Positions 1-32,000 of a DNA stretch of 32,000 nucleotides are shown one piece after another (position 1 is the first letter of the stretch; every line of letters begins with the position of its first letter). The DNA is from Candidatus Electronema halotolerans. Its GTDB lineage: Bacteria; Desulfobacterota; Desulfobulbia; Desulfobulbales; Desulfobulbaceae. The position numbers and the translations under genes were made by a program. The stretch is taken from contig OW818675.1 of the NCBI GenBank assembly GCA_942493095.1, positions 330,001 to 362,000 of the forward strand, in the 5' to 3' direction. The notes below the pieces were generated by a model that did not search any database, was not told the origin of the DNA, and saw only the letters and a list, made by a program, of their open reading frames with translations.

Positions 1-722
1 CCCTGCTCAACAATCCGGCCTTGGTGCATGATCGAGACTGTCTCCGCCGCCTGCCGCACCAAGGGCAGGTCATGGGTGATGAGCAGCACCGCCATCTGGA
101 ATTCCTGCTGCAAATCCTTGATCAGCTCCAGAATTTGGGCCTGAATGGTCACATCCAAGGCTGTGGTCGGCTCATCGGCGATCAGCAGGGCAGGGCGGCA
201 GGCTAAGGCCATCGCAATCATGACCCGCTGCCGCTGGCCGCCGGAAAGCTGGTGCGGATAGGCTTTGAGCCGGTTTTCAGGCTCTTGAATGCCAGTGCGG
301 GCCAGCAGGCTGACTGCTTCCTGCCGCGCCTCTTCCGCCGACATCTGCCGATGGAGGAGCAGCGGCTCCACAAGCTGGCTGCCAATGGTATGCACCGGAT
401 TGAGCGAAGTCATCGGCTCCTGAAAGATCATGGCGATCTCATTGCCGCGCACAGCCCGGATTTCCCGTTTGCTGATCTGAAGCAAGTCCCGGTCTTGGAA
501 GAGAATCTGGCCCTGCGTCCGCACTCTGCTGACACCCTCCAGCAGGCGGAGAACGGACAGGGCGGCCACAGACTTGCCAGACCCGGATTCGCCGACCAAG
601 GCATGGGTTTTGCCAGCCTCAATGCTCAGGCTGATGCCGTGCAGGACTTCAGTGTCGCCGCCAAGTTCCTGGTCAGCGAGAAAGGAAAGACAAAGCTGGT
701 TGATTGCAAGCAGGGGCTTCAT
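1..722 (-). CDS. ABC transporter ATP-binding protein, peptide/nickel (DppD/OppD-like) type; 3' end runs off the window
   Basis: Missing from the ORF track because there is no stop inside the window. Reverse translation from ATG (720-722) reads [14 protein letters not shown]...GESGSGKS (Walker A)...LSGGQRQR (ABC signature, about nt 230-255)...[12 protein letters not shown] (Walker B)...LLITHDL. Confidence 0.85.
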
Positions 723-779
723 GCTGCGGAGTGTACCGCATGACTGAGGGGCAAGGCAAGGAGGGAGCGGGAAAAAATT

Positions 780-1199
780 TTATGCCGCTGTTGCCGGGAA
801 GTCGCCTTTTTTCTGACATTCCGGGCAGATGCCGGTGAATTCCACATGATGGCGGACGATCTTGTAGGCAGTTTTCTTGGCCGCTGCTCTGACAAGATCA
901 TAAATCACATCCATTTCAATATTTTCCACTTTGGAGCAGACCGAGCAGCGGATATGATAATGCGGCTCTGTGTCCGCATCAAAACGCTTCTGCGAGCCGC
1001 CCACCTCAAGTTTCAGAATGATGCCGCCTTCGGCCATCAACTCCAGATTCCGATAGACCGTGCCCAGCCCGATGCGCGGCAGCCGCTTCCGCACTATGTC
1101 GTACAGCTCGCAGGCCGTGGGATGATTCGCCTTAGTAAGCTCCTCCAGCAGAATCTGCCGCTGCGTTGTCATGCGAATGATGGGGTCTGCGGCCTGCAT
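780..1199 (-). CDS. Fur-family metal-responsive transcriptional regulator (Fur/Zur/PerR not distinguishable)
   Basis: 139-aa ORF with a winged-helix N-terminus (TTQRQILLEEL...GLGTVYRNL), a HYH motif and two CxxC pairs (CSVC, CPEC). It lies 57 nt upstream of the ABC ATPase on the same strand. Confidence 0.85.
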   Translation of the reverse strand: MQAADPIIRMTTQRQILLEELTKANHPTACELYDIVRKRLPRIGLGTVYRNLELMAEGGIILKLEVGGSQKRFDADTEPHYHIRCSVCSKVENIEMDVIYDLVRAAAKKTAYKIVRHHVEFTGICPECQKKGDFPATAA

Positions 1200-1347
1200 G
1201 TCCTTCCCTTGCTGGCTAAAAAAATTGTCCTGATGAGGTCAGTATGGCATTTTTCAAATACAATTCCGCATGTTCCGTCAAGAAATATAAAAGAGCTATT
1301 GGGAATGAAAGAGGAATCCTGTTGCGCTGCTTGAATGGGCTGAACAA

Positions 1348-1849
1348 TCACTTGTAATGTTCTGAATAGGCATCAAGCAGTTTTTTGTATCATTTTTTGA
1401 TATTGCGTATGATGCTTTTCCGCTTCACGTTTGAAGAAATCGAGGCTTTTTCTGCTGAGAGTGAGTGTTATTTCAACGTGTCCCTCTTTAAAAAGAAGCT
1501 GCTCCGGTGGTGGCAGAAAATCTTCAATTATGCGAATATCGCCTAACGGTTCGTCTGTATATTCAATTTTTTTGTTTTCTTTGTCATATATTTTCTTCCC
1601 TTTTCGCCAATAGCCAGCACCAATTATTCGTATGGCACTGCCACGAAACGTAAAACGAACAGTTGCAATACCTTCCTGTATCCTGCCGAAACAGTAATAT
1701 CTTTTCTCATCTTGACTATGAGCCGTATCTTCAGCAATAATACGCTGCGGATCGGCAAATGCGTATTGAGCAAGCTCAAATGACACGCCATGCTTTTTCT
1801 GGTTCTGTTGATTTTTAGCTTTATCCTATTCAAACTTGACCTGTTTCAT
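1348..1849 (-). pseudogene. Decayed BrnT-like (DUF497) toxin / BrnA-CopG-like antitoxin locus
   Basis: Minus-strand ATG at 1849 gives MKQVKFE-TAG(1826-1828)-DKAKNQQNQKKHGVSFELAQYAFADP...IRIIGAGYWRKGKKIY. The same frame continues into KKIEYTDEPLGDIRIIEDFLPPPEQLL...FFKREAEKHHTQYQKMIQKTA*. Removing one A from the A6 run near the end restores ..KMIQKLLDAYSEHYK* (stop at 1348-1350). Confidence 0.7.
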
Positions 1850-1851
1850 AA

Positions 1852-1950
1852 GGGTACCTCGAAAAATTGGTATTTTTGGCAGTTGTTGCGTTGTAAATGT
1901 CTGATTATTCGATCACGCCTTCGGCAAAATCGGTATTTTTCGAGGTACCC
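1852..1950. repeat. 99-bp unit bounded by perfect 16-bp inverted repeats (GGGTACCTCGAAAAAT ... ATTTTTCGAGGTACCC)
   Basis: Arms at 1852-1867 and 1935-1950 are exact reverse complements with a 67-bp spacer. An internal GGTATTTTT direct repeat occurs at 1869-1877 and 1932-1940. Confidence 0.8.
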
Positions 1951-2173
1951 ATAAATTCAGTTCATGTTTCTTTTCTCTCTGCGGTCCAATCAAATTTGAA
2001 ATATCTTCATAAAATCGAGCAGAAACAGCCTCTCCTTGGCAATCTCAATACGATTCAATGTCACTTGAAAAAATAAACGAGCAGTATTTACCCATCTGCT
2101 GACGTAATTGTCAAGGGCAATTTACACAGATTCGATATTGTCAGCCCGGCATTTTTCTGAACCTGGGTGGCAA

Positions 2174-3232
2174 TCAGATGATCCAGTCTTGGAAAACCTC
2201 ATCCGGCAACGGCTGCACCTCAGAAAGCCTTCTTTCACCACTGCTTTTCTCTAACAGCACCTCACCAGGCAGCGGTCGGCCCTCTGTCTTGCGGCTGTAG
2301 CGCACCACCAGCCCTGCCGCCAAACCTGCCAGCTCCTCCTGCTGGGCCGGGGAAACGACCTCTTCCACCCGCCGCAGCAGCGCAAAAGGGCCGGGCCGTT
2401 CCGGCATGAAAAGCTGCCAGTCCTCCGGCCCGCGCAGTTCGCTCAGGCGGTCGTTTTCCTGCTCATTGCGGCCCAGCACCAGCCAATGCCCGCCAGGCAG
2501 TCGGAACTGGCGGCCAAGCAGCAGCAGCTTGATGTCCTCAGCCGTGATCTCGTCCTGGCTGATAGCCAACAGGCCCTTGTAAAAACGCTGAATCCGGGCC
2601 GAGAGAATGGGGTCAGTCAGCACGCAGCCTCCGGCAGGGGCGGGAAAATCGGCAATGCCCATCTGCCGGGCCAAGGCAAGCTGCTGGCTGCGCCCGCGCC
2701 CGGCAAAGCTGTGCAGCCGTTCCCGGTCCACCAGCCCCTGCTGCTCGGCCAAGGTGGGATTGAGCAGCTTGGCAGACAAAGGCCGAAGCAAAATATCCCG
2801 GCAGTCCGCCTCCCGCTCAATCAGATTCAGCGTGTCACGCCGCTGCGACATGGGCCGCTGGCCCAGCACTTCGCCGGTAATCAGGAAAGAGGCCCCGCGC
2901 TCCTCCATCAGCTCGCGGGCACGGCGCAGCATCATGATTTTGCAGTCAATGCAGGGATTGAAATTCTTGCCAAAACCATGTGCCGGGCGGCGGAGCATGT
3001 CAAGATAGCCGCTGCTCAGGTCGATCAGCTCGGCCTCCAGCCCGTATTTTCGTTGCATTTCCTGCTGAAACCGCTCCGCCTCAGCCAGCAGATGATGATC
3101 AAAAAACGGGGTGACACACTTCAGGGCCAGCACGCGGATGCCTTGAGCGGCGACGGTGCGGCAGGCGAGGATGGAGTCAAGGCCGCCGGAAAACAGGGCC
3201 AAGGCGGTGATGCTCGTGGATGAGGATTTCAT
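2174..3232 (-). CDS. PP-loop ATP-pyrophosphatase superfamily protein (ThiI/MnmA-like, putative tRNA/thio-cofactor sulfurtransferase)
   Basis: 352-aa ORF with the N-terminal SGGLDS PP-loop motif (ALALFSGGLDSILA), NPCIDCKIMM and ITGEVLGQRPMSQ motifs typical of this family. The exact subfamily is not resolved. Confidence 0.65.
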   Translation of the reverse strand: MKSSSTSITALALFSGGLDSILACRTVAAQGIRVLALKCVTPFFDHHLLAEAERFQQEMQRKYGLEAELIDLSSGYLDMLRRPAHGFGKNFNPCIDCKIMMLRRARELMEERGASFLITGEVLGQRPMSQRRDTLNLIEREADCRDILLRPLSAKLLNPTLAEQQGLVDRERLHSFAGRGRSQQLALARQMGIADFPAPAGGCVLTDPILSARIQRFYKGLLAISQDEITAEDIKLLLLGRQFRLPGGHWLVLGRNEQENDRLSELRGPEDWQLFMPERPGPFALLRRVEEVVSPAQQEELAGLAAGLVVRYSRKTEGRPLPGEVLLEKSSGERRLSEVQPLPDEVFQDWII

Positions 3233-3250
3233 GAAATAGAGAAGAATTTC

Positions 3251-3280
3251 TTGGCAATTGCAGAGCCGGACACATATAAT
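3251..3280 (+). promoter_or_regulatory. sigma70-like promoter TTGGCA-N18-TATAAT
   Basis: -35 TTGGCA at 3251-3256 and -10 TATAAT at 3275-3280, about 85 nt upstream of the cNMP-domain gene. Confidence 0.4.
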
Positions 3281-3365
3281 GATTCTGTGCGCATCAGAGA
3301 TACTATTCGGTTTTCCCTGACAGTTTCAACTCATTTCCGCAGCAGAGCGACTCTCCTCCTTGCCC

Positions 3366-3983
3366 ATGCATATTCAGTTTCTTGGCTTTCTGGCCGCCTT
3401 TCTCATGTTCTCCACTTTTTACATGAAGAACATGGTGCCGCTGCGCATTGTCGGCATTGCCAGCAATATCACCTTTATCATCTACACGGTCAATGCGGAG
3501 ATATGGCCGGTCTTCACCCTCCATGTGGTGCTGCTGCCCATGAACTGCCTGCGCTTGGTGCAGATGCTCCGGCTGATCCGGCAGGTGCGGCGGGCATCAG
3601 AAGGGGACATGTCGTTTGAATTCATGATCCCGCACATGAAAAAAGAGCGTTTCAAGGAAGGTGAGATCATTTTTCACAAAGGCGACCGGGCAGAGAAAAT
3701 TTATCTGCTCAAATCCGGGCATCTCATGGTGGATGAATTTGACGTGGCCTTGCGGCCTGGGGAGCTGTTCGGGGAAATGGGCGTGTTTGCCAGCGACCAG
3801 ACGCGCAGTGCCACCCTGCGCTGCAAAACCGATGTGGAACTGCTCGCCATGACTGACAAGCAAATCCGCCAGCTTTACTATCAGAATCCTGATTTTGGCT
3901 TTTATCTGATCCAGCTCCTGCTCAAGCGTTTTGCGCACAACGAGGTCAAGGCTGTAAAGCTCAATGCCCCGCACGTGGGATAA
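3366..3983 (+). CDS. Membrane protein with three N-terminal TM helices fused to a C-terminal cyclic-nucleotide-binding domain
   Basis: Hydrophobic segments IQFLGFLAAFLMFSTFY, VPLRIVGIASNITFIIYTV and IWPVFTLHVVLLPMNCL are followed by a cNMP-binding fold (FHKGDRAEKIYLLKSGHL...GELFGEMGVFASDQTRSATLRC). The start could be ATG 3366 or TTG 3360, and no clear SD is present. Confidence 0.75.
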   Translation: MHIQFLGFLAAFLMFSTFYMKNMVPLRIVGIASNITFIIYTVNAEIWPVFTLHVVLLPMNCLRLVQMLRLIRQVRRASEGDMSFEFMIPHMKKERFKEGEIIFHKGDRAEKIYLLKSGHLMVDEFDVALRPGELFGEMGVFASDQTRSATLRCKTDVELLAMTDKQIRQLYYQNPDFGFYLIQLLLKRFAHNEVKAVKLNAPHVG

Positions 3984-4171
3984 CTGGTGCCAAGCGCGTC
4001 TTATTTTCCGCCGTTCAAATAATAACTGCTTTTTTTCTCAGCAAGCACCAATATTTGTCGGCGGTCAAGCTCGATCTTGTATGATTGCGGCCTATCGCCC
4101 TACGGACGCGGCTCATATTTCATGAGCGTCTGTCCGGCGGCAGGGTGTCAGCCATGAAGAATCCTCAAAAT

Positions 4172-4208
4172 ACAAAAGACCGATAGCATTGTCGCCATCG
4201 GTCTTTTG
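4172..4208. terminator. Bidirectional intrinsic terminator
   Basis: Stem GACCGAT (4178-4184) / ATCGGTC (4197-4203) is flanked by AAAA upstream and TTTT downstream, so it reads as hairpin plus U-tract on both strands. It lies just downstream of the minus-strand small gene. Confidence 0.6.
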
Positions 4209-4240
4209 CTGCACTTCTAAAGCTGGGAACTGCGGTTTTC

Positions 4241-4435
4241 TCAGCAGCCGGCAATAGGTGCTCTTTTTTTCTGCACTTTCACCTCGTCACCAGCTTTCAG
4301 CTTTGTCCCTTCACATTTCATGGTGACAGTGTCACCCTCAACAGTCTCAACTTTGCATGTTTCGGTTGCGGCCCAAGCAATGCCAACGGTGACAGCAAAG
4401 GCTGCGACCATTACTGCTGCAATGATTTTTTTCAC
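4241..4435 (-). CDS. Small secreted protein (64 aa; signal peptide, 3 Cys in the roughly 42-aa mature part)
   Basis: GTG start is preceded by AGGAGG. The sequence is MKKIIAAVMVAAFAVTVGIAWA|ATETCKVE...APIAGC. It has its own consensus promoter and a terminator. Confidence 0.55.
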   Translation of the reverse strand: MKKIIAAVMVAAFAVTVGIAWAATETCKVETVEGDTVTMKCEGTKLKAGDEVKVQKKRAPIAGC

Positions 4436-4487
4436 AGTAAAAACCTCCTGATATATTTACGTGGGGTTAGCTCCAAATTAGTACCGC

Positions 4488-4516
4488 ATAATAATGCGTT
4501 CCTGAGCGGATGTCAA
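4488..4516 (-). promoter_or_regulatory. sigma70 promoter TTGACA-N17-TATTAT (minus strand)
   Basis: Plus-strand tgtcaa at 4511-4516 and ataata at 4488-4493, about 50 nt upstream of the small secreted-protein gene. Confidence 0.5.
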
Positions 4517-4591
4517 TATAAAATCCTTGCGCCGCCGCCCGGACTTATTGTGCAGATGCTCTCGCGCATATTGAAAACATTATGATTTTAC

Positions 4592-4626
4592 GGACACTTT
4601 CCTAAGAAAGCCTGTCCAGTTTTTTT
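4592..4626 (+). terminator. Orphan intrinsic-terminator-like hairpin plus T7
   Basis: GGACA-CTTTC-ctaa-GAAAG-cc-TGTCC is followed by AG and TTTTTTT (4620-4626). No plus-strand gene lies upstream of it. Confidence 0.45.
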
Positions 4627-4783
4627 GCTCTGAGAACAGCGGGCAATGCCTCTCCTTGGTGCTGCTGAAGCAAGAAGCCGACAGCAATTATCTCCCGCAG
4701 GCCGGATGAGGAGAGCCGAAAATATCTGTTCGTTGCTGTTGACAGAGCGGCCAGATGGGTTTATATGGAAATTCACGCCTCAA

Positions 4784-4812
4784 GGACAGCAGAGGAAGCC
4801 TGTTCTTTTTTT
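4784..4812 (+). terminator. Weak terminator/attenuator-like hairpin plus T7 in the fabG leader
   Basis: GGACAG (4784-4789) pairs with CTGTTC (4800-4805) with one G-U pair, then T7 (4806-4812). It sits downstream of a TTGACA (4739-4744) with a weak -10 (TATATG). Confidence 0.3.
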
Positions 4813-4929
4813 GAAGAATATCCTTGCTAAGGCTCCTTTTTTTCCATTTCAGGGATTCTTCGGAAAAGGCAATGCGATCTGCCGATTGGCTTATCTCCAT
4901 AAAATGAACAACTAACATTCTTTATCCCA

Positions 4930-5676
4930 TTGAACACCTTCACCAATCAAAAAGCCATCATCACTGGGGCGACCAAGGGCATAGGCCGGGCCATTGCCGA
5001 GGCCCTGCTGGCTCAAGGCGCAACTGTGCTCGGCTTGTACGGCGGCGACAAGGCGGCAGCGGCAGACTTTGCCGCTGCTCAGACTAAGACTGAGACCGGC
5101 GGAAGGCTCCGGCTACAGCAAGTGGATGTCAGCGACTACCGGGCTGTGGAGTCCTTCTACCGCGAGGCCGAAGAGCAGTTTGAGACCATTGACATTCTGG
5201 TCAACAACGCGGGCATCCGCCGCGACGCGGTTTTGGCCATGATGCGGCAGGAGAACTGGCAGCGTGTCTTGGATGTCAACCTCACTGGCGGCTACAACAT
5301 GACCCGTTTTGCCATCCCCCTGATGATGAAGCAGAAATACGGGCGGATCATCTTCATCACCTCGCCTATGGGCCATCTCGGCTTTGCTGGGCAGAGCAAC
5401 TATGCCGCTTCCAAGGCCGGACAGACCGGCCTGATGAAGTCGCTCTCCAAAGAAGTGGCCAAGCGGAAAATCACGGTCAACTGCGTCTCGCCCGGCTTCA
5501 TCAGCACGGATTTTATTGATGATCTCTCGGAAGAACAGGTCAAAGAATACAAGAAGCTGGTGCCAGCGGGCCGTTTCGGCAAGCCGGAGGAAGTGGCCGA
5601 CGCGGTGCTCTTTCTGGCCGACAAAAAGGCGGCTTATATCACCGGCGCAGTGCTGGAAGTGACCGGAGGACTGTAA
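4930..5676 (+). CDS. fabG: 3-oxoacyl-ACP reductase (FabG-type SDR)
   Basis: 248 aa with TGATKGIG (cofactor loop), NNAG, and the catalytic Ser plus YAASK (YxxxK). The start is TTG with no obvious SD. Confidence 0.85.
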   Translation: MNTFTNQKAIITGATKGIGRAIAEALLAQGATVLGLYGGDKAAAADFAAAQTKTETGGRLRLQQVDVSDYRAVESFYREAEEQFETIDILVNNAGIRRDAVLAMMRQENWQRVLDVNLTGGYNMTRFAIPLMMKQKYGRIIFITSPMGHLGFAGQSNYAASKAGQTGLMKSLSKEVAKRKITVNCVSPGFISTDFIDDLSEEQVKEYKKLVPAGRFGKPEEVADAVLFLADKKAAYITGAVLEVTGGL

Positions 5677-6107
5677 TGGACAAAGATTTCATCATGGCCC
5701 GGATTCCGCACCGTCCGCCGTTTCTCTGGCTGGACCGGGTGCTGGAGCTGACTGACAGCGCAATTCGGGCGCAGACAACTTTGCCGAAAGATTTGGAGGT
5801 CTTTAAAGGCCATTATCCTGATTATCCGATCATGCCTGGGGTGCTGCTCTGCGAGGCGGTCTTTCAGGCCGGTGCCCTGCTGATTGCTGAGACGCTGCGG
5901 AATAAGGAAGAACTGAAGGGCGTGCCGGTGCTGACCCGCATCCTTGGGGCCAAGTTCAAGCGGGAAGTGCGGCCCGGCGACCGGATCAGCATTGCCGTCA
6001 GCTTGCAGGAGCGGATCGGCCCGGCGTGGTTTCTCAAAGGCAGTGTGCAGGTGCAGGGCAAAACAGCGGTGCAGGTTGAGTTCGCCTGCGCCTTGAAGGG
6101 GGAGTGA
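5676..6107 (+). CDS. fabZ: FabZ-like 3-hydroxyacyl-ACP dehydratase (hotdog fold)
   Basis: 143 aa with [13 protein letters not shown] and [17 protein letters not shown] (catalytic His/Glu context of FabZ/FabA). The start overlaps the fabG stop (TAATG). Confidence 0.8.
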
Positions 6108-6907
6108 TGGATTTTCTCAGGCTGGCAGGCAAAAAAATCGTTGTCTTTGGCTTGGCGAACAAGAAATCCGTGGCCTGCGCTGTTGGCAAGGTGCTGGCTG
6201 AGGTCGGGGCGGAAGTGATTCACGTGGTGCGCAGCGAGGAGCGGGCCGCAGCCTGCCGCAAGCTCTTTCCGGCCAGCCCGGTCTTCTGCTGCGATGTGGA
6301 AGACGAGACGAACATCATCCGGGTGCGGGACGAGATCGCCGCTCAAGTTGGCGGGCCGCTTGCGGGCATTGTCCATTCCATCGCCTTTGCCAATTACTCA
6401 GAAGGACTGCAACCCTTTCACGCCACCGTGAAAAAGGACTTTCTTCAGGCAATTGACATCTCCTGCTTCTCTTTTATCGTCATTGCCAATCACTTCAGAG
6501 AGCTGCTCGACCCGGACGGGGCAATGGTGACAATTTCCATTTCCACCACCCGCATGGCCTCGGAAAACTACGGCTACATGGCTCCGGTCAAGGCGGCCTT
6601 GGATTCCTCGCTCTGCTTTTTGGCCAAGTCGTTTTCCGCCTTTTCGCGGGTGCGCTTCAACGCGGTCGGAGCCAGCCTGCTCAAGACTTCGGCCTCAGCA
6701 GGCATTCCCGGCTACATTGACGCATATCTTTTTGCCGAGCAAGCCATTCCCCGCAAGCAGGCCTTGCAGACCAATGAAGTCGCTGATGCAGCCGCCTTTC
6801 TGCTTTCCGAGCGTTCCTCCGGCATCAACGGCCAGACTCTTATTGTCGATGCGGGCATGAGCTTCAACTATTTTGACAAAGAAATCATCAACAAGGCGGT
6901 GCGCTGA
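6107..6907 (+). CDS. fabI: FabI-like enoyl-ACP reductase
   Basis: Collinear with E. coli FabI: [32 protein letters not shown] (Y-x6-K) and LIVDAGMS. The start overlaps the upstream stop (TGATG). Confidence 0.8.
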
Positions 6908-7155
6908 TGGCTGCCCCGCCGCTCAATCCATTTTTCCGCGCCCTTGGCATGGTCAAACATGCTTGGGCAGTGTTCCGGGCCAAGGACACGCCACGTTACG
7001 TCAAGCTGGTCTTTGGCTTGGGCCTGTTATACATCGTTTCGCCTTGGGATCTGATCCCGGAATGGATTCCTGTCATCGGCCTGATGGATGATCTTACCTT
7101 GGCGGCCCTGCTGGTTGCCTGGGCGAACGGGTTTAAGGTGGATGGGGAGGAATAG
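6907..7155 (+). CDS. DUF1232 (YkvA-like) small membrane protein
   Basis: 82 aa with the family motif SPWDLIPEWIPVIGLMDD. The start overlaps the fabI-like stop (TGATG). Confidence 0.8.
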   Translation: MAAPPLNPFFRALGMVKHAWAVFRAKDTPRYVKLVFGLGLLYIVSPWDLIPEWIPVIGLMDDLTLAALLVAWANGFKVDGEE

Positions 7156-7216
7156 GTAACTCAGCTCAGTTTTGCAAAAGGAAAAACAGAACATTTGTGA
7201 TGTGTTGAAATAATGA

Positions 7217-7236
7217 GGGCGAGCCAAGGCCCGCCC
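7217..7236. terminator. GC-rich hairpin between convergent genes
   Basis: GGGCGaGC-caag-GCcCGCCC lies between the DUF1232 gene (+) and the 47-aa ORF (-). The U-tracts are weak. Confidence 0.35.
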
Positions 7237-7264
7237 TTAACATAGATGGAAATTTCAGCATGGT

Positions 7265-7408
7265 CTAATGACCATGCGAAAGCAGTGAATCATCATGTTG
7301 ACATCGAGTCCAGCTTCCATCGCTGTTCCTTTTACATGCGAAGGAATTGCTGGTTAGCAAAACAGATGAAGTCAAGCAAATTACCAGAAGCAAAATCAGC
7401 CGTCTCAT
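7265..7408 (-). CDS. 47-aa secreted peptide candidate (below the ORF-track cutoff)
   Basis: GGGAGGAG lies 3 nt before the ATG (7406-7408). The sequence is MRRLILLLVICLTSSVLLTSNSFA|CKRNSDGSWTRCQHDDSLLSHGH with stop TAG at 7265-7267. It has its own consensus promoter. Confidence 0.4.
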   Translation of the reverse strand: MRRLILLLVICLTSSVLLTSNSFACKRNSDGSWTRCQHDDSLLSHGH

Positions 7409-7449
7409 TTTCTCCTCCCTTTTTTAAATAAGAAACATGCTCTTTATTA

Positions 7450-7478
7450 TTATCGACCTGAAAATAATTTCTGTCAAT
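7450..7478 (-). promoter_or_regulatory. sigma70 promoter TTGACA-N17-GATAAT (minus strand)
   Basis: Plus-strand tgtcaa at 7473-7478 and attatc at 7450-7455, about 40 nt upstream of the 47-aa ORF. Confidence 0.5.
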
Positions 7479-7724
7479 GCTGAAAGTATTTTTTATCGTT
7501 CAATCAATTGAATTTTATATGAATACAACAAAATAACAGCTTAAATACAATTTTTCAAAAAAACGGAAAAAGGCTGGGGTGCTTATGCAGGGTGATGTTT
7601 ACGATGGCAAAACAAACTGATATCCTGAGATATTTCATTGCTCCATTTCCAAGCTCAAAGCAGAGGCAAGCTTCTTTTTGGCGTGTTATCACCAAGGCTT
7701 GACAATTATACGAATTCACCGCTT

Positions 7725-8828
7725 TCAAGAGAGACCACCCGATGTCAAGAGCCAGTGTTTTTCAAAGATGCTGTGCAGGCACTGTTCCGCCGCAGCTTTC
7801 AGGCAAGGATATGCGCTGGGCGCAAATTGGCCAAGCAGCTTGCGCAGGGAATCCAAGGCCGGGCGGATGTATTGGGCAAAGAAGGGTTTGCCGCGCTGGC
7901 TGCTGAGAAAGGCGAAGGCCCCAAGGATTTGCAGGTTGCGCTGCACAGCCAGGAGCAGATATTCCTGCCGGAACTGCTCGCGGTTGTATGGAATCAGGGC
8001 GGTGAGCGCGTCAAGATGCTGCTCAAGAAGCGCATCCTGCATGACCTGCGGCAGGGCGGCGTAGGGGTCGAGGAGCAACGAGGCCAAATCATAGGCCAAT
8101 GGCCCCAGTCGGCCTGCCTGAAAATCAATGAAACGCACCTGTCCCTGCGTAATCATGATGTTGCGGCTCTGGAAGTCGCGGTGGAGGAAGAACGAGGCAT
8201 CGGCCTGAGCGGCTTGGTCGGCGAGCAGGGCAAACTCCTCAGTCAAGGCCGCTTCGTCCAAATCCAGCCAGAGCAGGTCTTGGCAGAGGGCGCGGAGAAA
8301 GTAGCCTGATTCGCGCTCCAGCATGACCTGACGGTCATAACGGGGCGTGTCCCAGCACCAGGCAGGATTGAAGTTTTCCCGGCCCAGCACCTGCATCTTG
8401 GCCAGCTCAACCACAGCCTGCCGGTATAATTTCATAATCTCCGGCGAATCCGCACCGTGCCGCAGAACCAGATCATGCAGGCGGAGATCGCCCAAGTCTT
8501 CGCAGACCAGCAGGCCGCTGTCTTCGTCAAAGGCCAGCAGCTTTGGCACTGGCGCGCCGCAGGCAAAGAGATGACAGCCTATCTGCCAGCCCGCCTTGGC
8601 CTCGTGCAGACCAACGGCATCGTCCGGCCCCGGCTGGACTGCAACTGCCCGCGCTCCGTCTGCCCGGATCAGGCGGCAGAAGCGGCGCAGCGAGCCGTCC
8701 GGGGTCAGCGGCGCAACCTGCGTCTGGCCCTCCTGCCACTCAGAACCGAGCAGCCGGACAGCGGCTTGGGAGCAAGCAGCGCGCTCCGTTTTCATGATCA
8801 TCTGTTCAACGTATGGATTCGAGTTCAT
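7725..8828 (-). CDS. APH/choline-kinase-family phosphotransferase, AmgK-like (anomeric MurNAc/GlcNAc kinase type)
   Basis: 367 aa with the catalytic loop FLHRDFQSRNIM and IDFQ (DFG-like), as in AmgK-type kinases. No murU-like partner gene is in the window. Confidence 0.65.
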   Translation of the reverse strand: MNSNPYVEQMIMKTERAACSQAAVRLLGSEWQEGQTQVAPLTPDGSLRRFCRLIRADGARAVAVQPGPDDAVGLHEAKAGWQIGCHLFACGAPVPKLLAFDEDSGLLVCEDLGDLRLHDLVLRHGADSPEIMKLYRQAVVELAKMQVLGRENFNPAWCWDTPRYDRQVMLERESGYFLRALCQDLLWLDLDEAALTEEFALLADQAAQADASFFLHRDFQSRNIMITQGQVRFIDFQAGRLGPLAYDLASLLLDPYAALPQVMQDALLEQHLDALTALIPYNREQFRQEYLLLAVQRNLQILGAFAFLSSQRGKPFFAQYIRPALDSLRKLLGQFAPSAYPCLKAAAEQCLHSIFEKHWLLTSGGLS

Positions 8829-8834
8829 TTTTGC

Positions 8835-8863
8835 TTGACAGAAACGGAACAGCAGAATACAGT
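8835..8863 (+). promoter_or_regulatory. sigma70 promoter TTGACA-N17-TACAGT
   Basis: -35 at 8835-8840 and -10 at 8858-8863. It is divergent from the kinase gene and about 205 nt upstream of hss. Confidence 0.5.
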
Positions 8864-8994
8864 CTTCTTGTTTTTGGCCGATAATGCACGGCTCACCTTA
8901 ATATGGATCAAGGACACATTCAATGCCGAAGCCTGCTGGGCCGTTTTTAGGACCTGACTGCATAAGAAAAAAGTAACAACCGCAAGGTCTTCCC

Positions 8995-9041
8995 GCTCCC
9001 TGTTCCTGTGCGCCGCACAGGGCAGGGAGCTTTTTTATTTT
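8995..9041 (+). terminator. Strong intrinsic terminator/attenuator inside the hss leader
   Basis: GCTCCCTG-tt-CCTGTGC...GCACAGG-g-CAGGGAGC is followed by TTTTTTATTTT, 33 nt before the hss ATG. There is no T-run on the other strand. Confidence 0.6.
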
Positions 9042-9073
9042 CATCATAAACGGACGAAAAGGAGACAGAACAG

Positions 9074-10522
9074 ATGGAGTTTAAAGAGCAAGTGTTGATC
9101 ATAGGATACGGCTCTGTCTCGAAATGCACCCTGCCAGTGCTGTTCAAGCATCTGAAAGTTTCGTACAGCAAGGTGACAATCATTGATTTCATAGAAACAG
9201 ATCATTCCTTAAAACACTGGACTGACAAAGGGGTGACATTCTGCCGGGAGGAAATCACGCCGCGCAACATGAGCAGGCTGCTGGAGCAGTATATGTCCAA
9301 AGGCGGGATGATCATTGATCTGTCGTGGAATATCGACACCTTGGAAATGCTGCAATGGTGTCATGACCATGATGTTCTCTATGCCAACACCTCGCTGGAG
9401 GAATGGGACCCCTATGCTGATCTCCGCAAAAGAACGCCTTATGAGAAATCCTTGTACTGCCGTCAGATGGAGCTGCGGGCAGAGATGGCCAAGTGGGGCG
9501 GCAAGTCGGCGACAGCAGTTATTGACCACGGCGCGAATCCCGGCCTGATCTCTCATTTTGTCAAACAAGGGCTTGAGGATATTGCCCTGAAAAGCCTGAA
9601 AGACAAGGAGGTGCCGGAAAAAGAAAAGAAGCCGCTTGAGAAACTGCTTGCTGAGAAAGATTTTGCCCGGCTGGCCATGCAGCTCGGCATCAAGGTCATT
9701 CATTGCAGCGAGCGGGACACCCAGATCACCACCCGACCCAAGGAGGTGGATGAATTTGTCGGCACCTGGAGCATTGAAGGGCTGCGCGAGGAGGCAATCT
9801 CACCCGCAGAAATGGGCTGGGGCACCCATGAGGACGAGCCGTCCCTGCCGGCATCGCGCCCGGAGATCGGGCCTGGCAATCAAATTTTTCTCTCGCAGAT
9901 GGGCATGAACACCTGGGTGCGTTCGTGGATTCCGCATCAGGAGATTGTCGGCATGGTGATCCGGCATGGCGAATCCTTCACCATCTCTGATCATCTCACA
10001 GTCTGGAAGAACAAGCAGTGCCTTTACCGGCCCACAGTGCATTACGCCTACATGCCCTGCCATGAGACCTTGTCCTCGCTCCATGAGCTGCGCTGCCGCA
10101 ATTACAAGCTCCAGCCCAAGCAGCGGATCATGCGGGATGAAATCACCAGCGGCGAGGACATCCTCGGCGCGCTGCTCATGGGCAGTCGATACACATCGTG
10201 GTGGACAGGCAGTGTCCTCAGCATCGAGGAATCGCGGCGGCTGGTGCCGCATCAGAATGCGACCACTCTGCAAGTGGCCATCGGCGTGGTCGCGGCAGTG
10301 CTCTGGATGGTGGAGCACCCGCGCAAGGGATTCTGCGTGCCGGATGATCTGCCCCATGACTACATCCTCCGCATAGCCAAACCCTATCTTGGGCGGCTGC
10401 TCTCCATTCCCTCGGACTGGACTCCGTTCACCAATTACGAGGTCATGTTCCGGGAGAATCCTCAGCAATATCTCAACAAGAAGAACAAATGGAGCTTTGA
10501 GAATTTTCTCTTCAGGAGCTGA
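9074..10522 (+). CDS. hss: Homospermidine synthase (bacterial HSS)
   Basis: 482 aa, collinear with bacterial HSS. Matching blocks include IGYGSVSKCTLP, VIDHGANPGLISHFVKQGL, ERDTQ, WSIEGLREEAISPAEMGWGTHE, YRPTVHYAYMPC, LSIEESRRLVPHQNATTLQV and DWTP. AAGGAG RBS is present. Confidence 0.85.
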   Translation: MEFKEQVLIIGYGSVSKCTLPVLFKHLKVSYSKVTIIDFIETDHSLKHWTDKGVTFCREEITPRNMSRLLEQYMSKGGMIIDLSWNIDTLEMLQWCHDHDVLYANTSLEEWDPYADLRKRTPYEKSLYCRQMELRAEMAKWGGKSATAVIDHGANPGLISHFVKQGLEDIALKSLKDKEVPEKEKKPLEKLLAEKDFARLAMQLGIKVIHCSERDTQITTRPKEVDEFVGTWSIEGLREEAISPAEMGWGTHEDEPSLPASRPEIGPGNQIFLSQMGMNTWVRSWIPHQEIVGMVIRHGESFTISDHLTVWKNKQCLYRPTVHYAYMPCHETLSSLHELRCRNYKLQPKQRIMRDEITSGEDILGALLMGSRYTSWWTGSVLSIEESRRLVPHQNATTLQVAIGVVAAVLWMVEHPRKGFCVPDDLPHDYILRIAKPYLGRLLSIPSDWTPFTNYEVMFRENPQQYLNKKNKWSFENFLFRS

Positions 10523-10648
10523 ACAGCCTTGTTGATGCTCCCAAGCGGCATGATTGGGAGCATCGCTTGTTCTTATTTCAAGAGAGGACTCAGGATGCTC
10601 AGATGCTCCGTCTCCTGCCTCCCTTATTTTTTACACTGCGAAAAAGTG

Positions 10649-12079
10649 ATGGATGGTAAGATTCAAATGGCAAGCATCGGCACAATGGACAAACGCATGC
10701 TTCAGTCAATCCGGGAGATTCTTGGCAAAGACGGCCTGCTGACCGCTTACGAGGAGCGGGCCTGCTGCAGCTATGATGCCAGCGGCCAGAGCTTCCTGCC
10801 GGACGCAATCGCCCTGCCGGAACGCACCGAACAGGTGGCGGCCCTGCTTCGGCTGGCCAATGAGCACCGCTTCCCGGTCATTCCTCGCGGCGCAGGCAGC
10901 GGTGTGACTGGCGGCGCGCTGCCAGTGGCAGGCGGGCTGGTGATCAGCTTCAACCGGATGCGGCGCATTCTGGAGATTGATGCCGCCAACATGATTGCCG
11001 TGGTCGAACCTGGCCTGATCACTGGCGAGCTGCAAGCAGCCCTGCGCAGGCACGGCCTGATGTATCCGCCTGATCCGGCCAGCCTCAAGTTCTGCTCCAT
11101 TGGCGGCAATGCGGCGGAGTGCGCAGGTGGCCCCAGCGCGGTCAAATATGGCGTGACCCGCGACTACATCATCGGCTTGGAAGCGGTGCTGGCCACAGGC
11201 GAGATCATCAAGACCGGAGTGCGCACGGAAAAAGGCGTGGTCGGCTATGACCTGACTCGCCTGCTGATCGGCTCGGAAGGGACCCTTGCCCTGTTCACCA
11301 AGCTGATTCTCCGCCTTCTGCCGCTGCCGGAAGCCAAGCGCACCTTTCTCCTCAGCTTCCGCTCGATAGCTGAGGCGACCGCCTTGGTGGCGGAAATTTT
11401 AGCCGTCGGATTGCTGCCCTGCACTCTTGAATACATGGATCGGACGGCAATTGCCGCAGTGCGCAGCCGTCTGAGCAGTCCGCCGTCAGAGAATGTTGCC
11501 GCCCTGCTCTTAGTTGAATTTGACGGCACAAAAGAGGAGGTGGAGCGGCAGGGGGAACGCTTTGCCGCCTTTGTCCAAGCCAAGGGTAGCTGTGTGCTCC
11601 GGCAGGCAGCGGCTGCGCAGGAGACAGAGGAACTCTGGCAGGCCCGTCGTTCGATCTCGCCTGCAGTAATGGCCCTGCGTCCGCACAAGATTTCCGAAGA
11701 TGTGGTGGTGCCCCGCGCCAAAATACCCAAGCTGGTCGCCTTCTTAGAAGGGCTGGCAGCGGAGCTGAACCTGCTCATCCTCAGCTTTGGTCATGCAGGC
11801 GATGGCAACATTCACGTCAACATCATGCTCGACAAGAGCAAAGCTGAGGAACTTGAGCGCGGCTTGCTGGCCAAGGAGCGGCTCTTCCGCTTTGTCCTCA
11901 GCCTTGGCGGCACCCTGTCCGGCGAACACGGCATCGGCATCACCAAGGCCGCCTTTCTGCCGCTGGAGATCGACCCGCCGACCCTGCACCTGATGCGGCG
12001 GCTGAAGCAGCTCTTTGATCCCAACAACATCCTTAATCCGGGCAAGATATTCCCAGCAAGCATGCCATCTCATGGCTGA
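10649..12079 (+). CDS. FAD-linked oxidase (GlcD / D-lactate dehydrogenase family)
   Basis: FAD-binding PCMH-type region (PVIPRGAGSGVTGGALP, GGNAAECAGG) and C-terminal GHAGDGNIH...GTLSGEHGIG. The start is uncertain (ATG 10649, 10667 or 10685). The TTG 10529 extension in the track is unlikely. Confidence 0.8.
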   Translation: MDGKIQMASIGTMDKRMLQSIREILGKDGLLTAYEERACCSYDASGQSFLPDAIALPERTEQVAALLRLANEHRFPVIPRGAGSGVTGGALPVAGGLVISFNRMRRILEIDAANMIAVVEPGLITGELQAALRRHGLMYPPDPASLKFCSIGGNAAECAGGPSAVKYGVTRDYIIGLEAVLATGEIIKTGVRTEKGVVGYDLTRLLIGSEGTLALFTKLILRLLPLPEAKRTFLLSFRSIAEATALVAEILAVGLLPCTLEYMDRTAIAAVRSRLSSPPSENVAALLLVEFDGTKEEVERQGERFAAFVQAKGSCVLRQAAAAQETEELWQARRSISPAVMALRPHKISEDVVVPRAKIPKLVAFLEGLAAELNLLILSFGHAGDGNIHVNIMLDKSKAEELERGLLAKERLFRFVLSLGGTLSGEHGIGITKAAFLPLEIDPPTLHLMRRLKQLFDPNNILNPGKIFPASMPSHG

Positions 12080-12106
12080 ACGTGCCGATTGTCTGTACAA
12101 AGGTGC

Positions 12107-12469
12107 TTATACGGCCAGCCGCTGCCGTATTCTGTTCCGCTCATCGCAGAGCAGAATGGCTGGGGCAAAATCAGTCAGTTCGCTCTCGTCATACTGAGCA
12201 TAGCTGACAATGATAATCAGATCACCGACATGCCCTTTGCGGGCCGCTGCCCCGTTCAGGCCGATCACGCCGGAGCCAGCCTCGCCTTGAATGGCATAGG
12301 TTTCAAACCGCTCGCCATTGTTGATGTTATAGACATGAACCAGCTCAAAGGGGATGATTCCGGCGGCCTGCATCAACTCTTTGTCAATGGTCAGGCTGCC
12401 GTCGTAATGCAGATCCGCCTGCGTGATTGTCACCCGGTGGATCTTGGATTTAAGCATTGTGCGCTGCAT
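12107..12469 (-). CDS. panD: Aspartate 1-decarboxylase (pyruvoyl-dependent)
   Basis: [29 protein letters not shown]...[12 protein letters not shown], with the Gly-Ser self-cleavage site conserved. The upstream 39 codons in the track ORF are not PanD-like. Confidence 0.9.
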
Positions 12470-12498
12470 GAAAATAGCGTGGTGAGATTGCTTGCAAT

Positions 12499-12702
12499 TT
12501 ATTTGATGAAAAAAGGAACGGCAATCAAGATGAATCCGACCAGCAGCATCAGCAAGGTGTTGGCGATGAAATACGGAAACACGCACAAGAGGATTCCTGC
12601 GAAGAGCGGAACAGATGCCTGCTGTTTCTTGCCGTAGATAAAATAACCAGAGCCAACTGCGCCAAAGATCACTCCCCAGAAAAGCTGCGCCGGTGTGCCC
12701 AT
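12499..12702 (-). CDS. Small two-TM membrane protein (67 aa)
   Basis: [27 protein letters not shown]... plus a second hydrophobic helix. It lies between the cupin and panD genes on the same strand, and the start is preceded by AGGAAA. Confidence 0.5.
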
Positions 12703-12721
12703 TTTCGTTTTCCTTTTTTTG

Positions 12722-13042
12722 TTATGGAGAATAATGCACGGCCAGCCATAAGGTCTGGCCGTCCGGTGCTGTCCAAGAAACTTTGTGTTTGGCATGAGCG
12801 GGAATGTGGAGATAATCTCCTTTTTGCAAGGTCACTTCCCGGCCATCAGCAAAAAGAATGCTTCCTGCTCCTTCAAGAACCAGCACCCATTCATTGTCCT
12901 CCTGATCATACCAGCCTGTTTCCGGTGAAGCATGGCCTTGAGAAACAATGCGCTCAATGCGGACATTCCTGTCATGCAGCAGCTCGTCAAAGGCTTCCGT
13001 CTGCAAATCAACAGGCAGCAATGCAAAAATATTGCCAGTCAT
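12722..13042 (-). CDS. Cupin-domain protein
   Basis: ERIVSQGHASPETGWYDQEDNEWVLVLEGAG...GDYLHIPAHAKHKV (cupin motifs). The start was chosen at MTGNIFALLP, and ATG 13072 is also possible. Confidence 0.7.
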   Translation of the reverse strand: MTGNIFALLPVDLQTEAFDELLHDRNVRIERIVSQGHASPETGWYDQEDNEWVLVLEGAGSILFADGREVTLQKGDYLHIPAHAKHKVSWTAPDGQTLWLAVHYSP

Positions 13043-13471
13043 TGTTTTGAAACAATCCTGTCCATCCATCATAACGAAGAATCAGAGTCGCCCCTCAGTG
13101 CTGGCCGACATGCCCCTGCTGACGCTATGTCGCCGGGAATGCCTTTCATGCCATTTTTAACATATTCAACAGGGAATGGGTAGATAATTACGTTGCGCTC
13201 ACGCTGACCCCGGCATCGTGCAGCTCCGTATTCATCTGAAGTTGCAATCGTCTTTCCGCCGCATTGCCTCAATATCTTCTACGGGCAGGCCGGTAACTTG
13301 GGCGATGGTCGCTGTGTCAAGCTGGCCGACTTTCTGCCGGGCATTCAGGTCTTGGCGCAGTTCTCGACCGATGCCAGAAGCAGCCGTGGACAAAAATGGC
13401 GGTCTTGTCTTTGGGCAGGACGATGTCCGGGAGCGGATGACCAGTTCCGGCGGCAGTGTGCCGGTCATGTG

Positions 13472-14002
13472 TCAGGGCTGCTGTTTGACGTAAATCAGCT
13501 TGCTGGTGTCAAAACCAAGCTGCTGCGCTTGCTCGGTGAAACGCGCCAGCAGTTCTGGCTCCACGGTTGGTGTGCGAGAGAGCAGCCAGAGATAAGAATG
13601 ATCCGGGCCTGAGACAAAGGCGTATTGGTACTTCTCCTTGTCCAGCTCGAAGATCACGTAGGAGCCGTAGAACGGGCCAAAAAAGGAGACCTTTAGATAG
13701 CCGGTGCTTGGCTCTTCGACAAAAAAGGCTTTGCCTTCCGCCTCCTTCCATTCTTGCTTGGCCGTGAGGAAACCGCGATTTCTGACTGCAACGCCGCCGT
13801 CCTCGCGCAGGGAGTATTCAGCAGTGACCCGCTCCATGCCGCGCTCAAAGGAGTGATCCAGCCGAGCGATTTCATACCATTTGCCGAGATAGCGGTTCAA
13901 CTCAAAGCCGGTCACTGGCTTGACATTCTTTGGCATTCCGAGACAGCCGCCGAGTGTCAGAGCGGAAAGCAGAGCGAGGATTTTTTTCATGGTTTTCATC
14001 AT
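13472..14002 (-). CDS. blc: Outer-membrane lipocalin lipoprotein (Blc)
   Basis: MMKTMKKILALLSALTLGGC (lipobox) is followed by FELNRYLGKWYEIARLDHSFERG and YLWLLSRTP, typical of bacterial lipocalin. The track ORF start at 14173 is an over-extension. Confidence 0.85.
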   Translation of the reverse strand: MMKTMKKILALLSALTLGGCLGMPKNVKPVTGFELNRYLGKWYEIARLDHSFERGMERVTAEYSLREDGGVAVRNRGFLTAKQEWKEAEGKAFFVEEPSTGYLKVSFFGPFYGSYVIFELDKEKYQYAFVSGPDHSYLWLLSRTPTVEPELLARFTEQAQQLGFDTSKLIYVKQQP

Positions 14003-14010
14003 GGTGTGCT

Positions 14011-14043
14011 GGGGCAAAGGAATCAATCCTGCGCCCCTTTTTT
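14011..14043 (+). terminator. Orphan plus-strand hairpin plus T6 abutting the blc start
   Basis: GGGGC-aa-AGGA-atcaa-TCCT-gc-GCCCC then TTTTTT. All genes from 12107 to 14953 are on the minus strand, so it has no obvious cognate plus-strand gene. Confidence 0.35.
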
Positions 14044-14287
14044 GGTGGGGACAAACCAGCCGAAATAGCTGCGGCCTTCGACAAGGCCGAGCACTTTCTG
14101 GGCAGGGAGAAGATGCTGAACATCGCCGCATCCGGAGCAGGGCCGGATGTGATGCAGCGCACAGATTCGTCAACGGGCGAAGAATGAGGAATCAAGGGAG
14201 GGGTTGGGGAATGTGCAGTGGCGTGGAAAGCCGGTTGGGTTGAGCTGAAAAGCATCATCAGCTCAACCGCCTTGGAAGGATTAGCTG

Positions 14288-14953
14288 TTATGCTCCTTTC
14301 GTCGCAACCTTTTCCGCCTCACGGGCAGCAAGATATTCCTTAGCTTTTGCCAGTTCCGCTTCCAGATCAGTGGTGTCATCGCCTTTCAGCTTGCCGTTGA
14401 AAATCTCACCTTCTACTTCCATAACCCACAGACGGGCATAGTACAGTGTTGTCTCGACCAGATGGGCCATGACAATTATGCCAGTCAGCAAAGGATGGTT
14501 GTTGGTGACATTGGCTCCTAATGTCCGTCCATGTTCCAGTTCAACTTTCAGGCCAAACTGGTATTCCCAAATATAGCCAAGCCCACCCTTGTCTTTTGGC
14601 AGAAAGTCATTCAGCACCGTCTTGTCGAATGACTTCAGCTTGCCATTTTCATCACTAATATCAGGTGTGAATGTGCCATTGTCAATTTCAGCCTTCAGCA
14701 GATTCAGGATTGTTTCAGCTTCATCCTTGGGAACAACACTCGGAGCATCCCCTTCATTGGCAATCTCTTTATCAAGCAGATTTCCCCACAATCTTTTTTC
14801 CTTGAAGCCAATAGCCCTGCAAAAGTCATTGACATCCGCTCTGCTCATGAAGTCTGTGCTGACATGATCACCTCTGTCTATGGCTTTCAGAGTTTCTACA
14901 ACATGCTTAACGGCACCTTTTATGCATGCCTTCGCAGTCTTTGTTGAACCCAT
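14288..14953 (-). CDS. Hypothetical protein (221 aa) in an AT-rich patch; the C-terminal ELEH...AHLVE..YY motif region resembles phage-associated domains of unknown function
   Basis: Strong RBS (AAGGAGG) before ATG 14953. The sequence contains ...GLKVELEHGRTLGANVTNNHPLLTGIIVMAHLVETTLYYARL... No family was assigned with confidence. Confidence 0.6.
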   Translation of the reverse strand: MGSTKTAKACIKGAVKHVVETLKAIDRGDHVSTDFMSRADVNDFCRAIGFKEKRLWGNLLDKEIANEGDAPSVVPKDEAETILNLLKAEIDNGTFTPDISDENGKLKSFDKTVLNDFLPKDKGGLGYIWEYQFGLKVELEHGRTLGANVTNNHPLLTGIIVMAHLVETTLYYARLWVMEVEGEIFNGKLKGDDTTDLEAELAKAKEYLAAREAEKVATKGA

Positions 14954-15163
14954 TTCCACACCTCCTTGTTTGTTTTTTTGATTGTGTAAAATTGTCTTTA
15001 TCGCTTTGTCAAAGCATCGCAAGACAATATCAAGGCACTGTTTCATTCTGGTTTGTAGTCTTTCATCAGTCAGTCTGAATATCCTTCTTTAAGGGTATAT
15101 GCTGGTACGGCAGAATGCAAGGATAAAGTAACTTGTGCATGAAGTTCGGCGGAATTGGTCAGC

Positions 15164-16061
15164 AGCGTGGATGGGTAATGGTGAATCGTGAGTGATGGGT
15201 TGAAAATATGTTGAAATTGATGGAAAATATAATATACTGGCGGCAAGGGATGCTCTCTGTCCCATCGGCTCTTCGTCGGATGCGCATGTCAAGCCGTCAT
15301 TATGAAAAAAACAAACATGGAGAAGAAAGCTGTGCAATGCCCAAGATGTGGTTCATCAGTCATTGTGAAAAATGGCTCCAATGCGAATGGGAAAAAGAAA
15401 TTTTTATGTAAGGACTGCTCACGTCAATTCGTTGAGAATCCTCAGAACAAAACAATATCTGATGCTGAATGGCGCATAGTTGATAAGCTTCTTGTTGAAA
15501 GAATCTCATTGGCTGGGATTGCGAGAGCCGTTTCCATCTCAAAAAGATGGCTTCAGGAATATGTTAAAAAAAAACGAAATGAAGTCAAAAAAGAGGCTTT
15601 CAATATGTCCCGCAACGGAAAAATCTTCATCGAAGCCGATGAAATGTGGACTTTCGTTGGTGACAAGGAAAATGATATTTGGATATGGCTTGCTATCGAG
15701 AGAAGAACAAAGCTTATTGTCGGGTATCATGTTGGAAAAAGAGATAATGCAGGAGCAGCCGCCTTGTGGGACTCCCTTTCTGAAGATTGCAAAAAGAACG
15801 GAATATTTTTTACGGATGGACTCGCCGCTTATTCGAGCGTGTTTCCAGCTGAAAGGCATAGAATTGTCAGCAAAGGAAGCGGAAAAACAAGTCATATCGA
15901 AAGGCTCAATTTGACATTCAGACAAAGATTGTCTGCACTTGTCAGAAAGACCATTTCATTTTCGAGAAGCATCGAAAATTTAACTGCATCTGTCTGGAGG
16001 TTCATTCAAGATTATAATAATAATCTTTTGTTTAATTGATCACTCACAGTTCACCATCACC
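15164..16061 (+). mobile_element. IS1-family insertion sequence (898 bp), intact
   Basis: IRL is GGTAATGGTGAATCGTGAGTGAT (15164-15186) and IRR is the reverse complement of GGTGATGGTGAACTGTGAGTGAT (16039-16061), 20/23 identical. A perfect 8-bp direct repeat CGTGGATG flanks it at 15156-15163 and 16062-16069. Confidence 0.85.
15302..16039 (+). CDS. IS1-family transposase, single fused InsA-InsB-type ORF
   Basis: N-terminal zinc finger CPRCGSS...KFLCKDCSRQF and an HTH are followed by the InsB-like DDE region (DEMWTFVGDKENDIWIWLA...FFTDGLAAYSSV...KTSHIERLNLTFRQRLSALVRKTISFSRS). Confidence 0.9.
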   Translation: MKKTNMEKKAVQCPRCGSSVIVKNGSNANGKKKFLCKDCSRQFVENPQNKTISDAEWRIVDKLLVERISLAGIARAVSISKRWLQEYVKKKRNEVKKEAFNMSRNGKIFIEADEMWTFVGDKENDIWIWLAIERRTKLIVGYHVGKRDNAGAAALWDSLSEDCKKNGIFFTDGLAAYSSVFPAERHRIVSKGSGKTSHIERLNLTFRQRLSALVRKTISFSRSIENLTASVWRFIQDYNNNLLFN

Positions 16062-16214
16062 CGTGGATGTGGCCGTTCCGCTCAAGGAGCTGATTGACGT
16101 GGAGGCCGAACTTGATAAGCTGCCCCGCCAGTGACAGAGCAGTATCTCAGCGGGTGCGGGGCTTGGTATGTTTGGCTCATTGTTGCTGCTCATGATTTCA
16201 TTTTCGAGTTACTC

Positions 16215-17051
16215 TCACCCTCCCATCTCTCCCAGCATCTCCTCCAGCAGATCATCCAACCATCTGCCGCCCTCTTCGCAATAACCCCGCAGCTTCTTCT
16301 CAATTTCCGCCTTTATCCCGGCCAAATCAGATTCCTGCCGATGCAGCTCAAGCAGTTTGTTGAGCACCTCCTCCGCCACTTCTTCCAGTGAACTGTCCAT
16401 GCCCCAATCGCCCGAAGCGTGCAGCAGCCGGTCAGCAATCCGCCAGAAAACCCGGATACTGACCGCAGGCGGAGCAGCTTCCGCCTGCTTTATGAACTGC
16501 TCAATCTGCCGGATATGATCCGCTGTGCAGCAATCTTCCTGCGTCGCAGCCCATAGCATTTCGTCAACTAAACGCAGAAAAAGCTGAATGGTCGGCTCTG
16601 CTTCTGGGAAGAAACGGAGCAGCAGGGCCAGCCTGACCTGCGGCTGCTGCCGGACAAGCTGCGTGATCAGCTCTGCCAGCTCCGGCTGAGAGAGCTGCTG
16701 CAACCGTTCTTCAAGCTGGGCCTTGCTCTGTTGCGCTGCTTTGCTGCTGGCAAGCAGCTCTTTCCGCTTGTCAATGAAGAACAGCAGCACAGCCACAACA
16801 TGCTTGCAGGGATAGCCGTCATAAGGACAGTCGCAATCGGCATTGAGCTTAGAGCGGCCTGCTGAAGCAATTTCCACGGTGTAATTGCCGTAATTGCCAA
16901 AGACATTGGCCTCCAGCCGTCCGCTTTCCGCATCAAAAACCGCGTCATAGACTTGGCCGCTCTGGTAGTAGTCAAGGCCGCGCTTGTAAATGGTCTCTCC
17001 GGCAAATTTCTCCACTGCGGCGGCAGTGAGGCTGCTGTTCAATTTCAGCAT
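16215..17051 (-). CDS. SWIM zinc-finger domain protein
   Basis: The SWIM signature is CDCPYDGYPCKHVVAVLL (CxC...CxH), and the remainder is helical with unknown function. ATG 17051 lies 2 nt after the rdgB stop. Confidence 0.75.
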   Translation of the reverse strand: MLKLNSSLTAAAVEKFAGETIYKRGLDYYQSGQVYDAVFDAESGRLEANVFGNYGNYTVEIASAGRSKLNADCDCPYDGYPCKHVVAVLLFFIDKRKELLASSKAAQQSKAQLEERLQQLSQPELAELITQLVRQQPQVRLALLLRFFPEAEPTIQLFLRLVDEMLWAATQEDCCTADHIRQIEQFIKQAEAAPPAVSIRVFWRIADRLLHASGDWGMDSSLEEVAEEVLNKLLELHRQESDLAGIKAEIEKKLRGYCEEGGRWLDDLLEEMLGEMGG

Positions 17052-17053
17052 GA

Positions 17054-17740
17054 TCAAGCCATCCGCTCTGCTGACCAGTCGTTCTGCTCAAACTCGGCAT
17101 GATCCGGCTTAGGCGGCTTAACCTCGCTCATGCGAAGCTGAATCCAGCGCAGTGCCTTGTCCATTTCCTCGGCAAATTCCTGCATGGCCTTGCCCCTGTG
17201 GCTGACCTTGCTCTTCTCCTCCATGCTCACTTCAGCAAAGGTTTTGCCAAAGTCCTCATAATAGAAAACCGGATCATAGCCAAAGCCGGAGCTGCCGCGC
17301 CGTTCCTCAGTAATTTTGCCCTCGCAGCGGCCTTCCCAGGTCAAGGCCGGGCCGTGCGGCACTGCCAGCGAGAGGACGCACTCAAAGCGGGCTGTGCGGT
17401 CGGTCTTGCCATTCATTTCGCGCAGCAGCTTTTCGCAGTTGTCCCAGTCTGTCGCCTTTTCACCGCTGTAGCGGGCTGAATAAACACCGGGAGCGCCGTT
17501 CAGCGCATCTACTGACAAACCGGAATCATCAGCCAGCGCAGGCAGGCCGAGAATCTTGGCATAATGCAGAGCCTTTTTATAGGCATTCTCGTCAAATGTC
17601 GCGCCGTCCTCGACCGCCTCTGGCAGCGGACCGAAATCCTTCAGGCATCTGATCTCCACTGGCGCATCTTTGATCATCTCGCGCAATTCCTTGACTTTGT
17701 TCTGATTGCTGGTGGCCAGCACAATAATATTATGGGTCAT
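17054..17740 (-). CDS. rdgB: Non-canonical purine NTP pyrophosphatase (RdgB/HAM1 family)
   Basis: MTHNIIVLATSNQNKVKEL...ADDSGLSVDALNGAPGVYSAR...GFGYDPVF...SHRGKA. AAGGAG RBS is present. The track ORF start at 17899 is an over-extension. Confidence 0.85.
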   Translation of the reverse strand: MTHNIIVLATSNQNKVKELREMIKDAPVEIRCLKDFGPLPEAVEDGATFDENAYKKALHYAKILGLPALADDSGLSVDALNGAPGVYSARYSGEKATDWDNCEKLLREMNGKTDRTARFECVLSLAVPHGPALTWEGRCEGKITEERRGSSGFGYDPVFYYEDFGKTFAEVSMEEKSKVSHRGKAMQEFAEEMDKALRWIQLRMSEVKPPKPDHAEFEQNDWSAERMA

Positions 17741-17897
17741 AACCAACTCCTTGTCGTGATTTGCAGGAAACAGTGATGCAGCGGTCAGTCCGCTGAACTT
17801 ATGAGAAAAGACTGCATCATACCTGATGCGCAGGAATTTTGCACTCAGTTCAGAAGAAAAATCAGGCGTGGATTGAAGTTGCAGCGGAAGCAAAGGC

Positions 17898-17934
17898 AAA
17901 AAAAACAGCCGTCCTTCTTGCGGAAAGACGGCTG
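17898..17934 (-). terminator. Intrinsic terminator of the CAP-domain gene
   Basis: On the minus strand, CAGCCGTC-tttccgcaagaag-GACGGCTG is followed by TTTTTTTT. Confidence 0.65.
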
Positions 17935-17963
17935 TGCTGATGAAAAGAGAACTGATCTATGGT

Positions 17964-18632
17964 TTAATACGGTCTTTGCCCAACAACATTGCCTGGAGGA
18001 GAGTAACTGCACACCCATATCTGCCCGTTGTCACCGCAGACAGACATGGCGCAGCCGACTTCTTTGGTGGTCTTCCAAACAAGCTGCGTGTAGTGACCAC
18101 AGACCCCGGAACAGCTGTTGTTCGCATAGTTGTAGTCTTTAATCTCGCTTCCCCAAGCACCAACGACATCCTTGGCTGTCTTGGGCGAGAAATCCCGGCG
18201 GCCATCAGACCACATAATGGCGGTGGCCTGATAAATGTTCTCGCCATAGCCGTTGCCGCTGTGATACATGCCGCAGCTGTCGTTCTTGAGATGATCAGCC
18301 CAGCCTTGGGCAATGCCTGCCAGCTTGGCCGACCATCTGAGCGGAGGAGAACCAACCTCCGCCCGCCAGCGGTTGTGCTCGGCTGTCAAGGCAGCCGGGT
18401 CAACACCGCCGCTCCGACTGACTGCTGCGGGGGCAGTTTCCTCTGGAATCACTGATGTTTCCACAGTCCAAATCTCGTCTTCCGCAGCTAAAACGCTGGC
18501 CGAAGGAACAAACGGCTCTGCTGCTTCCGGTTTTGACTGACAGGCTGCAAGAGCGGAAAGCAGCAGAATTCCAGCCATCACGGACATCTTTTTGGGGAGA
18601 TTGCTTCCTCCTGTGAATGTTGCGTTTTTCAT
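17964..18632 (-). CDS. CAP/SCP/PR-1-like domain lipoprotein
   Basis: Signal peptide with lipobox (LLLSALAAC), then a CAP domain with the GHYTQLVWKTT and VCSYSPPGNVVGQRPY signatures. AGGAGG RBS is present. Confidence 0.8.
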   Translation of the reverse strand: MKNATFTGGSNLPKKMSVMAGILLLSALAACQSKPEAAEPFVPSASVLAAEDEIWTVETSVIPEETAPAAVSRSGGVDPAALTAEHNRWRAEVGSPPLRWSAKLAGIAQGWADHLKNDSCGMYHSGNGYGENIYQATAIMWSDGRRDFSPKTAKDVVGAWGSEIKDYNYANNSCSGVCGHYTQLVWKTTKEVGCAMSVCGDNGQIWVCSYSPPGNVVGQRPY

Positions 18633-18815
18633 GATACCCTCCTGGTATGGGTAAAGCAGACAACCCGGCTGTCTCTATTGCGCCAGAGACCCGTGGCTTT
18701 CCGGCACCGCCTCACGACGGTTGTGGCCTTACAACTTTCCAGTGCGGCGACACCGCGTCTCCGCACCAACCAGAAAGTTCTACTAACTCTGCTTGGTTAA
18801 TAAGCAGTTCCTTAT
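18633..18815 (-). promoter_or_regulatory. Roughly 185-nt highly structured 5' leader (candidate riboswitch/cis-regulatory RNA)
   Basis: It lies between a near-consensus promoter and the CAP gene. It contains at least 6 hairpins, mutually exclusive CTGCTT/AAGCAGA/TCTGCTT pairings and an SD-embedding hairpin ATACC-AGGAG-GGTAT. Confidence 0.45.
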
Positions 18816-18821
18816 ACTTTT

Positions 18822-18851
18822 ATTATAGGGCAAAAAAATTGTACCTGTCAA
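18822..18851 (-). promoter_or_regulatory. sigma70 promoter TTGACA-N18-TATAAT (minus strand)
   Basis: Plus-strand tgtcaa at 18846-18851 and attata at 18822-18827. Confidence 0.55.
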
Positions 18852-19029
18852 GTCTTTTTGATAATAATTATCACTTTGCAGTAAATATTTAATCGCATGT
18901 TTATATTTAATTTTTTGAAAAATAAATTCAAAGTTTAAAATATTAAATTATTTTTTTGAACACAAAAAAAATTTTCAGCAGCATTTCTGCGGCGCGGGTG
19001 CCGCTTTTTTCTTCAACCAAGCCGAGCCT

Positions 19030-20547
19030 ATGAAAACACCAAACCAACTTCTTTTGTTCTTTCCAACCCAGCAGCTCACTGCTGTGAAAAATATGCTGGT
19101 GGAACAGCTCTGCCTGCGCGAATGTTCCTCTCTGCCGTTCCAGCAGGTGTTTTTTGACAGCTTTGACTGGCGGCTGCAGCAGAAAAATTTTGTCTGCTTG
19201 CAAAAAGACAGTCAGCTGCATCTGCACGATCTTGCTGGCAGGCCAGCAGCACCGCCCCTGCCGTTGGACGATGATGCGCCGCCCCGTTTCTGGCAGGATT
19301 TGCCTACATCAGCTCTCCAGCAAAAATTAGCTGAGATTGTGGCAATCCGCGCCCTGCTGCCGCAAGCCAAGATTTCCGGCACCGCGACCGAGCTGGAGCT
19401 GCTGGGGCAGGATGAGCAGATTTTTGCCAAAGCCGAGTTGACTGAAATTGGCCCCAACTGCCTGCTGCGTCTGCAAGCGGGCAAAGGCAGCCGGAAACGC
19501 TTCCGCAAATTGGCCCGCAGGCTGAAGCAGCTTGGTGAAATCTGTCCGCTGCCCATGCTGCGCCAGCTTGAGGCTGCCTTGATCGCCGCAGGCCGCAGCC
19601 TTGCCGAATGCGAGCCTGCGGCCCTGCCCGCGCTGGAGCCGGACATGGACAGCCGGGCCGCAGCCAAGCTGATCTGCCGTTCCCTGCTGACGGTCATGCA
19701 GCGCAATCAGCAAGGCGTGATTGACAATATCGACACAGAGTTTCTTCATGATTTCCGGGTGGCCATCCGGCGCACCCGCTCCCTGCTGGCTCTGATGAAA
19801 AATACGTTGGAGCCGGATATTCGCCGCCGCTTCCAAGCCGGATTCCGAACATTGGGCAAAGTCACTGGCCCGGCCCGTGATTTGGACGTGCAATTGCTGA
19901 CTGCGGAAGAATGCCAAACGCGGCTGCCAGAGAGCCTGCACGACGGGCTGGAACGCTTTTTTGCTGACTTGCGGGCCAAACGAAGCCAGGAGCAGATCAA
20001 GCTGACAGAGGGCCTGACTGGGCCGGAATGCCAGACTCTGCTTGCAGACTGGCAGGCGTATCTGGAACAGGACGATGAGGGCAGCGGCAGTGCTGTCGGC
20101 CAAAGCGCGGCAAAAATTATCCGCAAGCAGTTTGCCAAGCTGCTGGAGGGCATTGAGAACCTTGACTGCACCTCTTCTGACGAGGACGTGCATCAAGTGC
20201 GCATCCAAGGAAAAAAACTGCGCTATGCCTTGGAGTTTTTCCGTTCTCTCTATCCAGCCAAAAAAATGGCCCGGCTGATCAAGGACCTCAAGCAGCTTCA
20301 AGATTGTCTGGGACACTGGAATGACCTGTCTGTGCAGGAAAACATGCTGGCCCATTATCTCAGCCAGATTGCGCCGGATGCGGAAGGGGGCGCGCCCCTG
20401 GCCGCTGCGGTCGGCGGTCTCCTGATGGACAGCGACAGCAGACGGCAGCAGGCGCGGGCAGGTTTGGCCGCTGCCTTCCAAAAGTTCACCAGCAAGAAAA
20501 ATCTGCGCCACTGGCAGCAGCTCTTTGGCGCAGCAGCCAGGAAGTAA
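19030..20547 (+). CDS. CHAD domain-containing protein (N-terminal roughly 200 aa of uncertain fold)
   Basis: CHAD helical repeats with the characteristic FLHDFRVAIRRTRSLL and VHQVRIQGKKLRYALEFF motifs. No ExExK CYTH motif is visible in the N-terminal part. Confidence 0.8.
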   Translation: MKTPNQLLLFFPTQQLTAVKNMLVEQLCLRECSSLPFQQVFFDSFDWRLQQKNFVCLQKDSQLHLHDLAGRPAAPPLPLDDDAPPRFWQDLPTSALQQKLAEIVAIRALLPQAKISGTATELELLGQDEQIFAKAELTEIGPNCLLRLQAGKGSRKRFRKLARRLKQLGEICPLPMLRQLEAALIAAGRSLAECEPAALPALEPDMDSRAAAKLICRSLLTVMQRNQQGVIDNIDTEFLHDFRVAIRRTRSLLALMKNTLEPDIRRRFQAGFRTLGKVTGPARDLDVQLLTAEECQTRLPESLHDGLERFFADLRAKRSQEQIKLTEGLTGPECQTLLADWQAYLEQDDEGSGSAVGQSAAKIIRKQFAKLLEGIENLDCTSSDEDVHQVRIQGKKLRYALEFFRSLYPAKKMARLIKDLKQLQDCLGHWNDLSVQENMLAHYLSQIAPDAEGGAPLAAAVGGLLMDSDSRRQQARAGLAAAFQKFTSKKNLRHWQQLFGAAARK

Positions 20548-20626
20548 TCCGCCGCCGCCCCGCCCTTTGCGCCTGCTGAAAATCTCCCTGCAAATAGGAT
20601 ATTTTCGCCAAATTTCTGCTCAATTA

Positions 20627-20635
20627 TGGTATAAT
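20627..20635 (+). promoter_or_regulatory. Extended -10 element TGgTATAAT upstream of gyrB
   Basis: TGGTATAAT lies about 80 nt before the gyrB GTG, and no good -35 is present. The leader contains GGCAGG...CCTGCC and GCCGC...GCGGC stems. Confidence 0.35.
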
Positions 20636-20717
20636 GAGCCGCTTTCGGCAGGCGGCGGGGCACTGCTGCGCAACCCTGCCATATTCCGTCATTAACTCTT
20701 TCTGAGAAGGCATTTAG

Positions 20718-23696
20718 GTGAGTGAACAAAACAAGCCGTCCTACGGGGCGGATCAGATCAAGGTGCTTGACGGGCTTGAAGCCGTGCGCAAGCGTCCGTC
20801 CATGTATATCGGCAACACTTCGGAAGAAGGGCTGCATCACCTGATTTACGAGGTGGTGGACAACTCGATTGACGAGGCCTTGGCCGGATATTGCGACCGG
20901 ATCAGGGTGATCCTCTTGGAGGACGGCTCCTGCTTGGTTGAGGACAACGGGCGCGGCATTCCGATTGACAAGCATCCAACCGAGAACATGACCGCTTTGG
21001 AATTAGTCATGACCACTCTGCACGCGGGCGGCAAGTTTGATCACTCGTCCTACAAGGTTTCCGGCGGCCTGCACGGCGTGGGCGTGTCTGTGGTCAATGC
21101 CCTGTCAACCAAGGTGATTGCTGAGGTCTGGCGCAACGGCAAGGTCTATCGCCAGATGTATGGGTATGGGGACAAGACCAGCGAGCTGGAGGTGATCGGC
21201 ACGAGCGAGCACACCGGCACCCGCATCACCTTCACGCCAGACCCGGAGATATTTACCCAGACTGTCAGCTTCAAGTATGAGACTGTCCTCAACCGGCTCC
21301 GCGAGCTGGCCTTTCTCAACCGGGGCATTCACATCACCCTCAAGGACGAGCGCAGCGGGGCTGAGGATGTTTTTCATTATCAAGGTGGCATTGTTGAATA
21401 TGTCGAACATTTGAACCGCAACCGCACTGCTGTTCATCCCAAGCCTATTTTTATTGAAGGCGAGCGGGACCAGGTGCAGGTGGAAGTCTGTCTGCAATAT
21501 GTTGACAGCTACAGCGAACGGCTGGCCTCCTTTGTCAATAACATCAACACCCGCGAAGGCGGAACCCATCTGGCTGGTTTCCGGGCAGCCCTGACCAAGT
21601 GCATCAACAAGTATGCCACTGACGACATTGTCCCGAAAAATCTGAAAGAACGGATGGAAGGCGATGATGTCCGCGAAGGGCTGACCGCCATTGTTTCCGT
21701 GCGAGTGCCCAATCCTCAGTTTGAAGGCCAGACCAAGACCAAGCTGGGCAACTCAGAGGTCAAGTCGATTGTCGCCTCGGTCTGCAATGAGCAGCTTGGC
21801 GAATATTTGGAGCAGAACCCGCAGGTTGCCAAGCAGATTCTCAGTAAGGCCGTGGAAGCGGCGCGGGCGCGGGAGGCGGCCCGGCGGGCGCGGGACCTGT
21901 CGCGGAAAAAAGACGGCCTTTCCGTGATGATGGCGGGCAAATTGGCTGAATGCCAGTCGAAAAAACCGGAAGAACGCGAACTGTTCATTGTTGAGGGTGA
22001 TTCAGCAGGCGGCTGTTTTTCCGGGGCTACCAAAGTAGCCTTGGCTGATGGCCGCGCTCTGAGCTTCCTGGAGCTGATCGCCGAGCAGGCTCAAGGCAGG
22101 GATCACTGCTGCTACACAATCCGGGATGATGGCAGAATTGGACTGGAGCGAATCCTTCATCCCCGCCTGACTAAACGGCAGCAGGAAGTGCTGCGAGTAA
22201 CCTTGGATCATGGCGAGCAGATTGTCTGCACCCCGGATCACCGTTTCATGCTTCGGGACGGCAGCTATTGCCCGGCAGAACAGCTGGCCGAAGGCAGTTC
22301 GCTGATGCCGCTTTACCGCAAATTGTCCGACAAAGCCAGCCATTCAGGCAATGAGCTGGTCTGGGAGCCGGATGCGGGCCGCTGGCGTTTTCCGCATCTT
22401 TTTTCCGAGCAGCCGAGATGCCGGGCTGCGTGGGAAGATTTTGAGGAGGATGCGTCCTGCGCGGCTGACAATCATCATGTTGTCTCTGTGGAAAAGCTGG
22501 CCGAGCGCATGGATGTCTATGACATTGAAGTGCCCAACACCCACAATTTTGCCTTGGCTGGCGGTGTGTTTGTCCACAACAGCGCCAAGCAGGGCCGGGA
22601 CCGCTCTTTCCAAGCCATTCTGCCTTTGCGCGGCAAGATCATGAATGTGGAAAAGGCCCGTTTTGACAAAATCCTTGACTCTGAAGAGATCAAGCAACTT
22701 ATTGCCGCCCTTGGCACTGGCATTGGCCGGGAGGAGTTTGACCCAAGCAAGCTGCGCTATCATAAAGTCATTATCATGACAGACGCGGACGTGGATGGCG
22801 CGCATATCCGCACCTTGCTGCTGACCTTTTTCTACCGCCAGATGCTGCCGCTGATTGAGAACGGGCATATCTACATCGGCCAGCCGCCGCTCTACCGCTT
22901 GGGCCGGGGCAAAAAAGAGCAGTATTTCTTGAATGATGATGCCCTGAACAGTCATCTCTACGATCAGGCGGCCCAGTTTGTCCAAGTCCGGGTGGAGAGC
23001 GGCGGTGAAATTGTCGGGCAGGAATTAGTCAATCTTCTGAAGAAGCTGACTTTTTTTGAGCAGCTTAATGCGTTCTTGGAGCGGATGAATCTGCACGAAA
23101 CGCTTGTTCGTTTTCTGCTGGCCAATGATGTGCATTCAGCAGATCAGTTCAAGGACGAGCAGTTCCTGCGTGAGCTGCTGGCCAAGTTAGCCAGCCAAGG
23201 CGCGGCGGTCAGCGAAATCCGGCCCTGCTTCTCCCGGCCCGGCTGCTTTGAGGCGGATGCGGCCTTGCAGGGGCTGGGCCACAGCCGCACGGTCATTGGC
23301 CCGCATATTCCGCTGATTCCTGAATACCGCCTTGGTCTTGATCTTTATCCTGAAATTCAGGATTATGTCGGCATCAGCTTCAGCATCTGCAAGAGTGCCG
23401 CTTCCGGGCAGGAGCGGGATATTCCGGCCAAGAACTGGCGCGAGCTGATCCGGCTGGTGCGCGAGGAAACCTTCCGGGGCAGCCATTTGCAACGCTACAA
23501 GGGTTTGGGCGAGATGAACCCGGAGCAGCTCTGGGAAACCACCATGAACCCGGCCAACCGCACCCTGCTGCAAGTGAGGATTGAGGATGCCGAGGCAGCG
23601 GATGATCTGTTTGTCACCCTGATGGGCGACAAGGTGGAGCCACGGCGTGAGTTCATTCAGAATCACGCTTTGGAAGTTGCTGAGTTGGATGTGTGA
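20718..23696 (+). CDS. gyrB: DNA gyrase subunit B, interrupted by an in-frame mini-intein
   Basis: GHKL ATPase (VLDGLEAVRKRPSMYIG, EVVDNSIDEA, GLHGVGVS), Toprim (EGDSAGG/SAKQGRDR, IMTDADVDGAHI) and tail (GLGEMNPEQLWETTMNP). It is 992 aa versus about 803 aa after removal of residues 433-621. Confidence 0.95.
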   Translation: MSEQNKPSYGADQIKVLDGLEAVRKRPSMYIGNTSEEGLHHLIYEVVDNSIDEALAGYCDRIRVILLEDGSCLVEDNGRGIPIDKHPTENMTALELVMTTLHAGGKFDHSSYKVSGGLHGVGVSVVNALSTKVIAEVWRNGKVYRQMYGYGDKTSELEVIGTSEHTGTRITFTPDPEIFTQTVSFKYETVLNRLRELAFLNRGIHITLKDERSGAEDVFHYQGGIVEYVEHLNRNRTAVHPKPIFIEGERDQVQVEVCLQYVDSYSERLASFVNNINTREGGTHLAGFRAALTKCINKYATDDIVPKNLKERMEGDDVREGLTAIVSVRVPNPQFEGQTKTKLGNSEVKSIVASVCNEQLGEYLEQNPQVAKQILSKAVEAARAREAARRARDLSRKKDGLSVMMAGKLAECQSKKPEERELFIVEGDSAGGCFSGATKVALADGRALSFLELIAEQAQGRDHCCYTIRDDGRIGLERILHPRLTKRQQEVLRVTLDHGEQIVCTPDHRFMLRDGSYCPAEQLAEGSSLMPLYRKLSDKASHSGNELVWEPDAGRWRFPHLFSEQPRCRAAWEDFEEDASCAADNHHVVSVEKLAERMDVYDIEVPNTHNFALAGGVFVHNSAKQGRDRSFQAILPLRGKIMNVEKARFDKILDSEEIKQLIAALGTGIGREEFDPSKLRYHKVIIMTDADVDGAHIRTLLLTFFYRQMLPLIENGHIYIGQPPLYRLGRGKKEQYFLNDDALNSHLYDQAAQFVQVRVESGGEIVGQELVNLLKKLTFFEQLNAFLERMNLHETLVRFLLANDVHSADQFKDEQFLRELLAKLASQGAAVSEIRPCFSRPGCFEADAALQGLGHSRTVIGPHIPLIPEYRLGLDLYPEIQDYVGISFSICKSAASGQERDIPAKNWRELIRLVREETFRGSHLQRYKGLGEMNPEQLWETTMNPANRTLLQVRIEDAEAADDLFVTLMGDKVEPRREFIQNHALEVAELDV
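22014..22580 (+). other. GyrB mini-intein (189 aa, Hint domain only)
   Basis: It starts with Cys (CFSGATKVALADG), contains TPDHRF (block B) and ends VYDIEVPNTHNFALAGGVFVHN followed by Ser+1. Excision recreates EGDSAGG-SAKQGRDR. Confidence 0.85.
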
Positions 23697-23709
23697 AGGC
23701 ATTACACTT

Positions 23710-23730
23710 GGGGCAGTTTATAGCTGCCCC
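23710..23730 (+). terminator. Hairpin after gyrB (GGGGCAG-tttatag-CTGCCCC)
   Basis: A 7-bp GC stem lies 14 nt after the gyrB stop. The downstream region is T-rich but not a clean U-tract. Confidence 0.4.
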
Positions 23731-23757
23731 TGTAACTAATTTCTATTTTTGAACAAA

Positions 23758-24657
23758 ATGAAATTTTTCTTTGCAATATTTCCTATTTTTTTGATGCTCA
23801 TCGGAATTGCTGCGATGGTTGCAGTTATTTTAGGAATGAAATTCATTCTTCGCCGACAGAAGATACGTTCTCCGTTCACAGAAAAAATATTGAGAAATCC
23901 TGGCAGCTCAATATTGAAAAAAATAAACGAAGAAAGAGATGATTTTTTATCTTATGGAATCATGATCATGCTGGTTCCTGTTTTAATTTACTCCATTCAT
24001 CTGTCGCAGTCATACTTTGGAGGAGTAAAAGAGAATATTTTCAGAACAGTATTCTTTATACTTCAGATTGTCCTTGTTATCTCTGTGCTTGCAGTATTGC
24101 TTGTCAAAAGGATAAAGAACATCAAAAAGTTGCGTCTCCGTTATTATGGCGAATTAGCAACAGGCCAATATCTTCAGCAGCTTGTGCGCGGCGGATATCA
24201 CGTTTTCCACGATTTTCCTGCGGATACGTTCAACATTGACCATATCGCAGTCGGTCCCGGCGGCGTGTTTGCTATTGAAACTAAAGCGCGGAGCAAGCCT
24301 GTGCTGAAAAATGGCAGCGGGCGTGATGAGGCCAAGGTGATTTATGACGGCAAGGAACTCAAATTCCCGACATGGACAGAGACAGAGCCGTTGGCGCAGG
24401 CCGAGCGACAGGCAAAATGGCTGGCTGATTTTCTGACCAAAACAGTTGGCGAGCCGGTCACAGTGCAGCCGATGCTTGCTCTGCCGGGCTGGTTTGTGAA
24501 CAGAACGACACAGCAGGGGATGCTGGTTGTCAACCCGAAGAGTCTTTCCTTTCTGCTGAAAAACAAGCTGCTTTCAGAGAAGATGATCAACGCTGTCGCG
24601 CATCAGATTGAACAGCGGTGCCGCGATATTGATCTAAGCGGAAGAGGACAAAAATAA
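23758..24657 (+). CDS. Membrane-anchored NERD (nuclease-related domain) protein
   Basis: About 120 aa with 3-4 TM helices are followed by NERD motifs (GELATGQYLQQL...GYHVFHDFP...FNIDHIAVGPGGVFAIETKA). The gene is AT-rich. The start could be ATG 23758 or TTG 23749. Confidence 0.75.
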   Translation: MKFFFAIFPIFLMLIGIAAMVAVILGMKFILRRQKIRSPFTEKILRNPGSSILKKINEERDDFLSYGIMIMLVPVLIYSIHLSQSYFGGVKENIFRTVFFILQIVLVISVLAVLLVKRIKNIKKLRLRYYGELATGQYLQQLVRGGYHVFHDFPADTFNIDHIAVGPGGVFAIETKARSKPVLKNGSGRDEAKVIYDGKELKFPTWTETEPLAQAERQAKWLADFLTKTVGEPVTVQPMLALPGWFVNRTTQQGMLVVNPKSLSFLLKNKLLSEKMINAVAHQIEQRCRDIDLSGRGQK

Positions 24658-24686
24658 CGATTTATGGGAACAACAGGCTTGGAGCC

Positions 24687-24725
24687 GATGATGGTGAACT
24701 GTAAGTGATCAATTAAACAAAAGAT
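24687..24725 (-). mobile_element. Solo IS1 right-end fragment (39 nt)
   Basis: 37/39 identical to the reverse complement of 16023-16061 (IRR plus the last transposase codons). The similarity stops abruptly at 24726. Confidence 0.7.
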
Positions 24726-25071
24726 GTCAAGACTATGATGATTGCATTCCGACTTTTTAAACCAGTCAGGATGAGTTTTCCTCCACTTACTGAGAGCCTC
24801 CATCGGTGTGACATATCAATATCCTGATCAGGGCTTCTTCAAGCTGACTGGCTGATTCAAAGCGAGTATGCTGAATAATTTTTTTGATTCTGCCGTTGAA
24901 GCGTTCAGTCATGCCGTTTGTCTTCGGTTTTCGCGGTTTGATCAGGCGATGCTCAATCCTGTGTTCCGCACATTCCTTATCGAAGATATGTTTTCCAGTC
25001 AGCTCCCGCTCTCCCGACGGACAAAAACGGTCAGTAAACTCCTTGCCGGTGGCCTGTGAGAATCTTTGCAA
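24726..25071 (-). pseudogene. IS481/IS3-type (rve integrase-core) transposase remnant, N-terminally truncated and frameshifted
   Basis: ...GKEFTDRF...FDKECAEHRIEHRLIKPRKPKTNGMTERFNGRIK...SASQLEEALIRIL, then a stop. The C-terminal YVTPMEALSKWRKTHPDWFKK continues in another frame. No N-terminal half is present. Confidence 0.65.
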
Positions 25072-25099
25072 TGAAAAAAGAGATATTTCAATGCTCAGT

Positions 25100-26380
25100 T
25101 CAGCGCAGGGCAGGATTGAAATAGCCGAACTTGAGCTGGGGAAATTGCTCCTTCAGCAGCTCAAGCCAGCGGCGGATGCCCAAGGCGGGTTTGTCTGGCG
25201 CATGGCCAACCACCTTGAGATATTGCTCTGGGTCCATGTTCAGATTGCGGAGCTGAATCAGGTCTGGCGGGCAGGCTGCGATCAGCTCGCAGAGAGCCTC
25301 GTATTCGTCCGGGTCATCAGTGAAGCCGGGCAGGACAAAATAGTTGAAAGAGACATGGCGGCCATGCCCTTTCATCACTTCGATGCTCTGCCGCACTTCG
25401 GCAAAGGAAAAATTCTTGGGCCGGTAATAAAGGCGGTGCATGTCCGGGCGGGCTGAGTTCATCGAGACCCGGATCGAGTCCAGCCCGGCCTGTGCCAGCC
25501 GCTCAACCACATCTGGCAGGCTGGCGTTGCTGTTGAGATTGATCGTGCCCTTGTCTGTCTGCGCCCGCATCTGGCGGATCGAGGACTCCAAGGTTTGGCC
25601 TTGCAGCAGCGGCTCGCCCTCGCAGCCTTGGCCAAAGCTGACCACGGCCTTGGCTGCTGTCCGCAGATGCGGCACCGCGATTTCCAGCAATTCGCTGGCT
25701 GAAGGAACAAAGTGGATGCGATCCTGAGTGGAAGGACAGCATCCAGAAGGCTGCTGAGAAATGCAGCCTGCGCAGCCCGCGTTGCAACAGGGCGAAGTTG
25801 GCAGCGGGGCTTCCCAGCGGCCAAGAAAGTAGTTGCGGGCCGCCGGACAGGCGTAGGTCAGGCAGCACTTGCCCAGATGCTGAATGAGCCGGTTGTGGGG
25901 ATATTTTTTCAGCTTGGCAGCGGTCTCCTTGTCGATGCGCTGCTGATTGAAGCCCTTGGGGTCTTGGCGGATGTCGCGGTCGCTGCGGAAGGCGGCTGTC
26001 ACAAAACGGCCATCCTGCCAGCCTACCGCAGTGTAGGCGAACAGGGGCAGGAGCGGGGCATTTTCCTGAGTCTGATAGGCAGCCGTGTATATCGCGGTGT
26101 GCGCCGGAGCCATGAAGGCGGCGACAGCGGAGATGTTTGGATTGCCATTATACGGGTTCTCGGTCAACAGGGCAGGCTCGCCGCTGTCCAGCTCAATGCC
26201 GACCGGCAGCCTGCCTGGCAGGACAAACAGCTCGCTGCCCTCTGGCAGGGGAATCAGGTCTTCCGGCGCAGGCTGATGAAACGCGTCCGCGCTGCTGCCT
26301 GCCATTGCCAAGCCCTCATAATCAAGTATCTCGCCGTTCCGGTTGGCAAAGACCAACGAGGGCGGTCTGCGGCGGCCCAT
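25100..26380 (-). CDS. Radical SAM protein with a roughly 190-aa N-terminal domain of unknown function
   Basis: CNAGCAGC (CxxxCxxC) cluster motif, SFGQGCEGEPLL and a TIM-barrel-like remainder. The start overlaps the upstream stop (TGATG). Confidence 0.8.
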   Translation of the reverse strand: MGRRRPPSLVFANRNGEILDYEGLAMAGSSADAFHQPAPEDLIPLPEGSELFVLPGRLPVGIELDSGEPALLTENPYNGNPNISAVAAFMAPAHTAIYTAAYQTQENAPLLPLFAYTAVGWQDGRFVTAAFRSDRDIRQDPKGFNQQRIDKETAAKLKKYPHNRLIQHLGKCCLTYACPAARNYFLGRWEAPLPTSPCCNAGCAGCISQQPSGCCPSTQDRIHFVPSASELLEIAVPHLRTAAKAVVSFGQGCEGEPLLQGQTLESSIRQMRAQTDKGTINLNSNASLPDVVERLAQAGLDSIRVSMNSARPDMHRLYYRPKNFSFAEVRQSIEVMKGHGRHVSFNYFVLPGFTDDPDEYEALCELIAACPPDLIQLRNLNMDPEQYLKVVGHAPDKPALGIRRWLELLKEQFPQLKFGYFNPALR

Positions 26381-26820
26381 CAGTCAGCCTGCCGTCCCGC
26401 ACTGGGCCGAAGCTTGGAAAGCACTGCATCCACCGCATTATAGATGGCCGCATCATCGCCGAACACATCCTGAATCTTGGGATGATCAATCAAATCATCA
26501 ATGATGTAGGCAGTCAGATAAAGACTGAGAATGTTCGGATTGGGCACCAGACTGCGGATGTCGGCGATCTTGAGGCGGATTTCAAACTCCTCCATGTCCG
26601 CAGGCTCGCGCAGCTGCCGCTCAAAGCCTTCCTGCACCGCCTGTAGGTCATTGGTTTCAATGATATGCTCGTCAATGAGCCGCTGCACCACCCTGACAGC
26701 CAGCTCCGGGGCGTTGTCTCTGGCCTTGCTGAGGATGAAGCGGCGCTCGCGCTCCCGTTTGCGGTCGAGCGCGTCAATGGCTTTGTTGGTTGAGCCGCTG
26801 GGATTGATATGGCGGGCCAT
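26380..26820 (-). CDS. Hypothetical protein (146 aa, helical/charged)
   Basis: AGGAGA RBS is present. It lies 36 nt downstream of glgP and overlaps the radical SAM start. No motif was recognised with confidence. Confidence 0.6.
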   Translation of the reverse strand: MARHINPSGSTNKAIDALDRKRERERRFILSKARDNAPELAVRVVQRLIDEHIIETNDLQAVQEGFERQLREPADMEEFEIRLKIADIRSLVPNPNILSLYLTAYIIDDLIDHPKIQDVFGDDAAIYNAVDAVLSKLRPSAGRQAD

Positions 26821-26856
26821 GCTGTTCTCCTGTCAATGTTGTTCCTGCGCCTCAGT

Positions 26857-29055
26857 TCAGTCGCAGGAGTCGCTTTTGTAGAGCTTGGCAAAGCCGAGGA
26901 CGCGGGCGGCAGTCTCCGGGTCAAGCTGCATGTCATATTTGCGGACGTATTCCGCCGCCATCCGATGGGTGTTGAAAATGGGCACATTGAGCCGCAGGTT
27001 GTTCACCGCAAACTGGAGATACTCATCCGGGCGGCTGTGGAACAGCTCCAGCACCTTGGGCAGCAGCCTGTAAAAAGACTGTGAATCCTCGACATAGAGC
27101 AAGGTTTCCGGGGCCTCGCTCAGGCTGTCCGCTTTGATCGGCCCTTCGTAGCCGAATTTCCAGCCGGTCTGGCCTTCATGATACCCTTCCACCCACCAGC
27201 CGTCCATCACGCTCAGATTGGGCACCCCGTTCATGGCCGCTTTCATGCCGCTGGTGCCGGAGGCCTCCAAGGGCCGCTTGGGGCTGTTGAGCCATGTATG
27301 CACCCCTGCCACCATGAGCCGGGCCAATTTCATGTCATAGCCGGGAATGAAAATCAGCCGGGCCAAGCCCTTGCTGCGCTGATACAGTTCCTCCTGATTG
27401 TCAAGGATCAGCTTGAGCACGGATTTGCCTGGCTCGTCCGCAGGATGGGCCTTGCCGGCAAAGAGGAAGTTGATCCGCCAACCGCCTTGCAGCAGAATGT
27501 CAGCCAAGGTGCCGAGATTATCAAAGATCAGGTCGGCCCGTTTGTAAGTGGAAAAACGGCGGGCAAAGCCGATGGTGAACACGCCCGGACTGAGGCGGCT
27601 GCCTTCTCCTGCCGGAAGATGGGAAAGATAGTTGGGCGGATCAATCCATGTTTCCTCCATTCTGGTCCGATGATCAGAGAGCATCTGGTTGACATAGCGG
27701 ATAAGCTGCCGGTTGTCTTCCTCCCAAGCAGCGCGGAACTGCTGGCGAAAAACCGGATCATCCCCGAACTGCGCTTCTCCGAAGATGCCTGGATCGTCGC
27801 GCCAGCCGTCCAGCTCGGCAGTTTCGTCAAAAACTTTAGTTCGCGCCTCGCTGATCCAAGTCAGATGATGCACCCCGTTGGTCACGGCCCGGATTTTATC
27901 GGCAAACTCTGGGAACTGCTTCCGGGTCACGTCCCGGTGCAGACGGCTGACGCTGTTCACAGCCCGGTTGACCCGCATGGCAAAGGCGGTGAAATTATAC
28001 TCATAAGGCGAGTCCGGGTCATTGGCCAAGAGATCAAGGATGCGGCTGTTGGTGCCATGACTGATACCGGTGTAGAGCGAGCGGGCAAAGCGGTCATGTC
28101 CGGCCTTGACCGGCGTGTGAATGGTATAGACAATGCGCTTGGCCGCTTCGTGCGCAGCCTCAAGAATGTCGTGGTCGCTCATCCGTTGCTGCCAGTCCGC
28201 GCCCAGCCGTTCCGCCAGCAGGCGAAGAATAATATGCAGGCTGACGGTCACGCCGTGCTGTTCATTGAGATGAATGGTTTTGGGCTGGAAGCCGAGCCGT
28301 TCAGTCAGCGGCAGGATGCCGGCTCCCAGCATGCGCCGCTGATTGGCCTTCATGACCGGAGACTTGGCGTTGTAGAGACGCAGCCCGGCCTCCCGCACCC
28401 AAGCAGGCGAAGAGGGAATGGAGTAGTCAAGAAGAAATTCCGGGATAAAATAATCCAGCTCCTCGCTGATCTCCATTTTCATCCAGACATGCGCTTTCGC
28501 TTCAATAGGATGATCGTATTCGTTAAAAAAGGGCACGGTCAGTTCCAAAGGCTGGCCGGGCTGGTCCGGGTCTTGGAGTTGAAACAAAGTCGGCGTGGCC
28601 TCTGGAGTCCAGCGCGTCGCTTGGTCGATCTGGCCGAGTCTGGAATCAACAAGCTGAGAAAAATACCCCTCCCGGTAGAGCAGGGAGACCGCGAAAACGG
28701 GAACATGCAAATCGGCAAAACTCTTGAGCGTGTCCCCGGCCAGCACACCCAGTCCGCCGCTGTAGTTGGGAATCTTGCGGGGGCCGTGCAGATACCGCTT
28801 CAGCAGCCTGAGCAGTTCCGGGGTTTCGCTCTTGGTCTCGGCCTGCTCCTTGAGAAAGTCCAGCACTGGATGAAAAAGATCAGGATCCGCGCCTATCTCC
28901 ATGGAGATGTACACAACCGCACCCTGTTTCGGGCTGCTGAGAGCCTGCCAGACCTGGTCGAAGACCGGCTGGGGCACCCCGAAAAATTTGCCGAAACGGC
29001 TTGTGCAGATCAGTTCCTCTGCGCTGTCAACGCTGACTGTTTTCTTAGGAATCAC
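26857..29055 (-). CDS. glgP: Alpha-glucan phosphorylase (GT35, GlgP/maltodextrin phosphorylase family)
   Basis: PNYSGGLGVLAGDTLKS and EASGTSGMKAAMNGVPNLSVMDGWW (PLP-Lys motif). The protein is 732 aa with a GTG start preceded by AGAGGA. Confidence 0.9.
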   Translation of the reverse strand: MIPKKTVSVDSAEELICTSRFGKFFGVPQPVFDQVWQALSSPKQGAVVYISMEIGADPDLFHPVLDFLKEQAETKSETPELLRLLKRYLHGPRKIPNYSGGLGVLAGDTLKSFADLHVPVFAVSLLYREGYFSQLVDSRLGQIDQATRWTPEATPTLFQLQDPDQPGQPLELTVPFFNEYDHPIEAKAHVWMKMEISEELDYFIPEFLLDYSIPSSPAWVREAGLRLYNAKSPVMKANQRRMLGAGILPLTERLGFQPKTIHLNEQHGVTVSLHIILRLLAERLGADWQQRMSDHDILEAAHEAAKRIVYTIHTPVKAGHDRFARSLYTGISHGTNSRILDLLANDPDSPYEYNFTAFAMRVNRAVNSVSRLHRDVTRKQFPEFADKIRAVTNGVHHLTWISEARTKVFDETAELDGWRDDPGIFGEAQFGDDPVFRQQFRAAWEEDNRQLIRYVNQMLSDHRTRMEETWIDPPNYLSHLPAGEGSRLSPGVFTIGFARRFSTYKRADLIFDNLGTLADILLQGGWRINFLFAGKAHPADEPGKSVLKLILDNQEELYQRSKGLARLIFIPGYDMKLARLMVAGVHTWLNSPKRPLEASGTSGMKAAMNGVPNLSVMDGWWVEGYHEGQTGWKFGYEGPIKADSLSEAPETLLYVEDSQSFYRLLPKVLELFHSRPDEYLQFAVNNLRLNVPIFNTHRMAAEYVRKYDMQLDPETAARVLGFAKLYKSDSCD

Positions 29056-29183
29056 CTTTGTCCTCTTTTTCTGTTTGAAAGACCATCCGTTCTCTGCCGC
29101 AGGCCGCGCCTGTTCCTCATCTTTTTTAAAGTAGATGGGCGGCTCCGGTTTTGCAAGCGAATTTCTTTTTTAATAAAAAAATA

Positions 29184-29211
29184 TTGAATTTCTACCCTGT
29201 TCTGGTATGAT
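29184..29211 (+). promoter_or_regulatory. Promoter TTGAAT-N16-TGgTATGAT (extended -10) for pal
   Basis: -35 at 29184-29189 and -10 at 29206-29211. This argues against the track start at 29207. Confidence 0.4.
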
Positions 29212-29251
29212 GAATCAGCTTGGCACCGAAAAAACTCCCACCTGGACAACA

Positions 29252-29842
29252 ATGAAGATGAGAATGAGCAAGACCTTGTTTCTGTGCATGATCATGGCGT
29301 TGGCCGCGCCTTTGGCCATGACCGGATGCAGCAAAAAAAAACCTGCCGCTGATCAGTCTGCCGCGTCTGGCACTGATCAGAACAGCAGCGCCGCAGCGGC
29401 GGAGGGCATGGGCGAGCCTGAGCCGCTGACCACCCCGGAAGGGCAAGGGTATGACTTTGCTGGCGGTCGGCCCGGCGGCGATGGCAGCATTTCGGAAGGC
29501 CGCACCTCCGGGCCAATGCTGCCAGTTTATTTTGCCTTTGACTCCTCCCATATTGAACAGGATCAGATCAGCAGGGTCGAGCATAATGCTGATTTCATCA
29601 AGGACAACAGCGGCATCCATGTGCGGATCGAAGGCAACTGCGACGAGCGCGGCAGCAGGGAGTACAACCTTGCCTTGGGCGAGCGGCGGGCGGAAGCAGC
29701 CAAAAGATATTTGCTCAACCTTGGTGTGGCTGCGGACCGGCTGAACACTGTGAGCTGGGGCGAGGAGAAACCGCTGGTCTATGGCCAGGACGAGCAGTCC
29801 TGGGCGCAGAACCGGCGGGATGATTTTGTTCTGACTGAGTAG
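29252..29842 (+). CDS. pal: Peptidoglycan-associated lipoprotein (OmpA-family C-terminal domain)
   Basis: MKMRMSKTLFLCMIMALAAPLAMTGC (lipobox), then VYFAFDSSHI...IEGNCDERGSREYNLALGERRA...NRRDDF. Confidence 0.85.
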   Translation: MKMRMSKTLFLCMIMALAAPLAMTGCSKKKPAADQSAASGTDQNSSAAAAEGMGEPEPLTTPEGQGYDFAGGRPGGDGSISEGRTSGPMLPVYFAFDSSHIEQDQISRVEHNADFIKDNSGIHVRIEGNCDERGSREYNLALGERRAEAAKRYLLNLGVAADRLNTVSWGEEKPLVYGQDEQSWAQNRRDDFVLTE

Positions 29843-29854
29843 CAGCCGCTGTCC

Positions 29855-29896
29855 GGCAGGCCCTTTCCTGATGCGGAAGAGCCTGCCCTTTTTTTC
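29855..29896 (+). terminator. Intrinsic terminator after pal
   Basis: GGCAGGC...GCCTGCC stem with an inner TTCC/GGAA, followed by CTTTTTTT. Confidence 0.6.
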
Positions 29897-29993
29897 TCTG
29901 TGCTGTTCCTTCCCGTTTTCATATTCAAAAAAGGGCCGTTGGCCTGCGTTATTTTTTCAAATCAAAAATCACCATAGAGAGGAGGTTGAGACT

Positions 29994-30521
29994 GTGAACA
30001 GAACTGTCCAGTCATGTTGGGCCGCTGCTGTCATGGCCCTGTTTTTCCTGCTGTCCAGCGCAGCAGCATCTGCTGCCGGAACCGAACTTGCTGTTCTCAG
30101 CATTCAGGATGTGCTGACCAAGTCCTCAGCAGGTCTGTCTGCCAAAAGCAAGATGGAAAGGCGGATGAAGGAGCTGCGCAATGGGCTTGAAAAGGATAAG
30201 AAAGAATTGCTCGCCCTTCAGGATGAGATGAAGAAAAAGGCCTCTGTCTGGAGCGAGGAGAAGAAGCAGGAGGAAGGACTTGAATTCCAAAAAAAGCGCA
30301 ATGCCCTGAGCGTGAAGCAGGACAATGCCAATTTGGAAATGCGCAATCTGGAAAAGCGCTATTTGAATCCGATCATGGAAAAGCTGGAAGGCATTGTCAA
30401 AGATGTGGCTGGCAAAAAAGGCTACACAGTGGTGCTGCCCAGCACCTCTGTGCTCTACTTCAGCAACCGCGTCGATATTACGGACGAAGTCATCAAAAGC
30501 CTCAACGCCAGGATGAAATAG
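29994..30521 (+). CDS. skp: Periplasmic chaperone Skp/OmpH
   Basis: GTG start lies 8 nt after GAGGAGG. It has a signal peptide (ALFFLLSSAAASAA) and a Lys/Glu-rich coiled-coil typical of OmpH. The track start at 29871 overlaps the pal terminator. Confidence 0.8.
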   Translation: MNRTVQSCWAAAVMALFFLLSSAAASAAGTELAVLSIQDVLTKSSAGLSAKSKMERRMKELRNGLEKDKKELLALQDEMKKKASVWSEEKKQEEGLEFQKKRNALSVKQDNANLEMRNLEKRYLNPIMEKLEGIVKDVAGKKGYTVVLPSTSVLYFSNRVDITDEVIKSLNARMK

Positions 30522-30531
30522 GGGCCGCAGG

Positions 30532-31359
30532 ATGAATCCCTACCAGTTCCTGCGGCACACGCCCGGCAGCAACTGCGGCGACTGCGGCTGGCCGACCTGT
30601 CTCGCCTTTGCCGCCGCAGTCACCAAGGCCGGAGTCCAAGCTGACCGCTGTCCGCATTTGCAGCGGGAGGGACTGCCGCCGGAACTGCTTGGCATGAACA
30701 GTGCTGCTGCTGCGGATGATGCGCTGGAGCGGGGCGAGGAGAAGCGGCACACTGCCTTGGCCGCCCATCTGCGAAGCAAGATGGAAGGACTGGATTTGTC
30801 CAGCTTGGCTCCTCACCTCGGCGCGGAGTGGTCAGCGGATGACCCTGATCTGCTGCACTTTTCCTTTCTCAACCGCCCGGTGCGGCTGGGTGCAGCGGGA
30901 GTTTTTTTGGACGGCGGCGAGCCTGCTGATCCCAGAGACCAAATTCTCTTGTACAATTACGTGGCCTTATGCAGCGCAGGTCAGGCGAGAAAGCCGGAAG
31001 GCATCTGGCTGGGCATGGAGAGTCTGCCCAATTCGATAGCCAAAATCCGCACCTTGGCCACGTACTGTGAAGAGCGGCTGGCGGAACGCTTCAGCGGTCG
31101 CCTCAGCAAGCTGACCGCGCTCTGCGCCGCCTTGGCCGCAAAGCCTGCTGCGGGCCAGAGCGCGGACGCAGCCTTCCTCATTCCCGTCCTGCCCTGTGTC
31201 CCTCTCCTGCTCCTGTTCTGGGAGGCAGAGCCGGAAGACGGGTTCGCGGCCAAGGTCAAAGTGCTTGTTGATCAGCACGTCCTTGATTTTCTCGATCTGG
31301 AATCCTTGGTCTTTGCTGCTGAACGCATGGCAGACCGGCTGCTGGAGCTGGATAGCTGA
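30532..31359 (+). CDS. Fe-S cluster domain (RnfB/CdhD N-terminal type) plus DUF3786-like protein
   Basis: The N-terminus is PGSNCGDCGWPTCLAFAAAV...CPHL (4 Cys). The C-terminal part (LLYNYV..., VKVLVDQHVLDFLDLESL) resembles DUF3786 proteins. Confidence 0.65.
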   Translation: MNPYQFLRHTPGSNCGDCGWPTCLAFAAAVTKAGVQADRCPHLQREGLPPELLGMNSAAAADDALERGEEKRHTALAAHLRSKMEGLDLSSLAPHLGAEWSADDPDLLHFSFLNRPVRLGAAGVFLDGGEPADPRDQILLYNYVALCSAGQARKPEGIWLGMESLPNSIAKIRTLATYCEERLAERFSGRLSKLTALCAALAAKPAAGQSADAAFLIPVLPCVPLLLLFWEAEPEDGFAAKVKVLVDQHVLDFLDLESLVFAAERMADRLLELDS

Positions 31360-32000
31360 TGCTGGGCACGGCAGTTGACCGCTTTGCTGCAGCCAATATC
31401 CTGGTCATCGGCGATGTGATTCTTGATCAGTTCATCTGGGGCACGGTGACGCGGATTTCCCCGGAAGCGCCAGTGCCGGTGGTCAATGTGACCAAAGAGG
31501 AGCTGCTTCTTGGCGGCAGTGCCAATGTGGTGCGGAACATCATTTCGCTCAGCGGCAGGGCAGCCCTGTGCGGCATTATCGGCGATGATGCGATGGGCGC
31601 GGAATTGCTCGCCCTGATGCAGGCCGCAGGCGCGTCTGCGGACGGCTTGATCAAAGGCCGCCGTCCGACCACGATCAAAACACGGGTCGTGGCCCAGAGC
31701 CAGCAGGTGGTGCGTTATGACCGGGAGCAAGTCGGCCCGCCCTCAGCGCAGACCTTGCAGCGGCTGCTGACTTATTTGGAACAGCATCTTGCTGACTTTG
31801 ACGCAGTCTTAGTTTCTGACTATGCCAAGGGCGTGATCTGCGCCCCGCTGATGCGGCTGCTGCATGACTTGCTGACCGAACTGCGCGGGCAAGGCCGATT
31901 TCTGCCCTTGATTGTTGATCCCAAGCCGGTCAATGCCGATAAGTTCATTGGCGCGACTGTGATCACCCCGAACAACTTTGAGGCGGCCAAACTCAGCGGG
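31359..32000 (+). CDS. D-glycero-beta-D-manno-heptose-7-phosphate kinase (RfaE domain I / HldE kinase, PfkB family); runs off the window
   Basis: Not in the ORF track because it is open-ended. MLGTAVDRFAAANILVIGDVILDQFIWGTVTRISPEAPVPVV...GGSANVVRN...TTIKTRV... The start overlaps the upstream stop (TGATG). Confidence 0.8.
   Translation, partial: MLGTAVDRFAAANILVIGDVILDQFIWGTVTRISPEAPVPVVNVTKEELLLGGSANVVRNIISLSGRAALCGIIGDDAMGAELLALMQAAGASADGLIKGRRPTTIKTRVVAQSQQVVRYDREQVGPPSAQTLQRLLTYLEQHLADFDAVLVSDYAKGVICAPLMRLLHDLLTELRGQGRFLPLIVDPKPVNADKFIGATVITPNNFEAAKLSG

What the first reader, a model, noticed from the sequence alone, without database searches (positions are those of the whole stretch)
18633..18851. 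Consensus promoter plus a roughly 185-nt multi-hairpin leader before the CAP-domain gene: candidate riboswitch with GEMM-I-like 3' half
On the minus strand, TTGACA-N18-TATAAT (18851-18822) is followed by a long untranslated leader ending at the AGGAGG/ATG of the CAP lipoprotein gene. The leader folds on paper into successive hairpins: CTGCTT/AAGCAG, GTGCGGaGAC/GTCgCCGCAC, GTTGT/ACAAC, GTCTCT/AGAGAC and AGACA/TGTCT. The segment AAGCAGA (18788-18794) can pair with the upstream CTGCTT (18802-18807). It can instead pair with the distal TCTGCTT (18654-18660), which would close a roughly 125-nt domain. Such mutually exclusive helices are typical of switches. The SD lies in the loop and 3' arm of ATACC-AGGAG-GGTAT (18634-18648). 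The stretch GGAAAGCCACGGGUCUCU-GGCGCAAU-AGAGACAGCCGGGUUGUC (18659-18700) closely resembles my recollection of the conserved c-di-GMP-I (GEMM-I) second hairpin (..GCAAAGCCnCGGnCU...CAGCCGGGUUnCC). An upstream CGCACUGGAAA-hairpin recalls CGCACAGGGCAAA-hairpin. However, the junction between the hairpins is about 12 nt longer than in canonical GEMM-I and GCAAA is replaced by GGAAA. It may therefore be a divergent GEMM variant or an unrelated structured RNA.
Basis: partly seen in the sequence, partly recalled or inferred. Interest (0 to 1): 0.65.

Follow-up and report, generated by a model that had tools for sequence, protein, structure and literature searches.

The report
Cyclic-di-GMP-type riboswitch before CAP gene
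The leader of this secreted CAP-domain lipoprotein gene holds a real riboswitch of the well-known cyclic-di-GMP class I (GEMM-I) fold. It comes from a cable-bacterium relative and has an unusual conserved extra hairpin that looks built to hide or expose the ribosome-binding site.

Summary
A 12/12 sigma-70 promoter (18851-18822, minus strand) drives a leader of about 183 nt that ends at AGGAGG/ATG of a CAP (PF00188) lipoprotein gene.

Rfam places a complete GEMM-I-fold aptamer at 18736-18655 (67.1 bits, E 1e-12). The best-scoring model, c-di-GMP-I-UAU, is not diagnostic. The window has G20, A47 and U92, not U-A-U, and a C92/G20 orthologue scores even higher on that model.

In 21 orthologous cable-bacterial leaders, position 92 is either U or C (the canonical base). 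It covaries with an upstream partner (A-U 6, G-C 6, G.U 7).

A hairpin absent from canonical GEMM-I lies just 5' of the aptamer. Its distal stem covaries strongly and its base is invariant. The 5' strand of that base, CUUUCUGGU, is a 9-bp complement of the Shine-Dalgarno region. Folding with this strand paired either way gives nearly equal energies.

Best reading: a translational cyclic-dinucleotide riboswitch, probably sensing c-di-GMP and probably an OFF switch. Ligand and direction are inferred, not shown. This is a new member of a known class with an unusual expression platform.

The parts
18822..18851 (-). Sigma-70-type promoter TTGACA-N18-TATAAT. The transcription start is inferred near 18815, which gives a leader of about 183 nt.
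   Evidence: 12 of 12 hexamer matches. TTGACA and a TAnnnT -10 are conserved at the same spacing in 13 freshwater orthologues. The start site is not mapped.
18788..18807 (-). Hairpin HP1. The 5' arm s1 is CUGCUU (18807-18802) and the 3' arm s2 is AAGCAG(A) (18794-18788). Arm s1 has the same sequence as the aptamer's 3' tail, so s1 and the tail compete for s2.
   Evidence: Duplex energies are -7.9 kcal/mol for s1:s2 and -9.3 for s2:tail. Both pairings are kept in orthologues. Pair 53-75 shows UA, UG and CG; pair 77-208 shows AU 6, GC 6, GU 7. Marine Electrothrix uses a different sequence (GCUCG...CGGGC) with the same logic.
18733..18779 (-). Extra hairpin P0, between s2 and the aptamer. Base: AACUUUCU (18779-18772) paired with GGAAAGUU (18740-18733). 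Distal stem: 18767-18741. Segment 'a', CUUUCUGGU (18777-18769), is also a 9-bp complement of the Shine-Dalgarno region.
   Evidence: In the distal stem, 5 of 6 pairs carry compensatory double changes across 21 sequences. The base is invariant on both strands apart from 2 CA cells and G.U/A-U variants. The element occurs only in cable-bacterial loci among all loci fetched. It is not part of any Rfam GEMM model (consensus lines).
18655..18736 (-). Aptamer of the GEMM-I (c-di-GMP-I clan) fold. P2 is 18726-18701 with a GUGA tetraloop. P3 is 18698-18662.

Pocket equivalents in Vc2 numbering:
- G20 = 18727
- C21-G46 = 18726/18701
- A47 = 18700
- G91 = 18661
- U92 = 18660
- C93 = 18659
   Evidence: RF03168 scores 67.1 bits, E 1.2e-12, over the full model, with two lower clan hits underneath. 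P2 and P3 are 99-100% paired in 21 orthologues, with a compensatory change in P2. The letters were read against the three Rfam consensus lines.
18650..18660 (-). 3' tail of the aptamer, UCUGCUUUACC. It pairs either with s2 (long-range helix, including U92) or with segment b, GGAAAGU (local, canonical-position P1).
   Evidence: The long-range helix is 7 bp. Its pair with position 92 shows three pair types. The local P1 is 3-7 bp in orthologues, with pair 127-219 showing GC 12, GU 7, AU 2. The two pairings overlap and exclude each other.
18630..18646 (-). Ribosome-binding region. Segment d is ACCAGGAGG (18646-18638), the Shine-Dalgarno sequence AGGAGG is 18643-18638, and the start codon ATG is 18632-18630.
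   Evidence: The a:d duplex is -12.7 kcal/mol against -12.2 for a:b. The a:d helix is 96% paired in 21 sequences. Forcing a:b or a:d gives minimum-energy folds within about 0-5 kcal/mol in 18 of 21 sequences (up to 7.4).
17964..18632 (-). Regulated gene: a 222-aa CAP/SCP (PR-1-like) domain lipoprotein. It is monocistronic, with a terminator-like hairpin at 17935-17905.
   Evidence: PF00188, E 1.4e-24. Terminator-like site. Orthologues occur in Candidatus Electronema and Electrothrix relatives.

Best explanation
The leader is a cyclic-dinucleotide riboswitch of the GEMM-I (c-di-GMP class I) fold that controls translation of the CAP lipoprotein mRNA.

Shown:
- A complete three-helix-junction aptamer lies at 18736-18655. 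Its pocket letters are G20, A47 and U92.
- Orthologues in related cable bacteria carry the canonical C92.

Inferred, ligand:
- The ligand is most likely c-di-GMP, with U92 pairing to one guanine by a G.U wobble.

Inferred, mechanism. The leader switches between two nearly isoenergetic folds.
- Without ligand, segment a (CUUUCUGGU) pairs with segment b (GGAAAGUU) to form the base of the extra hairpin P0. The aptamer tail, including U92, is held by the upstream segment AAGCAGA. The Shine-Dalgarno sequence is then largely free.
- With ligand, b pairs with the tail GCUUUACC to form the canonical P1 next to the pocket, and AAGCAGA returns to its own hairpin with CUGCUU. The released segment a then pairs with ACCAGGAGG and hides the Shine-Dalgarno sequence.
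- So translation goes OFF when the dinucleotide is high, as in the Vc2 translational OFF switch.

My confidence in each step:
- GEMM-I-fold riboswitch: about 0.95.
- Translational control through segment a: about 0.6.
- Ligand is c-di-GMP: about 0.6.
- OFF direction: about 0.45.
For: Aptamer:
- Full-length hit above the gathering score, E 1e-12.
- P2 and P3 are 99-100% paired in 21 orthologues.

Pocket letters:
- Read against the Rfam consensus lines.
- Eight orthologous leaders have UUGCC, i.e. C92, with the same G20 and A47.
- In Vibrio cholerae, a C92U mutant of Vc2 keeps a partial c-di-GMP response (bioRxiv 10.1101/617340).
- A U92-type relative precedes a PilZ gene (L031), and others precede typical GEMM cargo: PEP-CTERM proteins, a pilin, a transglutaminase and another CAP gene.

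Switch:
- P0's distal stem has 5 of 6 pairs with double changes, while its base is invariant in 21 sequences from two genera.
- The a:d duplex is -12.7 kcal/mol against -12.2 for a:b, and segment a is the best Shine-Dalgarno complement in the leader.
- Folds constrained to a:b or a:d differ by about 0-5 kcal/mol in 18 of 21 sequences (up to 7.4), with a:b about 2 kcal/mol more stable on average. That is what one expects of a ligand-free ground state.
- Enforcing three core pairs of the local P1 lowers the mean unpaired probability of the Shine-Dalgarno sequence from 0.42 to 0.12. It raises P(a:d) above 0.8 in 12 of 21 sequences, at a cost of about 4.7 kcal/mol.
- The long-range helix pairs position 92 (AU 6, GC 6, GU 7), and G91 as well in marine sequences. 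It therefore occludes pocket nucleotides, as an anti-aptamer helix would.

No intrinsic terminator follows the aptamer in the window. Vc2 is described as a translational OFF switch of this class (PMC9262584).
Against: - No binding or expression data exist for this RNA, and the transcription start is not mapped.
- Segments a, b and d never vary, so the a:d and a:b pairings have no covariation support.
- The a:d complementarity alone is only modestly unusual: 18 of 300 shuffles reach the same energy.
- The local P1 is only 3-4 bp in the C92 group and in L087/L088. It leaves C93 and U94 unpaired, unlike the canonical P1.
- The long-range helix starts exactly at C93, where the canonical P1 starts. 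The ligand-bound form could therefore be the four-way junction, which would make this an ON switch.
- Energy differences of 0-5 kcal/mol are within the error of the folding model.
- Marine Electrothrix leaders have an additional local UUUCCU anti-Shine-Dalgarno sequence. It keeps the site mostly paired in all modelled states, which this model does not explain.
- U92 could change the ligand.
Confidence: 0.55

Rival explanations
1. Same aptamer and same segments, but an ON switch. The ligand stabilises the four-way junction: the long-range helix AAGCAG/CUGCUU starting at C93, plus P0, P2 and P3. P0 takes the place of the canonical P1, so the fold is in effect opened between positions 92 and 93 and capped on P1. 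That locks CUUUCUGGU in P0 and leaves the Shine-Dalgarno sequence free. Without ligand, the CUGCUU/AAGCAG hairpin forms and CUUUCUGGU sequesters the Shine-Dalgarno sequence.
For: - The four-way junction is the minimum-energy fold of the window and of many orthologues.
- The long-range helix begins at C93, exactly as the canonical P1 does (consensus structure of RF03167).
- With P0 acting as P1, the junction before G20 is 5-7 A-rich nucleotides, like the canonical 'aaAAa'.
- The upstream CUGCUU is an exact mimic of the tail, a typical anti-P1 device.
- Relatives with a flipped 21-46 pair and U92 in Desulfuromonadales carry terminators built on the P3 3' strand, i.e. ON switches.
Against: - The supposed ligand-bound fold is already the ground state without ligand, so nothing would need switching unless control is kinetic.
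- The long-range helix pairs U92/C92 with a covarying partner, and G91 too in marine sequences. That blocks the base that should read the ligand.
- No four-way-junction GEMM-I has been described, to my knowledge.
Confidence: 0.25
2. The aptamer is a specificity variant. With G20 kept and C92 changed to U, it prefers 3',3'-cGAMP (G read by G20, A paired to U92) or another A-containing dinucleotide over c-di-GMP. Its C92 orthologues would still sense c-di-GMP.
For: - U92 would form a Watson-Crick pair with adenine.
- An engineered G20A/C92U Vc2 mutant binds c-di-AMP (PMC7288161).
- The window shares with the Geobacter cGAMP riboswitch (PDB 4YAZ) a C at position 21 and a G at position 91. In 4YAZ numbering these lie within A14, C15 / G74, C75, C76.
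- U92-type relatives are common in Desulfuromonadales and Geobacter, where cGAMP signalling is known.
- The internal partner of position 92 switches from A to G together with U to C.
Against: - Orthologous leaders of the same gene alternate between C92 and U92 with everything else in the pocket unchanged. That is easier to explain if both read the same ligand through G-C or G.U.
- A C92U Vc2 mutant still responds to c-di-GMP.
- From memory of Smith et al. 2010 (Biochemistry 49:7351, not retrievable here), U92 is a common natural variant that still binds c-di-GMP.
- The known determinant for cGAMP is A20, and here position 20 is G.
- A PilZ gene lies behind one U92-type relative.
Confidence: 0.15
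3. It is a true member of the Rfam variant class c-di-GMP-I-UAU, whose altered pocket suggests a ligand other than c-di-GMP; I could not retrieve the defining paper to confirm what is known about its ligand.
For: RF03168 is the best-scoring Rfam family and passes its gathering score, 67.1 against 65.9 bits.
Against: - The class is named for U at positions 20 and 92, and the window has G at 20 (alignment).
- A G20/C92 orthologue (L086) scores 68.9 bits on the same model.
- Near-identical orthologues flip between RF03168, RF03167 and RF01051.
- The model therefore rewards the shape of P2 and P3, not the pocket letters.
Confidence: 0.04

Closest known systems
c-di-GMP-I (GEMM-I) riboswitch, Rfam RF01051, e.g. 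Vibrio cholerae Vc2
   Same: - Same three-helix junction, with a GNRA-capped P2 and a long P3.
- Same junction letters: G20, the AAA with A47, and AGCCGGGUUG.
- It precedes a secreted or surface-protein gene, as is typical of GEMM.
- It probably controls translation through P1, as the Vc2 OFF switch does (PMC9262584).
   Different: - C92 is U here, though orthologues have C.
- The G21-C46 pair is flipped to C-G.
- There is no 11-nt tetraloop receptor; the P2 loop is GUGA.
- A conserved 47-nt hairpin (P0) sits immediately 5' of the junction.
- A second upstream hairpin mimics the tail.
- The candidate anti-Shine-Dalgarno sequence lies 5' of the aptamer, not 3' of it.
c-AMP-GMP (3',3'-cGAMP; GEMM-Ib) riboswitches of Geobacter, e.g. 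Gs1761 (PDB 4YAZ)
   Same: - Same fold.
- Same C at position 21 and G at position 91.
- Related host group (Desulfobacterota).
- Relatives of the window's subtype occur in Geobacter and Desulfuromonadales.
   Different: - GEMM-Ib has A20 and C92, whereas the window has G20 and U92.
- The Geobacter switches are transcriptional ON switches (PMC9262584), whereas no terminator follows the aptamer here.
c-di-GMP-I-UAU (RF03168) and c-di-GMP-I-GGC (RF03167) variant classes
   Same: - Members of the same Rfam clan.
- RF03168 is the top-scoring model.
- Shares G91-U92 ('UUGUC') and a GYRA tetraloop with the RF03168 consensus.
   Different: - Position 20 is G, not U, so the window is not U-A-U.
- Position 47 is A and position 92 is U, so it is not G-G-C.
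- The family assignment is unstable among orthologues.

Membership tests
GEMM-I fold (Rfam clan CL00126) | Covariance-model match over the full aptamer at or above a curated gathering score | tested here: met
   RF03168 scores 67.1 bits against a gathering score of 65.9, E 1.2e-12, model positions 1-81 of 81. Two further clan models match underneath.
GEMM-I fold (Rfam clan CL00126) | P2 and P3 helices supported in related sequences | tested here: met
   Across 21 orthologous leaders, P2 is 99-100% paired and P3 is 100% paired. P2 pair 147-162 shows AU, GU and GC. Most pairs are invariant, so covariation inside the aptamer is thin.
GEMM-I fold (Rfam clan CL00126) | Position in a 5' leader, in the sense orientation, before a gene of the 'environment, membrane, motility' type | tested here: met
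   The aptamer ends 22 nt before the ATG of a CAP lipoprotein gene, downstream of a consensus promoter.
c-di-GMP-I proper (RF01051; c-di-GMP-sensing) | G20, which reads the Hoogsteen face of one guanine | tested here: met
   G at 18727, directly 5' of the 21-22 pair. It is invariant in all 21 orthologues.
c-di-GMP-I proper (RF01051; c-di-GMP-sensing) | A47, which intercalates between the two bases of the ligand | tested here: met
   A at 18700, the first A of GGAAAG. It is invariant in all 21 orthologues.
c-di-GMP-I proper (RF01051; c-di-GMP-sensing) | C92, which forms a Watson-Crick pair with the second guanine | tested here: not met
   U at 18660 (UUGUC, where the consensus has UgCC). Eight of 21 orthologous leaders do have C. 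A G.U wobble with the ligand is possible but was not tested.
c-di-GMP-I proper (RF01051; c-di-GMP-sensing) | Binds c-di-GMP selectively | not testable with these tools
   This needs in-line probing, ITC or a gel shift.
c-di-GMP-I-UAU (RF03168) | U at position 20 | tested here: not met
   Model position 10 (consensus U) aligns to G.
c-di-GMP-I-UAU (RF03168) | A at position 47 and U at position 92 | tested here: met
   A at 18700 and U at 18660.
c-AMP-GMP riboswitch (GEMM-Ib) | A at position 20 | tested here: not met
   G at 18727. The defining role of A20 is taken from PMC6140456.
Translational riboswitch (Shine-Dalgarno sequestration) | Mutually exclusive pairings that link aptamer closure to Shine-Dalgarno accessibility | tested here: inconclusive
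   In silico only. The a:b and a:d folds are near-isoenergetic. Enforcing the local P1 lowers the unpaired probability of the Shine-Dalgarno sequence from 0.42 to 0.12. The segments involved show no covariation because they are invariant.

The most novel reading that the evidence does not exclude
Cable bacteria carry a rearranged GEMM-I riboswitch. In it, a loop-capped hairpin (P0) takes the place of the canonical P1, and the chain instead enters and leaves the junction between positions 92 and 93 through a new long-range helix. This is a four-way-junction, effectively permuted form of the fold. The ligand-reading base 92 (U or C) is paired to an internal A or G that mimics the ligand base until the ligand displaces it. 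The U92 forms may have shifted specificity toward an A-containing dinucleotide such as 3',3'-cGAMP bound in the reverse orientation.
Probability: 0.12. Interest if true: 0.7.

Novelty: new member of a known kind. Interest (0 to 1): 0.4.

Why it matters
- It places cyclic-dinucleotide riboswitch control in cable bacteria (Candidatus Electronema and Electrothrix relatives). I found no paper linking the two.
- It identifies a secreted CAP-domain lipoprotein and, in marine species, a 122-aa secreted protein of unknown family as cargo of that signalling.
- The orthologous C92/U92 series with a covarying internal partner is a natural experiment on how the ligand-reading base of GEMM-I is tuned.
- The invariant 5' hairpin, which doubles as an anti-Shine-Dalgarno sequence, is an unusual expression platform that could be tested directly.
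- It shows that the Rfam labels c-di-GMP-I-UAU and c-di-GMP-I-GGC can be assigned to sequences that lack the defining pocket letters. This matters for anyone counting variant riboswitches from automated annotation.

Tried and rejected
- **Rfam label taken at face value.** Rejected. The window has G20, a C92/G20 orthologue passes the UAU model, and orthologues flip between three families.
- **Paper hairpins GTTGT/ACAAC and AGACA/TGTCT.** Rejected. They conflict with P2 and P3 and are not conserved.
- **ATACC/GGTAT hairpin around the Shine-Dalgarno sequence as the main sequestrator.** Only partly conserved; it is absent in L079, L085 and the marine group.
- **Intrinsic terminator after the aptamer.** None in the window. 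Marine orthologues have a U-run after the tail, but I found no stem for it.
- **Tail (YCUGCU) pairing with AGGAGG.** RNAalifold predicted this. I kept it as a minor alternative: the duplex is only -6.5 kcal/mol, with an internal mismatch.
- **Other Rfam families in the leader.** Only noise: RT-6 at E 0.048 and AilA at E 3.9, both far below their gathering scores.
- **Metagenome pattern scan.** The pattern was too narrow and gave only 3 loci. Orthologues were obtained instead through CAP protein homologues.
- **Papers not held in the library.** Weinberg et al. 2017 PNAS, Smith et al. 2009 and 2010, and Kellenberger et al. 2015. Statements about U92 as a common natural variant, and about the ligands of the UAU and GGC classes, therefore rest on my memory.
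- **P0 outside cable bacteria.** Not found in any of the other genome loci fetched.

Full report
**What is at the coordinates**

On the minus strand, TTGACA-N18-TATAAT occupies 18851-18822 and matches the consensus at 12 of 12 positions. The next gene, 18632-17964, encodes a 222-aa protein with a CAP/SCP domain (PF00188, E 1.4e-24) and a lipoprotein signal (LSALAAC). It ends at a terminator-like hairpin at 17935-17905, so it looks monocistronic. The leader between promoter and ATG is about 183 nt, assuming transcription starts about 7 nt after the -10 box. It folds better than dinucleotide shuffles (-70.4 kcal/mol, z = -2.4).

Scanning the whole window against Rfam 15 at gathering thresholds gives one hit. 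It is RF03168, c-di-GMP-I-UAU, at 18736-18655 on the minus strand: 67.1 bits against a gathering score of 65.9, E 1.2e-12, all 81 model positions. Lower-scoring clan matches lie underneath: one in the whole-window scan and two in the local scan. The aptamer is complete.
- P2 is CCACAACCGUC-GUGA-GGCGGUGCCGG.
- P3 is AGCCACGGGUCUCU...AGAGACAGCCGGGUU.

That is why it saw a junction '12 nt too long'. 'GGAAA instead of GCAAA' is the 3' half of a flipped G21-C46 pair, here C-G with both sides changed.

**Which member of the clan**

I read the pocket letters against the three Rfam consensus lines.
- Canonical c-di-GMP-I is ..AAaG-GCAAA.., ..GACGC-AAAgCc.., ..GcUgCC, that is G20, A47 and C92.
- The UAU class has U-gCAAA and UUGUC.
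- The GGC class has GACGCGAA.

The window has G20 (18727), A47 (18700), G91-U92-C93 (18661-18659) and a C21-G46 pair. That makes it G-A-U, not U-A-U.

The family label is not diagnostic.
- Near-identical orthologues are assigned to RF03168, RF03167 or RF01051.
- Orthologue L086, which has G20 and C92, scores 68.9 bits on the UAU model.

I therefore file the element in the GEMM-I fold but not in the UAU class.

**Related sequences**

A degenerate pattern for P3 plus UUGUC found 73 loci among the species-representative genomes. These include Candidatus Electrothrix, Candidatus Electronema and other Desulfobulbaceae with the same leader.

CAP protein homologues and their contigs gave more orthologous leaders. 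I aligned 21 distinct leaders as alignment A1. The closest named relatives are cable bacteria.

Thirteen of the 14 freshwater-type leaders keep TTGACA and a TAnnnT -10 at the same spacing (L088 is cut off upstream), which supports the promoter.

**Position 92**

Thirteen leaders have U92: the window, L079, L082, L084, L033, L092 and seven marine Electrothrix sequences. Eight have the canonical C92: L085, L086, L089, L091, L093, L094, L087 and L088. G20 and A47 never change.

Position 92 covaries with the last base of an upstream segment, AAGCAGA in the window (18794-18788). The counts are A-U 6, G-C 6, G.U 7 and unpaired 2 (pair 77-208). These may reflect few independent events.

Marine sequences use a different upstream sequence, AAAGCGGGC. 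In a register shifted by one column, it pairs with the same tail through G91.

In all groups the upstream segment is also the 3' arm of a small hairpin. The 5' arm of that hairpin (CUGCUU, or GCUCG in the marine group) mimics the tail.

**An extra conserved hairpin**

Between that segment and the aptamer lies a hairpin, P0 (18779-18733), which is not part of any Rfam GEMM model.
- Its distal stem is rewritten between lineages: GUGCGG/CCGCAC, GUACGG/CCGUAC, CAGGGG/CCCCUG. Five of its 6 pairs have compensatory double changes.
- Its base, AACUUUCU/GGAAAGUU, is invariant on both strands in all 21 sequences, apart from 2 CA cells and G.U/A-U variants.
- Among all loci fetched, it occurs only in cable bacteria.

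Helices that only need to pair tolerate covariation, so this invariance suggests more than one partner. Two further partners are present:
- CUUUCUGGU (18777-18769, segment a) is a 9-bp complement, with two G.U pairs, of ACCAGGAGG (18646-18638, segment d). Segment d contains the Shine-Dalgarno sequence.
- GGAAAGU (segment b) can pair with the tail GCUUUACC. That forms a local P1 in the canonical position.

**Energetics (in silico, inferred)**
- The a:d duplex is -12.7 kcal/mol and the a:b duplex is -12.2. Segment a is the best Shine-Dalgarno complement in the leader, though 18 of 300 shuffles reach that energy.
- Forcing a:b or a:d gives minimum-energy folds within about 0-5 kcal/mol of each other in 18 of 21 sequences (up to 7.4). 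The a:d fold is the global minimum in several, and a:b is favoured by about 2 kcal/mol on average.
- In the a:d fold of L079 and L082, the canonical three-way junction (local P1, P2, P3) appears by itself.
- Enforcing three core pairs of the local P1 costs about 4.7 kcal/mol. It lowers the mean unpaired probability of the Shine-Dalgarno sequence from 0.42 to 0.12.
- Enforcing the long-range helix costs about 2.7 kcal/mol and gives 0.53.

**Mechanism I commit to**

This is a translational switch.
- Without ligand, the RNA holds P0 (a:b) and the long-range helix, which also covers U92. The Shine-Dalgarno sequence is largely open.
- With ligand, the canonical junction closes through the local P1. 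The upstream segment falls back into its own hairpin, and the freed CUUUCUGGU covers the Shine-Dalgarno sequence.

This is the OFF logic described for Vc2 (PMC9262584). Two things favour it: the helix that pairs positions 91 and 92 should belong to the ligand-free state, and the a:b fold is the ground state without ligand.

The opposite direction is not excluded. In that version the ligand stabilises the four-way junction. Its long-range helix starts at C93, exactly as the canonical P1 does, and the local P1 is only 3-4 bp in some orthologues. I give OFF about 0.45 and ON about 0.25.

**Ligand**

c-di-GMP is the most likely ligand.
- The C92 orthologues have the full canonical pocket.
- The U/C alternation at an otherwise constant pocket fits G-C or G.U pairing with a guanine.
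- A Vc2 C92U mutant keeps a reduced c-di-GMP response in vivo (bioRxiv 10.1101/617340).
- From memory of Smith et al. 2010 (not retrievable here), U92 is a common natural variant that still binds c-di-GMP.

Relatives elsewhere with the same U92 and flipped pair precede another CAP gene (L021), PEP-CTERM proteins, a pilin, a transglutaminase-like protein and a PilZ protein (L031). Most of them have terminators built on the P3 3' strand.

A shift to 3',3'-cGAMP (G read by G20, A paired to U92) cannot be excluded. An engineered G20A/C92U mutant binds c-di-AMP, and the Geobacter cGAMP aptamer shares C21 and G91 with the window (PMC7288161; PMC6140456).

**Novelty**

The class is known and Rfam finds the element, so it is a new member of a known kind. 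What may be new:
- the P0 hairpin with an anti-Shine-Dalgarno sequence 5' of the aptamer;
- the internal partner of position 92;
- the host group. A full-text search found no paper holding both 'cable bacteria' and riboswitch or c-di-GMP among the top results.

**Limits**
- There is no experimental evidence of any kind for this RNA.
- The segments central to the mechanism are invariant, so they are untestable by covariation.
- The 21 sequences come from a few related lineages.
- Several key papers could not be read.

Noticed in passing
window 18859-18873: A perfect 15-nt palindrome, TGATAATAATTATCA, matches the Fur-box core TGATAATnATTATCA with 0 mismatches. About 0.04 sites with up to 2 mismatches are expected in the window. 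It ends 7 nt upstream of the -35 box of the CAP promoter. Orthologous freshwater leaders keep it (e.g. TGATAATCATTATCA in L082, GATAACTATTATC in L085). It suggests iron/Fur-type transcriptional control on top of the riboswitch, or control of the divergent CHAD gene.
   Followed up: partly
L024 3036-3635, and L036, L049, L068, L076-L078: In marine Candidatus Electrothrix the same leader (P0 plus aptamer) precedes a monocistronic 122-124-aa secreted protein with no Pfam match, not a CAP gene. These leaders also carry an inserted U-rich stretch with a local UUUCCU anti-Shine-Dalgarno sequence. It keeps the site mostly paired in every modelled state, which my switch model does not explain.
   Followed up: partly
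window 20718-23696 (+): The GyrB ORF is 992 aa. It has an insertion after the GDSAGG motif that begins CFSGATKVAL and ends VFVHNS, which looks like an intein. I judged this by eye from the translation and did not test it.
   Followed up: no
window 15302-16039 (+) and 2486-3223 (+): There is an IS1-family transposase (InsA zinc ribbon plus DDE_Tnp_IS1, 245 aa) at 15302-16039. A second 245-aa ORF lies at 2486-3223 and may be another copy; I did not compare them.
   Followed up: no
L094 22-950 (-): A CRISPR array (16 repeats matching RF01317, CRISPR-DR4) lies about 500 nt upstream of the CAP leader in this orthologous metagenome contig.
   Followed up: no
L087 1419-3611, L091 1501-2955, L093 1501-2990: Several cable-bacterial relatives have two or three CAP-domain genes in tandem behind the riboswitch-controlled one. 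The window has a single copy.
   Followed up: no
L057, L060, L073 (Methylococcaceae): U92-type GEMM aptamers here have a hairpin (UUAAGAGC...GCUCUUAA) abutting G20 directly. Their GGGGGG Shine-Dalgarno sequence is complementary to the P2 5' strand CCCCC. They precede PEP-CTERM proteins. This is another non-canonical 5' arrangement.
   Followed up: no
L023 4046-4140 and 6604-6691 (Alicyclobacillus macrosporangiidus): One genome carries both a U92 (UUGUC) and a C92 (UUGCC) c-di-GMP-I aptamer within 2.6 kb, and both have G20.
   Followed up: no

Follow-up and report, generated by a model that had tools for sequence, protein, structure and literature searches.

An intein within the Toprim motif of GyrB

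The only gyrB gene seen within the window, the whole 32,000-nucleotide stretch of DNA analyzed here, very probably encodes a cis-splicing mini-intein of class 1. The gyrB open reading frame (20718..23696, plus strand, including the stop codon) encodes a 992-aa, 111.6-kDa precursor, which scored 972 bits against TIGR01059 (gyrB) and 1091 bits against NF011501, and which is the same protein (100%) as the deposited CAK8712338.1 from Ca. Electronema halotolerans. A first-pass annotation had described this protein as about 190 aa longer than an ordinary GyrB, and we obtained the same result: without a 189-aa segment it measures 803 aa, the length of both the NF011501 profile and intein-less orthologues. 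The segment comprises precursor residues 433–621 (22014..22580, plus strand), and the limits given for it, including the Cys start, TPDHRF, and the +1 Ser, are exact to the base by translation, with 22014..22583 reading CFSGATKV...TPDHRF...VYDIEVPNTHNFALAGGVFVHN, then S. The N-extein (GyrB residues 1–432; 20718..22013, plus strand) contains the ATPase and transducer domains and the first part of Toprim; its last residues are ELFIVEGDSAGG. The C-extein (GyrB residues 622–992; 22581..23693, plus strand) begins with the +1 Ser (AGC, 22581–22583) in SAKQGRDR and contains the remaining Toprim, an insertion typical of 803/804-aa GyrB, and the C-terminal domain.

When the segment was deleted in silico, the spliced GyrB aligned to E. 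coli GyrB 376–535 without gaps and EGDSAGG-SAKQGR was restored, just as the first-pass annotation had proposed. The insertion point lies between the equivalents of E. coli G430 and S431, 6 residues past E424, the Toprim catalytic Glu. The closest intein-less orthologues, which are 803 aa long and have 86%–90% extein identity to the window GyrB, do not contain the segment, which is therefore not a conserved non-splicing insertion. Spliced GyrB would be expected to yield the tryptic junction peptide ELFIVEGDSAGGSAK, for which the E. aureum counterpart is ELFLVEGDSAGGSAK. No second Ca. E. halotolerans GyrB was found among the best 120 protein matches, and scanning the six reading frames with an HMM revealed no further intein of the GyrB-intein family in the window. 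In the database, CAK8712338.1 is labeled just "DNA gyrase subunit B"; after splicing, the mature product is predicted to have 803 rather than 992 aa.

Anatomy and predicted splicing of the intein

Profile and structural comparisons both identified the segment as a mini-intein, with all three models scoring above their curated cut-offs. Pfam PF14890 (Intein_splicing) matched at E = 2.5e-16 and 60.3 bits (cut-off 35.8), NCBIfam TIGR01445 (intein_Nterm) at 36.5 bits (cut-off 24.5), and NCBIfam TIGR01443 (intein_Cterm) at 28.4 bits (cut-off 15.6). An AlphaFold model of the intein (pLDDT 89, pTM 0.82) adopted a HINT fold and returned 63 PDB matches at E ≤0.001. The top matches examined were inteins or related Hint domains; the best of them were mini-inteins of DnaE, DnaB, and RecA, whose target TM-scores reached 0.85.

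The intein runs from Cys1 to Asn189 and has a mass of 21.4 kDa. Its N-terminal splicing subdomain (intein residues 1–103; 22014..22322, plus strand; pLDDT 92–98) corresponds to TIGR01445 and includes Cys1 of block A (22014–22016) and T73-P-D-H76 of block B (22230–22241). The C-terminal splicing subdomain (intein residues 150–189; 22461..22580, plus strand) corresponds to TIGR01443 and includes block F (VYDIEVPNTHNF; D170 at 22521–22523, H177 at 22542–22544) and block G (VFVHN; H188 at 22575–22577, N189 at 22578–22580). We assigned the element to class 1 on the block A Cys, the block B TxxH, the penultimate His, the terminal Asn, and the +1 Ser, in an in-frame insert; close orthologues lack this insert, and without it a conserved motif is rebuilt. 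A class 3 intein was rejected, as the protein has Cys1 and its block F, VYDIEV, contains no Cys; a naturally split intein was rejected, as one unbroken 992-codon open reading frame encodes both intein halves; and a BIL domain was rejected on sequence.

Compared with 85 other inteins at the same site, the window intein agrees at 55 of the 55 positions that are ≥90% conserved, among them C1, T73, H76, D170, H177, H188, and N189. At two less conserved positions it departs from the family: A5 stands where 81% of the 85 alleles have Asp, and H66 where 86% have Asn, with a relative at 94% identity keeping Asp and Asn, respectively. Neither is a known catalytic residue.

From these conserved residues and established intein chemistry, we can postulate the steps of splicing. 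The precursor would be translated as a single chain, after which Cys1, aided by Thr73 and His76 of block B, would carry out an N-to-S acyl shift at Gly432-Cys433. The hydroxyl of Ser+1 would then attack the thioester to give a branched intermediate, and cyclization of Asn189, aided by His188 and block F residues, would free the 21.4-kDa intein. A final O-to-N shift would leave a normal Gly-Ser bond and a 90.2-kDa GyrB with its Toprim motif intact. We consider the mini-intein to be real and probably active; purifying selection on its splicing domain and the activity of an engineered Ssp GyrB mini-intein lend this indirect support. Given actual splicing and no second gyrB copy, we can soundly infer that gyrase depends on splicing, and the intein would persist because a working gyrase needs its precise excision at the protein level.

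A homing-endonuclease remnant links the splicing halves

The first-pass annotation had noted no homing-endonuclease segment and had described a spacer of roughly 50 aa between the splicing halves. The first of these observations was upheld: Pfam found Intein_splicing alone, a search for the HNH motif by regular expression was negative, and positions 152–395 of a profile of full-length inteins are missing, with the window intein covering only positions 1–151 and 396–435. Pfam likewise identified no endonuclease family in the 189-aa intein or in the linker, which in isolation gave noise alone (DUF952, 0.035). The linker length also held (about 46–48 aa, residues 104–149/151), but the notion of a simple spacer did not. 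Intein residues 104–147 align to profile positions 104–151, a region belonging to the HNH domain that is intact in siblings. By this alignment, the linker is the leftover of an HNH-type homing endonuclease and not a neutral spacer (intein residues 104–149; 22323..22460, plus strand). In the structural model, the remnant forms strands at residues 102–104, 114–118, and 123–125 with a pLDDT of about 80, and residues 131–150 fall to about 54–60. Its dN/dS was 0.225.

Full-length inteins at the identical insertion site are found in the sibling cable bacteria Ca. Electronema sp. JM, TJ, E. nielsenii, Ca. Electrothrix aarhusensis, and E. gigas AU1_5. Their splicing domains are 79%–85% identical to that of the window intein, and both have the first ~45 residues of the endonuclease region. 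The siblings additionally carry the motif HHxDFNKxNNNPxNI (Pfam HNH_3, 5e-4) and ~244 extra residues, both of which the window intein lacks. The ancestor was a 433–436-aa intein with an HNH homing endonuclease, of the kind that these siblings still carry. As the alignment shows, it lost the nuclease through a single in-frame deletion that starts with the first HNH histidine and spans ~244 residues. The junction lies at about residues 147–150; as residues 129–147 align only weakly to the endonuclease profile, its exact position is uncertain by a few residues. A protein MAFFT alignment gave two deletions, which we set aside because local BLAST and the profile HMM make one deletion simpler, and a global MAFFT alignment of the intein DNA against a 433-aa allele was discarded as it misplaced the C-terminal block. 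With its nuclease lost, the window intein would no longer itself be able to cut empty alleles.

Empty, full-length, and mini alleles among cable bacteria

Across cable bacteria, the gyrB site is found empty, with a full-length intein, or with minis of 189, 181, or 155 aa, and GyrB lengths are 799–803, 958, 980, 992, and 1225–1236 aa. Among the matches listed, the 189-aa form occurs only in the species of the window and close metagenome relatives. The empty/full/mini polymorphism may reflect an ongoing homing cycle together with recombinational spread of minis in cable-bacterium populations. That the mini-intein is no dead end and still spreads among cable bacteria, by homologous recombination or by the nuclease of co-occurring full-length alleles acting in trans, is a possibility that we hold only tentatively. 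Pointing toward such spread, the minis of the window and of E. aureum have the same junction and the derived linker residues SG, AGRWRF, AW[EQ]D, and AADN, which are absent from all full-length forms, and yet they sit in different extein clades beside intein-less and full-length alleles. The splicing domain of the E. aureum mini clusters with full-length inteins from Electronema, and two 155-aa Electrothrix minis with one common junction each group with a different full-length intein. These trees rest on 143–145 columns and are to be read cautiously, without clade supports; the same pattern could arise if the intein was inherited vertically and lost repeatedly, or if deletions converged, and the evidence is a pattern of sequences in which no transfer event was seen.

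We found no literature on inteins in cable bacteria or on Toprim with an intein. For intein biology, cable bacteria bring together at a single site empty alleles, HNH-bearing inteins, and two or three deletion derivatives, in some cases inside one named species; this compact natural series is a convenient case for study of the homing cycle, though nothing here alters known intein workings. As gyrB is a common phylogenetic marker, this length polymorphism can also upset alignments, primers, and orthology calls.

Selection on the intein and its possible roles

Against the relative at 94% identity (dS about 0.5), dN/dS was 0.069 for the splicing domain and 0.045 and 0.098 for the exteins. Purifying selection on the splicing domain is as strong as on GyrB itself. 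The GC content of the intein (0.571) is like that of the extein (0.562), and base composition thus does not point to recent import. Nor can a co-conversion tract be claimed: in a sliding-window comparison with the closest intein-less allele, identity neither falls nor rises noticeably around the site.

One rival reading is that splicing is gated by redox, salt, or temperature, such that the intein tunes gyrase supply post-translationally in a filament spanning a steep redox gradient. The intein has seven cysteines (residues 1, 32, 33, 72, 86, 136, and 149), of which C33 and C72 are ≥90% conserved in the family, and conditional splicing is known for other inteins (reviewed in PMC7765530). If true, this would be a post-translational throttle on gyrase, and hence on replication and supercoiling, set by the redox position of the cell along one conducting filament. 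However, the conserved cysteines are common to alleles from many unrelated habitats, closely related cable bacteria without the intein speak against an indispensable regulatory role, and no sign of gating appeared in this analysis. We regard such a switch as very improbable, and it is just as doubtful that the mini-intein has been kept in some cable bacteria for redox- or salt-sensitive, cysteine-dependent splicing. Least probable of all is that the insert no longer splices, with the 992-aa protein working as it stands or another gene supplying GyrB: the unusual A5 and H66 would fit a relic, but every catalytic and every ≥90%-conserved family position is intact, the splicing domain is as constrained as the exteins, no other GyrB from the species was among the best 120 protein matches, and a 21-kDa insert so close to the catalytic Glu, in an invariant motif, is unlikely to be tolerated. 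An actively splicing mini-intein remains the reading that we favor.

Relation to other GyrB inteins and known mini-inteins

At least 80 species, spread over many bacterial and archaeal phyla, have an intein at this gyrB site, and each of the best 80 related genome loci (80/80) has an intein between EG[DNE]SA[GS]G and S[AGT]K. By tblastn, a comparison that the first-pass annotation had suggested, the window intein is 39%–75% identical to GyrB inteins at this site (E 2e-54 to 6e-90). Judged by this homology, it is a new allele of the long-known and widespread GyrB intein family of the Ssp GyrB type. Because the family is so widespread and has been known for so long, the window element is far less unusual than was first implied.

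The Ssp GyrB intein is 435 aa at full length, and a 1997 paper reportedly described a GyrB intein with an HNH endonuclease. Three related cyanobacterial alleles are also 435 aa, a size as in the cable-bacterial full-length alleles. In the splicing domain, cyanobacterial alleles are only about 67%–70% identical to the window intein; Ssp GyrB itself was compared by its published C-terminal residues. This intein, from Synechocystis sp. PCC 6803, is inserted in the same host protein, and its published C-intein, GVFVHN followed by extein SA, is the same as in the window (PMC2794532). An engineered Ssp GyrB mini-intein without the endonuclease reaches >90% cis-splicing (PMC3620165). Whereas that mini-intein was engineered, the one in the window arose naturally and retains a 46-aa endonuclease remnant. 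The series in cable bacteria also provides naturally minimized relatives of an intein, Ssp GyrB, that is used in biotechnology.

GyrB inteins are on record in Actinobacteria, Chloroflexi, Cyanobacteria, Proteobacteria, and haloarchaea (PMC4760082, PMC4071816). Other natural GyrB minis include those of E. aureum (181 aa), E. gigas (155 aa), Trichodesmium erythraeum IMS101 (244 aa), and Methanoperedens (143–228 aa), with further examples in many Chloroflexi, cyanobacteria, and archaea. These have the insertion site, the catalytic blocks, and the loss of the HNH motif in common with the window intein. Their deletion end points differ, so that lengths grade continuously from 143 to 372 aa.

More distant are the structurally solved Ssp and Npu DnaE, Ssp DnaB, and Mtu RecA mini-inteins, which are 14%–22% identical to the window intein, occupy other host proteins and insertion sites, and have no counterpart of its remnant hairpin (residues 102–125). 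They nevertheless have the same HINT fold (Foldseek probability 1.00, target TM-scores 0.72–0.85) and the class-1 residues in common with it.

The gyrB reading frame and the boundaries of its insert

In the window, gyrB was called as a single long ORF of 992 aa (20718..23696, + strand), identified as GyrB by the NCBIfam models TIGR01059 (972 bits) and NF011501 (1091 bits), with the N-terminal GyrB match ending at residue 433. The identical deposited protein is CAK8712338.1, "DNA gyrase subunit B [Candidatus Electronema halotolerans]", from a 3.2-Mb contig. Translation of 22014..22583 gave 189 residues that start CFSGATKV, contain VCTPDHRF, and end VYDIEVPNTHNFALAGGVFVHN, followed by Ser, and a pattern search placed the flanks at residues 432 (…EGDSAGG) and 622 (SAKQGR…). 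The first-pass annotation had described these residues as a mini-intein splitting the Toprim motif, to be checked with splicing-domain profiles. The insert passed the cut-offs of Pfam Intein_splicing (60.3 bits against 35.8), TIGR01445 for the N-terminal splicing region (36.5 against 24.5), and TIGR01443 for the C-terminal region (28.4 against 15.6). As ORF, translation, pattern search, and three curated models agree, the coordinates and sequence statements of that annotation are all correct.

Taking out the 189 residues left a junction region that aligned without gaps to E. coli-type GyrB chains of known structure; the match to 6rks_B (804-aa chain) covered residues 376-535 at E = 3.9e-70. 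By count along this alignment, the Glu of EGDSAGG is residue 424, and the insertion point lies between residues 430 and 431. Glu424 is the catalytic Toprim glutamate of type IIA topoisomerases, so an insert of 21 kDa at a distance of six residues would be expected to disable the enzyme unless removed.

The window gyrB lies outside any dnaA-dnaN-recF cluster. The gene directly 3′ (23749..24657, +) encodes a 302-aa protein that has a hydrophobic region at its N terminus and a NERD nuclease-related domain (PF08378, 2.6e-18). Immediately upstream of a CAP-domain ORF (PF00188; 17964..18632, −) lies a c-di-GMP-I-UAU riboswitch aptamer (Rfam RF03168; 18655..18736, −), which scores 67.1 bits where the gathering score is 65.9 (E = 1.2e-12). 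Both the window (17964..23696) and its 94% relative, L001, have a CAP-domain gene, a CHAD-domain gene, and gyrB in this order; L002, a relative without the intein, has CHAD and CAP genes downstream of gyrB and dnaG-rpoD upstream.

Cable bacteria carry empty, full-length, and mini alleles

Searching with the whole 992-aa protein yielded GyrB sequences of cable bacteria that differ in length. Intein-less GyrB of 799-803 aa occurs in Electronema spp. PJ, V4, VV, and JC in Electrothrix aestuarii, AR4, and GW3-4, and in the closest relative without an intein, at 90.4% extein identity. Full-length inteins of 433-436 aa, in GyrB of 1225-1236 aa, were found in Electronema sp. JM, Electrothrix AU1_5, and two metagenome proteins. 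Mini-inteins measure 189 aa in the window and its 94% relative (GyrB 992 aa), 181 aa in E. aureum (980 aa), and 155 aa in E. gigas and one other (958 aa). The extein tree mixes these states: the full allele of JM is sister to the empty one of PJ, the mini of E. aureum is nested among empty alleles, and that of E. gigas adjoins the full allele of AU1_5. The alternative raised in the first-pass annotation, a conserved non-splicing GyrB insertion, is ruled out by these interleaved intein-less alleles, and the segment is thus read from the tree as an optional element. We also note that one species name can cover both allele sizes, as with proteins and loci P0077 (Ca. Electrothrix gigas, 155-aa intein) and L028 (isolate AU1_5, 435-aa intein), and likewise P0075 and L025.

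The linker is an endonuclease remnant

Full-length alleles contain HHxDFNKxNNNPxNI and, after it, an (E/D)H…H stretch; Pfam matched this region to HNH_3 at 5e-4, under the model's cut-off. Against a profile built from 14 full-length alleles, the window intein covers positions 1-151 and 396-435 only, with the gap starting at the first HNH histidine. BLAST against the JM allele likewise matched intein nt 1-308, 327-372, and 455-567, with no match for the stretch between. Since the two alignments agree, the linker consists of the N-terminal ~45 residues of the ancestral endonuclease region fused to the few at its end, with one deletion of about 244 residues separating the two parts. The first-pass annotation was right that no endonuclease is left, but its "linker" is this remnant rather than a mere spacer. 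Sequence comparison clearly indicates that the element arose when an HNH endonuclease was lost. An AlphaFold model of the intein (pLDDT 89, pTM 0.82) predicts short strands in the remnant at 102-104, 114-118, and 123-125 (pLDDT about 80), whereas the loop at 131-150 is poorly defined (pLDDT 54-60); the model's Foldseek neighbours are DnaE, DnaB, and RecA mini-inteins.

The window and E. aureum mini-inteins have in common their junction and a number of derived linker residues absent from all full-length forms, which tentatively points to one ancestral deletion. Yet a splicing-domain tree from a short alignment places E. aureum with the full-length inteins of Electronema, and by its extein E. 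aureum belongs to another clade than the window. The two 155-aa Electrothrix minis have the identical deletion junction LMPLY|LDENDAT, yet in short alignments each groups with a different full-length intein. Recombination between intein alleles in cable bacteria may reasonably explain these hints. Of 80 gyrB loci from many phyla that carry the intein (L006-L085), 78 have AGY as the +1 Ser codon (22581..22583 in the window); the four intein-less cable-bacterium alleles available for comparison (L002, L086-L088) have TCG, TCT, AGT, and AGC. This preference may reflect co-conversion or nuclease target preference.

Splicing competence and relation to known GyrB inteins

Conservation across 85 other inteins from this site reaches 90% or more at 55 positions, and the window intein has the consensus at all 55, including C1, T73, H76, D170, H177, H188, and N189. 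It departs at six moderately conserved positions, two with unusual residues (Ala5 in place of Asp, His66 in place of Asn). Between the window and L001, at a synonymous divergence of about 0.5, dN/dS was 0.069 for the splicing domain, 0.045 for the N-extein, 0.098 for the C-extein, and 0.225 for the endonuclease remnant. The remnant is more relaxed than the splicing domain and exteins, and still below neutrality, 13 of its 25 changes being non-synonymous (binomial P 0.003). The Synechocystis Ssp GyrB C-intein is GVFVHN, followed by SA (PMC2794532), identical to the window's intein end and C-extein start, and an engineered endonuclease-free Ssp GyrB mini-intein reaches >90% cis-splicing in E. 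coli (PMC3620165). From conserved positions, dN/dS, and this likeness taken together, the element is best read as an active class-1 mini-intein. The finding of the first-pass annotation is real, and its interpretation holds in essence.

A scan of one genome per species yielded >533 related stretches, and all of the best 80 have an intein exactly at EG[DNE]SA[GS]G|C…HN|S[AGT]K. Hosts among these 80 include cyanobacteria (including Trichodesmium erythraeum IMS101), Chloroflexi, Gamma- and Deltaproteobacteria, Planctomycetes, and Patescibacteria, and, among archaea, Methanoperedens, Methanothrix, Methanomassiliicoccales, haloarchaea, and DPANN archaea. Intein sizes form a continuum between 143 and 372 aa and cluster again at 433-436 aa; the HNH motif survives only in the full-length forms and in one of 372 aa. 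In 11 loci from other phyla (L010, L011, L012, L017, L031, L038, L040, L050, L060, L077, and L078), >900 ORF residues follow the intein start, so gyrB there probably holds one or more further inteins downstream. Some short called proteins on long contigs end in the N-half or start with the C-half of this GyrB intein (P0009, 318 aa, 72-kb contig; P0065, 255 aa, 1.15-Mb contig; P0022, P0025, and P0063); these could be frameshifts, gene-calling breaks inside large inteins, or genuinely split GyrB inteins.

The species description of Ca. Electronema halotolerans does not mention inteins or gyrase (PMC10030654), and our literature search found no paper combining "cable bacteria" and "intein". In this lineage the GyrB intein had gone unremarked; of local interest is the natural series of empty, full, and mini alleles in cable bacteria. 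GyrB inteins are already recorded in four bacterial phyla and haloarchaea, with cross-domain transfers noted (PMC4760082, PMC4071816), and the window element is a further allele, an ordinary member of this well-known family.
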